In this document: positions 1 through 64,000 of the stretch, one piece after another
Layout: every line of letters begins with the position of its first letter
Numbering within the stretch: position 1 is the stretch's first letter
Assembly: GCA_964409005.1 (NCBI GenBank)
Contig: CAYPBR010000001.1
Span: 18,383-82,382 of the forward strand
DNA from: Candidatus Woesearchaeota archaeon
Lineage (GTDB): Archaea; Nanobdellota; Nanobdellia; Pacearchaeales; GW2011-AR1
Reading direction: 5' to 3'
DNA length: 64,000 nucleotides
Program-made: the position numbers and the translations under genes
Notes under the pieces: model-generated
Told to the model about the DNA's origin: nothing
Databases searched by the model: none
The model's input: the letters and a program-made list of their open reading frames with translations, nothing else

Positions 1-134
1 CTTGCACCATCGACAGGTTTATCTCGTATTGCAGTAATTCCTTCCCAGCCGTTCCTATAGGCATGAATTACTCCATCAAAATCTAATGCAATTGTTTTAT
101 CCTTTCTAAAGCCAAGTGCTACCTGATTTCCCAT
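1..134 (-). CDS. partial CDS, N-terminus only (MGNQVALGFRKDKTIALDFDGVIH...). The DxDGV motif suggests a HAD-superfamily phosphatase or 5'(3')-deoxyribonucleotidase
   Basis: Minus-strand ATG at 132-134 with an open frame to the window edge. 'ALDFDGVIH' resembles HAD motif I. Absent from the ORF track because fewer than 60 aa lie inside the window. Confidence 0.3.
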   Translation of the reverse strand, partial: MGNQVALGFRKDKTIALDFDGVIHAYRNGWEGITAIRDKPVDGA

Positions 135-402
135 AATATTCCTCTTTTAAATCTGTTCTTGAATTTATTAAAGCTCTTAAATCTTTTACACCACGAGTAG
201 AAAAGAACTTTTGATTATATCCTATAGCTTTCAAAAATGCTTTCATTTTATTATATTCTATTGTTTTTCTAAATGTAGGATAACCACTTTTCAAACGTAC
301 CCATTTTTTATCTTTTTTTTGGTATCGTCCGTATTTACCATAATCTCTGATAGTACCTTCAGGAAAAGATTTTCGACCTCTAAATGTTATTTGTGTTTTC
401 AT
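106..402 (-). CDS. hypothetical basic protein (98 aa)
   Basis: Minus-strand ORF co-oriented with its neighbours; K/R/Y-rich; no recognisable motif. Confidence 0.4.
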   Translation of the reverse strand: MKTQITFRGRKSFPEGTIRDYGKYGRYQKKDKKWVRLKSGYPTFRKTIEYNKMKAFLKAIGYNQKFFSTRGVKDLRALINSRTDLKEEYYGKSGSTWL

Positions 403-1192
403 TCATCCTCATATGATTCTTTAACCTTTTTTTCATTACTTCATAATATTTTTTATCTTTTTCTATTAGAATGAATTTGCGTTTAAGATTTAAACAAGCT
501 ATTCCTGTCGTTCCCGATCCAGCACAATTATCTAAAACCAAATCACCTTTATTAGTATATGTTTTTATTAAATACTCAAATAATTCTACAGGTTTTTGAG
601 TAGGATGAATCCGATTTATACTATTACATGCACCTTTAGTCGATTTAATGTTTATTAAATTAACTGGGAATCTTAATTTTTCATTACGTTCTTTAGAAGT
701 CTTACTTCTGCCTATTCCTTGTGTACCATTTTTATCCATAGCATGATTTTTTATATCTCTTATTCTCATATTTTCTTTTTTTACTTTAGTCATTTGTGGA
801 TTATATCGTTTACTATTAAATATTACTATATCTTCAGTTACTCTTAATGGTTGACTTTTAGCAAAAGTAAAATTTCCTGACTTAAATTTATTCCATACCC
901 AGCAATATTTAAACATTTTTATATTACTTGATATTAATACCGTTGTGAAAGGCTGACTTGCTGTAAGTACTATAGCTCCATTATTCTTTATTATTCGTTT
1001 ATAATGATCCCACATTTTATTTAAATCAATTGCTACATCCCACTTACAAGCAGTCATTCCATGTCCATAAGGCATATCACAAAGGATCATGTCAATAGAA
1101 TTGTCCTCTATTTTATACATTGCTTTTAAGCAATCACCTAAAATTATTTTATTCATCCTCGTCGTCTTTTCTACCACGTAATAATTCTTCAT
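380..1192 (-). CDS. beta-class DNA amino-methyltransferase (N6-adenine or N4-cytosine)
   Basis: N-terminal 'SIDMILCDMPYG' is a DPPY-type motif IV. C-terminal 'LVLDNCAGSGTTGIAC' is SAM motif I (FxGxGTT). Motif IV precedes motif I, which defines the beta class. Confidence 0.85.
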   Translation of the reverse strand: MKNYYVVEKTTRMNKIILGDCLKAMYKIEDNSIDMILCDMPYGHGMTACKWDVAIDLNKMWDHYKRIIKNNGAIVLTASQPFTTVLISSNIKMFKYCWVWNKFKSGNFTFAKSQPLRVTEDIVIFNSKRYNPQMTKVKKENMRIRDIKNHAMDKNGTQGIGRSKTSKERNEKLRFPVNLINIKSTKGACNSINRIHPTQKPVELFEYLIKTYTNKGDLVLDNCAGSGTTGIACLNLKRKFILIEKDKKYYEVMKKRLKNHMRMNENTNNI

Positions 1193-3044
1193 TATGAAAA
1201 AACATACTTCTCAAAAAGTTTTCAGCATTAATGACAGATAAATTTTGTATTGTAGGTGAATCTTTAATATCCATAACACCTTTATCAATAGCTTCTTTTT
1301 CATCTACAGACATTCTAGGTATTAACTCTTTTTTTGATCTCTGTTCTTGATTAATCTCTGCTCTTGTTTTCCCAACAAATTCGCTAGTTCTATCACTATA
1401 ATACTGTAATATATTAGGATCAACTAGTTCTGCAAGTTTACAATAGGCTTCTGCAAGAAAAAAATGGTCAGGGCCTGACTCACGCCATTCGAATTTACCT
1501 CTATTACGATTCGCTACCTCTACAAATATCCTTGTTGAACTTAAAAGTTGTTGATAATATTCACCGTAGTCTTCCATAGAATCATTATAAATATCACTTG
1601 TATCTAATGGATTAAGCATTATTTGTTTAACAAAATCAGACTTCACTTCATCTAATATAAATGTTCGATCTATTGTAATACGCTTTTCCTTTTTCCATTT
1701 ATCACGCATTTTTCTAAGCGTCAATATCGTTTGACCTAATTTAAAATTACAGGAATATAACTTCGATATAGATTTTTTTATTCTTTCTACTTCTCTAATC
1801 TCTGGATGTTCATCAATTACCATATATTTTGTATTCTTTATTTTCTTTAAATAGTTTACTAAGTGCTGAGTCGTTTCAATTTTTCTCGCATCAATTAATT
1901 GTCTTTTTCCATTATTTAATGCTGCTCGTACTATAACATAATAATAAGTTCCTACATCAATTCCTATATAAATTCGTTTAAATGAATTAATATATACGGT
2001 TTGACCTTTCAATGTATAATTACTATCTTCTTCTGCCTTTTTCAATAATGAATAAGTTATTTTATTTTCCGATGATGAAAATGGTAATCCTAACTTAGAA
2101 TTAACAAATAACTGCATTTCTTTTGCGTTTCCAAGTGCTTTACCATATTGGTTAACTAATGTTTTTAATTCTATATTTGCTGAAAATAACTGACTTATTC
2201 TTCGCCCTTTTTTATCTTTATTTTTATATGTATCAACCCACAACCCCTTTTTCATTCTATTAATTTTAGTACCGCACTTTGTACATGCTACCCATACATT
2301 ATTGTCATCTTCACTTAATATTCTAAATGTTAATTCACTTGTTTTTTCTATTATATTTTTAAAGAAGTCCAGTACTTGCCAATGATTACAACTAGAACAA
2401 CGAACATTCCATAATCCCTGTGATGATTCCTGCCAGTGTGAATCTATACCCCAATTCTCTACTGAAGGATTCCCTATTCTTCTTATGAATTTATAATCTG
2501 AAGCATCTAATCTATCCGGTGCCATTTTTAAATTAGCTTGATCACACTTATCAACTTCATCGATGTATAAAACGTCAGCAGGATAACTAATAAAGTCAGC
2601 AGGACTATTTGATCCTACAAAGTTAAGCAATCCCTTTCCAAAATGTTTCAATCCTATAGAATCACTATCGCCAGAAGCATTTTTAATCAACTCTATATAA
2701 TATGGTACCGATTTAAGAAGCCGATTTAATCTGTCCTTCACAAACTTCCCTCTTAAATCAATATTAGGCATAACATATAATATTCTTAATCCTATTGACG
2801 CATCATGAAGCGATGACACAATCATCCATTCACTTAATCCACATTGTACTGATTTTTCAGTACAAATATCCCTCTCATCCAGCATATTATATAATGGAAT
2901 TAAAAATCTATACTTATCACCAAACTCCATCGGTTTATTATGTACATTTTTATGATGGAATCTGGCAAGCCATAATTGAGGTTTTCTTTTCCTCATTGAC
3001 TCCCTTCGCAAATCTAACTTTTTTTCTTTCATATCTACCAACAT
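1149..3044 (-). CDS. terL: terminase large subunit, lambda GpA family
   Basis: 'KSVQCGLSEWMI' matches the gpA Walker-A variant 'KSARVGYSKMLL'. 'VLYIDEVDKCD' is Walker-B-like. The zinc-finger pair 'CSSCNHW...CTKCGTK' matches gpA 'CPHCGEE...CEHNAC'. Confidence 0.8.
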   Translation of the reverse strand: MLVDMKEKKLDLRRESMRKRKPQLWLARFHHKNVHNKPMEFGDKYRFLIPLYNMLDERDICTEKSVQCGLSEWMIVSSLHDASIGLRILYVMPNIDLRGKFVKDRLNRLLKSVPYYIELIKNASGDSDSIGLKHFGKGLLNFVGSNSPADFISYPADVLYIDEVDKCDQANLKMAPDRLDASDYKFIRRIGNPSVENWGIDSHWQESSQGLWNVRCSSCNHWQVLDFFKNIIEKTSELTFRILSEDDNNVWVACTKCGTKINRMKKGLWVDTYKNKDKKGRRISQLFSANIELKTLVNQYGKALGNAKEMQLFVNSKLGLPFSSSENKITYSLLKKAEEDSNYTLKGQTVYINSFKRIYIGIDVGTYYYVIVRAALNNGKRQLIDARKIETTQHLVNYLKKIKNTKYMVIDEHPEIREVERIKKSISKLYSCNFKLGQTILTLRKMRDKWKKEKRITIDRTFILDEVKSDFVKQIMLNPLDTSDIYNDSMEDYGEYYQQLLSSTRIFVEVANRNRGKFEWRESGPDHFFLAEAYCKLAELVDPNILQYYSDRTSEFVGKTRAEINQEQRSKKELIPRMSVDEKEAIDKGVMDIKDSPTIQNLSVINAENFLRSMFFHNEELLRGRKDDEDE

Positions 3045-3080
3045 ATATACTCCATCAAAGTAAAAGCATTTTCACCTTGG

Positions 3081-3272
3081 TTATAATAAATCAAGCTCAC
3101 TTTTAACAAACCATTTAGTATGAATAGCACTTGATTCGCTATCAACCCATTCAACATTATATTTAAGACCCGCTACATCTAACCATATTCCATTTATTTT
3201 GCCTCTCATATCATTTACTCGAATTCTTACTCTTTCGCCCATTGCATAATCCACTTTAATTACCTTATCCAT
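3081..3272 (-). CDS. hypothetical protein (63 aa)
   Basis: Minus-strand ORF immediately upstream of terL; a small terminase subunit candidate only by position. Confidence 0.35.
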   Translation of the reverse strand: MDKVIKVDYAMGERVRIRVNDMRGKINGIWLDVAGLKYNVEWVDSESSAIHTKWFVKSELDLL

Positions 3273-3311
3273 TTTTTTACTACTCCTTTGACTCTTCTAT
3301 TTTAATAAACT

Positions 3312-3563
3312 TCAAATTTCCGTACTCCAATGAAGTTCCCATTTAGTAAGTACTTCTTTTAAAATTTTATCCCATAACAAAGTAGTCTTACGTATCTTAA
3401 AACCCCATTCCTTGCTCATACTCGCTTTTACTGTACCATCGCTTCTTTCAATTACACAACATAAATAACATTTTTTATTTAAGGTTACTCTGAAAGTAGC
3501 TCGTGATATAAGTTTTTCTACTTTCGCATTATCACTTGTCATTTTTTTTATCTCTCCATCCAA
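3312..3563 (-). CDS. hypothetical protein (83 aa)
   Basis: Minus-strand ORF, co-oriented and tightly packed. Confidence 0.4.
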   Translation of the reverse strand: MDGEIKKMTSDNAKVEKLISRATFRVTLNKKCYLCCVIERSDGTVKASMSKEWGFKIRKTTLLWDKILKEVLTKWELHWSTEI

Positions 3564-3717
3564 TCATTTATTTCATCCAAATCATATCCATCAGGAAATG
3601 AACAATATTTATTACATGACTTATTCATTTTTTTAATATTACGCTTATCTTCATTTGAAATAATTATCATTACAGGTTCTTTATTGCCATCAAATATTTT
3701 ATCACCTACTTTCACTT

Positions 3718-4005
3718 TCATTTCTTTACTCCTAATTTGAATTTGCTTTCTGCATATAAAAATGGATCATCAACTGTTACCACAATATCATCTTCACTAT
3801 CTACTTCACTATCAAATGAGCATTCAATAGTTCCAATGTTCTGCCCTAAACCTTCTAAATATTGGCATCTCGTACAATTTTCCTGATAAAACTTATCGCT
3901 CCACTTTATTACTTGCTCTTTAAGATGGCAATATAATCTCCCATTCTTATCTGCTATCATAATATGATTTACTCTATTGCTACTTTCACTCTCGACTTTT
4001 AACAA
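3718..4005 (-). CDS. hypothetical Cys-rich protein (95 aa)
   Basis: Contains C-x2-C...C-x...C spacing suggestive of a zinc ribbon. Confidence 0.45.
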   Translation of the reverse strand: MLKVESESSNRVNHIMIADKNGRLYCHLKEQVIKWSDKFYQENCTRCQYLEGLGQNIGTIECSFDSEVDSEDDIVVTVDDPFLYAESKFKLGVKK

Positions 4006-4162
4006 AATAGCCTCCTGTACTTAATTCAAACTTATCTTCTTGATTTGTATCACCACATATTTGACAAATAAATCCTTCAGTATATAGTTTATGATAAGTA
4101 TGTTGTTTACAATTTTTACAACATATCCATCTATCACGAAATTCACCACGTATCCAACACAT

Positions 4163-6040
4163 TTAACTTACCTCTTCATAAGTTCCTGGCTTTGCAAGTT
4201 CAACATCTATCCAATATACAGGTAAAAACTGTTTTGGATTTTTAGATACCCACTCAATATTTCTTAATCCGCCTACACCTTTCGGAGCATAAACTGTATC
4301 ATAGTCCTGAAGAAATTCATTACCACTTTGTCTACTTATATCATAATCTTGAAATAAAGTTTTCTTTTGCCCTAATGCGTTTTTACATACAAATAATACT
4401 CCCCTCGTTCCTATTTGTCTACTAAAGCCTTTACCTACATATTGTAACGACTTTGAACTATTCGATGATCCATAAATTCCGTCACCTATCATTCTACCTA
4501 CTTCAGGTTTTGTTACTTTAAATCCGCCCCTTGCAATCTTAGCAGCGTTCTTAAACGCCGTTCCGTGATATGAGAATGTTACATTCCCTATATCTTTTTC
4601 AACTTTTTTATAATCTTTATAATAACTTGTATCATCAATTTTAAAAATGTTATGTATTTTAAATCCAAAGCTTCCATGTTCATCTTTATCAAAGGTCGAC
4701 TTCATTTTATCGTATACTTTCTTTTGCTCTTTTGACGATGCATTACTTAATGAAAATGTTTTACGCTCTTCACCTTGCTCTGATAATGCCGATAACAGTT
4801 TCTTTTTTGCCGATTCTCCTTTATATGCCTGACTTCTTTTTTCTATAAATAACTTTCTTAATTCTTCAGCATCGTCTACTCCATAAGCTTCTTTTGCATT
4901 TATCAATTTAGAATTTTTTCTCATTTTAGGAAGTAGTATCTTATTTGTATAATATGCTGTATATAGCGCTTCAAACCATTTCTTTGATTTAGGATTATCT
5001 TTTTGAGTGCTCGTAATATCTCTTTTCAATTTCTTTACTACATCTAATTTTATATTTCCAATATCACTCATTATATTTTTATTCCTTTTCATAAAATCTT
5101 TACTTTTTTTCATCGGTTCTGTCTGCACATTAAAAGCATCAATCAATTGTTTTTTTTCTACAGCCGTTATACCTTTAGCTTCTTTAATTATTTTAATATT
5201 ATCTGTATTATCATCACTCCAATAATCAAGCATATAACCTTCATCGGATATAAGCGCTGAATATCTTTTTAATACAATTGGAATCGAGTCTACTATTTCA
5301 GCTCTATCCACTTGAGGCATCATACTTACTTTAGCACTATCAAAATCTTTATAATTATCAACAGTATATCCTCTTTGTTTAGCAACCTTCTTTAAAGTCT
5401 TATTATAATATTTATCATATATTTCTTTTCTTACATTATGTATTGCATTACGTGATCTACTTACTACATTATCTAATTTCTTACTTTCTTTTCTTAACGC
5501 TCGTACATTTTCATCCTTTGCATACTGTTTCAATAATATTTTTCTATATGGTTCTATTACATCTTTCATTTCCTTCGGCATTCCTGTAAACATTTTAACG
5601 CCGTACTTCTTTTCCATTTCTATTATCTCACCTAACTTTAATCCAATTTTATTTGTTGTATACTTACTTGATGATCCCATGCTAGGATGATAAATCCACT
5701 TTATATATCCCGGCAACTTACTATAATCAATTTTAATCGTCGACGCTTTAAATATACTTGCCATTTCATCGCTTACATATTTCAGCGACCTCGTATCTTT
5801 ACATAATATTCCAGTACTATCTAATATTTGCTTCTGCTCTTTATTTATTTTCGGTACTCCCACAACTTTTTCTTTAACAGTCTTTTTTCTTTCTACTGCT
5901 GCAGCCACTCCCACATACTTCATCACTCCAGCAACTTTCTTATACTTCAGTAACCTTCCCTTTATATTATATGTTACTACTTGACCCTCAGCAATTCTTC
6001 TTCTTTTTTGTGCCTTAACAAATAACATATCCTTCCTCAA
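4163..6040 (-). CDS. lysine-rich protein with a C-terminal PARP-like ADP-ribosyltransferase catalytic domain
   Basis: C-terminus matches the PARP/tankyrase catalytic core. 'YHGTAFKNAAKIARGGF' ~ 'FHGSPFVNAIIHKGF' and 'GDGIYGSSNSSKSLQY' ~ 'GAGIYFAENSSKSNQY'. 'LFVCKNALGQ' ~ 'LLLCRVTLGK' and 'NIEWVSK' ~ 'AEYVIYR' (catalytic Glu). The H-Y-E triad is present. Confidence 0.7.
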   Translation of the reverse strand: MRKDMLFVKAQKRRRIAEGQVVTYNIKGRLLKYKKVAGVMKYVGVAAAVERKKTVKEKVVGVPKINKEQKQILDSTGILCKDTRSLKYVSDEMASIFKASTIKIDYSKLPGYIKWIYHPSMGSSSKYTTNKIGLKLGEIIEMEKKYGVKMFTGMPKEMKDVIEPYRKILLKQYAKDENVRALRKESKKLDNVVSRSRNAIHNVRKEIYDKYYNKTLKKVAKQRGYTVDNYKDFDSAKVSMMPQVDRAEIVDSIPIVLKRYSALISDEGYMLDYWSDDNTDNIKIIKEAKGITAVEKKQLIDAFNVQTEPMKKSKDFMKRNKNIMSDIGNIKLDVVKKLKRDITSTQKDNPKSKKWFEALYTAYYTNKILLPKMRKNSKLINAKEAYGVDDAEELRKLFIEKRSQAYKGESAKKKLLSALSEQGEERKTFSLSNASSKEQKKVYDKMKSTFDKDEHGSFGFKIHNIFKIDDTSYYKDYKKVEKDIGNVTFSYHGTAFKNAAKIARGGFKVTKPEVGRMIGDGIYGSSNSSKSLQYVGKGFSRQIGTRGVLFVCKNALGQKKTLFQDYDISRQSGNEFLQDYDTVYAPKGVGGLRNIEWVSKNPKQFLPVYWIDVELAKPGTYEEVS

Positions 6041-6237
6041 TTTACCTTATTAATATACTTCCGCTTCTTTAAACTATTAAGTTCACCTAAATCAATATCG
6101 ACCTTATTAAATCTTCTTGTCGTCTTATTAACCTCTGTCTCTACCATGAATGTAGTGCCTTTTATCTGAGCAATTCTTTTAAATTTCTCATCTTTTTTGT
6201 CTTTCTTTAATTTTGTTTTAAGCTTAATCCATTTCAT
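6037..6237 (-). CDS. hypothetical basic protein (66 aa)
   Basis: Minus-strand ORF whose stop overlaps the start of the downstream gene. Confidence 0.45.
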   Translation of the reverse strand: MKWIKLKTKLKKDKKDEKFKRIAQIKGTTFMVETEVNKTTRRFNKVDIDLGELNSLKKRKYINKVN

Positions 6238-6240
6238 ATT

Positions 6241-6654
6241 TTATACCCTCTTCCCTATTATTTCTATATCACTTGAATCAACTTTTCCTAAAAGTTCACC
6301 ACATGATTCATTTTCTAAACTATAAATACCTTTACCTCTTATTTCAAATATACGCACTGTAAATCCACTTAATATATTATCCTTTATACGTACTATATCA
6401 CCGTCATGTATTTCTTTTTCATTTTTATCCACAAATTTTTCTTTTTTATCTATTATCTTTCTAATGAATGCTATTTGACTATCAACAGTAAGATGACAAT
6501 TAGAAAAGCTATTCTCAATTGCATCTAATTTATCTTTCACAAATCTCATTTCTTCAGTATGATCTTTTTCTTTTATCCAAACTTCGTAATCTGTACTTTG
6601 GCCTTTATTTAATTTCTCCATAAAGATCACTGCTGTACTAATATATCTATTCAT
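6241..6654 (-). CDS. MNRY-family paralog 1 (137 aa)
   Basis: One of three tandem paralogs starting MNRY. Shared motifs 'YEVWIKE.D' and 'DGDI.RI...FEI.G...YSLE...IG(K/R)(R/T)(V/I)'. Confidence 0.55.
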   Translation of the reverse strand: MNRYISTAVIFMEKLNKGQSTDYEVWIKEKDHTEEMRFVKDKLDAIENSFSNCHLTVDSQIAFIRKIIDKKEKFVDKNEKEIHDGDIVRIKDNILSGFTVRIFEIRGKGIYSLENESCGELLGKVDSSDIEIIGKRV

Positions 6655-7061
6655 TATATTGTCCTCCCTATCACTTCCATATCAATTGAGTCAACTTTTT
6701 TTAATGATTCAACATATAAGCCGCTTTCTAAACTATAAATATTACTACCTTTTATTTCAAATACACATAAACTATACTCAAATTTTATACGTGTTATATC
6801 GCCATCTTTTATTTCTCTACCATTTTTATCTAAATGCTTTTCTTCTCTATCTATTATATTTTGAATTCTCTCTACTTGAATCTCCGCGCTTGCATTTGAG
6901 TTCAAACATATTGCAATAAAATTCAATTTACTCTTTGTAAGTCTTTTCTCTTCAACATAATCTCTTTCTTTTATCCAAATTTCTTCTTCTTCATTCATTA
7001 TTGGATTGCCGTTTGGCCTAATCATCCACATACCTTGCTTACCGTAAATATATCTATTCAT
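6654..7061 (-). CDS. MNRY-family paralog 2 (135 aa)
   Basis: Tandem paralog; its start overlaps the stop of its neighbour. Confidence 0.55.
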   Translation of the reverse strand: MNRYIYGKQGMWMIRPNGNPIMNEEEEIWIKERDYVEEKRLTKSKLNFIAICLNSNASAEIQVERIQNIIDREEKHLDKNGREIKDGDITRIKFEYSLCVFEIKGSNIYSLESGLYVESLKKVDSIDMEVIGRTI

Positions 7062-7438
7062 TATACTGTCCTCCCTATCACTTTTATAGTTTTACAATCC
7101 GAATTCTCCAAAAAAGCAAATACAGTTTCATCCCCTTTTACACTAACAATACTGTCGTTATCCCGTATTTCAAATACGCCAATATTATCTATGCAAATAA
7201 TATCACCTTCAGCTATCATTCTTCCAGCTTTATCATAATAATCCCGTGGCCTCTCTATAATTAATCTAATTATAGTTGGGCCTTCCCCTTTTACCAAACA
7301 TTCTTCAATATCTCTCAACTGTTTTTTCATAAACTTTACATCTTCTTCTTTTATCCAAACTTCGTAATCTGTGTTTTCATTTTCATCTAACTTATGCATC
7401 CATTCCATATTATTAGTATATCTAGTATATCTATTCAT
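7061..7438 (-). CDS. MNRY-family paralog 3 (125 aa)
   Basis: Tandem paralog. Confidence 0.55.
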   Translation of the reverse strand: MNRYTRYTNNMEWMHKLDENENTDYEVWIKEEDVKFMKKQLRDIEECLVKGEGPTIIRLIIERPRDYYDKAGRMIAEGDIICIDNIGVFEIRDNDSIVSVKGDETVFAFLENSDCKTIKVIGRTV

Positions 7439-7616
7439 GTAACACCCCCACTACTTTTTGACTTGGAATTAACTGTACTACCGGCCCTACTGTACTCTCT
7501 CTAAGATAAAATCCTTCCGTTAAGCACAAACCATAAACTTGTCTTTCAGTCATTACAACTATACTATACTCTGGATTAATGTCTTTCAATAATTCTATCG
7601 CATCTTTTACTTTCAT
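7431..7616 (-). CDS. hypothetical protein (61 aa)
   Basis: Minus-strand ORF. Confidence 0.4.
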   Translation of the reverse strand: MKVKDAIELLKDINPEYSIVVMTERQVYGLCLTEGFYLRESTVGPVVQLIPSQKVVGVLHE

Positions 7617-7641
7617 TTTTATTCACCTTTAAATTATAACA

Positions 7642-7791
7642 TCATTTTTTACTATAATCAATCTTATCTTCAACTCGTTTAAACAGTTCTAACGACAAAC
7701 CACATAACGGGCATTTATCAAATTTAGCACACTTCCATTGTTTTTCAGTAAGTCTATATCGACATAATACGCACTGATACCAAACATTCAT
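7642..7791 (-). CDS. small zinc-ribbon protein (49 aa; MNVWYQCVLCRYRL...CPLCGL...)
   Basis: Hand-translated minus ORF with two CxxC pairs. Below the 60-aa cutoff of the ORF track. Confidence 0.35.
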   Translation of the reverse strand: MNVWYQCVLCRYRLTEKQWKCAKFDKCPLCGLSLELFKRVEDKIDYSKK

Positions 7792-7977
7792 TTTCCCATC
7801 CTCTCTAAATGCTCGTTTACCTTACATATTAATTTTTCTTTAAATTCTTGTACTACTATTTCATTTTTAAATGCATCGTCACTTAATACTTCAATCTGAT
7901 TTCTTAGTTTTTCAACTTCATCTCCAATTTCTATTTCTTCAAAAAGTGAATCTTGATTATTATTCATTTTTCTCCCC

Positions 7978-8205
7978 TCAATATTTATGAGTTTTATAAC
8001 TACATACCTGACTGATACAACATACAGTTTTATTAAATTTTTTAGCTATTTCATTCATTGACCATCCCTTACTTCTCAAATTTCTTATCTCACATGCCTG
8101 CTTAAATGTTAAATTTTTACTTTCTTTCTTTTCTGATTTCCCTAAATGTAACTTTCCATCCGTTACTGGTAAATTTGACACTCCAATTCCAATCTCAAAC
8201 TTCAT
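7978..8205 (-). CDS. small HTH DNA-binding protein (75 aa)
   Basis: 'IRNLRSKGWSMNEIAKKFNKT' is a helix-turn-helix of the sigma region-4 / LuxR type. Confidence 0.5.
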   Translation of the reverse strand: MKFEIGIGVSNLPVTDGKLHLGKSEKKESKNLTFKQACEIRNLRSKGWSMNEIAKKFNKTVCCISQVCSYKTHKY

Positions 8206-8366
8206 TATTTTTTTACCTTTCTAATTTCATCAACTTGATAACTACATACTTTTTTAACATATTCTCTTGACATTTTAAAGTGTTTTGAAAGCCTTACTAT
8301 ATTCCATCCACATCTCCGTAAAAATCTTATCCTTGTAGCTTTATTTTGTGCAATCTTACATTTCAT
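8205..8366 (-). CDS. small HTH protein (53 aa), paralog of 7978..8205
   Basis: Hand-translated: 'MKCKIAQNKATRIRFLRRCGWNIVRLSKHFKMSREYVKKVCSY...'. Aligns with the HTH of the downstream gene. Its TAA stop overlaps the next gene's ATG. Confidence 0.35.
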   Translation of the reverse strand: MKCKIAQNKATRIRFLRRCGWNIVRLSKHFKMSREYVKKVCSYQVDEIRKVKK

Positions 8367-8382
8367 TTTTTTATCTTCTCTT

Positions 8383-8658
8383 TTACCTTTTTAACTCATC
8401 TTCAATCATTTCTATTAACTTTTTATTAGATAGCTTTTTATTGTAATTATTTACATTTGACTCAATTAACATTTTAGTACAATATATCTTTTTCCTATAG
8501 TTCGCAATCACTTCATCTTTTCTATCAAGTTCTTCTCGCTGTTGTTTTATTAATGCTTCCGCAAACATCTCATCATATAATTTACCTGCTCTAAGTGCGC
8601 CAAAAATAGCCGCTACTACAATTAAACTAAATATCCATACAGGTATTATCCACCACAT
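8383..8658 (-). CDS. membrane protein with an N-terminal TM helix (91 aa)
   Basis: 'WWIIPVWIFSLIVVAAIFGAL' is a hydrophobic helix followed by a charged coiled-coil region. Confidence 0.5.
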   Translation of the reverse strand: MWWIIPVWIFSLIVVAAIFGALRAGKLYDEMFAEALIKQQREELDRKDEVIANYRKKIYCTKMLIESNVNNYNKKLSNKKLIEMIEDELKR

Positions 8659-8682
8659 TTTATTCCTCCTTTAATCTTTCAA

Positions 8683-9216
8683 TTGGTTTTCTTGTCTTCT
8701 CTGGCTCGCTTTATCCCTCTGGTTTTCTTTTTCAGTGTGACTCGCTCTTATAGTCTGGTTTTCTTTTTATTATAGGCTCGCTTCCTCCTCTTGGTTTTCT
8801 CATTTTGACTGGCTCGCTTTACCCATCTGGTTTTCTCATCGAATCTGACCCGCTTCTTTTTTCTGGTTTTCTTATTGATCCCGGCTCGCTCTATGCCTCT
8901 GGTTTTCTTCCCCTCAGTGACTCACTCCTTTTTACTGGTTTTCTCATTGACTTCGGCTCGCTCATGCATGCTGGTTTTCTCTCAAAAAATGGCTCGCTTC
9001 TCTTTGCTGGTTTTCTCGTTGAACCCGGCTCGCTCTGTTTGCTTGGTTTTCTCATTTATTTTGACTCGCTCTTTACGCCTGGTTTTCTCATGTACCTTGA
9101 CTCACTCAAATGAATTGGTTTTCTTTCTTTCTTTGGTTCGCTTTACCCATCTGGTTTTCTTCCTTATTCAGGCTTCATTATGCTTATTCAAATATTCTTC
9201 TTTATATGGTTTTCTT
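8683..9216. repeat. tandem array of about 13 imperfect 36-bp direct repeats, iteron-like (candidate replication origin or centromere-like site)
   Basis: Each unit has invariant blocks GCTCGCT and CTGGTTTTCT separated by variable 8-nt and 10-nt spacers. Half-units lie at both ends. The array is intergenic between minus-strand genes. Confidence 0.8.
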
Positions 9217-9914
9217 ATTGATAGCCCTCTTGACAATCTCCATTCCCTTTGAAAATCAATTTCAAACATTTTTACCATATATCTCATTGAAGCATTATGT
9301 CTATGAAGTAAACTTACTCCCCAATCTGCACTTATTAATCTATTTTTATTGTTATCATAAAATCTTCTATAGGGAGAATTCGTTTTAAGAAATGAAGGAG
9401 CTAACACCCCTAAGAGTTTCGATTTTAAAAATGTATCATAAGGTGATCTAAAGCCCGGAGTGAGTTTATCAATAGGTATCAAAGTATCAGTTTTTACCCA
9501 TTCTCCATGATCCCCTTTTTTCTTATCAAACTTATAACCGAAAGTATCTCCGGTTGCTATACCGCTATAAGCCCACATCTTAGATACGGTAGAGCATTTT
9601 TCTATATCTATTCTTGAAAGCAAAACACTACCTAAGGTCGGCCCTATACCAACTTGATCTTTTAACCATTCATTCCATATATTAAACTCCGGCAATGTCG
9701 ATTCAATAAACTTACCCATATCTTTTTCTAATTTTTTAAATCCTTTAAGGTGTAAAAAAAAGATATTTTCTTCACTCTCCATATAATTGCCTGCTCTTAT
9801 TCTACTTTCTAATGAAATACGCATTTTTTGATAATCATAAAACGTATTCACAGCATCTTTCAAAATCTTTTTGTACTTGTCTTCATGCTCGTTACTTTTT
9901 CTTTTGGTTTTCAT
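9168..9914 (-). CDS. helix-hairpin-helix motif protein (248 aa) adjacent to the iteron array
   Basis: 'VGIGPTLGSVLLSRI' fits the HhH consensus (hxxhxGIGxxxAxxIh). No other domain is recognisable. Confidence 0.45.
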   Translation of the reverse strand: MKTKRKSNEHEDKYKKILKDAVNTFYDYQKMRISLESRIRAGNYMESEENIFFLHLKGFKKLEKDMGKFIESTLPEFNIWNEWLKDQVGIGPTLGSVLLSRIDIEKCSTVSKMWAYSGIATGDTFGYKFDKKKGDHGEWVKTDTLIPIDKLTPGFRSPYDTFLKSKLLGVLAPSFLKTNSPYRRFYDNNKNRLISADWGVSLLHRHNASMRYMVKMFEIDFQREWRLSRGLSIRKPYKEEYLNKHNEA

Positions 9915-9924
9915 TTTTTTTCTC

Positions 9925-10161
9925 CTATTGAGGTTTTTTTAGTTTTAACAATCCTATAATAATCAATCCAAACACAATAAAAACAAATAAGTATTTGAAT
10001 GTAACAAGCGGCATACTCATCATTCCTACGCCTACTCCCAATAACACTAACCATATAGTCCACAATGCAATATGTTGGTTAAGTGTCATTGAAGCCTGAT
10101 CGTTCTTCTTTAAGATTTTATCACACATCCGATTTATCTTTGCTCGCCTTTTCGCTATCAT
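9925..10161 (-). CDS. small membrane protein (78 aa, two TM helices)
   Basis: Two hydrophobic segments: 'ALWTIWLVLLGVGVGMMSM' and 'LFVFIVFGLIIIGLL'. Confidence 0.45.
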   Translation of the reverse strand: MIAKRRAKINRMCDKILKKNDQASMTLNQHIALWTIWLVLLGVGVGMMSMPLVTFKYLFVFIVFGLIIIGLLKLKKPQ

Positions 10162-10261
10162 TATTATTACTCACCTTTAGTACTTGTTACATCTAATTTA
10201 TTACAATCCTTCTTTTGCTACTATGTTTTTTTTACCGAATAGATAAACAGATAGTTACTTT

Positions 10262-10609
10262 CTAACTGATTCTTTCTATTGTTTTACCTTCATCATTAAG
10301 CAAATAAGCCCGACTATTAAAGGCAATGCATAACTCATTTCTACCCTTACCATTAAGATCGTAAGACGAGTGAAAACGAGTAACAATTACCTCACATTGA
10401 GTAGGATCATCTTCAGTTTCCCGTCTTATCCATTGTGCATATAAAGCATTTACATCAAGTCGAGGACTTTTAGTAGAATTAAAATCTCTCTCGAAAATTA
10501 AATTTTCTTCAGTTATAAAATATTCATTATGGTTAAATGAAATACTAGTAATATTATCATAATAATACCACTTTGATTTAATAACTGTATCTTGTATCTT
10601 TAAAATCAT
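10262..10609 (-). CDS. hypothetical protein (115 aa)
   Basis: Minus-strand ORF. Confidence 0.45.
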   Translation of the reverse strand: MILKIQDTVIKSKWYYYDNITSISFNHNEYFITEENLIFERDFNSTKSPRLDVNALYAQWIRRETEDDPTQCEVIVTRFHSSYDLNGKGRNELCIAFNSRAYLLNDEGKTIERIS

Positions 10610-10679
10610 TTTGCTACCTCTCTGTCTTTTTATTCTATCTGTCTACCTATGCGGATTTTAGACTATTTATTATTTTTAT

Positions 10680-10979
10680 TCATTTACCCTTCTTTAGTAA
10701 TTGTAACATTTCCGATACTACTCGCTGTTTAATTGACTCTCTGTTATATTTTTTTCTGAAAGTTTCATGCATATCATATAATTCATCCGCATACTGTTTT
10801 AACAACCATTCCTTTTCCGTCCTCAACCGTTCGTTTTCCTTCTTCAACCATTTTATTTCTGTTTCCAATTCTTCGCATGTTTTGTCAGCTTCGCCTTTAC
10901 GATATATGTCAATAAGATTATCACCACCAAAAATTCCTTCTTGACGCAAATCCTCTTCAAATACTTTATACACTGTCAT
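10680..10979 (-). CDS. coiled-coil protein (99 aa)
   Basis: Heptad, leucine-zipper-like segment 'IKWLKKENERLRTEKEWLLKQ'. Preceded by the conserved motif AACAAGCGCTAAAGGAGG. Confidence 0.5.
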   Translation of the reverse strand: MTVYKVFEEDLRQEGIFGGDNLIDIYRKGEADKTCEELETEIKWLKKENERLRTEKEWLLKQYADELYDMHETFRKKYNRESIKQRVVSEMLQLLKKGK

Positions 10980-11000
10980 TTAATCCTCCTTTAGCGCTTG

Positions 11001-11168
11001 TTATTCCTTGTTCATTTCTATTATACATTCATCACATAAAGCGTGTCCTTGCTTGACCGATATACTACACCGACAACAATTCCAATTGTAATAAGGATTC
11101 CTTGACCGCATCTTAGACTCTATCCTCTCCCACCGCTTGGCATTTTGTGTCATTTCTTCCGCTTTCAT
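11001..11168 (-). CDS. small zinc-ribbon protein (55 aa; ...NWNCCRCS...CDEC...)
   Basis: Hand-translated. Preceded by AACAAGCGTTAAAGGTGGGAGAATG. Below the ORF-track cutoff. Confidence 0.4.
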   Translation of the reverse strand: MKAEEMTQNAKRWERIESKMRSRNPYYNWNCCRCSISVKQGHALCDECIIEMNKE

Positions 11169-11204
11169 TCTCCCACCTTTAACGCTTGTTATCTATTAAA
11201 ATAT

Positions 11205-11402
11205 TTATCCCTGATCTTTACCCGACCACCACAATACTTCTTGCACCTTTCTAACATTCCAATCATCAGCTTTAACTTCACCCCTCTTCGTTTTATATAC
11301 ATCCATTTTTTGAGCCACTTCAAGCGCATCAGAAATATTCTCAGCATCGATAAGCCGACTAAATAAAATTGTCTCTTCATGTACTATTTCAAACTTTCTC
11401 AT
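11205..11402 (-). CDS. hypothetical protein (65 aa)
   Basis: Preceded by the conserved AACAAGCGTTAAAGGAGGG motif. The alternative frame 11189..11380 is judged spurious. Confidence 0.5.
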   Translation of the reverse strand: MRKFEIVHEETILFSRLIDAENISDALEVAQKMDVYKTKRGEVKADDWNVRKVQEVLWWSGKDQG

Positions 11403-11660
11403 TCAACCCTCCTTTAACGCTTGTTGCATTTCTTCAATTAAGTATTTCTTTTGGTCATCTTCCCCGCACCAAATAGCATTTACATTATCACTACTTCCAA
11501 TACATTTTAAAATCAACCATTCCCTTTCCTTCTCCAACCGCTCGTTTTCTTTATAAACAATATCTAATTCATCGCCCACATCATTCAATTTATTCTTACA
11601 TTGATGAAAATGTTGAAAAGCTCTCTGCTTATTTACAACTTCTATAAATGGATTACTCAT
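11403..11660 (-). CDS. hypothetical protein (85 aa)
   Basis: Coiled-coil 'ENERLEKEREWLILK', similar to the 10680..10979 product. Preceded by a variant of the conserved motif. Confidence 0.5.
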   Translation of the reverse strand: MSNPFIEVVNKQRAFQHFHQCKNKLNDVGDELDIVYKENERLEKEREWLILKCIGSSDNVNAIWCGEDDQKKYLIEEMQQALKEG

Positions 11661-11756
11661 TCAATTCCTCTCCTTCAGAGCTTGCTGCAAATTCATATAA
11701 TACCAACCATGCCATACCCATAGATATATATTAATGTAGTACCCTGATATATACAT

Positions 11757-11969
11757 TCACTTACTCTCTTTTCGTACTTGTATGGCTATTTGTTGCATTC
11801 TATCTATACAATCATTTAATTCTGGAGCTTCACTATTCTCATACGTATTAACTGCTTCTTCGTCAATATCATCCAATGCCTTTCTCAATTGCTCAATTTC
11901 CAATATCATCCATCCTATAATTTCATTAGGTACACGGTATTTTTTCTTTATGTCTATCAATCTATCCAT
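11757..11969 (-). CDS. hypothetical protein (70 aa)
   Basis: Minus-strand ORF. Confidence 0.45.
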   Translation of the reverse strand: MDRLIDIKKKYRVPNEIIGWMILEIEQLRKALDDIDEEAVNTYENSEAPELNDCIDRMQQIAIQVRKESK

Positions 11970-11995
11970 TCAACTCTCTCATAAGATATATTAAA

Positions 11996-12223
11996 CTATA
12001 GCAGATCATATATAAATCTAATCGCCGAGGCAGCAGCATGAAGTGCTTCTTTTCTAAGTTGCTGAGGATTCTGTTTTCCTTTTATCTCATCCCACAATTC
12101 ATCAACCTCTTCTTCTAATACTGCTTTTCCTTCGTGATATGAATTATAGGGAGCCCACTTTTTTCTTGCAAACATAATCTGTCTATTAACTTCATCAAGT
12201 ATTGCTATTAACTTCTTATCCAT
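11996..12223 (-). CDS. hypothetical protein (75 aa)
   Basis: Preceded by AACAAGCTTTAAAGGGAGTG. Confidence 0.5.
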   Translation of the reverse strand: MDKKLIAILDEVNRQIMFARKKWAPYNSYHEGKAVLEEEVDELWDEIKGKQNPQQLRKEALHAAASAIRFIYDLL

Positions 12224-12448
12224 TCACACTCCCTTTAAAGCTTGTTGCATTTTATCTATAATTCTACATCATTATTCATCCATTCTCCATACAACTTTTC
12301 CCAATTTCTTATAGCTATATCTTTATCAATTGCATAAACAGTCCAGTCCAAACACAATATATGCCATGCTTTAAATCCTTGATCCCACACTGGTTCAAGC
12401 GACCATCCACATAAAGGACAGTTTTTCATTTTTACTCTCCTTTAAATT

Positions 12449-12781
12449 TTATATTCTTCTTGATCTCTCTATACCTTGTCTACTCATTTTCTTTATAAAT
12501 AACATATTACTATAATCACCTTTCCATCCACATATACAAATTACTCTATTATTATCACTAAGTGGTCTTACAAAAACATATGCTGACTCACCACAACTCG
12601 GACAAACCATTTTACCACCTTTTCCTATCCTAACTATACAAAGACTTTTTCTATATTGTTTACCTCGTTTTATTCTACTTACTGTTGAAGGATGAATATT
12701 TAACCTTTCTGCAATTACCCGATTCAACTCTTTAGAATTAATAATTTCTTTTTTCTCTTCATTAGTCAAACATATAGGCAT
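12449..12781 (-). CDS. HTH plus zinc-ribbon putative transcriptional regulator (110 aa)
   Basis: 'LNIHPSTVSRIKRG' is an HTH. 'CPSCGES...CICGW' is zinc-ribbon-like. Confidence 0.5.
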   Translation of the reverse strand: MPICLTNEEKKEIINSKELNRVIAERLNIHPSTVSRIKRGKQYRKSLCIVRIGKGGKMVCPSCGESAYVFVRPLSDNNRVICICGWKGDYSNMLFIKKMSRQGIERSRRI

Positions 12782-12982
12782 ATTTTCTCCTTAATCTTTT
12801 TGCATTTCTTTTATTAAATAAAGAATTTGCGTTTCAATCATTCTCACTTAAGCACTATAATATACTGAAAGTTTCTCATCATCTTCACTATCGAAAATCT
12901 TTAATAATGCTTTTCGCGATTCTCGTAAATCTTCTATATACTTTTCTTTACCAAATATTGACATTATTTTATCCCTTAAAAT

Positions 12983-13717
12983 TTAATCTTCGTCCAAATA
13001 ATCCATTTCCCTTAGGGCTTGATCAATTTCTTTTTCAGTCATCCCACTATATTCATTATTCTGTATAGCTTGACCTTGACCTTGGTTCTGATTTAATATT
13101 GTTTTCGCCGCGTTAACATTAATTCTTCCAGCATACCCAAGTAAGTCCGAAATTGCTTTTCTTCTTACTTCTGCATTAGTCCTTCGATTCGATATTATCT
13201 GCATCAGCTCCAATATAGCTATCTCTTGATTTTGTGCAAATATCTCGGTTATTCGTTTATCAATGCTGTATTGATAGGTCTCAATCAATCCTTTTGTCCC
13301 ATCAAACGTCAGCCAATTACTGATAGTCGCTACCGACACGCCAAATTGTTTAGCCCAATCTTTATGAGTTTTATGCTTCACACAAGTTGAATAATCTAAG
13401 CAAAACTTTCGCATTTGCGGTGAAACTCTTTGTTTTGCGTTTTGCGCTTCTTCCCAGGTTCGCACAAGCTCGGGATAAGCAATAGGTTTACTGTCTTCCC
13501 ACAATAAAATATTTTCAATAAGTTGAGGTTTAGTTAACCTGCAATAAGGAAGATTTTTCCTCCTGCAAAAAACTTTCAATTTATCACGTAAAACATTTTC
13601 CAACTGTTCTTTTGTATGTTTTTTTCCCGATGGTTTTACAAAGGGTTTTGGATTTTTCACTGGAATCGGCATTTTATCCTCTAAAATAATAATTGAGTTG
13701 TGTATAAAACAAAGCAT
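12983..13717 (-). CDS. HTH DNA-binding protein (244 aa). A small-terminase-like role is possible but unproven
   Basis: 'WAKQFGVSVATISNWL' is an HTH; the C-terminal part is Q/N-rich and acidic. Confidence 0.45.
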   Translation of the reverse strand: MLCFIHNSIIILEDKMPIPVKNPKPFVKPSGKKHTKEQLENVLRDKLKVFCRRKNLPYCRLTKPQLIENILLWEDSKPIAYPELVRTWEEAQNAKQRVSPQMRKFCLDYSTCVKHKTHKDWAKQFGVSVATISNWLTFDGTKGLIETYQYSIDKRITEIFAQNQEIAILELMQIISNRRTNAEVRRKAISDLLGYAGRINVNAAKTILNQNQGQGQAIQNNEYSGMTEKEIDQALREMDYLDED

Positions 13718-13792
13718 AGCATCCCTACAACTGCTATTATAAGTAATATTATACCGACAGCACCTTTTATATTTCTCTTCGGTTTATATCTC

Positions 13793-14149
13793 TCAAATTT
13801 CATTATCTGACACTCCTAACCCAAATTCCTTATTTATTTCTTCTTCTTCCGATACACCTATAGTATCATTATTAACTTGATCAATAGCGTGTACTTTACA
13901 TCCTTTATACTTGCCTGCATTTCTAACTTTTTCAATAGCTTCTTGCATAGTTGAAGCTTCAACATCCAATATTTTCTGAATTGTTATTCTATACTTCATT
14001 TTTCTCTCCTTATTATTTATTTCTTTTAATTCTCGCATTGATTTAACTATATAACCTTTACCGTGAACTATTGTCATTGCCGAACACACATCTTCTGCCT
14101 CAATAACAATCTCATCATCTTTAATTACATCAATTAAATAGCATTTCAT
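13793..14149 (-). CDS. hypothetical protein (118 aa)
   Basis: Minus-strand ORF. Confidence 0.45.
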   Translation of the reverse strand: MKCYLIDVIKDDEIVIEAEDVCSAMTIVHGKGYIVKSMRELKEINNKERKMKYRITIQKILDVEASTMQEAIEKVRNAGKYKGCKVHAIDQVNNDTIGVSEEEEINKEFGLGVSDNEI

Positions 14150-14513
14150 TTTTATTCTCCTTACGATTTATAGAATCTTTCATACTAAAACCATTAGGGT
14201 ATCTTTCTTTAAGCTTTTCTATATTATGTTTCATTATGTCATCAAGACTAAATCCCATAATACTCGCCAACGCTGTAAGATACCATAACGCATCACCTAT
14301 CTCTTCCTTAACATTATTTCTATCCAACTTCCAATCATGATAAAGTACATGCTTAAGATGTCCTGCTAACTCACCCACTTCACTTATTATCCCTAAACAA
14401 TAATTCTTAACTTCTTCATTTTTAGTAATAAGATAATTTCGTGTTCGTTCAACAAGTTCCTGATATTCATTATTCTTCACTATTACGCTCCTTATAACTC
14501 TCAAGTGCATCAA
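14130..14513 (-). CDS. mazG: MazG-like nucleoside triphosphate pyrophosphohydrolase
   Basis: 'GIISEVGELAGHL' and 'KEEIGDALWYL' are the EExx(E/D) metal-binding helices of the MazG/HisE all-alpha NTP-PPase fold. Confidence 0.7.
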   Translation of the reverse strand: MMHLRVIRSVIVKNNEYQELVERTRNYLITKNEEVKNYCLGIISEVGELAGHLKHVLYHDWKLDRNNVKEEIGDALWYLTALASIMGFSLDDIMKHNIEKLKERYPNGFSMKDSINRKENKNEMLFN

Positions 14514-14721
14514 GTTTTTTAATCATCCAATCTTTTACATTGCCGGTCAATTGAATATAATCATAAACCCCTTCAATGCTTTCAAGAGCAAATTCATAAT
14601 AAGGATCATCCATCATATTGTTAATTCGCTCATTCAAATCATCGTCAACTTTATGTTCTTTACACTCTATTTTAAAATCACTTAATTTTGCCATTATTTC
14701 TATCCTTATGAGTTTCATCAT
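14470..14721 (-). CDS. hypothetical protein (83 aa)
   Basis: Overlaps both neighbours by about 44 nt, so its true boundaries are uncertain. Confidence 0.35.
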   Translation of the reverse strand: MMKLIRIEIMAKLSDFKIECKEHKVDDDLNERINNMMDDPYYEFALESIEGVYDYIQLTGNVKDWMIKKLDALESYKERNSEE

Positions 14722-15574
14722 ATTGTTTAACTTTTTTTATTACCTTTTCTGTTGCTTCGTTATAAATATCTTTCACATCTTTAAAATTCCAGACTCGTTC
14801 TTCTATACCTTTAAGACTATATACCTTATTTATTAATCGTTTTTGAAAATCTTTAAAATCTTTATGATAAATATGAAAACTATCTGCCTGCCAATTTAAA
14901 CGCCCCATTACAAGATTGTTATCAATACGAGACTGAACTCTCGGTATTACTACTTCCTTATTAAACATAATAAATCCAAACATATTCATAAAGCTTGCGC
15001 CCCAAGCATCATTACTTCTTATTCTTATATTGCAATTAAGAATATATTCAGTCTTTCCTTTTCTTAAATTAAATTCCTCTGATATTCTATACCAAATACT
15101 TTGTATGCAAGGTGGATCATCTATAAATAAATCAATTTCAGGCTCCCATGTAATCATCTGCGACTGCCTATTAAATGGTTGAACAACTAATTTATCTATA
15201 ACAACATTCAATTGATTTAAAAACCTACCCATCTTCGTAGGATAATTTGTAAGCCTATCATGATAAGTATACGGCCATCTTGTATCATCAGGATCGTCAA
15301 TGTCAGCTTGCCAATGATCTTTAATACCCTCCTCTAATTCCATTACATATTCCCTCAAATCCTCAATCCCACCGCGAAATGCTTTATGTATCATTGGTTC
15401 TGCAAGTGGGTCTTCAATTACAATATTCATAGTGCAATCCAATGTTTTATCTTCTTCTTTCATATCGTACTGTGATTTAATATGTTTTCCCGATGTATAA
15501 AGTTTTATCAAAGCTTTTTCATAAGCCAATGCTAAAGTCTCACCCCTCACTATTATCACTGGTATCCCTTTCAT
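14678..15574 (-). CDS. thymidylate-synthase-family enzyme (ThyA / dCMP- or dUMP-hydroxymethylase homolog)
   Basis: 'PPCIQSIWYRI' corresponds to the catalytic-Cys region (ThyA 'PCH..YQF'; T4 gp42 'FMCTNTVQYLI'). 'RIRSNDAWGASFMNMFGF' matches 'RSNDVVFGFRND' (T4 gp42) and 'RSADVFLGVPFN' (ThyA). Confidence 0.7.
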   Translation of the reverse strand: MKGIPVIIVRGETLALAYEKALIKLYTSGKHIKSQYDMKEEDKTLDCTMNIVIEDPLAEPMIHKAFRGGIEDLREYVMELEEGIKDHWQADIDDPDDTRWPYTYHDRLTNYPTKMGRFLNQLNVVIDKLVVQPFNRQSQMITWEPEIDLFIDDPPCIQSIWYRISEEFNLRKGKTEYILNCNIRIRSNDAWGASFMNMFGFIMFNKEVVIPRVQSRIDNNLVMGRLNWQADSFHIYHKDFKDFQKRLINKVYSLKGIEERVWNFKDVKDIYNEATEKVIKKVKQYDETHKDRNNGKIK

Positions 15575-15825
15575 CGCACTCCTCCTAAATATTTTTCATC
15601 TAATAGTTCGCTTTCTATTAAAATAGTTAATAATCTTTCTTCATCTTCAAAGGGATTATTAATTAATAATCCCTTTGAAAAATATTCTTTTACTTTTTTT
15701 TTAAATAAATCTTTTTGCTTATGAGTAAAATCTTTTTGACAGAGATTACGATTATTTGTTTTCTTTCTCAAGTACATTATTAAATTATATGATATTAATT
15801 CAAGTGGCCTTTCTGCTCTATTCAT
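15571..15825 (-). CDS. hypothetical protein (84 aa)
   Basis: Minus-strand ORF with an ATGA stop/start overlap with the downstream gene. Confidence 0.4.
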   Translation of the reverse strand: MNRAERPLELISYNLIMYLRKKTNNRNLCQKDFTHKQKDLFKKKVKEYFSKGLLINNPFEDEERLLTILIESELLDEKYLGGVR

Positions 15826-16640
15826 TTATTTACTCTTGAATAATTAGCTAAGACTCTATCGGAATAATCTCTATATTTTCCCGGTACATCTTCTGAAAAT
15901 ATGCCTTCTCCATTTTTAAAATATTCATCAGCTCTATAAGGCCCAGCATTATACCCAACTAAAGCCCATTCCACCCTTCCATCAAACTCTTCCAACAACA
16001 ACTTCATATATCTTATACCTAACTTTTTGCTTTCTATTGGATCATACAACATTTCAATAGAATAATTATTAGTTTGCAAATATTCCCACGGTGAAACTGA
16101 ATTTGCTAACATTTTAGCTGTAAATGTCATAAATTGTTCAGTACCTAAAGCGCCCATATCACTTTTAGCATGAATATTAAAACCGGCACTTTCTATAACA
16201 GCTATAAATAAAGAAATATACGGATCAATTCCTACCATCTCACATCCTGTATAAGTTACCTCTAAATATTTTTTTATATTTTCTTTATTCATTCTATCAT
16301 CTTTAGGTGTTTGATATTTTTCCATTTCTTCAAGAATAATTCTCGTACTATTTAACATAAATTCTTCAAACTTTTCTCCATCTTTAATATAATAACCGCC
16401 AGCATAATCTTTAATATATAAAGCAGTCTCCAATATAATTGACTTTTCTTTTTGCACAATTTCAATTCTCTCCTCATAATCTTTCATTATTTGTACTGCT
16501 TCTTTTTTAAGGTTAACATTTATAATTATAAAAATTCCTATTGCGCCCAATAAAAAAGAAAGCATAAGGGCAATTATAAAAATAATTTTCTTATATTGAT
16601 CTTTACTCTTATAACAACTTTCTTTATCATGTGTAGCCAT
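15822..16640 (-). CDS. membrane-anchored lytic transglycosylase (SLT-like)
   Basis: N-terminal TM helix 'IIFIIALMLSFLLGAIGIFIII'. 'FIAVIESAGF...GALGTEQFM' resembles the SLT catalytic E-S...GLMQ region. Confidence 0.5.
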   Translation of the reverse strand: MATHDKESCYKSKDQYKKIIFIIALMLSFLLGAIGIFIIINVNLKKEAVQIMKDYEERIEIVQKEKSIILETALYIKDYAGGYYIKDGEKFEEFMLNSTRIILEEMEKYQTPKDDRMNKENIKKYLEVTYTGCEMVGIDPYISLFIAVIESAGFNIHAKSDMGALGTEQFMTFTAKMLANSVSPWEYLQTNNYSIEMLYDPIESKKLGIRYMKLLLEEFDGRVEWALVGYNAGPYRADEYFKNGEGIFSEDVPGKYRDYSDRVLANYSRVNK

Positions 16641-16651
16641 GTTTAACTCTC

Positions 16652-16885
16652 CTATTTTCTATTTTTTAATGTTGTAGCAATTTGACTTATGCTTGCTATA
16701 GTTGCATTACCTCCTGTATAAGCAGTGCCCGAAATTACAGTCCACTTACAAATAATTTCTAATTTCTCTGCTCCAATGTTCATAAACTTAGATAGAATAA
16801 AAAATAATGCTAACATCGATGCTGTAATTATAAAGACAATAAGTTTTCTGCCTAATTTCTTTGATACAAACTTATCCTCTGCCAT
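16652..16885 (-). CDS. small TM protein (77 aa), a holin candidate by position
   Basis: Single TM helix 'LIVFIITASMLALFFIL'. Sits between the transglycosylase and the endolysin. Confidence 0.35.
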   Translation of the reverse strand: MAEDKFVSKKLGRKLIVFIITASMLALFFILSKFMNIGAEKLEIICKWTVISGTAYTGGNATIASISQIATTLKNRK

Positions 16886-16896
16886 TTATACGCTCC

Positions 16897-17658
16897 TCAA
16901 TATATAATAAAATCTTTATTTTTATAACTTCTTATCTTTAGAGCTACCTCTATTCCTTCACGCTCGCCTTTCGAGTTAGTATTCCCTTCAATCGCCATAA
17001 AGACTTTATCTCTTACTTCAATTATAATTCCAATATGAATCCAGTCGCCCCATTCTTTTCTTATTACATAAAATGATCCAGGAATTATTTTATCCTTTTT
17101 TACTTCATTTTCTTTATAAAATATTCCGTTTCGTATAGCATCATTCACTATTGCATCTACTGAAAATGATTTAATAAATGGCATTGACACAATAGGATCA
17201 TCATTACCTTTATCTTCATTCTTGTATAACTCATCATATGCTTGTTGTAACACATAACACACAAACCCTGCACACCACGGCCAAGCATTCCCTTCGTAAC
17301 CATCCATATACATTCTTACCCAAGGCCCCATATTTTGACCACCTACTTCTTTCGGTTTTTGTCTCAAATGTTGTTTTGCATATTCAACAACTAAATCATG
17401 TGATGGAATTAATTCTCCTTGAAATAATGCAGGACGAGACATATTCGCTTTTGCCATCGGTTCTATTAATTTTTCAAATGTTTTATCGCCTACAATTCCA
17501 TCAACTATTAAAATATTATGATTTTGAAACAACATTACACCGTGTTCAGTTGCGGGCCCAAAATCCCCATCTATAGCAAGTCCAAATCCATGTAAATTAA
17601 GCCATTCCTGAACTAGTTTTACATTTGCTCCCTTACTTCCCTTTTTGATTAATACCAT
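16897..17658 (-). CDS. endolysin with a peptidoglycan-binding domain plus CHAP-type peptidase/amidase
   Basis: N-terminal 'VKLVQEWLNLHGF...DGDFGPATEHGVMLFQ' is a PG_binding_1 domain. 'NAWPWCAGFV' supplies the CHAP catalytic Cys and 'WIHIGIIIE' the His. Confidence 0.65.
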   Translation of the reverse strand: MVLIKKGSKGANVKLVQEWLNLHGFGLAIDGDFGPATEHGVMLFQNHNILIVDGIVGDKTFEKLIEPMAKANMSRPALFQGELIPSHDLVVEYAKQHLRQKPKEVGGQNMGPWVRMYMDGYEGNAWPWCAGFVCYVLQQAYDELYKNEDKGNDDPIVSMPFIKSFSVDAIVNDAIRNGIFYKENEVKKDKIIPGSFYVIRKEWGDWIHIGIIIEVRDKVFMAIEGNTNSKGEREGIEVALKIRSYKNKDFIIY

Positions 17659-17953
17659 ACTTCGTCACCTCTTCAGCTAAATCGATTTTACATCCTTTTG
17701 GAAGAACTGATTTAAAATTTTTTCTACCGTAAAAATCAACTAAATCTAAAGGTATCATATATTCAAAAAAATACTTCCTTTCATTACTTTGTTTACTTAC
17801 AAATACATAAATATCAAGTTGTGTTTCATATTTTTTAATATAAGTATTCATCAAACTTGTTAGGAACTTTTCCCATAGATAATGTGTATATGCATTTGCA
17901 AAACTTTCATTTTTAACTTCTACTAAGCATGTAATACCCACAACCAAGCACAT
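17633..17953 (-). CDS. hypothetical protein (106 aa)
   Basis: Minus-strand ORF. Confidence 0.4.
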   Translation of the reverse strand: MCLVVGITCLVEVKNESFANAYTHYLWEKFLTSLMNTYIKKYETQLDIYVFVSKQSNERKYFFEYMIPLDLVDFYGRKNFKSVLPKGCKIDLAEEVTKYGINQKGK

Positions 17954-18238
17954 TTAAGCTTCCTTATTTTTTAAAGTTTCAATCATTTGCTCTTCTATTG
18001 ATCTATACAAAACAGCTCCAGCATCTAAAAGAAATGAAATTGCTCTATCCATTCTAACATCAGTAACTCTTTTTAAATCATGCAATGCATCTAAAGTACT
18101 ATCTTGAATGACTAAATTCAATTCCATAAAATGTAATTTCCTTAAAATTACATTTTCTTCACTAGACTGAATACTTTGTACAGTTGCAGATTTATCAACT
18201 GCTCCTTTAACCTTGATATGTTTTTTTTCTTCCGGCAT
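17954..18238 (-). CDS. hypothetical protein; the start may be the internal Met near 18127
   Basis: Overlaps the FEN gene's 3' end by 90 nt, so a later start is likely. Confidence 0.3.
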   Translation of the reverse strand: MPEEKKHIKVKGAVDKSATVQSIQSSEENVILRKLHFMELNLVIQDSTLDALHDLKRVTDVRMDRAISFLLDAGAVLYRSIEEQMIETLKNKEA

Positions 18239-19020
18239 GGTAAGTCCTCCACTATAACATCTGATTTTAATTTTAAAAGTTCATAATTATCAGTCAAGAG
18301 CGACTTGTTCTCTTCCAAACTAATAATCCATTTTTTATATTTTACATTAAGTGGTTTGTATTTTAATGCTTCGCTTAAATCTTTGCAATTGCTAACAATG
18401 CTTTTAGCTAACTCTTCAGGAAAATAGCGTATACCAGTAATATTATCTTTTTTATCACCACGTATCATTTTGTAAAGAAGTATTCGTTCAGGTGGGTAAC
18501 CATATAAATCTTTTAAATGTTCGTAACTTAAAACTTTATTCTTTTTAAAAACTTCACAATTCTCATTCATTATTTGTAACCAGTCACTATCCTCCGATAC
18601 TAGCATTATTTTATATTTATCTTTATATTTTTCACAATAATAAGCTGCAACATCATCCGCTTCATATCCAGGTACAAATTTCTGTTCAATTCCTAAAAGC
18701 GATAGCAACTCTTTTAAGTACACTATAGCTTTTGTTAAATCGTCAGGTCTTGCTGATCTATTAGCTTTATATGTTTCATTGATTTTCTTTCTAACTAAAG
18801 AATTCCCTTCCCATGCTACAATTAATTTCATTTCTTCATGATCTCTTTTCAATCTTAAAACTAAAGAAAGAAAACCATGATATAAACCTGTTTTAGTACC
18901 GTCTTTACTTCTAAGTTTAGAAAGTCCATAATAGTAATTATAAACTTGATTCATCGCGTCTACAATAATATAACCCTGTACTACACCTTTCTTTTTAACT
19001 TCTTTAGTTAGCGATGTCAT
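18148..19020 (-). CDS. flap endonuclease / 5'-3' exonuclease (FEN, RNase H-like)
   Basis: 'YIIVDAMNQVY' and 'FVPGYEADDVAAYY' are the conserved acidic metal-binding motifs of 5'-3' exonucleases (Pol I N-terminal domain / T4 RNase H / T5 D15). Confidence 0.75.
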   Translation of the reverse strand: MTSLTKEVKKKGVVQGYIIVDAMNQVYNYYYGLSKLRSKDGTKTGLYHGFLSLVLRLKRDHEEMKLIVAWEGNSLVRKKINETYKANRSARPDDLTKAIVYLKELLSLLGIEQKFVPGYEADDVAAYYCEKYKDKYKIMLVSEDSDWLQIMNENCEVFKKNKVLSYEHLKDLYGYPPERILLYKMIRGDKKDNITGIRYFPEELAKSIVSNCKDLSEALKYKPLNVKYKKWIISLEENKSLLTDNYELLKLKSDVIVEDLPCRKKKNISRLKEQLINLQLYKVFSLVKKM

Positions 19021-19040
19021 ATTAACTATCCATTAATTTT

Positions 19041-19466
19041 TTATATACTCTCATTATTCTTAACTCCGTAGTCCACCATCCCTTTAAAATCCGACCACTC
19101 TAATGATACCACTATATTCTCGAATTGTAAATCCCTTTTACCATTTTTTATCCAACGATAAAGTTTCTTGAAATATTTTAATCTCATCAGTACCTTAGTC
19201 TTATTACTATATGTCTTTCTATAACAAATTAGTAATATATCACTTTCGTTTTCCCGGTACTTCTCAATTTCTTTTATTTCCTTTTCAATAATCAAATTAT
19301 TCCTATTTTTACATTCAATAAGTAATCGATTTCCAGGATCAAGACACTTTACAACATCAGGTACACTTTCTCCAAGATGAGACTTAGAGTATCTTTCAAC
19401 TCCCAAAGCTCTCGCTATATCAAGTTCGAATTTCTTCCATCCAGTTTTACTCATTATTTTTTCCAA
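19041..19466 (-). CDS. PD-(D/E)xK nuclease, possibly a Holliday-junction resolvase (Hjc-like)
   Basis: 'VPDVVKCLDPGNRLLIECKNR' gives a PD...(E)xK core. Confidence 0.45.
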   Translation of the reverse strand: MEKIMSKTGWKKFELDIARALGVERYSKSHLGESVPDVVKCLDPGNRLLIECKNRNNLIIEKEIKEIEKYRENESDILLICYRKTYSNKTKVLMRLKYFKKLYRWIKNGKRDLQFENIVVSLEWSDFKGMVDYGVKNNESI

Positions 19467-19768
19467 CCATTAGTCACATAGTAATCCATACGTTCATCCA
19501 TCATATCTTTTTCTACCCTTTGATATAAATTACTTATTGAATGATCTTCTGTAACTTTAGCAACTAATAAATTGTCTGGTAAAGAATACTTAACGAGCTG
19601 AACTACTTCTTTAAGTTGCCAAACTCCAAATAATTCAAGACCTTCAAATGGTAAAAAAGGTAATTGAATTTCTCTCGTAACAATATAATGCAGTTCCCAG
19701 TCTTCTCGATTAAATATACAACTCGGTATTACTATTTCTTTTTCTAAAGTAACATCATAATAATACAT
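19454..19768 (-). CDS. hypothetical protein (104 aa)
   Basis: Minus-strand ORF. Confidence 0.4.
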   Translation of the reverse strand: MYYYDVTLEKEIVIPSCIFNREDWELHYIVTREIQLPFLPFEGLELFGVWQLKEVVQLVKYSLPDNLLVAKVTEDHSISNLYQRVEKDMMDERMDYYVTNGWKK

Positions 19769-19790
19769 TTTTTTCTCCTTTTTAAAAATT

Positions 19791-20183
19791 TTAATAACTA
19801 CAATACTGTACTACATACAAACTAAACTTCTTTTCATCCCACATTCCCAAAGGACTTAATATATTTTTTATATCTTCTTTCATTTGTAGAGTGTTTGAAA
19901 TATCCATAAATCTTGATGGAGTACCGTCATCAGCTTTTACAAAATATCCTATAAAAGCTTCTCGTTGATCTGTAGACCATATTAATTCCAGAACCCCTAA
20001 TTTATCTTCTAAGTCAATTTCCACAACTTCTTTTTTTCTAACAACTTCACCACATATAGGACAAAAATTGGTATCAGGAAGTGTAGTATGTCTATGTACA
20101 AATTCAACAACCTCCTCCTTAAATAGTTTCCCAAGTGGTATTTGACAACCAATCACAGCATAAGAATAATAAGATACACTCAT
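19791..20183 (-). CDS. hypothetical protein (130 aa) with a CxxC motif
   Basis: 'CPICGEVV'. Confidence 0.4.
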   Translation of the reverse strand: MSVSYYSYAVIGCQIPLGKLFKEEVVEFVHRHTTLPDTNFCPICGEVVRKKEVVEIDLEDKLGVLELIWSTDQREAFIGYFVKADDGTPSRFMDISNTLQMKEDIKNILSPLGMWDEKKFSLYVVQYCSY

Positions 20184-20196
20184 TTTTTTCTCCTTT

Positions 20197-20517
20197 CTAA
20201 AGGTCTATAACATTTATAGTTGATTTTATTTTAGGTACTATTGCTTCACCTTCAATTAATATTTTACCTTGAAATGCCTTCAAATCCATATTATGGCAGC
20301 GAAAACTTTTAACAAACTGTTTTAAATATTTTACACTATCCTTTTCTAAAGGTGTACCCCCGATCTCATCTTTTTCAACATCCAACCATTCATCCCTGTC
20401 ATCATAAATATTTAACTGAATAAACCCCTCATCACAAACTATTTCAAATATCATTTTTTTCTCCTCTTTATAAAAGTGCGTTCCAGTATCGCCATTACAG
20501 CATACCTCAATTACCAT
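20197..20517 (-). CDS. hypothetical protein (106 aa)
   Basis: Minus-strand ORF. Confidence 0.4.
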   Translation of the reverse strand: MVIEVCCNGDTGTHFYKEEKKMIFEIVCDEGFIQLNIYDDRDEWLDVEKDEIGGTPLEKDSVKYLKQFVKSFRCHNMDLKAFQGKILIEGEAIVPKIKSTINVIDL

Positions 20518-20732
20518 TCTTCTACTCCTTTAACACCGGCTTTTTCCAATGCCGTTTTAGAACAATCTTTTAACAAAGTTCTTTTCTTTTTAGTTTTTCT
20601 TATTGACCTCGGAGCTAACAACTCTCCAGTGATAAAATCCCTACGTCGCACTCCATCGTGATATTCTATTGATTTAGATTTCCCTGAATTCCTACCTACT
20701 GCTTTTTCTTTTTTCCTACTTTTTACTTTCAT
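20511..20732 (-). CDS. hypothetical highly basic protein (73 aa)
   Basis: K/R-rich. Confidence 0.4.
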   Translation of the reverse strand: MKVKSRKKEKAVGRNSGKSKSIEYHDGVRRRDFITGELLAPRSIRKTKKKRTLLKDCSKTALEKAGVKGVEEW

Positions 20733-21225
20733 GTTTTATTACCTCCTTAGATAATTCGTCTGCTCCTTCAAATAAGTTTACTAACATAATAATAACTTCA
20801 CGTGAGTCTAAACACTCCAACCCTTTAAAATCTCTCATCAAATCCCTATGATTAATATAATTAATTAAATCGGTTATCTCGCTTTTAATATGTTCATTAA
20901 TATCACATGTTACACTATTCTCAAAGCTTATTTGAAAAGAATAGTTTCCATATTTTTTCAAACCAAATCTTCTTTTATCAGCGGTAAAATCTTGTATTCT
21001 TTTAGGTATTACATACTGGTTTTCTCTTTTTATTATAGCTTCTTCATAGATTGTTTCATAATCATGTAATTTCTTTTTTTCATCCATTTCGATTTCATGA
21101 TCTTCTTTAGTAAATTCAAATCCTATAATACTTTTTTTATCCTGCAAATCACTACGTAATGGATCAACCAAAAAAGCGCCATTACTAGTTCCTACACTTT
21201 TATTATCTACTTTATCTACTCCCAT
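20716..21225 (-). CDS. hypothetical protein (169 aa)
   Basis: Minus-strand ORF. Confidence 0.4.
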   Translation of the reverse strand: MGVDKVDNKSVGTSNGAFLVDPLRSDLQDKKSIIGFEFTKEDHEIEMDEKKKLHDYETIYEEAIIKRENQYVIPKRIQDFTADKRRFGLKKYGNYSFQISFENSVTCDINEHIKSEITDLINYINHRDLMRDFKGLECLDSREVIIMLVNLFEGADELSKEVIKHESKK

Positions 21226-22784
21226 ACTATTGCCTCCTTAAACCATTTTGGTAACATCTTTTTATTCATTCCATAAAACATTCTAAAGTTTTTATCAATA
21301 CAATATGTTTCACAATAATCTTCATCAGTTCTTACACTACGTCCATAAGACTGTACCAATTTTAATGCAGTTAACCAACCATAATAAGATTTATCAATAT
21401 CCATCCTTGCTTTTATTTGTTTATCACTAAGATCAGGATAAGGTACCTTCATAATAATCTGGAATCTACTTAAATCATCTTTTAAATCAAGTCCTTCATG
21501 AAACCCACTCGCAACTATGACGCTATTTTTTCTCGCACTATGTTTTTTTAAAAGATCACTTGTACTACTAAAGTCACCTTTAAATAACATTCGTTTAAGA
21601 GTCTTTGCATTACAATGATTTTTAATATAAAACACTATCTTATTAGTGTGAGTATGTATTATACCTCGATCATCAGAATGCATATCCAAATATTGTTCTA
21701 TAATTTTCGGTATCTTTTTTATCTCTTCTTTATATGTTTTCCATGTTAAATTAATTTGATCTGTGATATAAAATAATCTATTTTCTACAGGAAATAGAGA
21801 AGGCATCTCCATAAAACAGTACTCATCTTTTTTTATTCCAATATTTTTAGCAAAATTATCAGCATCTAAAATAGTCGCACTCATCATAAGAACATTATCA
21901 GCAAAATTAAATATTTGTGAGGTAAATGACCATACAAAAATTGGTTTGAATTTAATTTTTTGATATTCTCTTTCTTGAGTATATTCAAATACAAATTGTA
22001 TTCCCTGTTTTTTAACACGTTGAAAAATTGAAATTTTTTGAGCAAGTCTGTCAACCTTATCTTTAAATATTACTTGATCTATTGTCAATGATGCTCGACT
22101 ATCCAAGTCATTATATTTAGATAAAAGTTCTGTCTTATAACTTTCAACAAAAGTGTCATAATAGGTTATATCCGTAAAATCATTAGGTTTCGGAATTTCA
22201 CTATTAGTCAATAACCTATTATCAATAGTAAATGAAACAAAGTCCATAAACTTACTCTCTAAGTTATGAACCTCATCTATTATCATCAAAGGTCTTTTAG
22301 TAAAAAATATACCTTTCTGATAGTAAAATGAATCAAAGTTATGCACTGTTATGTCGGCTTTTTCTGCTTTATGCGCTTCTATTTTGTACGGACATTTACA
22401 TTCAGATTTCAATTCTTTATTATTAGTTTTCTCACATTCCCCAAGTGTGCATTTATCCCCATTTATTTTACAAATAAAATTACTCTTCCCTTTCATTACG
22501 AATAATTGACCTTCAAAATCTCTTGCATACTGATCTTGTAATAATTTTTGTATTGTAAGAATATGGGTTTTCTTACTCAATCGTTTATTCAAATCTGCTA
22601 AAGTCATAGCTATAGCTGATTTTCCACTTCCAGTTGGAGCTTCAAGAATTACATACTTATATTTTTTAAAGGCTTTAAGTATATCTTCTATCACTTCCTT
22701 TTGATTTTCCCTATATTCATTAAACGGAAAGGAATCATCAATTAACTTCTTCAAATCCACACTCACTACAGGTTTTATAGCCAT
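21216..22784 (-). CDS. SF2 helicase of the Rad3/XPD/DinG family, with an Fe-S-like Cys cluster
   Basis: Walker A 'EAPTGSGKSAIAM'. DEAH-like 'MIIDEVHNL'. Four-Cys insert 'CKINGDKCTLGEC...CKCPY' between the helicase motifs. Confidence 0.7.
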   Translation of the reverse strand: MAIKPVVSVDLKKLIDDSFPFNEYRENQKEVIEDILKAFKKYKYVILEAPTGSGKSAIAMTLADLNKRLSKKTHILTIQKLLQDQYARDFEGQLFVMKGKSNFICKINGDKCTLGECEKTNNKELKSECKCPYKIEAHKAEKADITVHNFDSFYYQKGIFFTKRPLMIIDEVHNLESKFMDFVSFTIDNRLLTNSEIPKPNDFTDITYYDTFVESYKTELLSKYNDLDSRASLTIDQVIFKDKVDRLAQKISIFQRVKKQGIQFVFEYTQEREYQKIKFKPIFVWSFTSQIFNFADNVLMMSATILDADNFAKNIGIKKDEYCFMEMPSLFPVENRLFYITDQINLTWKTYKEEIKKIPKIIEQYLDMHSDDRGIIHTHTNKIVFYIKNHCNAKTLKRMLFKGDFSSTSDLLKKHSARKNSVIVASGFHEGLDLKDDLSRFQIIMKVPYPDLSDKQIKARMDIDKSYYGWLTALKLVQSYGRSVRTDEDYCETYCIDKNFRMFYGMNKKMLPKWFKEAIVWE

Positions 22785-23166
22785 TAGCCACCTCTCTAAG
22801 ATATTTATATGTATTACGACCTATTAAAATATTTATAACTCTTTCCCTAAATATTTTAGTATTATCAAATTTTTTATGACATAGATTGCAAGCACACCAA
22901 CCATTCTGTAAAATATATCTTGTTGCTATTATTTTGCGTGGTATAATATGAGCAACTCCATGCCCTTCCTTACCACACCATTCACATTTACAACCATTTT
23001 TAAGTCTTATCGCCATCGACCACCTGCGGGCTCGACGGTCTAATGCCAGTCTTTGCATTTTTTTGTACTTCTTTTGTAAGTGATGTTTCGGTTTCATGTA
23101 TAACTCCCTCATCGTCAAATACTCCTTCAAAATCTTCTCCAAGAAGTTCATCATCGCCACTTTCAA
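22738..23166 (-). CDS. Cys/His-rich HNH-like protein; the true start is probably an internal Met near 23016-23058
   Basis: 'CKCEWCGKEGHGVAHIIPRK...CACNLCHKKFDN'. The 5' end overlaps the upstream acidic-protein ORF. Confidence 0.4.
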   Translation of the reverse strand: MKVAMMNFLEKILKEYLTMRELYMKPKHHLQKKYKKMQRLALDRRARRWSMAIRLKNGCKCEWCGKEGHGVAHIIPRKIIATRYILQNGWCACNLCHKKFDNTKIFRERVINILIGRNTYKYLREVANGYKTCSECGFEEVN

Positions 23167-23467
23167 CCATTACTATTCCAGTCTCTTCTATTTTTTCATC
23201 TAAAGTACTATCAATAAATGCATCTTCCGTATCAATCGGTTCTTCATCTTTTTCAATTCTCTGTTCATTCAAAGTAGGAACGCTTTTACCTTGATCTATA
23301 GCTTCAATAACAAGGCCCATTGTCTCTACCATTATCTTATTTAAATCTATATTTCTCCAAGATAAATCTTTAGCATTATAATGTATCCTATTTTTTTTCA
23401 TATCATCTAAAATGATTTTTGCATTTTTTACTGCTTCATAAGCATTATTCAACTTTTCATTTTCCAT
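23000..23467 (-). CDS. acidic protein (155 aa)
   Basis: C-terminal D/E-rich tract. Confidence 0.45.
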   Translation of the reverse strand: MENEKLNNAYEAVKNAKIILDDMKKNRIHYNAKDLSWRNIDLNKIMVETMGLVIEAIDQGKSVPTLNEQRIEKDEEPIDTEDAFIDSTLDEKIEETGIVMVESGDDELLGEDFEGVFDDEGVIHETETSLTKEVQKNAKTGIRPSSPQVVDGDKT

Positions 23468-23479
23468 CTTTTTCGCTCC

Positions 23480-24034
23480 TTAGGCTATTTTATTACTTTT
23501 CTTTAAATTATCTTCCCACCATAAAGGTTGTAAATTACTATAATGAAAACATTTTCTTTGCTCTTTTAATTTAGTCAAATCAAATTCAGAGCATGGTATT
23601 ATATGATCAATATGCCATTCTCCATAATTTTCAAAAGTCATTCCCACTTGAAATTGAGATTCCAAATGAGATAAAAATTCCTCAATACTGCATCCTAATA
23701 GTTTTATTGTAAAAGCTGATTTATTTGTTCCCTTTAATGCTTGCCGTATTCTACTTCTCAAATTATTAATAATACGTCCCTGTAATGTCTGACTATATTG
23801 CTTATTGTTCCGCTTTTTATATTTCTTATATTTTTCAGATTGATAATATCGCTTTCTTATTTTTTTAAATTTTTCAGTTTGAGAATATTCCTTATAATAT
23901 TCATTCATACATTCTTTACACCAATTACAATATCCATCTCTTTGAAATTTATTTTTACTAAACTCTATTAAAGATTTTTCTTTACCGCATCCACTACATC
24001 TTTTTTCTTCTTTTACTATCAGTTTTATTCTCAT
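23480..24034 (-). CDS. HNH endonuclease (paralog of 38550..39074)
   Basis: Zinc-finger 'CSGCGKEK...CNWCKEC'. HNH core 'EWHIDHIIPCSEF' and 'NLQPLWWEDNLKKSNK'. Confidence 0.65.
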   Translation of the reverse strand: MRIKLIVKEEKRCSGCGKEKSLIEFSKNKFQRDGYCNWCKECMNEYYKEYSQTEKFKKIRKRYYQSEKYKKYKKRNNKQYSQTLQGRIINNLRSRIRQALKGTNKSAFTIKLLGCSIEEFLSHLESQFQVGMTFENYGEWHIDHIIPCSEFDLTKLKEQRKCFHYSNLQPLWWEDNLKKSNKIA

Positions 24035-26145
24035 ACTATTGCCTCTGTTTTTAGTTCTGTAAATCCCTCTTCGTTCATTTCAACTTCAATTATATATTCA
24101 AACGTACTTTGTAATTCTGTATGAGTTATAACAAATATTTGTGCAAATTCTTCTTTCATTAATTTTATCATATTAGCAAGTTCAACTCTTGAGTTATCAT
24201 CAAGAGCACCAAATATTTCATCAAGTATTACAAAATCAATTATCGAATTCATTCTCAATAATTTATATCTTGCTAACGATGTTCTTAAAGCAAAAGAAGT
24301 CAAATCCCACTCACCACCAGACAATCCATTAACCATTCTTTTGCCTTTATCATCTATTAAATAAATATCAATTACATCTGATATATTACCTTTTTGACCT
24401 TCCTTAGTTTTTTCAAATATAATTTCCTTATGAACTGCTCCCACTTCACTCATTACATTATTGGCGTGTTCTTCAAGTTCTTCTATACCAATTGAAATTA
24501 TTTCCATTTTACATTTTTCAAATATATCTTCAAGAACAGCTCTATCGGAAACTTTTCTACGTAATTCATTTTGAATTCTTTTAACTTCAGCAATTTTTTT
24601 CTTTAATTTTTTAACTCGTTCCAGCAATGTTTGTTTTTTTGATAACTCACTTATCTTTTCTTCTATTGATAAGTTATATAAACTAACTTTATTATTAATC
24701 ACTTTTTTTTCTTTATTTAGTTTTTCTAAAATAACTTTATCAACTCTTAATTCTCCTATTTTTGTCTTACTTATATTTACTAAATCAAGTTTATGTTTCC
24801 ACTCTTCTATTTGAGTTAAATAAGCATCCAAAAAATCTTGCTTACCCTTTAATGATATTGATAAAGTTTTAATTTTAATTTCTATTCTTTGCTGATCATT
24901 CCATTTTTTTATTTGAAGTTGCTTTACTCTTTTAATTTCAGCAATTTTACGCTGTTCTATTGTAATTGAATTACTTAAATCAATATTGCTTTCCTGCAAA
25001 TCCTTTATGATATTTTTAGCGAATTTAGTTTTAGCTTTCTTTATTTCACTTGACATTTTAGCTCCGCAAGTGGGACAAATATCAAAATTAAGATTTTCTA
25101 AAGCCGAAACAGCAAGTTGTATCTTAGCATTATTTACTTGTACATCAACTGTCTTTTTATCAACTACATCCTTTTTATTGTCTAATTTCTCCTGATTTTT
25201 TTCAGACCATTCTTTAACAGATGTCTTGATTAATAATTTCTTTGAATTTATATCTTTATTAATAAACATTATTTCTCTCAAATACTTATTTTTACTAACA
25301 ACTCCTTTTTCAATTTCATATTCAATATCTTGAATCTTATCTTTTACTACCTGAAGTTTTCTTTTATTTTCAATCGCTTTAGCGTTTTTATTAACTTCTT
25401 CTTTTATTTTTGTTTCTATTAAAATATTCTTTTTATTTAAGCTTTGTATACTTCTTTTTAACTCCTCAACTGAAACCTTTAGTTTTACAACAGTAGATTT
25501 AAGATCACTCTCGGTTGACATATCCTTTTGCTCTTCTAAAAGAGTATATAATCTGCCTTCATGTTGTATTAATTCAGTAGAGAATATATTTCTTTCTTTA
25601 GCTGATTTCTTTTTAGCATCATCAAAAATATATGACTTAAAAAACTTCTGCAAAAATTTAATTCTTTCCGATGATCCTGATTTTAATAATGTATCATGTT
25701 CTTTTTGTCTAAAGAAATAAGATGCTTTAAAATCTTCAGGAGTAATAGAAAAATATTTATTTATATATTGCTGTCCTTCACGTGTACCTGATGCAACTAT
25801 CTCTTTATTTAATTTTACTTCAACAGTACTGGAAGTAGCTTTGCTGTTTACTTTCTTTTTTAATATCCTAGTTATTTCTAATTTATTCTTTTTGTTGATA
25901 TGAATCATACTAACCTTAGTAAAATCTTGTCCTATTCGTATTACTTCAAAATCTGTTTTATATCTATGATTTCCAGTTACTGCAAAATGAATAGTTTCAC
26001 TTAATGAACTTTTACCTGTACCATTTGAATAACCTTTTTTATCTTTATAACTTCCAAGTATACATACAATATCAATCTTACTAAGATTATTAAGTTCAAT
26101 TTTCTTTATAGATAAAAAGTTTTCGATACATAGAGACTCAATCAT
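24031..26145 (-). CDS. sbcC: SbcC/Rad50-like ATPase (T4 gp46-like)
   Basis: Walker A 'GSYKDKKGYSNGTGKSSL'. Long coiled coil with a CxxC zinc hook 'CPTCGAKM'. ABC signature 'LSGGEW'. Walker B/D-loop 'FVILDEIFGALD'. Confidence 0.8.
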   Translation of the reverse strand: MIESLCIENFLSIKKIELNNLSKIDIVCILGSYKDKKGYSNGTGKSSLSETIHFAVTGNHRYKTDFEVIRIGQDFTKVSMIHINKKNKLEITRILKKKVNSKATSSTVEVKLNKEIVASGTREGQQYINKYFSITPEDFKASYFFRQKEHDTLLKSGSSERIKFLQKFFKSYIFDDAKKKSAKERNIFSTELIQHEGRLYTLLEEQKDMSTESDLKSTVVKLKVSVEELKRSIQSLNKKNILIETKIKEEVNKNAKAIENKRKLQVVKDKIQDIEYEIEKGVVSKNKYLREIMFINKDINSKKLLIKTSVKEWSEKNQEKLDNKKDVVDKKTVDVQVNNAKIQLAVSALENLNFDICPTCGAKMSSEIKKAKTKFAKNIIKDLQESNIDLSNSITIEQRKIAEIKRVKQLQIKKWNDQQRIEIKIKTLSISLKGKQDFLDAYLTQIEEWKHKLDLVNISKTKIGELRVDKVILEKLNKEKKVINNKVSLYNLSIEEKISELSKKQTLLERVKKLKKKIAEVKRIQNELRRKVSDRAVLEDIFEKCKMEIISIGIEELEEHANNVMSEVGAVHKEIIFEKTKEGQKGNISDVIDIYLIDDKGKRMVNGLSGGEWDLTSFALRTSLARYKLLRMNSIIDFVILDEIFGALDDNSRVELANMIKLMKEEFAQIFVITHTELQSTFEYIIEVEMNEEGFTELKTEAIV

Positions 26146-27244
26146 TTACGTCCTCCAAAATTGTTTTTCCTAAGCTCATAATTCTTTTTCTACTTTCAAC
26201 TTTTTTAACCATTTTATTTATATTTCGTATAAATATTTTATTAGGTGTCATTGATAAAGTTTTACTATCGGAATTTTCCAGCTCTTCTATATTTTCCTTT
26301 ACCGTACGTACTTCATAATCCATAACCCTCGCGTTAACTTGTTCAAATTTATCCGATATATCCCTTGCACTAATTTTATATCTATTTTTCTTATTAGCTG
26401 TTACTCTTATATATACTAAAAAGTTTTTATACTTTTTTAACTTTGCAATTGGTAGTGAAAATGTATCTTTACTATGTAAATCAATATTTATAAGTGCCAT
26501 TTGTTGACAATGTAAAGGTATGCTTTCAAGATTCTGAGTTTCAGTATCATATATCACAAATCTTTTTATCTCTTTTCTTTCAGCTAATGAATGTCTAACA
26601 GGACTCCCAGGAATAATAACTCTTCCAATGTCCTGCGCTTTGTGTACATGACCGCATATTACAAGTGAATTCTTAAATATAGAACAGTCAATATATCTTG
26701 TACTTCCAGCAAACATTTCCTGCTCTGCTCCAGGCACAGAAGTTGTAGGTTGAAAATGTCCTATAATAATAGGCTTACTTATTTTATATTTAGATATTTC
26801 ACTTTTTACATATTCAGTATAGTTTTTAAAATCTTTATATATTTCTTTTTTAATATGCGGAACAAAAATTATACCTGCTTCTTCAAACAATTGTATTCTA
26901 TCAGTTACATAAATGCTTTTATCATGTAGCTTTCCTAATATATTAGTTAAGGCCGTACCTGATTCTTTTGTTTCGTGATTGCCGGAAATAACAGCTACTT
27001 TAATATTTTTTAAATGGAACCGCCTAAATGCATTAACTACTTTAATAAAGTAATAAGCCGACACAACGCTTTTATCAAATAAATCTCCGGCAACTACAAA
27101 CCATTCAACTTTACGTTTACAACATTCATCAAGCATCGTTGTTATCTGCTTATCTAAATCGAGTTCTCTATTAGGAATTCCGTCAATCAAGTATGTTTTA
27201 TTCATATAATCCAAATGCCAATCTGCACTTATGGCTATTTTCAT
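26138..27244 (-). CDS. sbcD: SbcD/Mre11-like nuclease (T4 gp47-like)
   Basis: Calcineurin-like phosphoesterase motifs 'IAISADWHLD', 'VVAGDLFD', 'GNHE' and 'GHVH'. Confidence 0.8.
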   Translation of the reverse strand: MKIAISADWHLDYMNKTYLIDGIPNRELDLDKQITTMLDECCKRKVEWFVVAGDLFDKSVVSAYYFIKVVNAFRRFHLKNIKVAVISGNHETKESGTALTNILGKLHDKSIYVTDRIQLFEEAGIIFVPHIKKEIYKDFKNYTEYVKSEISKYKISKPIIIGHFQPTTSVPGAEQEMFAGSTRYIDCSIFKNSLVICGHVHKAQDIGRVIIPGSPVRHSLAERKEIKRFVIYDTETQNLESIPLHCQQMALINIDLHSKDTFSLPIAKLKKYKNFLVYIRVTANKKNRYKISARDISDKFEQVNARVMDYEVRTVKENIEELENSDSKTLSMTPNKIFIRNINKMVKKVESRKRIMSLGKTILEDVND

Positions 27245-27421
27245 TCTTTTATCCCTCCTACAAAATATATATAGAGTTCCCTCTAATTACTATCTCTTGC
27301 CATTCCAACTTTTTACCGGTTCCCTTACATTGTTCACATTTATTAGAATAACTATAAGGTATTACTCTAATACCTTTACCTTTGCAAAATTCACATTCAT
27401 CATCAGTTTGCAATAGTATTT

Positions 27422-28378
27422 TCATTGTTTTAACAATTCCTTTATTTTTTTTACAAATACTTTATCAGTATCTAATCTCTTTGAAAAGGTAGAAAAATTA
27501 ATTTGTTTCATTCCCTTAATAGTTACTGTTTTGCTTGTTTTTATAGCTAATTCTTTTTCAACTAATACTTGAATCACATCTCGCTTTTTGTCAACTCCAA
27601 CACTATAAATTATAGGGATTGTAGTTTTTTGATAAGGTGGGAAAATTCTATTCTTAATGGTTTTGGCTGTAATATGTTTACCACGCTCAATTTTATTTTC
27701 AACCATTTTTCCTTTTCTCGGATCGCGAATTTCTATTCGTACATCAGCCCAAAACTTAAGCGCCTTCCCTCCCGGTTGAACTTCAGGATTGCCAAAAACT
27801 ACACCTATTTTATATCTTATTTGATTTGTAAATATTACTGCAGTAGGTGTCTTCATTTTTATTTTTGATGTTAGTTTCCGCAACCCTTTACCCATAAGCC
27901 TTGCATGTACACCCATTAAATCTTGATCCATTTCAGCCTCAATTTCAGCTAAAGGAGTCATACTTGCAACTGAATCAATAACAACTAAATCAACATTATG
28001 ATCAACTGCCCAAAATATCATTTCAAATGCTTCTTCACCAGTCCCCGGTTGACTAAATAATAAATCTTCAAAATTAACTCCTATATTTTTTGCATATTCA
28101 ATATTTAATGCATGTTCAGCATCTACAAACATCACTTTACCTTTTTGCCTTTGACACGAAGCTATCGCTTCCAATCCTAAAGTAGTTTTTCCGGAACCTT
28201 CCATCCCATATATTTCATATATTCTACCACGCACCACTCCAATTTCAGTATTGCCTGTAACTATTCTATTTAAAGCCCTTGAGCCTAAAGAAATATTACT
28301 GTTCTTTAGGCTATAAGCTTTAACTTGATTCCAATCAATAACTGATTCCCCAAAAGATGCTTTAAATTGATCTATCAT
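27422..28378 (-). CDS. RecA/UvsX-family recombinase
   Basis: Walker A 'GMEGSGKTTLGL'. 'VMFVDAEHALN' and 'LVVIDSVASM' are the RecA core motifs. Confidence 0.75.
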   Translation of the reverse strand: MIDQFKASFGESVIDWNQVKAYSLKNSNISLGSRALNRIVTGNTEIGVVRGRIYEIYGMEGSGKTTLGLEAIASCQRQKGKVMFVDAEHALNIEYAKNIGVNFEDLLFSQPGTGEEAFEMIFWAVDHNVDLVVIDSVASMTPLAEIEAEMDQDLMGVHARLMGKGLRKLTSKIKMKTPTAVIFTNQIRYKIGVVFGNPEVQPGGKALKFWADVRIEIRDPRKGKMVENKIERGKHITAKTIKNRIFPPYQKTTIPIIYSVGVDKKRDVIQVLVEKELAIKTSKTVTIKGMKQINFSTFSKRLDTDKVFVKKIKELLKQ

Positions 28379-29290
28379 TTAAAATGGTATCTCATCATCA
28401 TCCAAGATTTCAGCATCTTTAGTGCTGATTGTATTTTTCTTCTTTACTGTTGTTGTTTTCTTCCCAGTTTTCTTTTTAGATGCGGAGCTTTGTTTTGGTT
28501 CCAACTCTTGCTCTTCATATTCACCTTCACTTTCAGTTTCATCTTCACCGTTATAAAGAGCAACTACCTTTTCCAAATCATCTGTAAAATCAAATTCCTT
28601 TGAAGTTTCAGGTATGTCATCTTCGGCAATTTCAAATTCAATAACTTTCTTCATTGGTGTTATTGATTTAAGTTCAGAATACAACTTTTCACCTTCTTTC
28701 CCTTTAAGAAAATCAAGAGGCCTATTAACTAAATCCTCTCCACTGGAAATAAAATCATAAGGATAATCACCAGTTTCCTCATCGATTTCAATTAGTTTAA
28801 AAACTTTTTTCAATTGTGAATGTGTTAGTGAAAGTTTTCCAACTTGAATCGATTCAAGATCAGGTACATACCTTTTCATCGGTTTGCCAGTTTTCTTGTT
28901 TTTTCCTTGTTTTAACTTATTACCTAACTTTATAGCTTTAAAGACAGCGCCATAATTTGCTCTCAATTTATTGCCTCTTTCATTATATTCCTTTACAACT
29001 GCTTTATCGCCATCTGTTTTTGCTTCTTTTTTAATATCATATTGATCTTTAGCAAGAGAACAAAGATCACATTCTTCAACAGCCCACCCCTTCCCTTCAA
29101 GTCCGCCTGCACAAACTCTACGAAGTGTTTTTTCGCCAATAGGAACCCAGTGAATAAATCCTTGCTCAAAATCTTCTTCAAGAAAAATGATCCAATTATG
29201 ACCATCTTCAATCTTAATAATATCTCCTCTTGAACTATCTACTGCTGATTCCGCTTCTTGTCTATCTTCTTCTTTTGACAACTTTGCCAT
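28379..29290 (-). CDS. single-stranded DNA-binding protein, T4 gp32-like
   Basis: C-terminal acidic tail ending 'DDDEIPF', the SSB-type tip. His plus three Cys 'HWVPIGEKTLRRVCAGG...CDLC' spaced like the gp32 zinc site. Length similar to gp32. Confidence 0.55.
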   Translation of the reverse strand: MAKLSKEEDRQEAESAVDSSRGDIIKIEDGHNWIIFLEEDFEQGFIHWVPIGEKTLRRVCAGGLEGKGWAVEECDLCSLAKDQYDIKKEAKTDGDKAVVKEYNERGNKLRANYGAVFKAIKLGNKLKQGKNKKTGKPMKRYVPDLESIQVGKLSLTHSQLKKVFKLIEIDEETGDYPYDFISSGEDLVNRPLDFLKGKEGEKLYSELKSITPMKKVIEFEIAEDDIPETSKEFDFTDDLEKVVALYNGEDETESEGEYEEQELEPKQSSASKKKTGKKTTTVKKKNTISTKDAEILDDDEIPF

Positions 29291-29304
29291 TTTTTTTCTC
29301 CTTG

Positions 29305-29844
29305 TTATTTTTTAGCACTTAAAGAAGTACTTTGTTTTTTTTCTGTTATAATAGGGTTTTCTTCTTCAAACATTTTTTCTTCTCTATTAATTTTTGCTTT
29401 AATCGACCGCATTAATTCAGATTGTATTTCAAAGGCTTTCATTACTCTTTTTACTTTTTCAAGCGCACTACTAACCTGTCGCATTTTTTTTCTTTTTATA
29501 TTATATTCTTCAACATTATCTAAAATTGCTTTTTCTTCAACTTTACCTTCAGTAGCTTTTGCATCCAACCCTTTTCTTGATACACTTTTTATTCGTCTGA
29601 TGAACATAGAATATTCATCATTTAATAACTCTGAATAGGTTAACAAGTCACCCCTCACAACTCCCCATCTCGCATACTTAGATGCACATTGAGCCATTTT
29701 AGACATTAAATCTGCTGGTAGTGCTTGATTAACTAAAAGCTGTTCGCTTATTCTAACCTTTAGTCCACCGCCATCCGGCATAACAATTTTTATCAAATCA
29801 AAATCAACATCAAAATCTTTTAACTTTATTTTTTTAACTGGCAT
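29305..29844 (-). CDS. hypothetical protein (179 aa)
   Basis: Adjacent to the SSB and recombinase; no recognisable motif. Confidence 0.45.
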   Translation of the reverse strand: MPVKKIKLKDFDVDFDLIKIVMPDGGGLKVRISEQLLVNQALPADLMSKMAQCASKYARWGVVRGDLLTYSELLNDEYSMFIRRIKSVSRKGLDAKATEGKVEEKAILDNVEEYNIKRKKMRQVSSALEKVKRVMKAFEIQSELMRSIKAKINREEKMFEEENPIITEKKQSTSLSAKK

Positions 29845-30151
29845 ATACTGTCTCCGGTTTTAGTGTCCATAAAGGCAGTAAATCTTGTTTAACTATTTGT
29901 TTCATTTCCTTATCAAAGGATTTTAAGTTTGTTAATACAGAATGTTTTCCACCACTGTAGCCTGAAATAACAACTCCTTTTCTAATACGCATTCCAAGTT
30001 TTTTAATACAGTCTTCAGGATGACAATAAACAAACAATAAATTATTCAATGTTTCACTCTTTCCATTAAACAATAATATAATTGTCAAGTCACCACCATA
30101 ATCTTTATAAATCTTTCCATGCGGTGACTTGACATATCCTTTGCAACACAT
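29834..30151 (-). CDS. hypothetical protein (105 aa)
   Basis: Minus-strand ORF. Confidence 0.4.
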   Translation of the reverse strand: MCCKGYVKSPHGKIYKDYGGDLTIILLFNGKSETLNNLLFVYCHPEDCIKKLGMRIRKGVVISGYSGGKHSVLTNLKSFDKEMKQIVKQDLLPLWTLKPETVYAS

Positions 30152-30180
30152 AACTCTATATGCAGATTCACTCTTGCACT

Positions 30181-30762
30181 TTAGAAGTCTTCGTCCAATA
30201 GTTCCTCGTCCGACTTCTCTTGGTAATCCTCGTCCTGTTGCTCCTCTTCTTCCACGAACTCCTCGTCGAGCTCCTCGTCCGCAAACTCTTCTTTGCCCGG
30301 CTTTACTTTCGGCTTTGCTTTCGGCTTTGCTTTTGGCTTTACTACTGCTGTCTTTTTTTTTACGACCGGCTTTGCTTTCGGCTTTGTTTTTGACTTTACT
30401 ACTGCTGTCTTTTTTTTTACGACCGGCTTCTTTACAACAGACTTCTTTGTAGTAGAACCGCGAACAGTACCATATCCCTCTTTGACAGCCATTTTTGCAA
30501 CAACCTGAGCTGCTGAACTACAACCAAGTTCCTTTAATTTAGCAGTAGCCTTCTTCCGGTTACCATCTGTCTTTGTAAGTACCTCTCTTGCAACCTGTGA
30601 ATAGCTTTTACCACCGGCAACATTAGCAGAAGGTCTATATCCAGGATTCTTCTTGGTTACAGACTTCTTTTTTGCAACAGGATTTTTTGCCGTTGTTTTC
30701 TTTGCAACGGGCTTTTTTGTCGCTGTTTTCTTTTTCTTTACAACCATTTTCTTCTTCGCCAT
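30181..30762 (-). CDS. histone H1-like lysine-rich DNA-binding protein with an acidic C-terminal tail
   Basis: AKKKxVVKKK(T/P) repeats; internal tandem DNA repeat near 30290-30430; C-terminus 'DEELDEEFVEEEEQQDEDYQEKSDEELLDEDF'. Confidence 0.55.
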   Translation of the reverse strand: MAKKKMVVKKKKTATKKPVAKKTTAKNPVAKKKSVTKKNPGYRPSANVAGGKSYSQVAREVLTKTDGNRKKATAKLKELGCSSAAQVVAKMAVKEGYGTVRGSTTKKSVVKKPVVKKKTAVVKSKTKPKAKPVVKKKTAVVKPKAKPKAKPKVKPGKEEFADEELDEEFVEEEEQQDEDYQEKSDEELLDEDF

Positions 30763-30806
30763 CTGCTTTCTCCTTCATAAATTTTTATTTATATACTATA
30801 TACTAT

Positions 30807-30838
30807 ATATAAACCCATGAAAATGTAAATCGTCCACT
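30807..30838 (-). promoter_or_regulatory. conserved intergenic motif M1 (GTGGACGATTTACATTTTCATGGGTTTATATA) with an embedded sigma-70-like -35 and -10
   Basis: TTTACA, then 16 nt, then TATAGT, when read on the minus strand. Sits between dnaE and the H1-like gene. Confidence 0.4.
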
Positions 30839-30845
30839 CTTTTTT

Positions 30846-33800
30846 TTACAAATTAATATTATTTAGCAAATCTCTCAATTTTCTAAATGGCTTTTTTACC
30901 TTTTCAAAGCCAATTCCAACAAGAATTTTGCCATTACTTAATTTCCCCTGTGCAACATAATAATCATCATTACTAGCTTCATCCAAAACTTTAGCACACA
31001 TCTTATATATATTATGAAATACAACTATTTCAGTTTGATTATTTTCCCAGTCTTTTCCAACAAGAAATATCATTTTCTTATTATTCTTATCAACTATATT
31101 TTTTTTACTTAATATTTTAAAACAATAATATTGATCTCCACTATCTAAATGCTGATTTAATAAAGCTGTTTTTTTATTTTTAATTATATAACTAAGTTTT
31201 TTTATCGTTTCGACAGATTCACTACAAAAAATATTAAACTTACAAACTTCTTTCTCCAATTTCCTTTTCTCTTCCATTGTAAAATCACCTCTATCTTTAT
31301 ATTTATTCCAATGTTTCCATAATTCCTTTCTTACAACCTTCTCATCTTTATTCTTATACTTAGTTTTAACTACCGACCAATTAACCCAAAAATCATGTAG
31401 TGCTTTTCTATTGCCGTTTAAATTATCAAAGGCACCTATATCTATAAGATTTAAAATAGCAGTCTTATTGGATTTCATTTTCAATTCTTTTATACAAAAA
31501 TCAGAAAAAGAAATAAACGGTTTTGCCTTAGATATTTCAAACGGTAACGCACTTCCAACTCCATGTACAATTGACAAAGGTACTCTTATATTTTCACCTT
31601 CCATATAAAATTTATCAGTAGATTTACCTATATCAATTTTATTAAAAACATTAGCATTAGTTTTACGTTTCATAAAATTCATATAAACTTCCAGCTCATT
31701 TCTCTTTTTAAAATCTTGAACTGATTCTTTATTTTCAACAGTATTAAGTAAAGCAGTAAAATAATATTTTGTATAATATTCTCTCATGTATAGTGTCTGC
31801 ATTGCTATGATAGAATACGATACAGAATGACTCCTATTAAAACTATACTCAGCAAAATAAGCTAATTTATCAATCAACTTATCAATTGCTTTATCTTCCA
31901 TTTGAGCATTTTCTCTTGCTCCCTTTCTAAGTTTAGTCATTGTAACAACTAATCTTTTATCCAATTTTTTATTTTCAGTACTTGTTTCCATTAAATATAA
32001 ATCTTTAAAAATCTTTCTTGATTTATCGGCTTCTTCAAGCGTGAAACCACCAAGTTTATGAAGTATCTCTATAAATTGTTCTTGATACGCAATAGTTCCA
32101 TAAGTACTATTAAGAATCTCACCGAAAATTGGCACTTTATAATGTTCGCTAAATTTCTTTCCTAACTGTTTAAGTTTTCTTCTTCTATGTACATATTTCA
32201 TATGCTCATTTGCCTTTACCACTGCAGGTCTATATAGTGCATTTATAACCGCCACATCTTCAAAATTTTCAGGCTGTACTTCTTTTAAAAAACTATTTAT
32301 TCCATAAGCCTCAAATTGAAAAATACCAATACAATCTTCATTGCATAGTACTTCATATAAATGTTTATCATATATATAAGCCGATACATCATTAAGATCA
32401 ATTTGTATACCAAGATCATCTTCAACCATCTGTACAGCATTTTTCAATATACTTACATTTTCAAGTCCTAATATATCAATCTTCAATACTCCAAGTTGTG
32501 TTAATTCTCTAAAATCTTTTCCCTCTTTAAATGCTGTTACTATATCTCCTTTAATTTTAGACACTGGTATATAATCATAAATAGGACTTGGAGTAATAAC
32601 TGTACCTCCAGCATGTCTACTAAATTGTCTTATTCTACCTATTAATCTATCTGCCATTAAAAACATTTCTTTATTCTTTTTAAAATAAGTCTTTTCTTTA
32701 TTTGTCCATTCTTTGTCTTTTATTTGATCTTTAAGATAATAAATAGCACCAACATTATCATTATCTATCTTTTTAATTATAGTTCTAAACTCATCATCTT
32801 TATCTTTTTCTTTTACACGGGCCATATCCCACAATGCACCCTTTGTCCTAAATGTACTAAATGTAATTATATGTGCAACTCGATCTTCGCCATATTTCTG
32901 TTTTAAGTACTCTTCAATTTCAGATTTACGACTACTTTCAAAATCTAAGTCAATATCAGGAGCATCATTTCTATCCTTATTTAAAAATCTTTCAAACAAT
33001 AAATTAAATTTTATAGGATCAACTTTTGTTATTTCCAATAAATAAGAAATAAGCGAGCCAGCCGCACTCCCTCTTCCCGGCCCAACTGCTATATCTTTCT
33101 TATTACAAAAATTAATAATATCATGTACAATCAAAAAATAATCAGCATAATTTTTATCTATAATTACCTTTAATTCTTTTTTAGTTCTTTCAATATAATT
33201 TTCAGGTATTTTCAATCCGTTAAATATTCTTTTTAATCCTTTTTTACACTCTACTTTAAGCATAACATTTGAATTTACTTCATATCCATCTTTATCAATA
33301 AAAGCAGGAAACTTATTTTCTTCATCAGATAAACTAAAATTACATTTGTCAGCAACATCTTTAGTAGTTTTAATTGCATTATCCATTACATGCTTTGCAA
33401 ATCCATATCTTAACTTTTTGTTTACCTCATAATAATATTCAGGTGTATGAAAATATAATTGTCTAGCATCAAATCTAAAAATGCTTTTATCACTTTCTTT
33501 TTTTCTTTGATTAATCATTAATAAATAATCTTGTAATTCAACATCATTCTTTTTTATATAATGACAATCACCAGTAGCTACATAGTCAATTCCATGCTGT
33601 TGACATAAATATTGAATACCTCTTGTTACATCTACTTGATCTTTTATTTCATTAAAATGTAATTCTCCATAAAAATCATCTTTAAATACTTTTTTCCATC
33701 TTAAAAATATTTTTTCTGCTTTTTGCATATTTCCATTTATTAAAGGTTCTGCAATTATACCTCCCATACACGCTGTAAGGCATATTAACCCTTTTGAATG

Positions 33801-34175
33801 TTTTAATACAAAATCTGTTGTAGTTCTTCCCTTATAGTAAAATCCATTCTTAAATGAATCATAATTTATTTTAAGTAAATTTTTATACCCTGTTTTATTC
33901 TTTGCTAAAAGGACTACATGCTTATTAGTTCTTTTTTCCTTCCCTTTTCCATTATCTCTATTGTCATTCAAATAAAATTCACATCCAATAATAGGTTTAA
34001 TTCCATTCTTCTTACAGCTATTTGAAAATCTCAATACACCTGACATGCTACCATGATCTGCTATTGCAATTGCTTTCATCCCGACTTCTTTAGCTTTTTC
34101 CACGTATTCTTCAGGACTCGGAATTCCGTCAAGCAACGAATAATAAGTATGAATATGTAATTGACAAAAATTCAT
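30846..34175 (-). CDS. dnaE: DNA polymerase III alpha subunit (DnaE-type, with N-terminal PHP domain)
   Basis: 'QLHIHTYYSLLDGIPSPEEYVEKAKEVGMKAIAIADHGSMSGV' is the PHP domain. 'GPGRGSAAGSLISYLLEITKVDP' is the Pol III alpha palm. Length 1109 aa. Confidence 0.9.
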   Translation of the reverse strand: MNFCQLHIHTYYSLLDGIPSPEEYVEKAKEVGMKAIAIADHGSMSGVLRFSNSCKKNGIKPIIGCEFYLNDNRDNGKGKEKRTNKHVVLLAKNKTGYKNLLKINYDSFKNGFYYKGRTTTDFVLKHSKGLICLTACMGGIIAEPLINGNMQKAEKIFLRWKKVFKDDFYGELHFNEIKDQVDVTRGIQYLCQQHGIDYVATGDCHYIKKNDVELQDYLLMINQRKKESDKSIFRFDARQLYFHTPEYYYEVNKKLRYGFAKHVMDNAIKTTKDVADKCNFSLSDEENKFPAFIDKDGYEVNSNVMLKVECKKGLKRIFNGLKIPENYIERTKKELKVIIDKNYADYFLIVHDIINFCNKKDIAVGPGRGSAAGSLISYLLEITKVDPIKFNLLFERFLNKDRNDAPDIDLDFESSRKSEIEEYLKQKYGEDRVAHIITFSTFRTKGALWDMARVKEKDKDDEFRTIIKKIDNDNVGAIYYLKDQIKDKEWTNKEKTYFKKNKEMFLMADRLIGRIRQFSRHAGGTVITPSPIYDYIPVSKIKGDIVTAFKEGKDFRELTQLGVLKIDILGLENVSILKNAVQMVEDDLGIQIDLNDVSAYIYDKHLYEVLCNEDCIGIFQFEAYGINSFLKEVQPENFEDVAVINALYRPAVVKANEHMKYVHRRRKLKQLGKKFSEHYKVPIFGEILNSTYGTIAYQEQFIEILHKLGGFTLEEADKSRKIFKDLYLMETSTENKKLDKRLVVTMTKLRKGARENAQMEDKAIDKLIDKLAYFAEYSFNRSHSVSYSIIAMQTLYMREYYTKYYFTALLNTVENKESVQDFKKRNELEVYMNFMKRKTNANVFNKIDIGKSTDKFYMEGENIRVPLSIVHGVGSALPFEISKAKPFISFSDFCIKELKMKSNKTAILNLIDIGAFDNLNGNRKALHDFWVNWSVVKTKYKNKDEKVVRKELWKHWNKYKDRGDFTMEEKRKLEKEVCKFNIFCSESVETIKKLSYIIKNKKTALLNQHLDSGDQYYCFKILSKKNIVDKNNKKMIFLVGKDWENNQTEIVVFHNIYKMCAKVLDEASNDDYYVAQGKLSNGKILVGIGFEKVKKPFRKLRDLLNNINL

Positions 34176-34475
34176 TTACGCTCCCTTCCTTTTTTTTATC
34201 CTGTCCTTTATCTTTTGTGATAACTGTTATATTATTTCTAATATAACCTCATCTGAAAAGTTGTCTGTATACTTCAAGACATCACGCACTATAACTTTTT
34301 GTTTCATATTTATATCTCTTTTATTTAATTTCTCCATAAAACCATGAAAAAACTATACATGGTAATAGATTAAAATAAATCATTTCTTTCTTTTTGTCCA
34401 CAAACACACCCACCCAAAAATCATATAAAGCAAAAAATAATTTAAACCTTTTACTTTTTTTCATTTAGTAATCCT

Positions 34476-35102
34476 TTAAGGTCTTTTTCTTCTATAAAAA
34501 TATTCAGATGGAAGCCAGTAATGAGCCTTCAATCCCTTAACATTCCAAATCAATATCTCCGAATGAAATTCAACATTTACAAATACATCCAAAGGCATAC
34601 TAATTATTGATGTTATTTCAGCTTTACAATCGTCTCTAAAATATTCTGATCGTTTACTAAATACCCTTTGATTTAAGCGAAAACCCATAGGAGCAAATAA
34701 CACTACTGAAACTTTCTCTCCAAACAATTCAAATATCTTTTTAAGAAAAACTTCAGGCATTAATTGCCGACCTTTAATATTATTAAAAGGTGGATTGCAC
34801 ATTACTAATGATGGTTTTTCAACATGGTCATAATCCGGTAAACCAAGAAAATCTTCATGAAGAAATGTATTCAAATTATTTTTTATTTTCTTATCATCAA
34901 TTCCTATAGTATAACAATTCTTAAATGCTTCTGCCAATCTTCCATCGCCGCATCCCACATCAACTATTCTTGGACGTTTACCACTAATATTGTTATACAA
35001 TAATTCAGCTAAAAAGTCACATATTCCGTAAGGAGTTTTAATATCGCATTTCTTCTTGTTTTCATGATAGTTATTTCTCGTTACTGTAAGTGGTGATGCC
35101 AT
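34476..35102 (-). CDS. SAM-dependent methyltransferase with an NPPF motif (gamma-class amino-MTase; DNA N6-adenine MTase candidate)
   Basis: Motif I 'IVDVGCGDGRLAEAF'; motif IV 'LVMCNPPFNN'. Confidence 0.55.
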   Translation of the reverse strand: MASPLTVTRNNYHENKKKCDIKTPYGICDFLAELLYNNISGKRPRIVDVGCGDGRLAEAFKNCYTIGIDDKKIKNNLNTFLHEDFLGLPDYDHVEKPSLVMCNPPFNNIKGRQLMPEVFLKKIFELFGEKVSVVLFAPMGFRLNQRVFSKRSEYFRDDCKAEITSIISMPLDVFVNVEFHSEILIWNVKGLKAHYWLPSEYFYRRKRP

Positions 35103-35103
35103 T

Positions 35104-35358
35104 TTATTTTACCTCACTTTTTTCAAATAATATATAGCCTATATCTTTCAACCATTCTTTTCTGTACTTATAACCATCAGCGTCAATATAATCATAAAAT
35201 TTTTTATCGTTACCAGTTGTAAATTTTACATCTATTGTTTTGCCCATTTTTCTCTGCATACTAATAACAAATCCATAATCCCCTCTTTCATCATGGCCTA
35301 TAAATGATAATTTTAAATAATCCGGCATTTTTTTAAAACATTTTACTGTAGCTTTCAT
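35104..35358 (-). CDS. hypothetical protein (84 aa)
   Basis: Minus-strand ORF. Confidence 0.45.
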   Translation of the reverse strand: MKATVKCFKKMPDYLKLSFIGHDERGDYGFVISMQRKMGKTIDVKFTTGNDKKFYDYIDADGYKYRKEWLKDIGYILFEKSEVK

Positions 35359-35370
35359 TTTTTTATTCCT

Positions 35371-36522
35371 TTATTTTTTTATCTCCTTCCAAGTATCATT
35401 TAATCTTCCCTTTATAATATTAATACTACTTTTATCCTTCTCAATCAATATGCACTTTCTATTGTTTTTCATACAAGCAACTCCAACAGTTCCAGCACCA
35501 GCAAATGGTTCTAATATAGTTTGTTTAGGTATAGTAAACTTTTCCAACAGTATTTCAAATCCTGCTACTGCCTGTTGCCAAGGATGAAGTTCTTTTTCTT
35601 CCTTTAAATCACTTTCAAAAAAATCAACAGTCATAAATCTTTGTTTTTTTATTGGCAATTTTTGAAATATTATAATAGACCTATAAAGTTGATATATATT
35701 TCTCGGAAAAACCCTAGCGTGTTTACCACGTAATTTCATACACATCTGCCAATAATACTCAAGATGTTCTTCCATCCTATTTAACACTTCAGGTAAATAA
35801 TAAACTCCTGTATATGTAATACAAAACCCACTCGGTTTAAGCACTCTATTAGCTACTTCACCTAACTGACTCCATAATGGTAAAAATTTCTTTGGATAAG
35901 GAGGATCAGTTATTATATGATCTATAGAATTAGGCTTTATATTTTCCATACAATAAGAATAAAAGTCACCGTGTATTACAGAAAACAATTCTTCTCCTTT
36001 ATACAAACTACCTTTCCTTTTCATTGCTTTCCTATCTTTTTCAGTCTTTTTCTCTCTTACTTTTTTAATAACTTTTTCTCTTGTAGGTAAATTTCCTTTT
36101 TTTGTTTCCTCATTGATTACTTCCTCTATAGCATCTTCATTATCAGCTAAAGTTTGAGCACGCATTATATCTGTTCTGTTAATACCAGTTTTTTGTAATG
36201 GAGTTAAGATCGTTACACCGGTGGAACGATCTGACTTCTTTTTTCTATATTTACCACTAATCGTTCCTCCGGACGTTCTAGGAACTTCCTTTAATAAATT
36301 TCCCATCTTCGCTTCTGCATACAATACTACTCCACCCATGAATTGAGTCTCTTCTAATTTTTGATCATAGACGCTCTTTGAAAGTCCTAATCTTTTAATT
36401 GCGTCTATTTGAACTTTATGAGATTCAATTCGTCTTTTCGTTATAATTATAAATTGTTTTAACTCATCAATCGTCGCCGGCAAATTCTCTTTTCTCAATA
36501 CTAACGCTTTTGATTTATCCAT
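35371..36522 (-). CDS. beta-class DNA amino-methyltransferase with an N-terminal extension
   Basis: 'DHIITDPPYPKKF' is motif IV; 'ILEPFAGAGTVGVAC' is motif I. Confidence 0.8.
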   Translation of the reverse strand: MDKSKALVLRKENLPATIDELKQFIIITKRRIESHKVQIDAIKRLGLSKSVYDQKLEETQFMGGVVLYAEAKMGNLLKEVPRTSGGTISGKYRKKKSDRSTGVTILTPLQKTGINRTDIMRAQTLADNEDAIEEVINEETKKGNLPTREKVIKKVREKKTEKDRKAMKRKGSLYKGEELFSVIHGDFYSYCMENIKPNSIDHIITDPPYPKKFLPLWSQLGEVANRVLKPSGFCITYTGVYYLPEVLNRMEEHLEYYWQMCMKLRGKHARVFPRNIYQLYRSIIIFQKLPIKKQRFMTVDFFESDLKEEKELHPWQQAVAGFEILLEKFTIPKQTILEPFAGAGTVGVACMKNNRKCILIEKDKSSINIIKGRLNDTWKEIKK

Positions 36523-37075
36523 TTGATTTCCTTTTAACTAATTTTATATCACTCTTTACTTCGTTTCCCCACACATCCCAACCTTTAATTTTCTCTCTTG
36601 CAAATAATTCTATTCTTAATAAATCACCAAACAGTTTTACAATTTTATCTCTAATAATATCTGGTTTGCGACTATGTTCACGAACAGGTGATACTATAAC
36701 TGAACGCACACTATGGGACAATCTTTTTAATGGTTTGCCCTTTGTTGCTAATAAACATATTTCAGCATTACTACGAGTATAATAACCCATTCCTAAAAAA
36801 ACACCCTTACCTGATTTATTCTTTTTAATCCAAGTAAATGCATTTGTTTTATATTCAAATCCCCAACTTTCTATTATTGGAATAGCCCAACTTAATTTAG
36901 GAAATGTAACCCACATAAGCAATACTGAATTCTCATCAGATATATTATTAACAGGTAATTTTTTTAATTCGTCTAATGTCATCGTACTATACTTGTTAAC
37001 AACATATCTACTACTTGATTGACCAAATTTATAATGCCATGGTGGATCAGCATATATTATTTTATATTTCTTCAC
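36515..37075 (-). CDS. MT-A70 / Dam-like N6-adenine DNA methyltransferase
   Basis: 'IIYADPPWHY' is the DPPW catalytic motif of the MT-A70 family. Confidence 0.8.
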   Translation of the reverse strand: MKKYKIIYADPPWHYKFGQSSSRYVVNKYSTMTLDELKKLPVNNISDENSVLLMWVTFPKLSWAIPIIESWGFEYKTNAFTWIKKNKSGKGVFLGMGYYTRSNAEICLLATKGKPLKRLSHSVRSVIVSPVREHSRKPDIIRDKIVKLFGDLLRIELFAREKIKGWDVWGNEVKSDIKLVKRKSNG

Positions 37076-37959
37076 AGGCGTACTTCTTTATTTTCCAACA
37101 TTTCAATAAGTTTATCAACCGTAAAATCTTGCTGTAATGTCGCGCATCGCCCTATGTGCGTAACATTTTTAATACTTGATACTTTAAGTCCCTTTATCAT
37201 TCTTCCAAAAGGAATCTGAATTGTCTTTAACACCTTACAGGAGTAATCTAAATCAACTTTTGGAATGAATACACGTTCGGACTCTACGCAAAACTGTTTT
37301 TCAGCGATCTTTGTAATTCGATAATAAGGTACACTTTTATCACAGTATACAAAATCAACATCTTTCATTTTTTTCGCAAGTGCATTACTCTCGATTATAC
37401 AAATATACATCTGTGCATTTACAACTTTAATAAATTCACCTTCTATTAATGAATCAAATAAAGGCACTGGTAATGTATTTATTAACTGATTGTAAAAATA
37501 CGCTATTTGAATCTGTTTGTGAACAGGATTAATTCCACTTAGCATTCTACTTTTTACATTAATCTTTTTTATATTTAAAAACATTTTTCTTGTTCTAATA
37601 TTAAATCTATTCATTAATTCCCGATATAATTTTACCATATCATATCCCTCAATATCAGTAAAATCATTATCAACGTTCCAATTGTTATCCATATAATCCT
37701 GCTTTAATGCATCACTAACTTTTGTTGTTACTTTATTATCAACAAAAAATCCAATTTTATAAACTCGAGGTTTAAAAAGTTTATAAGATTTTTCATTAAT
37801 AAACTTACTAATAAACTCATCCACTGCTTTTGTTCTTCTTAATATTTTCAAACCAGAATATTCAGCATCTTGTCCTTTACCTCTTGTAATAATACTGAAA
37901 GTTTTAAAATAAAAAGAAATTATTAAACCTGTTATGCCCCCACCTAATATTAAATTCAT
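37072..37959 (-). CDS. Rossmann-fold (GxGxxG) nucleotide-binding protein, possibly FAD/NAD-dependent
   Basis: N-terminal 'LILGGGITGLIISFY' is a dinucleotide-binding motif. Immediately upstream of the tandem methyltransferases. Confidence 0.4.
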   Translation of the reverse strand: MNLILGGGITGLIISFYFKTFSIITRGKGQDAEYSGLKILRRTKAVDEFISKFINEKSYKLFKPRVYKIGFFVDNKVTTKVSDALKQDYMDNNWNVDNDFTDIEGYDMVKLYRELMNRFNIRTRKMFLNIKKINVKSRMLSGINPVHKQIQIAYFYNQLINTLPVPLFDSLIEGEFIKVVNAQMYICIIESNALAKKMKDVDFVYCDKSVPYYRITKIAEKQFCVESERVFIPKVDLDYSCKVLKTIQIPFGRMIKGLKVSSIKNVTHIGRCATLQQDFTVDKLIEMLENKEVRL

Positions 37960-37971
37960 TTAAAGCTCCTT

Positions 37972-38514
37972 TTATAGTTTATTCATTATTGATTGTAATG
38001 TTTTTTTTATTTTTTCTTGCTTGATTTTACTAACATTCGACCTTTTCATCCCTAGTTCTCCAGCAATATCACGTACACTCATACTTTGCATAATCAACTT
38101 CGCAATTTTATTTGCTCTTGATCCTTCTCCTCCTAATTTATATACCAATTTATCTAATATATTATTTGTTTCAATTTTATTCAATACAGCATTATCATCG
38201 TATTTATCATCAAGCAATTCATATTGACAAGTATTGTCCTCCTCTGTTTGTAATACTTCAATATAAAGAAGGTTTAAATTAGCTTGATTACTTATATAAT
38301 ATTTTCTTAATATTCTTATATTGGCATAATAAAGACGCTTTTGAACAAAAAACTTAGTTAATTTTTCTTTTTTACTCCACATTTTAAATACAGCAATAAG
38401 CAATTCCTGATAAGCATCATCTCGGTCTACCCCAAAATTAGTATTAATCTGAATACTATTAGCCCAGTACGAAATATTCTTTTTTACCATTTCATAAATT
38501 TGAAAAAATTCCAT
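37972..38514 (-). CDS. small sigma-factor-like protein (region 2 and region 4 HTH)
   Basis: 'DDAYQELLIAVFKMW' is region-2-like. 'SVRDIAGELGMKRSNVSKIKQEKIKK' is a region-4-type HTH. Confidence 0.45.
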   Translation of the reverse strand: MEFFQIYEMVKKNISYWANSIQINTNFGVDRDDAYQELLIAVFKMWSKKEKLTKFFVQKRLYYANIRILRKYYISNQANLNLLYIEVLQTEEDNTCQYELLDDKYDDNAVLNKIETNNILDKLVYKLGGEGSRANKIAKLIMQSMSVRDIAGELGMKRSNVSKIKQEKIKKTLQSIMNKL

Positions 38515-38549
38515 TTTTAAATCCTCCTATAGGTTTTTTACATACACTA

Positions 38550-39074
38550 TTATTTTGGATTATTATGTATCGTTGTAACTTTTAATATTTTTCCTCTTTC
38601 TTTCAAATTATCTTCCCACCATAAAGGCCAAAGATTATCTAAAGCCCAGCACTTTTTAAATTCAGGATCGTTAACGCTTTTATATGAAAAGCTTGAAATA
38701 GGTTTTCTATGATGAACTTCCCATAATCCATAATTCTCTATTATCATTCCCGGAAGAAATCTTGAAGTTAAAGTTTCTACAAATTCTTCAAACGTATATC
38801 CTAATATTTCACAGTAATGTTGACTAAATTCCTTTTTATCCTTAAGAGATTGAGACATAGCAGTTATCATATTTTTACTCAATTTAAACATAGGATCATT
38901 TTTTCTTCTTTTCCTCATATATCGCTTATAATATTCTTTACCTTTTCCAAATTGATAATATTCATGCATACAATCCCTACACCAAGTACCATATCCATCT
39001 CTTTGAAATTTATTTTTATTAAATTTGTTTATCGGTCTTATCTTACCGCATTTACTACATTTTTTCTTTACCAT
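38550..39074 (-). CDS. HNH endonuclease (paralog of 23480..24034)
   Basis: 'CSKCGK...KNKFQRDGYGTWCRDCMHEYY' and 'EVHHRKPISSF' and 'LWPLWWEDNLKERGK' are shared with the paralog. Confidence 0.65.
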   Translation of the reverse strand: MVKKKCSKCGKIRPINKFNKNKFQRDGYGTWCRDCMHEYYQFGKGKEYYKRYMRKRRKNDPMFKLSKNMITAMSQSLKDKKEFSQHYCEILGYTFEEFVETLTSRFLPGMIIENYGLWEVHHRKPISSFSYKSVNDPEFKKCWALDNLWPLWWEDNLKERGKILKVTTIHNNPK

Positions 39075-39114
39075 AATTTACGCTCTCTTTTTTTACAAAT
39101 TAATATTGTAGCTT

Positions 39115-39399
39115 CTAACGAATTTTACGGTTTTTTCTTCCTTTTAACTTAATAGTATCATCTTCACTATAAGATTTTTGAGGCGTTACATCAACAACCT
39201 GTTTTGCTTCAGGTTCTTGAATTTCTTTAACAACATAATCAGAAGTAATTATTACTTTCTTCTGTTTTTGAAAATCTCTTTTCTTTTTTCTAACAACAGC
39301 TTTAACAACATCAAATTCTGACTTGCGCTCATTTAAAACTTCTTCAATCAAACCGTCGACCATCTTTACTACTTTGTCCCTTAATTTTGATCTATCCAT
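39115..39399 (-). CDS. hypothetical basic protein (94 aa)
   Basis: Minus-strand ORF. Confidence 0.4.
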   Translation of the reverse strand: MDRSKLRDKVVKMVDGLIEEVLNERKSEFDVVKAVVRKKKRDFQKQKKVIITSDYVVKEIQEPEAKQVVDVTPQKSYSEDDTIKLKGRKNRKIR

Positions 39400-39409
39400 T
39401 TTCTTTCTC

Positions 39410-39634
39410 CTATTTAATTTTTATAATTATCTTTAAAAAGCACTTAATAAATATAGCAACACCAACAAGAAAAATAAAATCTACGAAGCAAATAATAATA
39501 AATCCAACAAACGGGTATACAACTATAAACCATGAAACATAAATATAACCAAATAATTTTAAAATGCATAACACTAAACTAAGTTGAAAAGCTATTGCAA
39601 GTATAATTATATCTTTTTTTACATTTGCATCCAT
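39410..39634 (-). CDS. small membrane protein (74 aa, two TM helices)
   Basis: Two long hydrophobic segments. Confidence 0.4.
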   Translation of the reverse strand: MDANVKKDIIILAIAFQLSLVLCILKLFGYIYVSWFIVVYPFVGFIIICFVDFIFLVGVAIFIKCFLKIIIKIK

Positions 39635-39645
39635 AATCTTTACCT

Positions 39646-39912
39646 CTACTTAATTTTTTTTACATCTTTAATAATATGTTCTTTCCCAACTTTACTTATT
39701 GTAAAAGTGTATTCAGGTGGTATACAACCCATTCCAATCGCTTCAAAGTATTTGCTTATAGCTGTATATTCCAGTTCTTGAGTAGCATAAAAAAACTCAC
39801 ATCTAACAACTATAAAATCTTTTAATATATTAACTAAAGATTCATAATTTACAGATTCTATTACAACCTGTGAGATTTTTAATCTTCCAATTCGATTTTT
39901 ATTTTCATTCAT
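39646..39912 (-). CDS. hypothetical protein (88 aa)
   Basis: Minus-strand ORF. Confidence 0.4.
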   Translation of the reverse strand: MNENKNRIGRLKISQVVIESVNYESLVNILKDFIVVRCEFFYATQELEYTAISKYFEAIGMGCIPPEYTFTISKVGKEHIIKDVKKIK

Positions 39913-39924
39913 TTTTTTATCCTC

Positions 39925-40134
39925 TTATCTTTCTGTAATATTGACTTGCAACAACTTTTCGCTATTTTTAGATGTAGCGTGACTTGCAGCTAAAGCTCTA
40001 TTTATCCCATTTACTACTTCATTTAAAACAACACCCTCTAAAACAATATCAACACCTACATTTGAACTTTTTATAACACCTACTCTCTGAACTCGTCTTA
40101 TTTTAAAACTAATTATTTCCATTTTATTCCTCAT
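39925..40134 (-). CDS. hypothetical protein (69 aa)
   Basis: Minus-strand ORF. Confidence 0.4.
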   Translation of the reverse strand: MRNKMEIISFKIRRVQRVGVIKSSNVGVDIVLEGVVLNEVVNGINRALAASHATSKNSEKLLQVNITER

Positions 40135-41081
40135 TTTATAAACTCCCTAAATAATGTTTTAACTTCATTAATACTTAATTCATTTGGGTCTTTATCAATA
40201 GGCAATCTAATAACTTTAACAGGTATAACTTCCCTAATAAATTTGGTTATATCATTAATACCCAAAATTAATTTACTTCTTTTTCTTATGGTTTTTTCAG
40301 GTACATCACCGTCTAATGTAAGAATGACTTTAGAACAATACTTTACCATTTTCATTAATTGAATTTCTGTAGGCTTTTTTGTACCTATTGAAACAGCCGG
40401 GACTCCATATTGCTGTAAATATATTGCATCAAATTCACCTTCAACTAATACAATAGTTCTTCTTTTTTTCAAGTGCTCAAGCCCAAATAAAATCATTCCA
40501 GTATCAGCATCTTTGCTCTTTCGTATTCGTATAGTTTTATCATCAGTAATTGATCTGCCATATATTGCAATCAATCTTTTATGCTCATCTCTCATCGGTA
40601 CTAAAACTCTCTCAACTCCTTTCCAATAACCACAACGTATATCAAATTTTTTAACTGAAGTATAATTAATATTTCTACTACGTAAATAATTATAATATTG
40701 AATATGACCTTTATTAACAAGTGGATAATTATTAAAAAAATTAGGATGAATCAATACCTTAATCTTTAGTTTAGAAGTGGTTCCCAAATTATCTAATCTT
40801 TTTCTTAATCTATCTGTTGATTTTAATACCTGAACAGCTTCGCTTTCATTAAAATCTTCTTCAATAATTTCTGTATCATCTTCAAACAATGCTTTTTTAA
40901 GACGATCAATATTGCCAACCACTCCACAAGAAAAACAATGAAATTTATCTTTCTTAAAGGAAACTCCCAAAGAAGGATTTTTCTCTCCATGAAAAATACA
41001 ATTCATCATTATAGTATGACTTGATTTAAAGTATCGAATATCTCTTTTTTCCAACTCTTTAATAAGTTGCCTTTCAGTCAA
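40131..41081 (-). CDS. DnaG-like DNA primase (CHC2 zinc finger plus TOPRIM)
   Basis: 'CIFHGEKNPSLGVSFKKDKFHCFSCG' is the CHC2 finger. 'IVLVEGEFDAIYL' is the TOPRIM motif. Confidence 0.75.
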   Translation of the reverse strand: MTERQLIKELEKRDIRYFKSSHTIMMNCIFHGEKNPSLGVSFKKDKFHCFSCGVVGNIDRLKKALFEDDTEIIEEDFNESEAVQVLKSTDRLRKRLDNLGTTSKLKIKVLIHPNFFNNYPLVNKGHIQYYNYLRSRNINYTSVKKFDIRCGYWKGVERVLVPMRDEHKRLIAIYGRSITDDKTIRIRKSKDADTGMILFGLEHLKKRRTIVLVEGEFDAIYLQQYGVPAVSIGTKKPTEIQLMKMVKYCSKVILTLDGDVPEKTIRKRSKLILGINDITKFIREVIPVKVIRLPIDKDPNELSINEVKTLFREFIK

Positions 41082-41093
41082 TTTTATTTTCTC

Positions 41094-41309
41094 CTAATCA
41101 ACATAGGTTATAGAATTGCCAGTTGCAATATTGACTTTATCACCACTTCGTGTGTAAAATGGCTTCAATATTTTGCCTTTATATTTGTGTGATAATCCAA
41201 GAAAAAACTTTTTGAATAGTCTCCATGTATATTTTGAAGCCTTTGCATTTCGCTTTTTTACTGCGTTTAGATATGCTCTCTTTAATGCTTTCGTTGTTTG
41301 CCCGTTCAT
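41094..41309 (-). CDS. hypothetical basic protein (71 aa)
   Basis: Minus-strand ORF. Confidence 0.4.
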   Translation of the reverse strand: MNGQTTKALKRAYLNAVKKRNAKASKYTWRLFKKFFLGLSHKYKGKILKPFYTRSGDKVNIATGNSITYVD

Positions 41310-41366
41310 TTTATTTTTCTCCTACCTTTTTAATTTTTCTCTTTAGAATTTAAAGTAACTGAATAC

Positions 41367-41633
41367 TCATTTTATCTCATTCATTCTTTTCTCAAAAAGA
41401 CCTTCATCCTTTTTTGCCCGATTTAAAAGCATATCAAAAATCTTTTTATCTTTTGCACATATAACTAAATAAGCCTCTCTATCAGCAAGTAGTTCTTTCA
41501 TACCTCTTATTAAGATAGGAGATTCTTCTGTACCTATCATATAAATTCTTGTTTTATTATTCTTATCGTTCCGAGTTAATTCTATCTTACTAACCAAATC
41601 TTTTATCTCTTTAATCCTTTTCGAACTAATCAT
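41367..41633 (-). CDS. hypothetical protein (88 aa)
   Basis: Minus-strand ORF. Confidence 0.4.
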   Translation of the reverse strand: MISSKRIKEIKDLVSKIELTRNDKNNKTRIYMIGTEESPILIRGMKELLADREAYLVICAKDKKIFDMLLNRAKKDEGLFEKRMNEIK

Positions 41634-43018
41634 TTTTTTCTCCTCACTTTTATTTTTTGTTTCTCTGAAAGACTTTTAGGCTTTCTTTGCAAACTGCCTT
41701 CCGATTCCTGTCTATACTCATCATCAAGACACATTATATCAAAATTAGGTCGTAATATAACTGGATCAATTACTTCTAAATCTCTCATTTTAATTGACTG
41801 TAATCTCATAATATTTTCAAACTCATCATCTTTATCTTGTACTAACCCAACTACCATATTAGCTACTTCAACTATACCTCGTCCATATTTTACATGCTTC
41901 TTTTTTAATATACTTAATCCTTCAGCTTCATCAGTTAATTGGTTGCCTGTCCATACTGCTATTCCTTCATCTTGAAAATCTGTTGCAACTTCTTTTAAAT
42001 TCCATGCAATTTCAACTTGAGATTCCCAACTACGAGCACTTCCTAAATTAGAATTGTTAGGTCTCATAATATTAAGATAATCTGCAACGATCAAATCAAT
42101 TTTTTGACCATGTTGATCTTGTATTCGATCTGCTTCATTCTCCATTTCCGCTACTGTACTACTTCTTGGCAATGATACTATTTCAAAAAAGTTTTTTTTA
42201 GTTTTTCTATATTTTTGTATACCTTTTTCCCACACTAATAATTGTTTATCTGTAAACTTACCTAATCTAAAATTTGTATATTTTAATCTCATCAATCTTG
42301 AATCTGCTCTAAAGCCTACTTGTTCTTTTGACATTTCATAAGAAAAATAAGCTACATTAAACCCGTTATCCCATGCATATAATCCAAAATTCTCAAGTCC
42401 GATTGACTTTCCCATTCCAGATTCACCTATAAGAATTCCTATTTCACCTTTCATTAATCCACCGGAAGAATCATCAAATTTTTTAATTCCAGTTGGTATA
42501 CCTACGCTTGGTTGCTCCATTCTCGTTTTTATAATTGCTTTCCGTTCTTCATAATCTTTTAAATACTCACCTGTATAAATTCTTTTTCTTGTTATATCCA
42601 TTGACGATATTTGTCTAGCAATTTTTTTAACGCCTTCAATATCTTCTTTATCGACACACTCAAGCATATCCTCAGTTCTTTCAACTGAAAATCTAAGATA
42701 AAATAACTTATTTATTTTTTTAGTCATTGTAACAATATTTTTTGAAGAGATATTATCAATTCGACATTTAAACAATTTAATTATATATGGATTTACTAAC
42801 TCAATCTTTTTTACTCTTTCTTGTATTAATTCTCGAAACATATCTTTTGGAAATGTTGTTCGGTGTGTTTGTACTATATCAAAAAACAGTTTATAAGCCT
42901 TAATGGAAAATAAATCACGTCTTAAATTATCACACAACTTATAATCTTTTCTAACCAAATAAGAAATTATTCTTAATTCAAGTACAGTATCTCTAAATTG
43001 ATCATTTGTATCTGTCAA
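41630..43018 (-). CDS. DnaB-family replicative helicase
   Basis: RecA-like C-terminal domain with Walker A 'IGESGMGKSIGL' and Walker B 'DLIVADYLNIM'. The N-terminal region is DnaB-like. Confidence 0.7.
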   Translation of the reverse strand: MTDTNDQFRDTVLELRIISYLVRKDYKLCDNLRRDLFSIKAYKLFFDIVQTHRTTFPKDMFRELIQERVKKIELVNPYIIKLFKCRIDNISSKNIVTMTKKINKLFYLRFSVERTEDMLECVDKEDIEGVKKIARQISSMDITRKRIYTGEYLKDYEERKAIIKTRMEQPSVGIPTGIKKFDDSSGGLMKGEIGILIGESGMGKSIGLENFGLYAWDNGFNVAYFSYEMSKEQVGFRADSRLMRLKYTNFRLGKFTDKQLLVWEKGIQKYRKTKKNFFEIVSLPRSSTVAEMENEADRIQDQHGQKIDLIVADYLNIMRPNNSNLGSARSWESQVEIAWNLKEVATDFQDEGIAVWTGNQLTDEAEGLSILKKKHVKYGRGIVEVANMVVGLVQDKDDEFENIMRLQSIKMRDLEVIDPVILRPNFDIMCLDDEYRQESEGSLQRKPKSLSEKQKIKVRRKK

Positions 43019-43805
43019 ATTTCATCCTCTCAATTTTCTTTAAAAAATATTCATCAAGATAATCTACTGTCTTATGTATTAAATTATTTTCCCATTCCAT
43101 ATTAATTTCTCTGCTTTTATCTTTTCCTAAAATATGTAACAGTTTCATTTTTCTTAACATTATTGAATATATACTTCTTCCTAGTTCTCTTTTTATATCT
43201 TCTTCTTTCCAATTAGTAGCAATATTAACTACTTTATTTTTCGGCAGTGTATTTCTAAAAAAATTTTCTAAACTTGATAATACATAATCCGATCCTTTTT
43301 TTCTATATGGTTTATCAAGTTCATCTAATAAAATTATATCTGCTGATTGTACTCTATTAACATTATATAAATCATCAACCATTTTATAGCTAATATAATC
43401 TTGAGTTGTTACATAAATTACCTTATAGCCTTTAATAATTGCTTCTTCACCTAATTTACATAATAAAAAAGTTTTTCCAATACCATTATTACCAATAAAT
43501 CCTAAAGCCAATCCTTTGTCTATTGCTGTTTCATAATTTTTAAGATATTTTAAAAAAAGTGTTTTTACATGAGGTGGTGATAATTGTAAGTCTTTAAATT
43601 TTAAGTGCCAATATTCTTTTGGTATCCTTGCATAAACTAATTCTTTAAGATATACAAAAATTTTCCTACAACTACATGCTTGTGTTTCATCATTTTTTAT
43701 AATCCATCCATCTTCACATTTTTCTTTACAACTATAAATTGTTTGATCTCTAAGTTTATATATTAATTTTGATTCAACATCAGTATATATTCGTTCGCTA
43801 ATCAT
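43002..43805 (-). CDS. DnaC/IstB-like AAA+ helicase loader
   Basis: Walker A 'FIGNNGIGKTFLL'; Walker B 'IILLDELDKPY'. Confidence 0.65.
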   Translation of the reverse strand: MISERIYTDVESKLIYKLRDQTIYSCKEKCEDGWIIKNDETQACSCRKIFVYLKELVYARIPKEYWHLKFKDLQLSPPHVKTLFLKYLKNYETAIDKGLALGFIGNNGIGKTFLLCKLGEEAIIKGYKVIYVTTQDYISYKMVDDLYNVNRVQSADIILLDELDKPYRKKGSDYVLSSLENFFRNTLPKNKVVNIATNWKEEDIKRELGRSIYSIMLRKMKLLHILGKDKSREINMEWENNLIHKTVDYLDEYFLKKIERMKFDRYK

Positions 43806-44517
43806 TTACCCATCCCTCTTCTTTATAATAGTCCAGTAGCTCCTCATCATATTCATCTAAGGTTCCTGCATCTCTGCGCTTAATGAGACTTTCAAATATT
43901 TTTCTCTCTTCAATTTTTGATTCTTCTTCATATCCTTTATCATAATCAACTTGTTTCAATTTAATAGACTTATTTTCTAAGTTAAAATCACTTATTATAT
44001 TCTTATGACAAAATACTGCGGAATTAAAATAAGAAATACGTGGTGCTTTTACTCTAAAATACCAATTAATATAATTCTCTAAATTCTCATCTCCTATTTT
44101 ATCCAGAAGATTTTTTAATTGTACCGATATTCTCCAATAAAATTTAGAGTATACTGTAATACTAGTATAGTAATCTTTAGCTCTCTTTACTATAGTTTCC
44201 CATACCTTCTCCATAATATCAGTCTTATTAGTTGTAACATTCCTATAGTTCTCAGCTATCTTAATAGTAGTAGGTAGTAAAAATAAAAACCTCTTATATA
44301 GTATATTGTGAGCGTCGGCGTCGTTTAAAAATTCTGAAATTTGAGTATAAGATTTCCTTATAGTATGATAACCAATTTTAATTTCATTAGAAATATGTTT
44401 CATAGAAGGTACTTTATTATATTTTTGATAGTAAGCTGTACAATAAAGAAGAATAGTAATTGAATGATGATCTAGCTCTTGAAACATACTCTTGTTTACT
44501 TCAATAGTTAATTCCAT
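43798..44517 (-). CDS. hypothetical protein (239 aa); a replication-initiation accessory role is suggested only by position
   Basis: Immediately upstream of the helicase loader. Confidence 0.4.
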   Translation of the reverse strand: MELTIEVNKSMFQELDHHSITILLYCTAYYQKYNKVPSMKHISNEIKIGYHTIRKSYTQISEFLNDADAHNILYKRFLFLLPTTIKIAENYRNVTTNKTDIMEKVWETIVKRAKDYYTSITVYSKFYWRISVQLKNLLDKIGDENLENYINWYFRVKAPRISYFNSAVFCHKNIISDFNLENKSIKLKQVDYDKGYEEESKIEERKIFESLIKRRDAGTLDEYDEELLDYYKEEGWVND

Positions 44518-44555
44518 AGTTGGATAACCTAATATTAATTTTTTAAATAGTCAAA

Positions 44556-44903
44556 TTATTTTTGTTCTTCTATAGAAAGAAGTGATTTATCATATTTATT
44601 TAAAAAACTCGTATCCATTAATCTAAAAAAAGATATTTCTTTAGCGAGAATAAAAGCAACGTATTTTTCTTCAATATCCCTATAATCAAAATCTGAATCC
44701 TTATCATCATCTAAAAACTTTCTTAAAAGCAAAGCCATCCCAGGAAACGGAGTTGCTTCAATTTTAACTAAATTAAAATCAAATAAAATTTCATTCACAT
44801 TGGTTTGTTGCTCTTGAGGATAATTTTTAAGAATATTGCTTTTAAGAATTACATCGTTTTTTAAATGAATTTCTATTATAATATTATTATCTAAAAATGA
44901 CAT
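44556..44903 (-). CDS. hypothetical protein (115 aa)
   Basis: Minus-strand ORF. Confidence 0.4.
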   Translation of the reverse strand: MSFLDNNIIIEIHLKNDVILKSNILKNYPQEQQTNVNEILFDFNLVKIEATPFPGMALLLRKFLDDDKDSDFDYRDIEEKYVAFILAKEISFFRLMDTSFLNKYDKSLLSIEEQK

Positions 44904-44921
44904 TTATAAACCTCCTATACC

Positions 44922-44954
44922 ATATATAAACCCACGAAAACGCAAATCGTCCAC
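44922..44954 (-). promoter_or_regulatory. conserved intergenic motif M2 (GTGGACGATTTGCGTTTTCGTGGGTTTATATAT)
   Basis: Second copy of the motif, upstream of 44556..44903. Confidence 0.4.
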
Positions 44955-44993
44955 AAAAAAATAAACCCGACCATATTTCAGGTCGGGTTAAAA

Positions 44994-45230
44994 TCATTTA
45001 ATATCATTAAGTATTATATTTGTTCTCTCTTGTCTTGGTGGATAAATATTCATAGGTGTATGAGCAATATCTTCACCACTATAGATAAAAAAATCTTTAA
45101 AAAATGCTTTTCCATCATTTAAAAATTTTGCACGTTCCCATATATTAGGAAAGTCTTTATACCACCAAGGCCCACCTTCTCTACTTATAGGTGCCCCTTT
45201 AAACCAATAATAAAGTCTTATAACTTTCAT
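44994..45230 (-). CDS. hypothetical protein (78 aa)
   Basis: Minus-strand ORF. Confidence 0.4.
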   Translation of the reverse strand: MKVIRLYYWFKGAPISREGGPWWYKDFPNIWERAKFLNDGKAFFKDFFIYSGEDIAHTPMNIYPPRQERTNIILNDIK

Positions 45231-45280
45231 TTTTCTACCTCCTTATTAAAATTGCAAACCCTCAATTGAGGGCTATTTGT

Positions 45281-45472
45281 TTAACACCTCTTTTTCTTTT
45301 TTTTCTTTAATCGCTCAATTAGATTTTCTAATTGCTCAATTTTTTTATTCTTTTCCTCTATGATTTTATTACAATACTCTTTATGATCTTGATACATTAC
45401 TACATAACCATCAGATTCTTCACTATATTCAATTAATCCTCCCAAAGCCTCTACTGCATCGTATCTTTTCAT
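45281..45472 (-). CDS. hypothetical protein (63 aa)
   Basis: Flanked by conserved hairpins. Confidence 0.4.
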   Translation of the reverse strand: MKRYDAVEALGGLIEYSEESDGYVVMYQDHKEYCNKIIEEKNKKIEQLENLIERLKKKKKKRC

Positions 45473-46007
45473 TTTGTTACCTCCGTTATTAAAATTGCAA
45501 GGGAGTCAATCGACTCCCATTTACCTATAGTCTAATTTTTAATTGATCTTTCTGTGCTCTTGCAGGATCACCGTTTAACAATCTCACAACATAATCGAAA
45601 GAACCAAGTTTCAATTCAACTATAGCTTGAGTTAAAAATAGTATAGAAATTTTGCTTCGATACCAAACTTTATCACCTACTTCATAATTCATATTGCCCT
45701 CCATTTTTAAAATTGCAAGCCAGTCAATTGACTGGCTATTATAACTAATTTGCTACTCTTTCTCCGTCTATATCACAAAGCCACCTACATCACGAAGAGT
45801 GTAATCAGTTATTTCTAATTCAACACTATCAACCAAACTACGTTCTTGATTGATATTCAAAGAATTAAGTATATAATCAAAATACTCAATTTTTTCCGAA
45901 TCTCTATTGCCGTTAAAATCGTCTCTGTGAATTGTTATAATCATCTTACTACCTCCTTAATTAGTTTATTCAACAGGAAGCTCTTTTGGAGCTTCCCATT
46001 TAACAAA

Positions 46008-46433
46008 CTACCATTCTATTCCTACCGCAAATCTTGTTCTAATGCCACTCGCAAACTTGTCATAAAATTGGCCTTCATGACTATAGGCCGGGCGGATATA
46101 GTGACGATACAAATCCACATACAAATCCTTTGTTATGTTGATTTTTGTACCGACAATATAGATATCGCGATAAGGAGAAAAGCTGAGCTTTTCACTACGC
46201 TCCACCACACTACGCTCCACCAATACACTGATGCCACCATAAAGTGTCATCCAGTGCCAAGGCACAAATTGTACATTAATCTCTGTTTCAAATAACTCTA
46301 CTTCTTCTACATATCCAAATTGTGCGTTACCATGTATCTCAGCTCCCTCTGCTTTAAAGGCTATCATCATCTCAAGAGTAAAAATGACGAGAAAGATGAG
46401 TACTACCAAGCAAATCTTTTCAAATCTTTTCAT
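46008..46433 (-). CDS. outer-membrane beta-barrel protein (Lom/Ail/OmpX-like) with a signal peptide
   Basis: N-terminal signal 'MKRFEKICLVVLIFLVIFTL'. Alternating amphipathic strands. C-terminal 'RFAVGIEW' ends on an aromatic residue, typical of OMP beta-barrels. Confidence 0.55.
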   Translation of the reverse strand: MKRFEKICLVVLIFLVIFTLEMMIAFKAEGAEIHGNAQFGYVEEVELFETEINVQFVPWHWMTLYGGISVLVERSVVERSEKLSFSPYRDIYIVGTKINITKDLYVDLYRHYIRPAYSHEGQFYDKFASGIRTRFAVGIEW

Positions 46434-46483
46434 AATGTTACCTCCTTAATAAGATTGCAAGGCCCCCAATTGGGGGCCTGTTC

Positions 46484-47386
46484 TTAAAGTCCGAATCGCT
46501 CACTGATCTGCCGGGAAAGGTCATTACGTCTTTCTTCACTAATGACATTATTGTGACTTAATGTATTAGTGAATGTATTCAGTAAATCCCATGAAGTCAT
46601 TTTCCTGGTCATCTCAAGTTCAACAGCACCTTCATTATCATTAAACTTTACAAACTTGTGATGTTCAAGATAATCCAATGCCTCATCCTGCATAAATCCC
46701 GGCACATCGTTCAAGTGCTCCTGTAATACAACAGGATTAACTTGTTGTTTTGAAAGAGCCACGATTTGCGGAAGAACCTTTCTATCAAAGTTAGCAAACT
46801 TTTCCATAAAACGTTCAACCATCTGTTGAATGTCAAGATTCTTTGAATGACGCTTTCTTTCAGAATAGAGCATTTCATTTACAGTTGCTCCATTTGTACA
46901 GATCAGTCTCAATATGTATGCACTGATCTCATATTTGATTGACCTGTCATAAGAATTCGTAATCTTAAATCCCGGTGCAATAACATCACCGACTTTAGGA
47001 TTTTCAACAGCGCATATACCAAGTTCCATTTCTTGTTTAAATCTGAACTCAGCATACATTCTCGCACCACCTCCTGACATTCTCATATTCACAGGTTCAA
47101 CTTCCGGCAATCCGTTTTTCTTGAAGGTGTCAATAACATTATAAACTGCTTCTTTGTGAGAAACAAGCTTATATTCTCTTGACACTACTCCAAGATTAAT
47201 ACCAGTCTTAGCATTATAAACGTTGTCAAAACCAGTATCATTCCCCTGTGAGTTAAACGACTCTTCCCTTTCAACTGGAAAGTTAAAAGCTTTAAGCTGT
47301 TCGGGTTTAAAAATTGTTTTAGTACTCATAGAGTACCTCCTTAAAAAGATTTTTGAATTGATATAACTTAATTCAACAGGAAACAC
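46484..47386 (-). CDS. phage/plasmid-associated protein (280-300 aa). The likely real start is 'MSTKTIFK'. It may belong to a DUF932-type family, but that is uncertain
   Basis: Noticeably higher GC than the flanking genes; no catalytic motif recognised. Confidence 0.45.
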   Translation of the reverse strand: MFPVELSYINSKIFLRRYSMSTKTIFKPEQLKAFNFPVEREESFNSQGNDTGFDNVYNAKTGINLGVVSREYKLVSHKEAVYNVIDTFKKNGLPEVEPVNMRMSGGGARMYAEFRFKQEMELGICAVENPKVGDVIAPGFKITNSYDRSIKYEISAYILRLICTNGATVNEMLYSERKRHSKNLDIQQMVERFMEKFANFDRKVLPQIVALSKQQVNPVVLQEHLNDVPGFMQDEALDYLEHHKFVKFNDNEGAVELEMTRKMTSWDLLNTFTNTLSHNNVISEERRNDLSRQISERFGL

Positions 47387-47427
47387 TCTTTCAAATGTTT
47401 CCCATTTAATTAAGTTTATAAAAGATT

Positions 47428-47787
47428 TTACTCTTCTACAAGATACTCAATTAAAACATTGTAATAAATATTGTACCATACTTCTTTTTGATTCTCGTCA
47501 ATAAAACAATCATTAATGATTTTCATTAAAGGTTCATAATCACCAAACGTTGTAAAAGTTTTCATAAGTCTATAAATCGCAACAGAATCAATTTGCGTAT
47601 CTATATACTCTTTGTAAGTTGCTTCCATATAAACGCTAGCTAAACCTCCGAAATAACCCCGAAGATATATTTCTTTCTCACGATTAGTAAATGAAAGCCA
47701 ATCTTCTTTAATAAGCTCATACGCCATTGACTGGGAAACAATTAAAGCAAATAGCACAACTAAAACTAAAATCTTTTTAATGTTCAT
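47428..47787 (-). CDS. secreted / periplasmic protein with a signal peptide (119 aa)
   Basis: 'MNIKKILVLVVLFALIVSQSMA' is a signal peptide. Confidence 0.5.
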   Translation of the reverse strand: MNIKKILVLVVLFALIVSQSMAYELIKEDWLSFTNREKEIYLRGYFGGLASVYMEATYKEYIDTQIDSVAIYRLMKTFTTFGDYEPLMKIINDCFIDENQKEVWYNIYYNVLIEYLVEE

Positions 47788-47834
47788 AATAAACCTCCTT
47801 AAAGATTTTTAATAGAGTTTTACATTTAATTAAG

Positions 47835-48056
47835 CTAAATACTATTTGTATTACGATAATTAATATAATCTCTATATCTTTCTTTTCTTCTATCACCAAC
47901 ACCAACCCACGCAACATTACTAAAACATTCTTTGATATACCATCTTAGTTCAACTCCATCCCAATTATCAGGCATCTTGCTGATTTTCTCTAAAATCTCT
48001 TTCTTCACAATTTCAATCATTCCTTCGAGAAAATTTTTTCTTTCTTTTTCATTCAT
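47835..48056 (-). CDS. hypothetical protein (73 aa)
   Basis: Minus-strand ORF. Confidence 0.4.
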   Translation of the reverse strand: MNEKERKNFLEGMIEIVKKEILEKISKMPDNWDGVELRWYIKECFSNVAWVGVGDRRKERYRDYINYRNTNSI

Positions 48057-48114
48057 TTTACTACCTCCTTATAAGATTACGAAGGGAGTGTAAATTAAAT
48101 ACTCCCTTACTGAA

Positions 48115-48294
48115 TTAATTTTCTTTCCGTACAATTTGAAAGCCTGCGCTTTTAAGAGCAACTCTGATTGAAGTAGCTATATCATATGGTTTATCTAATT
48201 TCATATTCTTAGCTGATACGACTCCTAAAATCATCGCATTTTCAATCATTGCATTCTTAACTACTTTATCTGTTTTTTTATCTGAAGCTGTCAT
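48115..48294 (-). CDS. small hypothetical protein (59 aa; MTASDKKTDKVVKNAMIENAMILGVVSAKNMKLDKPYDIATSIRVALKSAGFQIVRKEN)
   Basis: Hand-translated; sits between two hairpin elements with an RBS 'GGAGGTAGCAAAATG'. Confidence 0.35.
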   Translation of the reverse strand: MTASDKKTDKVVKNAMIENAMILGVVSAKNMKLDKPYDIATSIRVALKSAGFQIVRKEN

Positions 48295-48354
48295 TTTGCT
48301 ACCTCCTTAAATTTAATTCAGCAAGGGAGTCTTTTTCAAAACTCCTATGCTCAA

Positions 48355-48660
48355 TCAAATAGTCTGTGGTTTCATAGCTTCTATATCAGTCAAACACAAT
48401 AATTTTACTTCTTTTTCAGTAAGGTAACTACAATTCCACAAACCATTTTTAATAGGTAATTTAAATTCATCAGGTCTTGTTTTCCATGTCTTTAAATTAC
48501 CATTCACCCTCCATCTTTGAGGAGTTCCATCTGCATTACGATTTATAACATGGTATAATATATCGCCATGTTTTAAGTTGTTTACTTCTTTTCTTGTTAT
48601 CATTTTAATACCTCCTTGTAAAATTACAAGGGAGTCGATTGACTCCCTGTTAAAGATCAT
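48355..48660 (-). CDS. hypothetical protein (101 aa)
   Basis: Minus-strand ORF. Confidence 0.4.
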   Translation of the reverse strand: MIFNRESIDSLVILQGGIKMITRKEVNNLKHGDILYHVINRNADGTPQRWRVNGNLKTWKTRPDEFKLPIKNGLWNCSYLTEKEVKLLCLTDIEAMKPQTI

Positions 48661-48809
48661 TTAATAAATATCGCAACATGATCTTTATTTTCTCTAATAA
48701 TTATCTTTTCCAAATGCGAGCAACAGTTACCTGTCCACGTATCAACTTTAATATTACATACAGGACAAATAATATTTCTTGATTCAATTACTACTTTAAT
48801 CTTTTTCAT
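48657..48809 (-). CDS. small zinc-ribbon protein (50 aa; ...CPVCNIKVDTWTGNCCSH...)
   Basis: Hand-translated; below the ORF-track cutoff. Confidence 0.35.
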   Translation of the reverse strand: MKKIKVVIESRNIICPVCNIKVDTWTGNCCSHLEKIIIRENKDHVAIFIK

Positions 48810-48860
48810 TTTGTTACTCCCTTATAAGATTGCAAGGGAGTCGATTGACTCCCTGTGTAA

Positions 48861-49073
48861 TTAATGTTTTTGAACTGTTATATAAAATTGTTCATCTGCT
48901 TTTGTTGTAATTACAATTCCTACATCATTAGTTAAAACACCTTGTTCTTCAAAACTGTTAAAAGTTCTAATCTCATCGACAATACTATCGTACATATCAT
49001 TGTCGCCTACTAATGTAATTCCTTCACAAAGTAAATCAATCACATCATTTACATCCATTTTTTTCTCCTTCAC
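48861..49073 (-). CDS. hypothetical protein (70 aa)
   Basis: Minus-strand ORF. Confidence 0.4.
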   Translation of the reverse strand: MKEKKMDVNDVIDLLCEGITLVGDNDMYDSIVDEIRTFNSFEEQGVLTNDVGIVITTKADEQFYITVQKH

Positions 49074-49110
49074 TTCTAAGATTACAAGGGAGCCGATTGA
49101 CTCCCTGTTA

Positions 49111-49353
49111 TTATATCGCTAAAGCCTTTGCAAGATATTTAAAGAAGTGTAAACAATTACCATTTTTAAAATCAATCTTAACTAAAATATTTTTGATTTG
49201 TTTTTTTCTTTCTATGCAAGTATTTTTAATAGTATCTAAAACTACTTGCAATGGTATCATGTTTTCACCGCTCTCACCTTCTACAAAAAAGAAATCTTCA
49301 ACGTCATAACCTTTTTCTTCAACTAATGTATCTAACCATTCAGCAAATTTCAT
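49111..49353 (-). CDS. hypothetical protein (80 aa)
   Basis: Minus-strand ORF. Confidence 0.4.
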   Translation of the reverse strand: MKFAEWLDTLVEEKGYDVEDFFFVEGESGENMIPLQVVLDTIKNTCIERKKQIKNILVKIDFKNGNCLHFFKYLAKALAI

Positions 49354-49433
49354 TTTATTTCTCCTTCATTTAATTTACTGCTTTGGCACTTCCAGAGCAT
49401 GATCTCTGATAAAGACTTCAAAGTGCCATAAAT

Positions 49434-49661
49434 CTAATTCTTGCGGTAAATATTTATGCCGACATTGAAGTCAGCAACCTTTACGTTACCGCGAGTTGAA
49501 GCAAGAACCATTGATTTTCCTGATCCACTCAACGTTCCCTTTCCGCCCAAGTTAATTTCCATTTTGAGCTTCTTTGTTTTTGTATCATACTCGTACTTAA
49601 TCTCATCTGTTAATTTCTCCATCTTACTACCTCCGCATTTAATTTTACTTTTTTCTCTCAT
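49434..49661 (-). CDS. hypothetical protein (75 aa)
   Basis: Preceded by promoter-like motif copy P1. Confidence 0.45.
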   Translation of the reverse strand: MREKSKIKCGGSKMEKLTDEIKYEYDTKTKKLKMEINLGGKGTLSGSGKSMVLASTRGNVKVADFNVGINIYRKN

Positions 49662-49692
49662 TAAGTATATTACGTAGTTACGTAACTTATGA
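49655..49692 (-). promoter_or_regulatory. phage-specific promoter-like motif, copy P1
   Basis: Minus-strand TCATAAGTTACGTAACTACGTAATATACTTAATGAGAG. Confidence 0.45.
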
Positions 49693-49734
49693 TTAATTCA
49701 GCAAGGGAGCCTCTTACGAAGCTCCTATGCTCAA

Positions 49735-49980
49735 TTAAAGATGCTCAAGGTATCTTGTTTTTCCACAATACTCACATGACAATCCTTTATCTGATATTCC
49801 ACTACACCAATGACATTTCATTTTCTGCGGTCTTATATCATCAATAACTTTTTCAACCATGTTCTGCATTATTCGCATACCACTTTTAGATATGCTTTTA
49901 ATTGGAGTAGTATTGAATTGATCTTTAAAAAGATAATCAGTTTCAACTTCAACTGTCATATTCTCAATTGCCTTGATCAT
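49735..49980 (-). CDS. hypothetical protein with a CxxC...CxxC motif (81 aa)
   Basis: 'CHWCSG...CEYCGK'. Confidence 0.4.
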   Translation of the reverse strand: MIKAIENMTVEVETDYLFKDQFNTTPIKSISKSGMRIMQNMVEKVIDDIRPQKMKCHWCSGISDKGLSCEYCGKTRYLEHL

Positions 49981-50135
49981 GTCAGCCTACTGCCAATTAA
50001 CATGTCCAAATTTTGATATGTTGTGGATGTAAATACTTGATGCATTTGCTTTGATTTTAATCTTCATTTTGTTACCTCCGTCTTAGGATTGCGTCGGATC
50101 AAAGGAAAAGCGTTTTCACCTTGATCCGGTTAAAA

Positions 50136-50468
50136 TTAAATAGTTGGTAGTCCAAGATAGTTATCGTCGCTCTCAAACCACTTTTTGAGTTTGGCGCACA
50201 TCTTTACAGATGCTTCATTTCTTAAATCGTACCAACCATCTTTGTCCAGTTCAGCATACTTCTTTGCAACTTCAACTATTGTTCTCCAAAAGCTCTGTTG
50301 TAAAGTTCTATGCTGATGAGTGATTGCATCGAAGAAATATTTAACGTGTTTTTCATAAGAAAAGTTATTAATCTCATTAAATAGCTGATCGACAATTTTT
50401 CTCATTGATTCACGTTCAGTTCTTTCTCTCATTGCATCTTCCATTTTTTCTTCTTCTGCTGGACTCAT
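50136..50468 (-). CDS. hypothetical protein (110 aa)
   Basis: Minus-strand ORF. Confidence 0.4.
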   Translation of the reverse strand: MSPAEEEKMEDAMRERTERESMRKIVDQLFNEINNFSYEKHVKYFFDAITHQHRTLQQSFWRTIVEVAKKYAELDKDGWYDLRNEASVKMCAKLKKWFESDDNYLGLPTI

Positions 50469-50534
50469 TTTACTACCTCCTTAAAGGATTTTTTATTTCT
50501 AAGATTGCAAGGGAGTCAATTGACTCCCTTTTGT

Positions 50535-50738
50535 TTAGCAAGATGTATTCAACTGTTCTTTAGTAGCGTAAAAAATTGCACAACTAACTTCAACTTCAGC
50601 TTTTGTCAATGAGCTAATAGTTGACAAGTTTGCTCTTGAGTTGGGTATACTTTCTTTTACTTTAATAAGGTCTTCCCTTGCTCTAAGTAATCTATCTTGA
50701 ACTGTCATTATGCTACCTCCTAAAGTTTTATATTTCAT
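50535..50738 (-). CDS. hypothetical protein (67 aa)
   Basis: Preceded by the terminator plus promoter-like motif copy P2. Confidence 0.45.
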   Translation of the reverse strand: MKYKTLGGSIMTVQDRLLRAREDLIKVKESIPNSRANLSTISSLTKAEVEVSCAIFYATKEQLNTSC

Positions 50739-50741
50739 TCT

Positions 50742-50779
50742 CCCTCACTAAATATATTACGTAACGCCGTAACTTATGA
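50742..50779 (-). promoter_or_regulatory. phage-specific promoter-like motif, copy P2
   Basis: Minus-strand TCATAAGTTACGGCGTTACGTAATATATTTAGTGAGGG. Confidence 0.45.
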
Positions 50780-50817
50780 TAAAGTACATTTCTATATATA
50801 TATGCCTTAACTTTTAG

Positions 50818-50850
50818 TTAAAAAAAACAGGGATCGTTAAATCCCTGTTT
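50818..50850 (-). terminator. rho-independent terminator (CAGGGATTTAACGATCCCTG followed by T8 on the minus strand)
   Basis: GC-rich stem followed by a U-run, read on the minus strand. Confidence 0.6.
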
Positions 50851-50855
50851 CGTGT

Positions 50856-51110
50856 TTAATATGTAAATTTTGCATCTTTTGTCATTGACCACAACAAGGC
50901 ATCAGCATTAATTATTCCAACTCTGTTGTCATTAAGATATATACTAATCTCTTTTCCTACCAAGGACTTTGGTGTCCTATCGTTTATAAGATTAATAACA
51001 TCTTTTGTGATCTTTAACTCGCTCCTTTCCCTTATCTTATAGGTAAAGTTAAGTGCGTTTAAAGCTATACCTGTTTTTTCGGCATCGCCTTCACTCATTG
51101 TTCTCACCAC
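50856..51110 (-). CDS. hypothetical protein (84 aa)
   Basis: Minus-strand ORF. Confidence 0.4.
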   Translation of the reverse strand: MVRTMSEGDAEKTGIALNALNFTYKIRERSELKITKDVINLINDRTPKSLVGKEISIYLNDNRVGIINADALLWSMTKDAKFTY

Positions 51111-51134
51111 CTTTCATTATAAGATTGCTTTTAA

Positions 51135-51180
51135 AAAAGAAGGAAGGGAAGGCCTTTTCCGGAAAAGGCCTTTTATCTTT
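51135..51180 (-). terminator. bidirectional intrinsic terminator (GGCCTTTTCCGGAAAAGGCC with T-runs on both sides)
   Basis: Perfect 8-bp GC-rich stem. TTTTATCTTT follows on the plus strand; TTCCCTTCCTTCTTTTTT follows on the minus strand. Confidence 0.6.
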
Positions 51181-51440
51181 ATAGTGGGTTTCAGTTAGTT
51201 GATATTTTCAATCCACTAGGGATTAATTATAAACCTCCAAACCTATCGGAAGTACTCTCATAAGAGCCTCGGTCTACGGATAAAACCGCTTCCTTCCCGA
51301 GCTGTCACCCGGACTAACCTACATCAGTCTTTCCTGATAGCCAGATTATCTCGAAAACTTAGTGTCAAGTCCCTTCCTTCAGTCGTACGACTTCTTATGT
51401 TACTGCTCCGATACCTTAGCGGATTCAGAATAACGAAGCA
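51181..51440 (-). ncRNA. candidate structured non-coding RNA, about 260 nt, GC-enriched, bounded by two terminators
   Basis: No ORF on either strand. Markedly higher GC than the surroundings. Multiple nested inverted repeats (TACTGCT...AGCAGTA; AGTCGTACGACT; CTTCC...GGAAG). Confidence 0.3.
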
Positions 51441-51443
51441 GTA

Positions 51444-51477
51444 GCATAAAAAGCGGAATATATTTCAACTCCGCTTC
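51444..51477 (-). terminator. rho-independent terminator (GCGGAGTTGAAATATATTCCGC followed by TTTTTAT on the minus strand)
   Basis: Stem-loop plus U-run directly after the stop of the 51487..51912 gene. Confidence 0.6.
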
Positions 51478-51486
51478 TCACGACAG

Positions 51487-51912
51487 TCATTTTACCAGGC
51501 TTATTTTCTTCTTTCCAGTTTTCTTTTTGGCAGTAACCGTGATCGTTTTCTTCCGTGTACCATTGGTTGCGCCAGAAGGAATGTCTCTCATGTCCAATTT
51601 ACCGAGTTCAACTGAAACAAGACCGGCATTCGTTTTGCGGGGAATATCAGGATTCATACTCTCAAGCTTGTCAAGAATCTGTTTTCTTGTCTTCCCAGCA
51701 CTTGCCATCTTGCGAATGACTCCAGTCTTTCCGCCTTTTCCATACTGATTATCAACAGTATGGACAGCAACTTTCTTTTCCGACGTTGTCTTCTTTACAA
51801 CGGGTTTTTTTGAAGTTGCTTTCTTTGTTGCTACTTTCTTTTTTACTACTGTCTTTGCTTTTGCCATTACTGGCCTCCTTAGAGTTTTTTTTATGAGGCT
51901 TTTTTTCCTCAC
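51487..51912 (-). CDS. histone H1-like lysine-rich DNA-binding protein (paralogous core with 30181..30762)
   Basis: 'AKAKTVVKKKVATKKATSKKPVVKK...'. Central 'GGKTGVIRKMASAGKTRKQILDKLESM' aligns with 'GGKSYSQVAREVLTKTDGNRKKATAKLKEL'. Confidence 0.55.
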   Translation of the reverse strand: MRKKSLIKKTLRRPVMAKAKTVVKKKVATKKATSKKPVVKKTTSEKKVAVHTVDNQYGKGGKTGVIRKMASAGKTRKQILDKLESMNPDIPRKTNAGLVSVELGKLDMRDIPSGATNGTRKKTITVTAKKKTGKKKISLVK

Positions 51913-51943
51913 TTATTTTATTATGTAGTGACGTAACTTATGA
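51907..51943 (-). promoter_or_regulatory. phage-specific promoter-like motif, copy P3
   Basis: Minus-strand TCATAAGTTACGTCACTACATAATAAAATAAGTGAGG. Lies 30-45 nt upstream of the ATG of 51487..51912. Confidence 0.45.
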
Positions 51944-51964
51944 CTTTTCACTACATAATAAAAT

Positions 51965-52060
51965 AGTCGCTGCTTTTTAAGAGCAAGGCTTTAAATTATT
52001 TTGTGTTTCAACGGTAATGTCTACTGACCGTTATCTTCTAAAGTAGCTAAAGCAGCGACT
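51965..52060 (-). other. extended stem-loop of about 95 nt (AGTCGCTGCTTT...AAAGCAGCGACT with inner AACGGT...ACCGTT); candidate terminator or small structured RNA
   Basis: Long outer stem with a nested inner hairpin; TTTTATTATG follows on the minus strand. Confidence 0.4.
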
Positions 52061-52067
52061 ACTTAAT

Positions 52068-52307
52068 TTACGCTTCCACAAAAGGTACTTTGAATAAATT
52101 GAGAAATATTTTATTCAACGAAACACGACCAATTACTTCGCTGTTCAATACTACTGCTACACTAGTCTTTGTTAGAGACTTTTCTTCTTCTTTCATCATA
52201 GACATGAGTTCTTTAGCAGTAAAATGATTCATCAATTCACTTAGCGAAGTAAAATGATAAAACTTACCATTTTGTGAGAACTGTACTCGGTATCTAATAT
52301 CTTCCAT
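52068..52307 (-). CDS. hypothetical protein (79 aa)
   Basis: Preceded by the terminator plus promoter-like motif copy P4. Confidence 0.45.
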   Translation of the reverse strand: MEDIRYRVQFSQNGKFYHFTSLSELMNHFTAKELMSMMKEEEKSLTKTSVAVVLNSEVIGRVSLNKIFLNLFKVPFVEA

Positions 52308-52332
52308 AATACACTCCCTAAATAGTTTATTC

Positions 52333-52370
52333 CCCTCACTTATATTATTGTGTAACGCCGTAACTTATGA
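52333..52370 (-). promoter_or_regulatory. phage-specific promoter-like motif, copy P4
   Basis: Minus-strand TCATAAGTTACGGCGTTACACAATAATATAAGTGAGGG, directly after the terminator and before the RBS. Confidence 0.45.
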
Positions 52371-52377
52371 CTTTAAT

Positions 52378-52410
52378 AAAAAAAAGAGGCTAGTTTAAAC
52401 CTAGCCTCTT
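52378..52410 (-). terminator. rho-independent terminator (GAGGCTAGGTTTAAACTAGCCTC followed by T8)
   Basis: Read on the minus strand, downstream of the 52613..54430 gene. Confidence 0.6.
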
Positions 52411-52579
52411 AAAGCTCCCTAGAATATTCTATTTATATTTTTTCGCGCTCTTCACGCCAATATTTAGAACATTAGAACCACCCCCTAGTTTACTCACGGG
52501 TACTCATCCAATTACGTTCTGAAAGGGTTATCCCTTCCCCACACAATATAAAATTATTTAAAAACATTAAACTATACAC

Positions 52580-52612
52580 CTATAATAAACCCATCAAATC
52601 TTTATTTGTCCA
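52580..52612 (-). promoter_or_regulatory. conserved intergenic motif M3 (GTGGACAAATAAAGATTTGATGGGTTTATTATA)
   Basis: Third, more divergent copy, just after the stop of the sigma-like gene. Confidence 0.3.
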
Positions 52613-54430
52613 CTATTTTTTTTTAAAACCTAATAATGGTTGTTGCATTTCACTGGTATCGATTATTTGATCTATTTTTGATTTAGGTTTATAGTTACCA
52701 ATCAAACTTGAAAGATTTAACATTGTTTGTTCTATTATTTTATAAATTGAAATCCAGTATATCAACAAACCTACATCAGACCATTCTTTTTCCTGTTTTC
52801 CAGATTTTACAAAATCTTCCATTTCTCTTTTAAATTTTTCATCTTCACCAAGTTTGATTAATAATTTTATTTCTCTTCTATTAACATCGCCAGCGCTCCA
52901 CTTCTTCTGTGATCCTTTTCTTTTTTCATATTGTGTTAAGAAATTTGCTACTTCACCGGGGGCCCATCCTTGAGCATACCTTCTAAGTGAAGCGGGAGAA
53001 TCTTCATCTATAAATAAACCAAATCTTCTCGTCAAAATTTCTCTATCAATAGGATTTTTAAAGACTCTATTTAAAGATTGTTTGACTCCACTTTTCACTA
53101 CTGCTTTTTGAGCTTCAACCCACGGATCAATTCTATAATGACCAAATGTTTCTATCTCCTCATCATTAAGTATACTTTGCATAGTTGTTGCCGTATTGCT
53201 CTTCGGATCAGCAATTATTTTCTGAAGTGATTCCATTTTTTTACTTTGACTTTTTGCATTTCTTACTTTTTCAAGTGTCCACGGATAAGCAATGAAAGTT
53301 TTGTTACCTTTAATATTCGCAAGACTTTTACGTTTAGATTCTAATGTTTCGAGAATTTCAGCATCGGAAGGTATTGCTTTATCATGTGCTTCTTTATATT
53401 CATCAAGCGTATCTTTAAAGAACCACAAGTACATTTGATTTTTAGCGGAAGCCTTTAAATGACCACCAGCACCACTTCCCACAGCAAGAGCCGCCGCCAA
53501 ATCAGCTTTAAGAAATGAAAGCACATAAGTTTTAAAAGTCGCTCTTTTATCTTTCGGTTTATTTATTAAAAATGATTGAGCCGCTTTCATCACTACAACA
53601 GCGGCTTCCATTTTTAAATCTTCTTGTTCAAATCCAAATTTTCTTGCATCCCATCCACCTTTAAGACGAGTGTTATAATACTTACCTGCAATTTTTTCAA
53701 ACATATCCCAGTTTGCTCTTACTAATTGCTGAGCTTGATCTTTGATGCCTTCACTAATAAGCCTTGTGTTCATTGCTCTAACTTCTATTTCTGTTTGATC
53801 AGCTTTTTTCTTTTGAGTTAATTGCTTTTTTGTCCAACTTGACTTTGCTTTTCTTTTTACATTTTCTCTTGGTACGCCTTTTTTAATATAAGTTTTACTA
53901 TTAGATATAAATTCAATATCAAGTTGTGTAGGCGCTTGAGTAGTAGTCCCATTTGTTGCAATAACTTTACCAGTATAACTTTCTCCACCAAAATTAAATG
54001 ATACAGAAGTTCCAATCTTTATTCTTTCGGCAGTAAAAATTTTTTGACCTTTACCTCCTGCCATTCCTAATTTTTGTTTTTCAAGAAATTTCTTCTTTTG
54101 CTTTCGAGTTTCAAAATATTTATGTTTTCCTTCTTGATAAAAGTCTTCAATTTTTACTTTTTTCTTAGTTATGACAGGTTTTTTCTTAACTGTGAGCTTA
54201 GGCGTCGTTTTCTTTACAACAGGCTTCTTTTCAATAACAAGTTTTTTAGTAACAGGTTTTTTTACAACTAACTCTTTTTTAGCAATAGACTTTTTCTTTA
54301 TAGGTTTTTTTACAACTAATTTCTTCTTCGGTTCGTCATAAGTATAATACCACTTACCTTTTATCTTTTTCTTGCTTTTATATTTTGATCCTGCTACTGA
54401 ACTTCCTTTAACTGGCATGATTACCTCCAT
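52613..54430 (-). CDS. lysine-rich N-terminal domain protein with a sigma-70 region-4-like motif; candidate phage sigma or transcription factor
   Basis: N-terminal KKP(V/I)KKK repeats. 'RATFKTYVLSFLKADL' is region-2.3/2.4-like. 'DREILTRRFGLFIDEDSPASLRRYAQ' resembles region 4.2 ('ERE.L.LRFGL'). Confidence 0.4.
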   Translation of the reverse strand: MEVIMPVKGSSVAGSKYKSKKKIKGKWYYTYDEPKKKLVVKKPIKKKSIAKKELVVKKPVTKKLVIEKKPVVKKTTPKLTVKKKPVITKKKVKIEDFYQEGKHKYFETRKQKKKFLEKQKLGMAGGKGQKIFTAERIKIGTSVSFNFGGESYTGKVIATNGTTTQAPTQLDIEFISNSKTYIKKGVPRENVKRKAKSSWTKKQLTQKKKADQTEIEVRAMNTRLISEGIKDQAQQLVRANWDMFEKIAGKYYNTRLKGGWDARKFGFEQEDLKMEAAVVVMKAAQSFLINKPKDKRATFKTYVLSFLKADLAAALAVGSGAGGHLKASAKNQMYLWFFKDTLDEYKEAHDKAIPSDAEILETLESKRKSLANIKGNKTFIAYPWTLEKVRNAKSQSKKMESLQKIIADPKSNTATTMQSILNDEEIETFGHYRIDPWVEAQKAVVKSGVKQSLNRVFKNPIDREILTRRFGLFIDEDSPASLRRYAQGWAPGEVANFLTQYEKRKGSQKKWSAGDVNRREIKLLIKLGEDEKFKREMEDFVKSGKQEKEWSDVGLLIYWISIYKIIEQTMLNLSSLIGNYKPKSKIDQIIDTSEMQQPLLGFKKK

Positions 54431-54489
54431 TATAAATCCACCCCTCCCGTCAGGGATGGGACGAAAGGGGTGGTGAGAAAGAAAAAAAT

Positions 54490-54933
54490 TTATTTAGATA
54501 TTAATGCTACAGTTAATCCCCCACCAAGAAAAGACACCACTCCTATAATAACTCCTGTTAATATATTTTTACGTCGATTTTCTTTTTTATCATCTACTTG
54601 AAAATTTTCAATTACTGTATCTTCAAGTTCAAATTCATAACGAAGATGAGCAATTTCTATACGAACAGGTTCTTCATATGATATATAAAGATCACTATCT
54701 GCAAGAATATAAGTTGCAGGCGGCAATATTATTTCAGCAGAAGCTTTCTCAATATAATCATACATTTGAATGAAAACTATTAACTGCTCCAAACTTACAG
54801 ACCTTAACCATATTTCTACTTCTTCATCCGTTAACGGTTTGTAATCATTTGGATAAATTGAGACTATCGAGAGCATTATCATCAATAGGCTTAACATTAC
54901 GACGATCAGTGACTTCATGTTTTCCCTCCGCAA
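54490..54933 (-). CDS. membrane protein with N- and C-terminal TM segments (147 aa)
   Basis: 'LIVVMLSLLMIMLSIVSI' and 'ILTGVIIGVVSFLGGGLTVALI'. Overlaps the upstream gene by 89 nt. Confidence 0.4.
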   Translation of the reverse strand: MRRENMKSLIVVMLSLLMIMLSIVSIYPNDYKPLTDEEVEIWLRSVSLEQLIVFIQMYDYIEKASAEIILPPATYILADSDLYISYEEPVRIEIAHLRYEFELEDTVIENFQVDDKKENRRKNILTGVIIGVVSFLGGGLTVALISK

Positions 54934-55216
54934 TTATAATTTTTCCTTCTACTATTCCAGCCGATTTGACGTCTTTTGCTTTTATTTGTTTTCCCTTCTT
55001 ATTAATTGGCAATTTAACCGGAATATACCTTGTACCATTCTTTACATGAATAATTGTATCATCATTAACATCCGCTATAAAAGCTATTGGCTTTTCTACT
55101 TTCCCTATAATGACTTTTCTTATCTTTAAAGTTGCTATAGTCCCAGCAATAGCAACTGCAATAAATCCTATAACTTTTATTACGACCTTCCAATTCTTTT
55201 TTATCCATTTCCACAT
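54845..55216 (-). CDS. N-terminally anchored membrane protein (123 aa)
   Basis: 'VVIKVIGFIAVAIAGTIATL' TM helix. Confidence 0.4.
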   Translation of the reverse strand: MWKWIKKNWKVVIKVIGFIAVAIAGTIATLKIRKVIIGKVEKPIAFIADVNDDTIIHVKNGTRYIPVKLPINKKGKQIKAKDVKSAGIVEGKIIIAEGKHEVTDRRNVKPIDDNALDSLNLSK

Positions 55217-55221
55217 TTTTT

Positions 55222-55959
55222 TTATCCCTTTTCAATTAATTTTATTTCTTTTCTACAATTAGCTAAAAAATCTTCAACTTCCTTAATAACAAATTTACTA
55301 CCTATTTCAACTTGATACTCATTATTTATAACAGGATTTTCTTCTATATGATCTATAGCTTCCCATATTCCCTCTGTTATACCAGTTTCTCTTTGTTTAA
55401 ACTGTTGAAGAGCTTTTTTCATAACAAACCATTTCCAGTATAATGGTTCTTCTTTTTGATATTGTTCATTAGTAGGTGCATTGCCATTATTTTGTTTTAT
55501 AAGAAATTGTCTACACTTCTCAAAATGTTCAACCATACAAGCTTGATTTGTCATATTAATATCTTCTGAATCGATTGCATTTTGTAAACGTTTTATCTCA
55601 ATATCCAAATATCTTTTTTCTTCTATTGCACTTTTACGTTCTGGCATTGAAACTGTAACAGTTATGGTATCAACATTTTTATTTTCTTTCATATCGATAT
55701 ATTCATTTAATCTACGTGTTTTTTCTTCTTTATCCAATAACATTCTACGAAGTTCAAATAAAGCAAATTGATACTGTCTCATAAGAAAATGAAAATTATG
55801 AGCTATAAAATTACCCTCTTTTCTAATTGTAAATTTTTCAATGTCGAATTCTGATTTTAATTGCCCCATTTCAATAAATTGATTTTTAAGATTGTTAAAT
55901 TTCTCATCAACACCCTTTAATGAGATTGACTTAATAAAATCTATCATACTTTCTTTCAT
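55222..55959 (-). CDS. hypothetical protein (245 aa)
   Basis: Lies between the tail module and the membrane proteins. Confidence 0.45.
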   Translation of the reverse strand: MKESMIDFIKSISLKGVDEKFNNLKNQFIEMGQLKSEFDIEKFTIRKEGNFIAHNFHFLMRQYQFALFELRRMLLDKEEKTRRLNEYIDMKENKNVDTITVTVSMPERKSAIEEKRYLDIEIKRLQNAIDSEDINMTNQACMVEHFEKCRQFLIKQNNGNAPTNEQYQKEEPLYWKWFVMKKALQQFKQRETGITEGIWEAIDHIEENPVINNEYQVEIGSKFVIKEVEDFLANCRKEIKLIEKG

Positions 55960-55984
55960 TTTTTTTCTCCCTATTATTTTTAAA

Positions 55985-57052
55985 TTATGCTCCAGAAGTA
56001 TTCTCTATAGCATAAGGTAAATCGCCTTTATCGACTGCATTACCTATTGTTAAACTAGTATCCATATACTGAATAACGTTAATTCCTCCCTCTAATGTAC
56101 TTCCCCCGCTTAAAAAGCCTAAATTATTTGAGTTATAAGAACTACTATTACCTGCTCTCCAAAGCGATACAGTTAAATTACCTCTATCAATTGCATTACC
56201 AGTAGTAGTTAACATATTTATATAATCTATTACATTATATCTTTCTCCACCTCCACACATAAAGCCATAAGTAGAGCCTGATACTCCTACGACAGACCAA
56301 CCAGCAATAGTTAAATTCCCTTTATCTAATGCGTTACCAGTTGTTGTTGTAACATTTATATAATCAATATAATTTCTTCTATTGCCGCTATAATATCCAC
56401 CACATATGAATCCATAAGTAGAACTATTCACTCCACCACATAAATAAGTTATAGCTCGTGATAAATTTCCTTTATCAACTGCATTTCCTGAAAGAATCGA
56501 TGTATCAATATAATCTATTACATTATAATAAACACTACCAGGATCGTTTTCTCCTCCTGCCCAAAAACCATATTGAGGCCCATGAACAGAACTAAGTGAA
56601 TGTCTTGCTACAGTTAAGTTACCTCTATCAATTGCATTACCAGTAGTAAGCGTATTATCTATATAATCTATTACATTATAAAGTTGATTAGGCAAAACTC
56701 CTAAGGGGTCTATATAATGACCACCACCAAAAAAATCATATAATCCTCCAGCAAGACCAGCTAACAAATAAACTAATCTTGTTAAGTTACCTCTATCAAC
56801 TCCATTACCTGTAGTAGTATTTACATTAAAATAATTAATTTCACTAACACATGTAAGAGCACCACCAATAACACGTTTTCCACCAGCATTATAAGCGTAA
56901 CGATTTGTAGTTACTGCCATTGGCTCCCAAATACCGGAAACTTTAACCCAAATATTTTTTAACTCTTCCCAGTTTCCTGATACTCGTGTAAATGATCTTA
57001 TCATTCTTTCCCATACACCACTTTTACGAGACCAAATATTAAAACCAAACAT
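55985..57052 (-). CDS. tail fibre / receptor-binding protein built from six tandem repeats of about 45 aa
   Basis: Repeats of 'YNVIDYID..(T/L)TTGNA(I/V)D(R/K)GNLT' are visible in the translation. Confidence 0.5.
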   Translation of the reverse strand: MFGFNIWSRKSGVWERMIRSFTRVSGNWEELKNIWVKVSGIWEPMAVTTNRYAYNAGGKRVIGGALTCVSEINYFNVNTTTGNGVDRGNLTRLVYLLAGLAGGLYDFFGGGHYIDPLGVLPNQLYNVIDYIDNTLTTGNAIDRGNLTVARHSLSSVHGPQYGFWAGGENDPGSVYYNVIDYIDTSILSGNAVDKGNLSRAITYLCGGVNSSTYGFICGGYYSGNRRNYIDYINVTTTTGNALDKGNLTIAGWSVVGVSGSTYGFMCGGGERYNVIDYINMLTTTGNAIDRGNLTVSLWRAGNSSSYNSNNLGFLSGGSTLEGGINVIQYMDTSLTIGNAVDKGDLPYAIENTSGA

Positions 57053-57061
57053 ATAAGCTCC

Positions 57062-58168
57062 TTAATATTTAAACCACATATCTCCGTCCGCACCACCGGA
57101 GGGATCATTGATAGAAACAGTTTTTTTACTACTACCCCACATTTCAGAATTTAAATTAACACAAAGTGATCCATTTGCCAACCCTACATTTCCCGAAGCA
57201 TTACCGGCATCCGCTCCATCAACTTTATCTGCATTAAAAGAATTTCCGGTTCCTTGACGAGCTCCATGCACAACAGCCGAATTAGTATCTATTGCTTTGT
57301 GAGTATTTATATTATCAGCATTGCCTTTAATATTCTCAACTGTCCTTCCAGCTCCTGCTATTTCTTGCAACGCATTTTCAACCTCTGTCGCTGTAATTCT
57401 CCCACCTGCGTCAGCAATTGCCATATCTATAGCTTTAACTTGACTTGCTCCAAGTCCCCAGTCTATATCTTCCGTTTTTATTGTATCGTTAGAATGACTA
57501 CCATCTTCATTATGACTTATTCTAAATAAGGTTTTAAAATCTGAAACACTTCCCATTCTAAATGTTGCTGCTGTTTCTGTTGTCCAGTTAGCAGTTACTT
57601 CAGTATCATATCCACTTGTACAATTTTCTATATCAGCATCCAAAATAGAAGTAGATTCTCCGGTATCAACTGTTATTTCTGCTATTTTTACCCACCCGGC
57701 TGTATGAGTAGGTGCAACTCCAGCCCCCACTATACCATTAATAACCTGCGCTTCTAACTCATATCTTTTTTTTGTATATATATTCTGGTAAGAAATATCC
57801 TTAGTAACAGGATTTTTAAAAGCTCTTTGTTGCGAATCATAATCTGTTTCAAGCACTCTCACTTCCAGTGTATCAATTCTCGCTGAAGCTCCTCCGTTAG
57901 TTATTGAAATCGGCCCAAATAAACTTCCTGTATGAGCAACTTTACCTGTACTCCGACAATAACCCAACCCTATAGTAAAGTCTACATTCATTGAAGGCGT
58001 ACCACGTTGTTGAACATTTAATCCTGCAACTATAATATCGTTTGTAGCGTGACTAAAAAGCTCTTCAAAAATTGTAACTAAATTACTATATTCCTGTGTT
58101 TCAATAAAATTATAATCTTCGCTTTTAGCTATCTCATTACCTTCAAATCTAGCTGTTAAAATATCCAC
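57062..58168 (-). CDS. tail-fibre-like structural protein (368 aa)
   Basis: G/S/T/N-rich beta-rich composition; position within the fibre cluster. Confidence 0.4.
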   Translation of the reverse strand: MDILTARFEGNEIAKSEDYNFIETQEYSNLVTIFEELFSHATNDIIVAGLNVQQRGTPSMNVDFTIGLGYCRSTGKVAHTGSLFGPISITNGGASARIDTLEVRVLETDYDSQQRAFKNPVTKDISYQNIYTKKRYELEAQVINGIVGAGVAPTHTAGWVKIAEITVDTGESTSILDADIENCTSGYDTEVTANWTTETAATFRMGSVSDFKTLFRISHNEDGSHSNDTIKTEDIDWGLGASQVKAIDMAIADAGGRITATEVENALQEIAGAGRTVENIKGNADNINTHKAIDTNSAVVHGARQGTGNSFNADKVDGADAGNASGNVGLANGSLCVNLNSEMWGSSKKTVSINDPSGGADGDMWFKY

Positions 58169-58177
58169 TTTATTCTC

Positions 58178-60697
58178 CTATCCAGAAATTATTTCTACTA
58201 TACCCTTAACACCTGCTGTTTTTACTAACTCTAAAAGGTCTGAATAAACTGTTGAAACATATCCACCACCCGGCCCGGCAATATAATCACTACTATAAAA
58301 AGAAGCTTGTTCTATATCTTGATCAGCACTAGCTTCAACTATTCTTATATTGTCTATCTGTATTTCTGAATTTAAAACAGCGGCCGATTCTATAAATACA
58401 GAAATAGCAAATCCAGTAGTAGCGGCATTCATAGTCCACACAATTTTTAGTCTTTCATAAGCGGAAGCGGCTTGTACTAAAATTTCTGTTGTATTCCACG
58501 CACTACTATAATATTCGTGTATTATAATTTTGTGTTCATTTGTAACTTCGTCAGCTTTTGCCCGACATTCAAAAACATAATCCGTACCTGCTACCAGTCC
58601 ATGCATATTAGATGTAGCTTTATCATCTGTTAAAAAAGTTTCAGCATCACCACCAGCGGCGGCTGTATCTTTATTAAGTTTCCAACTATACGTACCCATA
58701 TAAGGATCAGTATCTCTAGCCCATGTTTGACTTCCTGGAATAGGTTCGTAAGGAGTTGTTTCGTTAAATAACATGGGTGAAGTTGTACTTTCACATTCAC
58801 TATTATCCATCAAACTATCTTCATCACCAGGCCATGTACTTAAATAACCACCGCCAAAACTCCCTACAACTTTTATTAAAACCTTAATAGAAGGATATAA
58901 CTGCCAAATACCAAATTTAAGTAAATCAATACGAAATTTATAAGCTGTACCTGACGCTCCAGCATTAGACAAAGTAAAGGTAAGGTCTCTTGTATCTGCA
59001 TTACTCAAATAAACGCCTGCATATACATATCCAAGACCAACAGTTTCAAAATATTTTCCAGTTGAGCCTGATTGCCAAGTGTTATCAGAAAAATTATAAT
59101 AATAACTATCACCTGATCTTTGCACCTGAAAATAAATAAGGTTATCATCTGGGCACAATTCATTATCTTCATAAAAAAATGATATTTTATAATCACCTGC
59201 AACTACGGAACTTATTGTTTGATCTAAAGAGGCATTACTATTTGAACTGTCTATTTGATATTCAGGTGCCCTTAATCCAGAAAATCCTAACATCCTTCTA
59301 GCATCTCCTATCTTTCCAGTTTGTGAAACAGCCTTAACTCGTTCAATACCACTTGAAATACCGTATATATCTGAAGTGCCAAATGGACTTTCAAGCTGTG
59401 TCCATCCTGTCATACCATCTGTTGAAGTAGCTATTTGACCATCTTTTCCAACATCTATCCATTTCCCATCTATACTGTCATAAACTATATCACTTATAAT
59501 ATCGGTACCAAAAGTACTCGTTCTTTGTGTCCACGTACTACCATCCGGCGAAGTTATAAGAATACCATTATAACCTACAACTACCCATAAAGCAGAACCG
59601 CCTGTCAATTGATTATGGGCTACAGCATAAAGATCATCCTCAGTTGGAGTAGTTTTTAAAGAACTCCACACTTTACCATCTACTGAAGTAATCAATTTAC
59701 CCCTACTTCCAACAGCCACCCACAAATCAGTACCGTTATACCCAACGCTATAAATACCAGAAATGCCAAACACAGTACTTACTTGTGTCCAATTTATACT
59801 ATCGGAAGAATAATTAATTTTTCCGGATGACGAACCCATAACCCACAATCCTTCTGTACCTATTTTTTTATTATGATCAATACTAAAATGATTAAGAAAT
59901 CCTGGTATTGATCTAGCAGTCCAAGTTTCACCATCTGTTGATGTAATACAAGTATTAATCATTCCAACTGCTACCCACATACTATGTCCATTATAACCTA
60001 TAGCTTTTAGTTGTTGAGTAGTACCACTTATTTGAAGTATCCACTCTACTCCATCCGTTGAAGTAGCTATTTTACCTAAATCTGCTACTGCTATCCAAAA
60101 AGAAGAATTATCATTTTCTATACCATTAATAGATGAATAATTAAAAGGATTTGATACTTGAAGCCACCAGGCATCAACTACATTAACTATAATAGATGAG
60201 CCTGTTTCTGTCTTATTCCAATTAGTAAAAACATCACCTGATCCAATTTCAAAATCACTATTTAATAAAAGATTAGTTTCAATATAATTTTCTATTATAT
60301 AAATATCATCCTTATCAAAATAATAACCAAAAACATCTTTAAGGCACCATTTTGTCATCCAACTCTTATTGCCATTCCTTAATATAAGAGCATCAAATCT
60401 ATTCTTTAAGTCATCGTCTTCTTCGTCAAATATTCTTTGCAGTCCTAAAAAAAAGTATGCAAGTTTCTCTAAAAATTCGTCAGCAGCGAAATTAATATTT
60501 AAAGAATCGATTACAAAGTTAATATAACCTCTTAAAAACTCTAGTTCGTTAGCAATAGCACCCGAATTATAGTCCGAACTCTGCACTATAGGAATATTTG
60601 AAGCATAAATATCTTTACCAAAAATTGCCTCATATTCCTCACTAGTTTTATTTATAGGTATAAGAGCATTAATTTGATCAATTATTCTTGTACTCAT
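58178..60697 (-). CDS. large tail fibre / receptor-binding protein with an Asp-box (BNR) beta-propeller domain
   Basis: At least five 'S-x-D-G-x-(T)-W' Asp-box repeats (ATSTDGVEW, ITSTDGETW, ITSVDGKVW, ITSPDGSTW, ATSTDGMTGW). 839 aa. Confidence 0.55.
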   Translation of the reverse strand: MSTRIIDQINALIPINKTSEEYEAIFGKDIYASNIPIVQSSDYNSGAIANELEFLRGYINFVIDSLNINFAADEFLEKLAYFFLGLQRIFDEEDDDLKNRFDALILRNGNKSWMTKWCLKDVFGYYFDKDDIYIIENYIETNLLLNSDFEIGSGDVFTNWNKTETGSSIIVNVVDAWWLQVSNPFNYSSINGIENDNSSFWIAVADLGKIATSTDGVEWILQISGTTQQLKAIGYNGHSMWVAVGMINTCITSTDGETWTARSIPGFLNHFSIDHNKKIGTEGLWVMGSSSGKINYSSDSINWTQVSTVFGISGIYSVGYNGTDLWVAVGSRGKLITSVDGKVWSSLKTTPTEDDLYAVAHNQLTGGSALWVVVGYNGILITSPDGSTWTQRTSTFGTDIISDIVYDSIDGKWIDVGKDGQIATSTDGMTGWTQLESPFGTSDIYGISSGIERVKAVSQTGKIGDARRMLGFSGLRAPEYQIDSSNSNASLDQTISSVVAGDYKISFFYEDNELCPDDNLIYFQVQRSGDSYYYNFSDNTWQSGSTGKYFETVGLGYVYAGVYLSNADTRDLTFTLSNAGASGTAYKFRIDLLKFGIWQLYPSIKVLIKVVGSFGGGYLSTWPGDEDSLMDNSECESTTSPMLFNETTPYEPIPGSQTWARDTDPYMGTYSWKLNKDTAAAGGDAETFLTDDKATSNMHGLVAGTDYVFECRAKADEVTNEHKIIIHEYYSSAWNTTEILVQAASAYERLKIVWTMNAATTGFAISVFIESAAVLNSEIQIDNIRIVEASADQDIEQASFYSSDYIAGPGGGYVSTVYSDLLELVKTAGVKGIVEIISG

Positions 60698-60706
60698 TAT
60701 GTTATC

Positions 60707-61780
60707 CTACGTAAATGTTATTAAAATAGTACCTGTACGAGCAATTTGACTATCGCTTATTGTCGTATTGCCTGAAGGCACTGTTAAGTTTATATCTAAA
60801 ACTCCATCAACCGCCATTAATACTTGTCTTATTTTATTTTGTATTACGTCGTCGCCTATAGAAAGATTATTTATATAATTTTCTATAGTAACTTGAGCGT
60901 TATATTCAATAGTAGTTTGAGAAATTGTACCGTCATCTGTTATTTCAACTGTAACGGCGATTGTAACTTTTGTAGGCGCTAAAACTCTTATATTTACGCC
61001 ACCAGCCTTATAACCTGGATTTGAAGCAGTACCATCACCCTCAATAACACTTAAAACAGAAGCTACTAAATCCGCCGAAGCTTCCCCAGCTCCATCATCA
61101 ATATATACAGTAGCATTATAGCTTGATACCGGCGGAAAATGTTCTATTACAGAAGCCGATCTCACACCCGTAACTAACTTAGCGCCTGTTATAAGACCAT
61201 TTATATTTGATCTCCCAAGTCCTAAAATATATTGTTGAAATCTTAATGCATACTCGCTATTAGTTTCTTCATTTTGACCACCTGTTGTGCCTGAAGCGTT
61301 GTCCACTGTTTCAACTCCTACTACTGGAGTCGTTATAGTTGTAATAGTATTTGCTGGTACATTTCCATCTGTACCTGTATCTTCGGCTAAAATTGCTATA
61401 GCGGCTGAATCTGTATTTCCATTTATTATTGACCCAAGTGCTGTTGTTTCAAAACGTGTACCATCCGAAGTACTTACAACAGTTCCTATTGCTATACTAA
61501 CAGTACCAATAGTTCCGGTTCTGGAAAATATAACACTGCCTGAAGCTGCCTGACCTGCTTCTCGATCAAAATTAAAAGCTTGAAATGGCGTTAAAAGAAG
61601 ACCTTTATCAAATCCAATTCGTGTTTTTATATAAAGTCTTTCCGCCACTATAGAAACTGCTTCACAATAAGTTCTTATAATTGATCCTTCATTAAAATCT
61701 GTTATTTTATCTTGATTAGCTATAATCCAAGAAGTCATATCATCTAACAAAGCCGAAAAAAGTTTAACTGCAAAAGCCAT
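60707..61780 (-). CDS. baseplate / tail structural protein (357 aa)
   Basis: Position and composition only. Confidence 0.4.
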   Translation of the reverse strand: MAFAVKLFSALLDDMTSWIIANQDKITDFNEGSIIRTYCEAVSIVAERLYIKTRIGFDKGLLLTPFQAFNFDREAGQAASGSVIFSRTGTIGTVSIAIGTVVSTSDGTRFETTALGSIINGNTDSAAIAILAEDTGTDGNVPANTITTITTPVVGVETVDNASGTTGGQNEETNSEYALRFQQYILGLGRSNINGLITGAKLVTGVRSASVIEHFPPVSSYNATVYIDDGAGEASADLVASVLSVIEGDGTASNPGYKAGGVNIRVLAPTKVTIAVTVEITDDGTISQTTIEYNAQVTIENYINNLSIGDDVIQNKIRQVLMAVDGVLDINLTVPSGNTTISDSQIARTGTILITFT

Positions 61781-61781
61781 T

Positions 61782-63467
61782 TTAGACCTCTCCTGTAAAT
61801 GGAATCACATCACCTATTTTAATTGCTTTAGTATTGAAATTTAATAGTAACTGATCACCGATTGATCCTATTTTTATATCATTAATTTCTGAAATCCTCG
61901 GATCTTGTAAAAGTGTATCTTTCAAATTAGAAACTGCATAAGATAAAGGAGCTGAATTTGACATAGCAAATCCTACACTGTCGTTTATACCATATATTGT
62001 AAGCCTTAATCTTGCACCTAGTTTCTCATTAAGTCTTAAATTCATAGCTTGAATTAAATTATTTGTACCTTCTATTTGAGATAAGTCTCCAGCGGCTGCA
62101 ACTACCATTTTATCATCAATATCTAATTTTATATCAATGCCATAAACATCTTTGCTTGTTAAACTATATACAAAGTTGTCCTCAGGTGAAGCTCCTCGTG
62201 TAAGAATTGGTATGCGAACCTGATCGCCTGGATTTATATCATCGTCTGAAAGAAAACTATTAAATGATGCTATTAAATACGATTGTGATGGATTGCCAAA
62301 ATATTCAAGTGCCAATTTCTCCATAGTAGTTGATCCAGTAGCTATTACGGTAAAATACCCATATATAATATAAGCATCTATATTTTCTGTCTCTTGATCT
62401 AAAACATCAGATACTATTTCAGCTTCTAAAGCAGTCATACCTTCATATTTTATTATTCCTACTTTTGTTGTAGAAATTTCCGTAGTTAATCTCCTTGCTT
62501 CACTTCCAACTGATTGAGGTGTCTTTGAAAAAACAATAAGATAATTTGCTGAATACGTTACTTCTCTTGAACTTATTAATACATCGTAAAATTCATCTGC
62601 ATCTTTATCAGCTAAAGTTACCATATTATAAAAAGAATCTTCTATATCCAAACCTAAAGTTTTTACTAAAGTTAAAACTCTTTGAGATAGCTCAACTGGA
62701 TACATAATAAGATCGCCTGTTTGATATATAAAAGAAGTCATCTTAGTTTCTAAATCGTCTATAATTTCTAAAACAGCATCTACTTGATCAAATATATTCC
62801 TCAAAGAAGTAAAATAGCTTTGAATCATTCTTAATCCTCTTCTCAAAGTATTTAAAAGTGAAAATGGATTTGAAGATGAAACAGGAGCTTTATATATTTT
62901 AGCTGCCGAACCAAGTTTTCTCAATGCAATCATTTCTATACTATAATTATAAAATAAAGGTTTATCTTTATTTCTAGTCATTTTAAATTTTTCAAGTGAT
63001 ACAACATAACCTTCAGCAATACTTTCAAGATTTTTAGTAGCTAAGCCTATATTCTGAGGTACTACGCTCAAATCATAAAGATGTATATCGTAATTATGAT
63101 ATGTATTTTTTCTTGACTTATCATCCTTATATCGCATTATTGTATCTCTAAACTGAAAAAATGATTCTCTACCACTAAGCTTTCTATGCGATGTAGTAAC
63201 TCCAACAGTTGAAGTAGGCTTAAAAGTCTTACGAACCATCGAACCACCTGTATGTCCAGATATTCTTATAGGCATTATGTCGGGCCCCATATCATCAACA
63301 AATACACCTCCGAATGTTTTAGTCCTTGTTATCCTTTGCGGTTCTTCTATCTCTACGTTCTCCGGTGGTATAGTGAGAGTAAATGCTTCTATAAAAATAC
63401 CTGGATTATTCCTATCTACTATTTCAAAAAGATAAGATTTTTTATATAATTCTTTTACACCTGCCAT
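61782..63467 (-). CDS. baseplate / tail structural protein (561 aa)
   Basis: Position and composition only. Confidence 0.4.
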   Translation of the reverse strand: MAGVKELYKKSYLFEIVDRNNPGIFIEAFTLTIPPENVEIEEPQRITRTKTFGGVFVDDMGPDIMPIRISGHTGGSMVRKTFKPTSTVGVTTSHRKLSGRESFFQFRDTIMRYKDDKSRKNTYHNYDIHLYDLSVVPQNIGLATKNLESIAEGYVVSLEKFKMTRNKDKPLFYNYSIEMIALRKLGSAAKIYKAPVSSSNPFSLLNTLRRGLRMIQSYFTSLRNIFDQVDAVLEIIDDLETKMTSFIYQTGDLIMYPVELSQRVLTLVKTLGLDIEDSFYNMVTLADKDADEFYDVLISSREVTYSANYLIVFSKTPQSVGSEARRLTTEISTTKVGIIKYEGMTALEAEIVSDVLDQETENIDAYIIYGYFTVIATGSTTMEKLALEYFGNPSQSYLIASFNSFLSDDDINPGDQVRIPILTRGASPEDNFVYSLTSKDVYGIDIKLDIDDKMVVAAAGDLSQIEGTNNLIQAMNLRLNEKLGARLRLTIYGINDSVGFAMSNSAPLSYAVSNLKDTLLQDPRISEINDIKIGSIGDQLLLNFNTKAIKIGDVIPFTGEV

Positions 63468-63478
63468 TTATATTACTC

Positions 63479-63667
63479 CTAACTAGTTTCCAACCGAGCT
63501 GCTTCTGCTGTACTTATATCCAACGATAACGGTGTAACAGGTATTGCTGAACTTCCACCACCTGTCGTTACTCCTGAATGAACATGGCTATTAAGAGCTG
63601 TTATAAAATTTTGTAAAGCCGTATCCAATTCAGCGTGTGTAACTAAATTTTTTGTATTACCAGCCAA
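63479..63667 (-). CDS. small hypothetical protein with a TTG start (62 aa)
   Basis: Same frame as the upstream partial gene but separated from it by in-frame TAA and TGA stops (63812-63823). Weak start context. Confidence 0.3.
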   Translation of the reverse strand: MAGNTKNLVTHAELDTALQNFITALNSHVHSGVTTGGGSSAIPVTPLSLDISTAEAARLETS

Positions 63668-63820
63668 TTCTATATTTTCGCCTGCATTTGGAGTAATAAT
63701 AACTCCGCCATTTGCATCAATTTGAATAGTCGCTCCGTTTATTTCTAATGTATAAACACCTGTTATTTTATCGTAAGTCTCTTTTAATCCACCTTCCCTT
63801 ATTTTTAATGATTCATCTTC

Positions 63821-64000
63821 TTTATCTGAAACTAAAAATTCAATTTTATTTTGTTTTCCAACCGTTCCTATTGTTTCTAAAACTGAACATAATACAAAAG
63901 CATTTTCTATTATTCCATCAGGAAATATAATTACTACTCTACAATCCTTTGGTGGTAAGTCCCTTTCTCCAAAAGGATTACTTCCATCAGTTCCTGCCCA
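63821..64000 (-). CDS. partial CDS, C-terminal end of a structural gene that extends beyond the window
   Basis: The frame is open from the window edge to the TAA at 63821-63823. Confidence 0.3.

Follow-up and report, generated by a model that had tools for sequence, protein, structure and literature searches.

A candidate structured RNA module inserted in a small-gene cluster of an uncultured phage

The stretch of DNA analyzed here (64,000 nt, referred to as the window) raises the question of what lies between two small minus-strand genes encoding proteins of 126 and 80 aa, and whether this sequence is likely to act as an RNA. An earlier note, made from the letters of the sequence, had described 51181-51440 as a single G+C-enriched, ORF-free and highly structured segment, bounded by two terminators and representing either an independently transcribed noncoding RNA (ncRNA) or a cis-regulatory leader. 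The host DNA is the genome of an uncultured phage, 10.4 kb of which is identical to Logan contig SRR8799001_1588, and the longest recorded contig carrying the proteins of the window spans 96 kb. An ORF scan of the window shows that all gene-like ORFs of at least 100 aa are on the minus strand. Pfam/PHROG scans of these ORFs identify a gpA-type large terminase, baseplate J, and a tail-tube initiator; DnaB, primase, a DnaE-type polymerase, and RecA; and a DNA methylase, SbcCD-like proteins, and a PARP catalytic-domain protein. The large terminase is ∼23% identical to terminases of Bacillus, Staphylococcus, Listeria, and Enterococcus myoviruses, which suggests that the phage is distantly related to Herelleviridae-like myoviruses. 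The site of interest falls in a stretch of small genes (∼44.5-52.5 kb) between which hairpin and promoter-like motifs recur. One such promoter-like motif, TCATAAGTTACG-NN-GTTACGTAATAT, is present in four copies upstream of small genes, including one at 51900-51947. Mobile HNH genes come and go around this locus.

The region 51111-51486 resolves into three elements: the terminator of the 126-aa gene, a leader hairpin, and an RNA module of ∼260 nt. It is indeed ORF-free, as previously described, because no ORF of at least 25 aa was listed within 51185-51486 on either strand, and translating it in all six frames, for the window as well as two relatives, revealed stops in each frame and no shared peptide. 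The reported G+C enrichment is real when compared with the small-gene side (0.435 at 51200-51499 versus 0.30-0.35), but it is not confined to the noncoding stretch because the adjoining 126-aa gene is equally rich (0.42-0.43). The three inverted repeats that had been noticed by eye were all recovered by an inverted-repeat search, and the inverted repeats of the region are far above chance expectation for 400 nt. TACTGCT/AGCAGTA is part of a hairpin with 23-nt arms (51391-51453), CTTCC/GGAAG is part of a perfect 11-bp repeat whose arms (51139-51149 and 51370-51380) are 220 nt apart, and the 12-nt palindrome AGTCGTACGACT is located at 51381-51392. A further hairpin, at 51149-51172, is a perfect 12+12 palindrome.

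As assessed by folding energy, 51140-51490 is more stable than expected on both strands (z = -5.2 on the minus strand and z = -3.5 on the plus strand), with the leader hairpin, the closing helix, and the terminators accounting for most of this signal. When folded alone, the interior (195 nt) yields z = -1.6 (-52 kcal/mol) on the minus strand and z = 0.0 (-37 kcal/mol) on the plus strand. Because this interior signal is not significant by itself, the description of the segment as highly structured owes more to the comparison of variants detailed below, which upholds it, than to energy.

Two of the three elements lie outside the module. The minus-strand terminator previously placed at 51444-51477 is a normal intrinsic terminator, which extends to 51479 and is conserved in relatives. 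Our terminator scanner overlooked it, probably owing to its long loop and a G-U pair. The leader hairpin that follows is also found in three relatives that have no module (L008, L010, and L017), with stems that covary fully and loop words that are kept. The single segment proposed earlier therefore merges two distinct elements, the leader hairpin (51400-51445) and the module (51392-51133), and its limits leave out the closing helix and the terminal hairpin of the latter.

On the minus strand, the module is predicted from its sequence to adopt a multi-helix fold with paired ends, in which a GC hairpin and the closing helix precede a U tract (Table 1). An 11-bp closing helix (P1) surrounds at least seven helices and is followed directly by six U (U6), with a 22-nt GC hairpin (Pt) lying just before the 3' strand of P1. 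In the proposed fold, the long-range helix Pc closes a four-way junction with Pd, Pe, and Pf. The conserved 3' domain can form two alternative folds that are mutually exclusive, and helix 9 is invariant and hence uninformative between them.

Table 1. Predicted features of the module and its flanks, in minus-strand order (coordinates of the window)
Feature	Position	Strand	Description
Upstream gene, 126-aa protein	51487..51867	-	Lysine-rich tails, three-helix core
Intrinsic terminator of 126-aa gene	51444-51479	-	GCGGAGU-loop-AUUCCGC then UUUUUAU; found by eye; kept in all relatives
Older leader hairpin, outside the insert	51400-51445	-	Stem CUACUGCUUCG/CGGAGCAGUAA, conserved loop UUAUUCUGAAUCCGCUAAGGUAU
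Whole RNA module, ∼260 nt	51133..51392	-	From 5' palindrome to end of U tract; absent in L008, L010, L018
P0, palindrome AGUCGUACGACU	51381..51392	-	4-bp stem, GUAC loop, directly 5' of P1
P1 5' strand GAAGGAAGGGA	51370..51380	-	Perfect 11-bp inverted repeat with 51139-51149
Pa hairpin CUUGA...UCGAG	51350..51369	-	One compensatory pair, one G-U change
Pb bipartite hairpin	51313..51345	-	UCUGGCU-AUCAG-GAAAGA-CUGAU-GUA-GGUUAGU; helices 4 and 5
Pc 5' strand CCGGGUGA	51305..51312	-	Long-range helix, pairs with 51216-51222
Pd	51268..51301	-	Outer stem CUCGG/CCGAG, purine-rich internal loop RAAGRAA, inner hairpin GCGG-UUUUAU-CCGU
Pe, small variable hairpin	51254..51267	-	GCUCU-UAUG-AGAGU in the window
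Pf, larger variable hairpin	51233..51253	-	ACUUCCGA-UAGGU-UUGGAGGU in the window; flagged by terminator scan
Pc 3' strand UCCCUAG	51216..51222	-	Partner of 51305..51312
3' domain, conserved	51174..51218	-	Hairpin UGGAUUGA...UCAACUA or helix UAGUGGAUU/AACCCACUA; invariant word CUAACUGAA
Pt, terminal GC-rich hairpin AGGCCUUUUCCGGAAAAGGCCU	51150..51171	-	22 nt, nested within P1
P1 3' strand UCCCUUCCUUC	51139..51149	-	Other arm of 11-bp inverted repeat
U6 tract	51133..51138	-	Directly after P1; U7-U8 in relatives
Downstream gene, 80-aa protein	50856..51098	-	Start codon 35 nt past the U tract of the module

A large protein collection contains 19 relatives of the 126-aa protein and two of the 80-aa protein. 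The related contigs come from the SDBS/SDBT assemblies and PRJNA259156, accessions that are used in papers for deep-sea sediment metagenomes and that we take to represent Loki's Castle sediment. The module is present in L003/4/5/16, L006/7, and L024, in which the intergenic gap is 432-436 nt and the 126-aa homologue is 82-89% identical. In the loci that have no module, the gap is 118 nt (L008/9), 187 nt (L010/11), 82 nt (L018), or 85 nt (L012), whereas L017, which ends 166 nt beyond the gene, has an L010-type leader in place of the module. In L008 and L010, the gene after the gap is an orthologue of the 80-aa gene, with 62% and 44% identity, respectively. The L008, L010, and L017 sites retain the terminator of the upstream gene, the leader hairpin, and a ribosome-binding site, whereas the L012 and L018 sites have just a terminator-like hairpin and a ribosome-binding site. 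L003 and L006 have an extra short upstream ORF (uORF) in the interval that separates the module from the 80-aa gene, and this uORF has a Shine-Dalgarno sequence of its own. Because distant relatives share the flanking genes but have no module, the module is a lineage-specific insertion of ∼260-270 nt. It entered as a single cassette, between a leader hairpin and a ribosome-binding site, in the common ancestor of the phages represented by the window, L003, L006, and L024.

The existence of several versions of the module made it possible to examine the predicted fold comparatively. Four distinct variants (window, L003 type, L006 type, and L024) were aligned using MAFFT and assessed against the structure that we propose. 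Of the 248 base-pair cells, 98% pair across the four variants, a fraction that is inflated because the structure was derived from the same four sequences. Double-sided changes affect eight pairs in five helices (one each in P0, Pa, and Pt, two in Pd, and three in Pc, as counted by helix label). In contrast, six slid controls in which kinship is kept display 0-1 double-changed pairs and 36-58% pairing. The observed covariation score was reached by 0 of 500 shuffles, with the caveat that related sequences can outscore shuffles without any structure. This sample of four variants from one sediment system has little statistical power, counts one inherited change several times, and falls below an R-scape-grade statistic.

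The changes are spread over much of the fold. Pc has three compensatory pairs, reading UCGGG/CCCGA in L003 versus CCAGA/UCUGG in L024 across ∼110 nt, and one C-A mismatch in the window copy. The outer stem of Pd is CUCGG/CCGAG, UUCGG/CCGAA, or UCCGG/CCGGA depending on the type, which amounts to two compensatory pairs, and its inner hairpin is invariant. Pt displays one compensatory pair and two G-U changes, and in Pb one-sided changes (C-G to U-G and G-U to A-U) preserve pairing. The loop of Pa has a different length in each variant, the hairpin being shifted in L024, and more generally loop lengths vary among variants while stems persist. This is most pronounced for Pe and Pf, whose sequences and lengths are unrelated when the window, L003, and L024 are compared, yet which form two adjacent hairpins in each; the hairpin that takes the place of Pf measures 44 nt in L003/L006 and 26 nt in L024. 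P1 is invariant but for one A-U to G-U change, and because it hardly varies the argument for this helix is its perfection. As for the core (51270-51350), it shows 88-95% identity between variants, compared with 72-80% for the 80-aa gene and ∼78-82% for the loci overall, i.e. its conservation is at or above that of neighboring coding DNA.

These data also bear on which strand would be the RNA. Eleven pairs are G-U in at least one variant, which corresponds to 25 cells, and a plus-strand RNA would pair only 88% of the cells. The 25 G-U cells, the lower energy of the minus-strand interior, and the presence of all the genes on the minus strand indicate that the RNA is encoded by the minus strand. 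For that strand, the earlier proposal of a structured RNA is borne out by covariation, by hairpins that are kept despite replaced sequence, and by the G-U cells.

Could the region be a neutral spacer, in which two terminators and chance structure coincide and conservation merely reflects the closeness of four genomes? The interior z score of only -1.6 would fit this, as would the fact that there are only four variants, since relatedness alone can beat shuffles. We consider it improbable because the slid controls, which keep relatedness, give 0-1 compensatory changes as opposed to eight, the core is as conserved as the neighboring coding DNA or more so, and two hairpins have been rebuilt from unrelated sequence. 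A function at the level of DNA, i.e. an operator cluster or a replication/packaging or recombination site in which proteins read the palindromes on the duplex, appears highly improbable. The perfect palindromes AGTCGTACGACT and AAGGCCTTTTCCGGAAAAGGCCTT could serve such a purpose, and the neighboring 126-aa protein is basic with a small helical core that, according to its model, might bind nucleic acid. Moreover, P0 has undergone a symmetric G-C to A-U change in L003/L006 that preserves DNA dyad symmetry and suits an RNA hairpin and a dimer-binding DNA site equally well. On the other hand, long-range, imperfect helices with G-U pairs are sensible only in a single-stranded minus-strand RNA, the retention of hairpins with a wholly different sequence would be intolerable for a sequence-specific site, and there are no iterons or AT-rich unwinding region at the locus.

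The insertion polymorphism described above suggests another explanation, namely that the module is a selfish or relic mobile insertion, either a MITE-like element bounded by inverted repeats of 11 bp or what is left of a larger cassette. The hairpins would then be kept for mobility, or by recent common descent, rather than for an RNA function useful to the phage. Presence or absence at an orthologous site, a perfect 11-bp repeat (GAAGGAAGGGA/TCCCTTCCTTC) close to both ends, a 12-bp palindrome at one edge, a G+C content that differs from the phage background, and the HNH mobile genes coming and going nearby are all in keeping with mobility. However, the module is present in a single copy per genome, including one in the 64-kb window. 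When 106 kb (window and related loci) was searched with a covariance model built on the 86-nt core, only known copies were found. Three exact or degenerate DNA patterns of the module had no match in IMG/VR, and a pattern scan of a metagenome collection (JGI) identified only two contigs, from the same phage lineage. Five pattern hits among 185,579 species genomes were dismissed as chance because they are in high-G+C genomes and show no further similarity by nhmmer. There was no match for the region or the surrounding 12 kb by BLAST against 50,697 phage records, and IMG/VR scans guided by the 126-aa, 80-aa, and 601-aa neighbors uncovered no relatives. These copy-number and collection scans show that the module is not a multi-copy repeat and is restricted to one phage clade in the data scanned; with the patterns tried, no copy was found beyond the phage lineage in IMG/VR, JGI metagenomes, or the species genomes. 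In addition, the insert has no clear target-site duplication (only a trivial AAG repeat flanks it), the 12-nt palindrome lies outside the 11-bp inverted repeat on the 5' side, there is no transposase among the Pfam-scanned ORFs, and internal helices covary far from the ends, with G-U-compatible substitutions that point to selection at the RNA level. A mobile insertion is thus quite unlikely. Taken together, G-U-compatible substitutions, internal covariation, single copy, and lack of target-site duplication weaken both this explanation and that of a DNA-level site.

Next, we compared the module with known RNA classes. A search of the whole window with Rfam 15 (4227 models, including riboswitches, 6S, SRP, RNase P, tmRNA, group I/II introns, ribozymes, GOLLD/ROOL/HEARO, and phage RNAs) returned no hits at gathering thresholds. 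A local search of the window, L003, and L006 at E <= 10 matched no family and yielded hairpin noise, such as miRNA models at 14-25 bits versus thresholds of 45-100, and ARAGORN detected no tRNA or tmRNA genes in the window. Both programs agree with the earlier impression that signatures of tRNA, tmRNA, or group I intron are absent. The identification of the module as a structured RNA element with no match to described families is, as judged from comparison of its variants, reasonably well-supported, and for now the module is a candidate rather than a discovery.

Several more specific resemblances were considered and rejected. A group I intron does not fit because the two flanking ORFs are each intact and distinct from one another whether or not the insert is present, and there is no Intron_gpI match at E <= 10. 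There is no peptide conserved in any frame of three variants, as would befit a type I toxin-antitoxin system, and the six-frame translations agree with no small ORF and no degraded gene. A retron ncRNA was discarded because the neighbors have no Pfam/PHROG match and there is no reverse transcriptase among the 20 largest ORFs. A word resembling SRP domain IV (GGAAGGAAGC) reads GGAAGAAAGC in L003 and GAAAGAAAGC in L024, and a word resembling RNase P CR-I (AGGAAAG...UCCGGG) has no covariance-model match; these likenesses are ascribed to chance because the covariance models are silent and the SRP-like word is not conserved. A K-turn in the Pd loop is contradicted by a G in place of the critical A in the window, and a GAAA-receptor-like word in the leader hairpin and a T-loop-like 7-nt loop, both seen by eye, were dropped. 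Finally, an internal sigma-70 promoter (TTGACA-N14-TAATCT) has a spacer of 14, 15, or 18 nt across variants and is inside hairpin Pa.

How transcription might enter and leave the module depends on its 3' end and on nearby promoters. A strong bidirectional terminator had been proposed at 51151-51170. The plus-strand half of this proposal was called by our terminator scan, whereas on the minus strand CCCUUCCUUC separates the hairpin from U6. Pt is 10 nt from U6, and the sole helix directly adjoining the U tract is P1, which is long-range. Because of this distance, termination at U6 would need a helix closed over ∼240 nt, which is unusual. There is no conserved promoter before the module, where the repeated promoter-like motif of the phage is absent, and a sigma-70 scan revealed nothing ahead of it. 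Therefore, of the earlier description of the segment as an independently transcribed ncRNA or a cis leader, the structured RNA stands, but independent transcription is not matched by a conserved promoter. Because the 80-aa gene has no visible promoter of its own between the module and the start codon, the module is by position also a 5' leader.

Considering these findings together, the reading that we put first, tentatively, is that of a stable ncRNA that would be released at its own terminator and would also attenuate transcription into the 80-aa gene. The module would be transcribed as part of the early small-gene cluster, starting either at the promoter-like motif of 51900-51947 or at a weak promoter within the leader hairpin. 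Pt and then P1 would form right before U6, causing most transcripts to end there. The released RNA, compact and with paired ends, would be a stable ncRNA acting in trans, probably serving as a scaffold or decoy for a protein partner. This termination event would limit read-through, which in turn would supply the 80-aa gene. Of these steps, we infer termination at P1/U6, stability of the RNA, and action in trans.

A close rival, only slightly less probable, is that the module is a sensing leader, i.e. the 5' UTR of the 80-aa gene, in which the binding of a ligand or protein decides whether P1 and Pt form before the U tract. It would be a riboswitch-like or protein-/tRNA-responsive attenuator setting transcription into the 80-aa gene. 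Because the module is 35 nt from the start codon with no recognizable promoter between, the 80-aa gene must be reached by read-through. In its size, its multi-way junction, and its highly conserved core surrounded by variable hairpins, the module is reminiscent of large riboswitch aptamers. As seen by eye, the 5' strand of P1 (GGAAGGG) could alternatively pair with the 5' arm of Pt (CCUUUUCC), and in the window the 3' strand of P1 is complementary to an 8-nt stretch of purines in the Pd loop. However, the latter complementarity decays to 7/8 in L003 and 6/8 in L024 (by eye), and thus no conserved anti-terminator was found. Moreover, there is no Rfam riboswitch or leader family even at E <= 10, and expression platforms do not usually have their terminator hairpin enclosed by the closing helix, as is the case here. 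Indeed, the nesting of Pt within P1 rules out a classical anti-terminator/3' terminator layout. Relatives manage without the module ahead of the orthologous gene, and the 80-aa protein itself is unannotated, with no link to metabolism. We rank the free ncRNA above the sensing leader because Pt is nested in P1 with no conserved anti-terminator, because relatives have the 80-aa gene but no module, and because a uORF has been inserted in L003/L006. The U tract that directly follows P1, and the fact that P1 and Pt show either no change or compatible changes only, likewise favor a free RNA. This preference is slight, since no promoter separates the module from the 80-aa gene.

The neighboring proteins were also analyzed. 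The 126-aa protein belongs to no Pfam/PHROG family and has no sequence match in the PDB. Its AlphaFold model (pLDDT 70) predicts a three-helix core with disordered lysine-rich tails, for which Foldseek found no significant match. A dedicated pair formed by the 126-aa protein and the RNA is not supported because this protein is also encoded in genomes that do not have the RNA. As for the 80-aa protein, it has no Pfam/PHROG match.

Complex structured RNAs of ∼260 nt with conserved cores are rare, and those that have been followed up are often riboswitches, ribozymes, or ribonucleoprotein scaffolds. An ambitious and rather unlikely interpretation is that the module represents the first example of a novel class of large phage RNAs, acquired as a portable cassette, and is either a ligand- or protein-sensing attenuator that uses its closing helix as terminator stem, or a stable RNA, possibly catalytic or a decoy, for host takeover. 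What is unusual in the predicted fold is a terminator nested within the closing helix, and the module would, if functional, be a compact model for termination by a long-range helix. We view it as a moderately interesting orphan RNA candidate, the case for which consists of four variants from one habitat.

Comparison with known systems helps to place this candidate. GOLLD, ROOL, and HEARO, which are ∼300 to 800 nt long, are like the module complex many-helix RNAs with no assigned biochemical role, often found in phages or prophages, but they are much longer and have no sequence or structure match to it. Structures have been described for GOLLD and ROOL (PMC12286853). The G+C-rich intergenic regions of AT-rich genomes have yielded orphan ncRNA candidates whose function was unknown at discovery (PMC6429828, PMC8632094, PMC8723152, PMC11109978). 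The Breaker-lab GC-IGR/DIMPL candidates follow the same logic as the module, an ORF-free intergenic region with G+C above background, and share with it a multi-helix fold, covariation, a conserved core, and variable hairpin tips. The module does not match those that are in Rfam 15 and, unlike them, lies within a cluster of early phage genes, where some close relatives have it and others do not. Riboswitch and attenuator leaders share with the module a 5' UTR position, a P1 helix, a multi-way junction, and a hairpin and U tract before the ribosome-binding site. The module differs from them by a terminator hairpin inside P1, a U tract after P1, the lack of an aptamer match, and a non-metabolic downstream gene. 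Similarly, 6S, SRP, Y, and RNase P RNAs have their ends locked in a long helix and a size of 200-400 nt, but no covariance model of these RNAs matches the module even at E <= 10.

The run of small early genes around the module recalls the SPO1-type host-takeover modules of Herelleviridae-like phages. Like this locus, those modules bring together numerous small early genes, each accompanied by repeated promoter-like and hairpin motifs. We are aware of no description of such an RNA gene in them, and the module, if functional, would add an RNA player to the host-takeover modules of phages.

Upstream of the 80-aa gene, the window has a leader hairpin that also occurs in relatives with (L024) and without (L008, L010, and L017) the RNA module, the ~260-nt structured RNA candidate, and that is older than the insertion of this module. 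Its stems show complete covariation among lineages (CUACUGCUUCG/CGGAGCAGUAA, UUACUUCUCUC/GAGAGAAGUAA, and UUGCUCCUUUC/GAAAGGAGCAA), and its loop words, UAUUCUGAAUYYGCUARG and GAUAUU, are unchanged among them. In L010, L017, and L024, the loop contains an additional hairpin bracketed by two copies of CUGAAKMUGCUARG; in L003 and L006, two related contigs with the module, the loop has been lost. The leader hairpin is probably an independent regulatory RNA or operator.

On the other side of the module, before the 80-aa gene, L003, L006, and L016 (also a module-bearing contig) have a short upstream ORF, absent from the window and L024, which overlaps the ribosome-binding site or start codon of the 80-aa gene. 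It encodes MKKILQQGGENNE in L003 and L016, and MKKILQ in L006.

Coordinates of the features in the window and in related contigs
Feature	Sequence	Position	Strand	Remark
Leader hairpin	Window	51400-51445	minus	upstream of 80-aa gene
Leader hairpin	L008	1158-1206
Leader hairpin	L010	about 3808-3925
Leader hairpin	L017	1840-2006
Leader hairpin	L024	about 300-375
Short upstream ORF	L003	2962-3012		between RNA module and 80-aa gene
Short upstream ORF	L006	3060-3109		between RNA module and 80-aa gene
Short upstream ORF	L016			between RNA module and 80-aa gene
126-aa protein gene	Window	51487-51867	minus
D1 intergenic unit, seven copies	Window	45482-50535, e.g. 50492-50535, 49069-49112, 48817-48860	minus
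D2 promoter- or operator-like motif, four copies	Window	49649-49696, 50736-50783, 51900-51947, 52327-52374	minus
Free-standing HNH_3 endonuclease gene	L006	1679-2215
Free-standing HNH_3 endonuclease gene	L010	218-649
625-aa protein with PARP catalytic domain	Window	4163-6040	minus	Pfam E = 1.3e-16
Weak tubulin-family match	L012	1-605		adjoins replication genes

Two families of intergenic motifs recur in the small early-gene cluster. In each D1 unit, a hairpin with the palindromic sequence GGGAGTCAATTGACTCCC precedes TTGCAATCTTA, after which comes the ribosome-binding site of the small gene that follows; the unit could be a terminator, processing site, or translation signal. The D1 word GCAATCTTATAA is also found after the RNA module (window about 51118-51129). 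The D2 motif, TCATAAGTTACG-NN-GTTACGTAATAT followed by AGTGAGG, stands immediately upstream of a small gene in each of its copies, one of which (51900-51947) is located within an inverted repeat with 18-bp arms. None of the copies found in the window precedes the 80-aa gene.

The 126-aa gene upstream of the module shares its raised G+C. Its product displays a conserved three-helix core, with invariant RKQILDKL and NAGLVS, between histone-H1-like lysine-rich tails; family and fold searches returned no match for this protein.

Some relatives carry HNH_3 genes in the early-gene region and the window has none, which shows a turnover of mobile genes in this neighbourhood. Elsewhere in the window, the 625-aa protein has a poly-ADP-ribose polymerase (PARP) domain, an unusual feature among phages; the protein might act on the host as an ADP-ribosyltransferase. 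Finally, the tubulin-family candidate of L012, an 88-kb contig of a distantly related phage from the same sediments, may be a TubZ/PhuZ-like protein.
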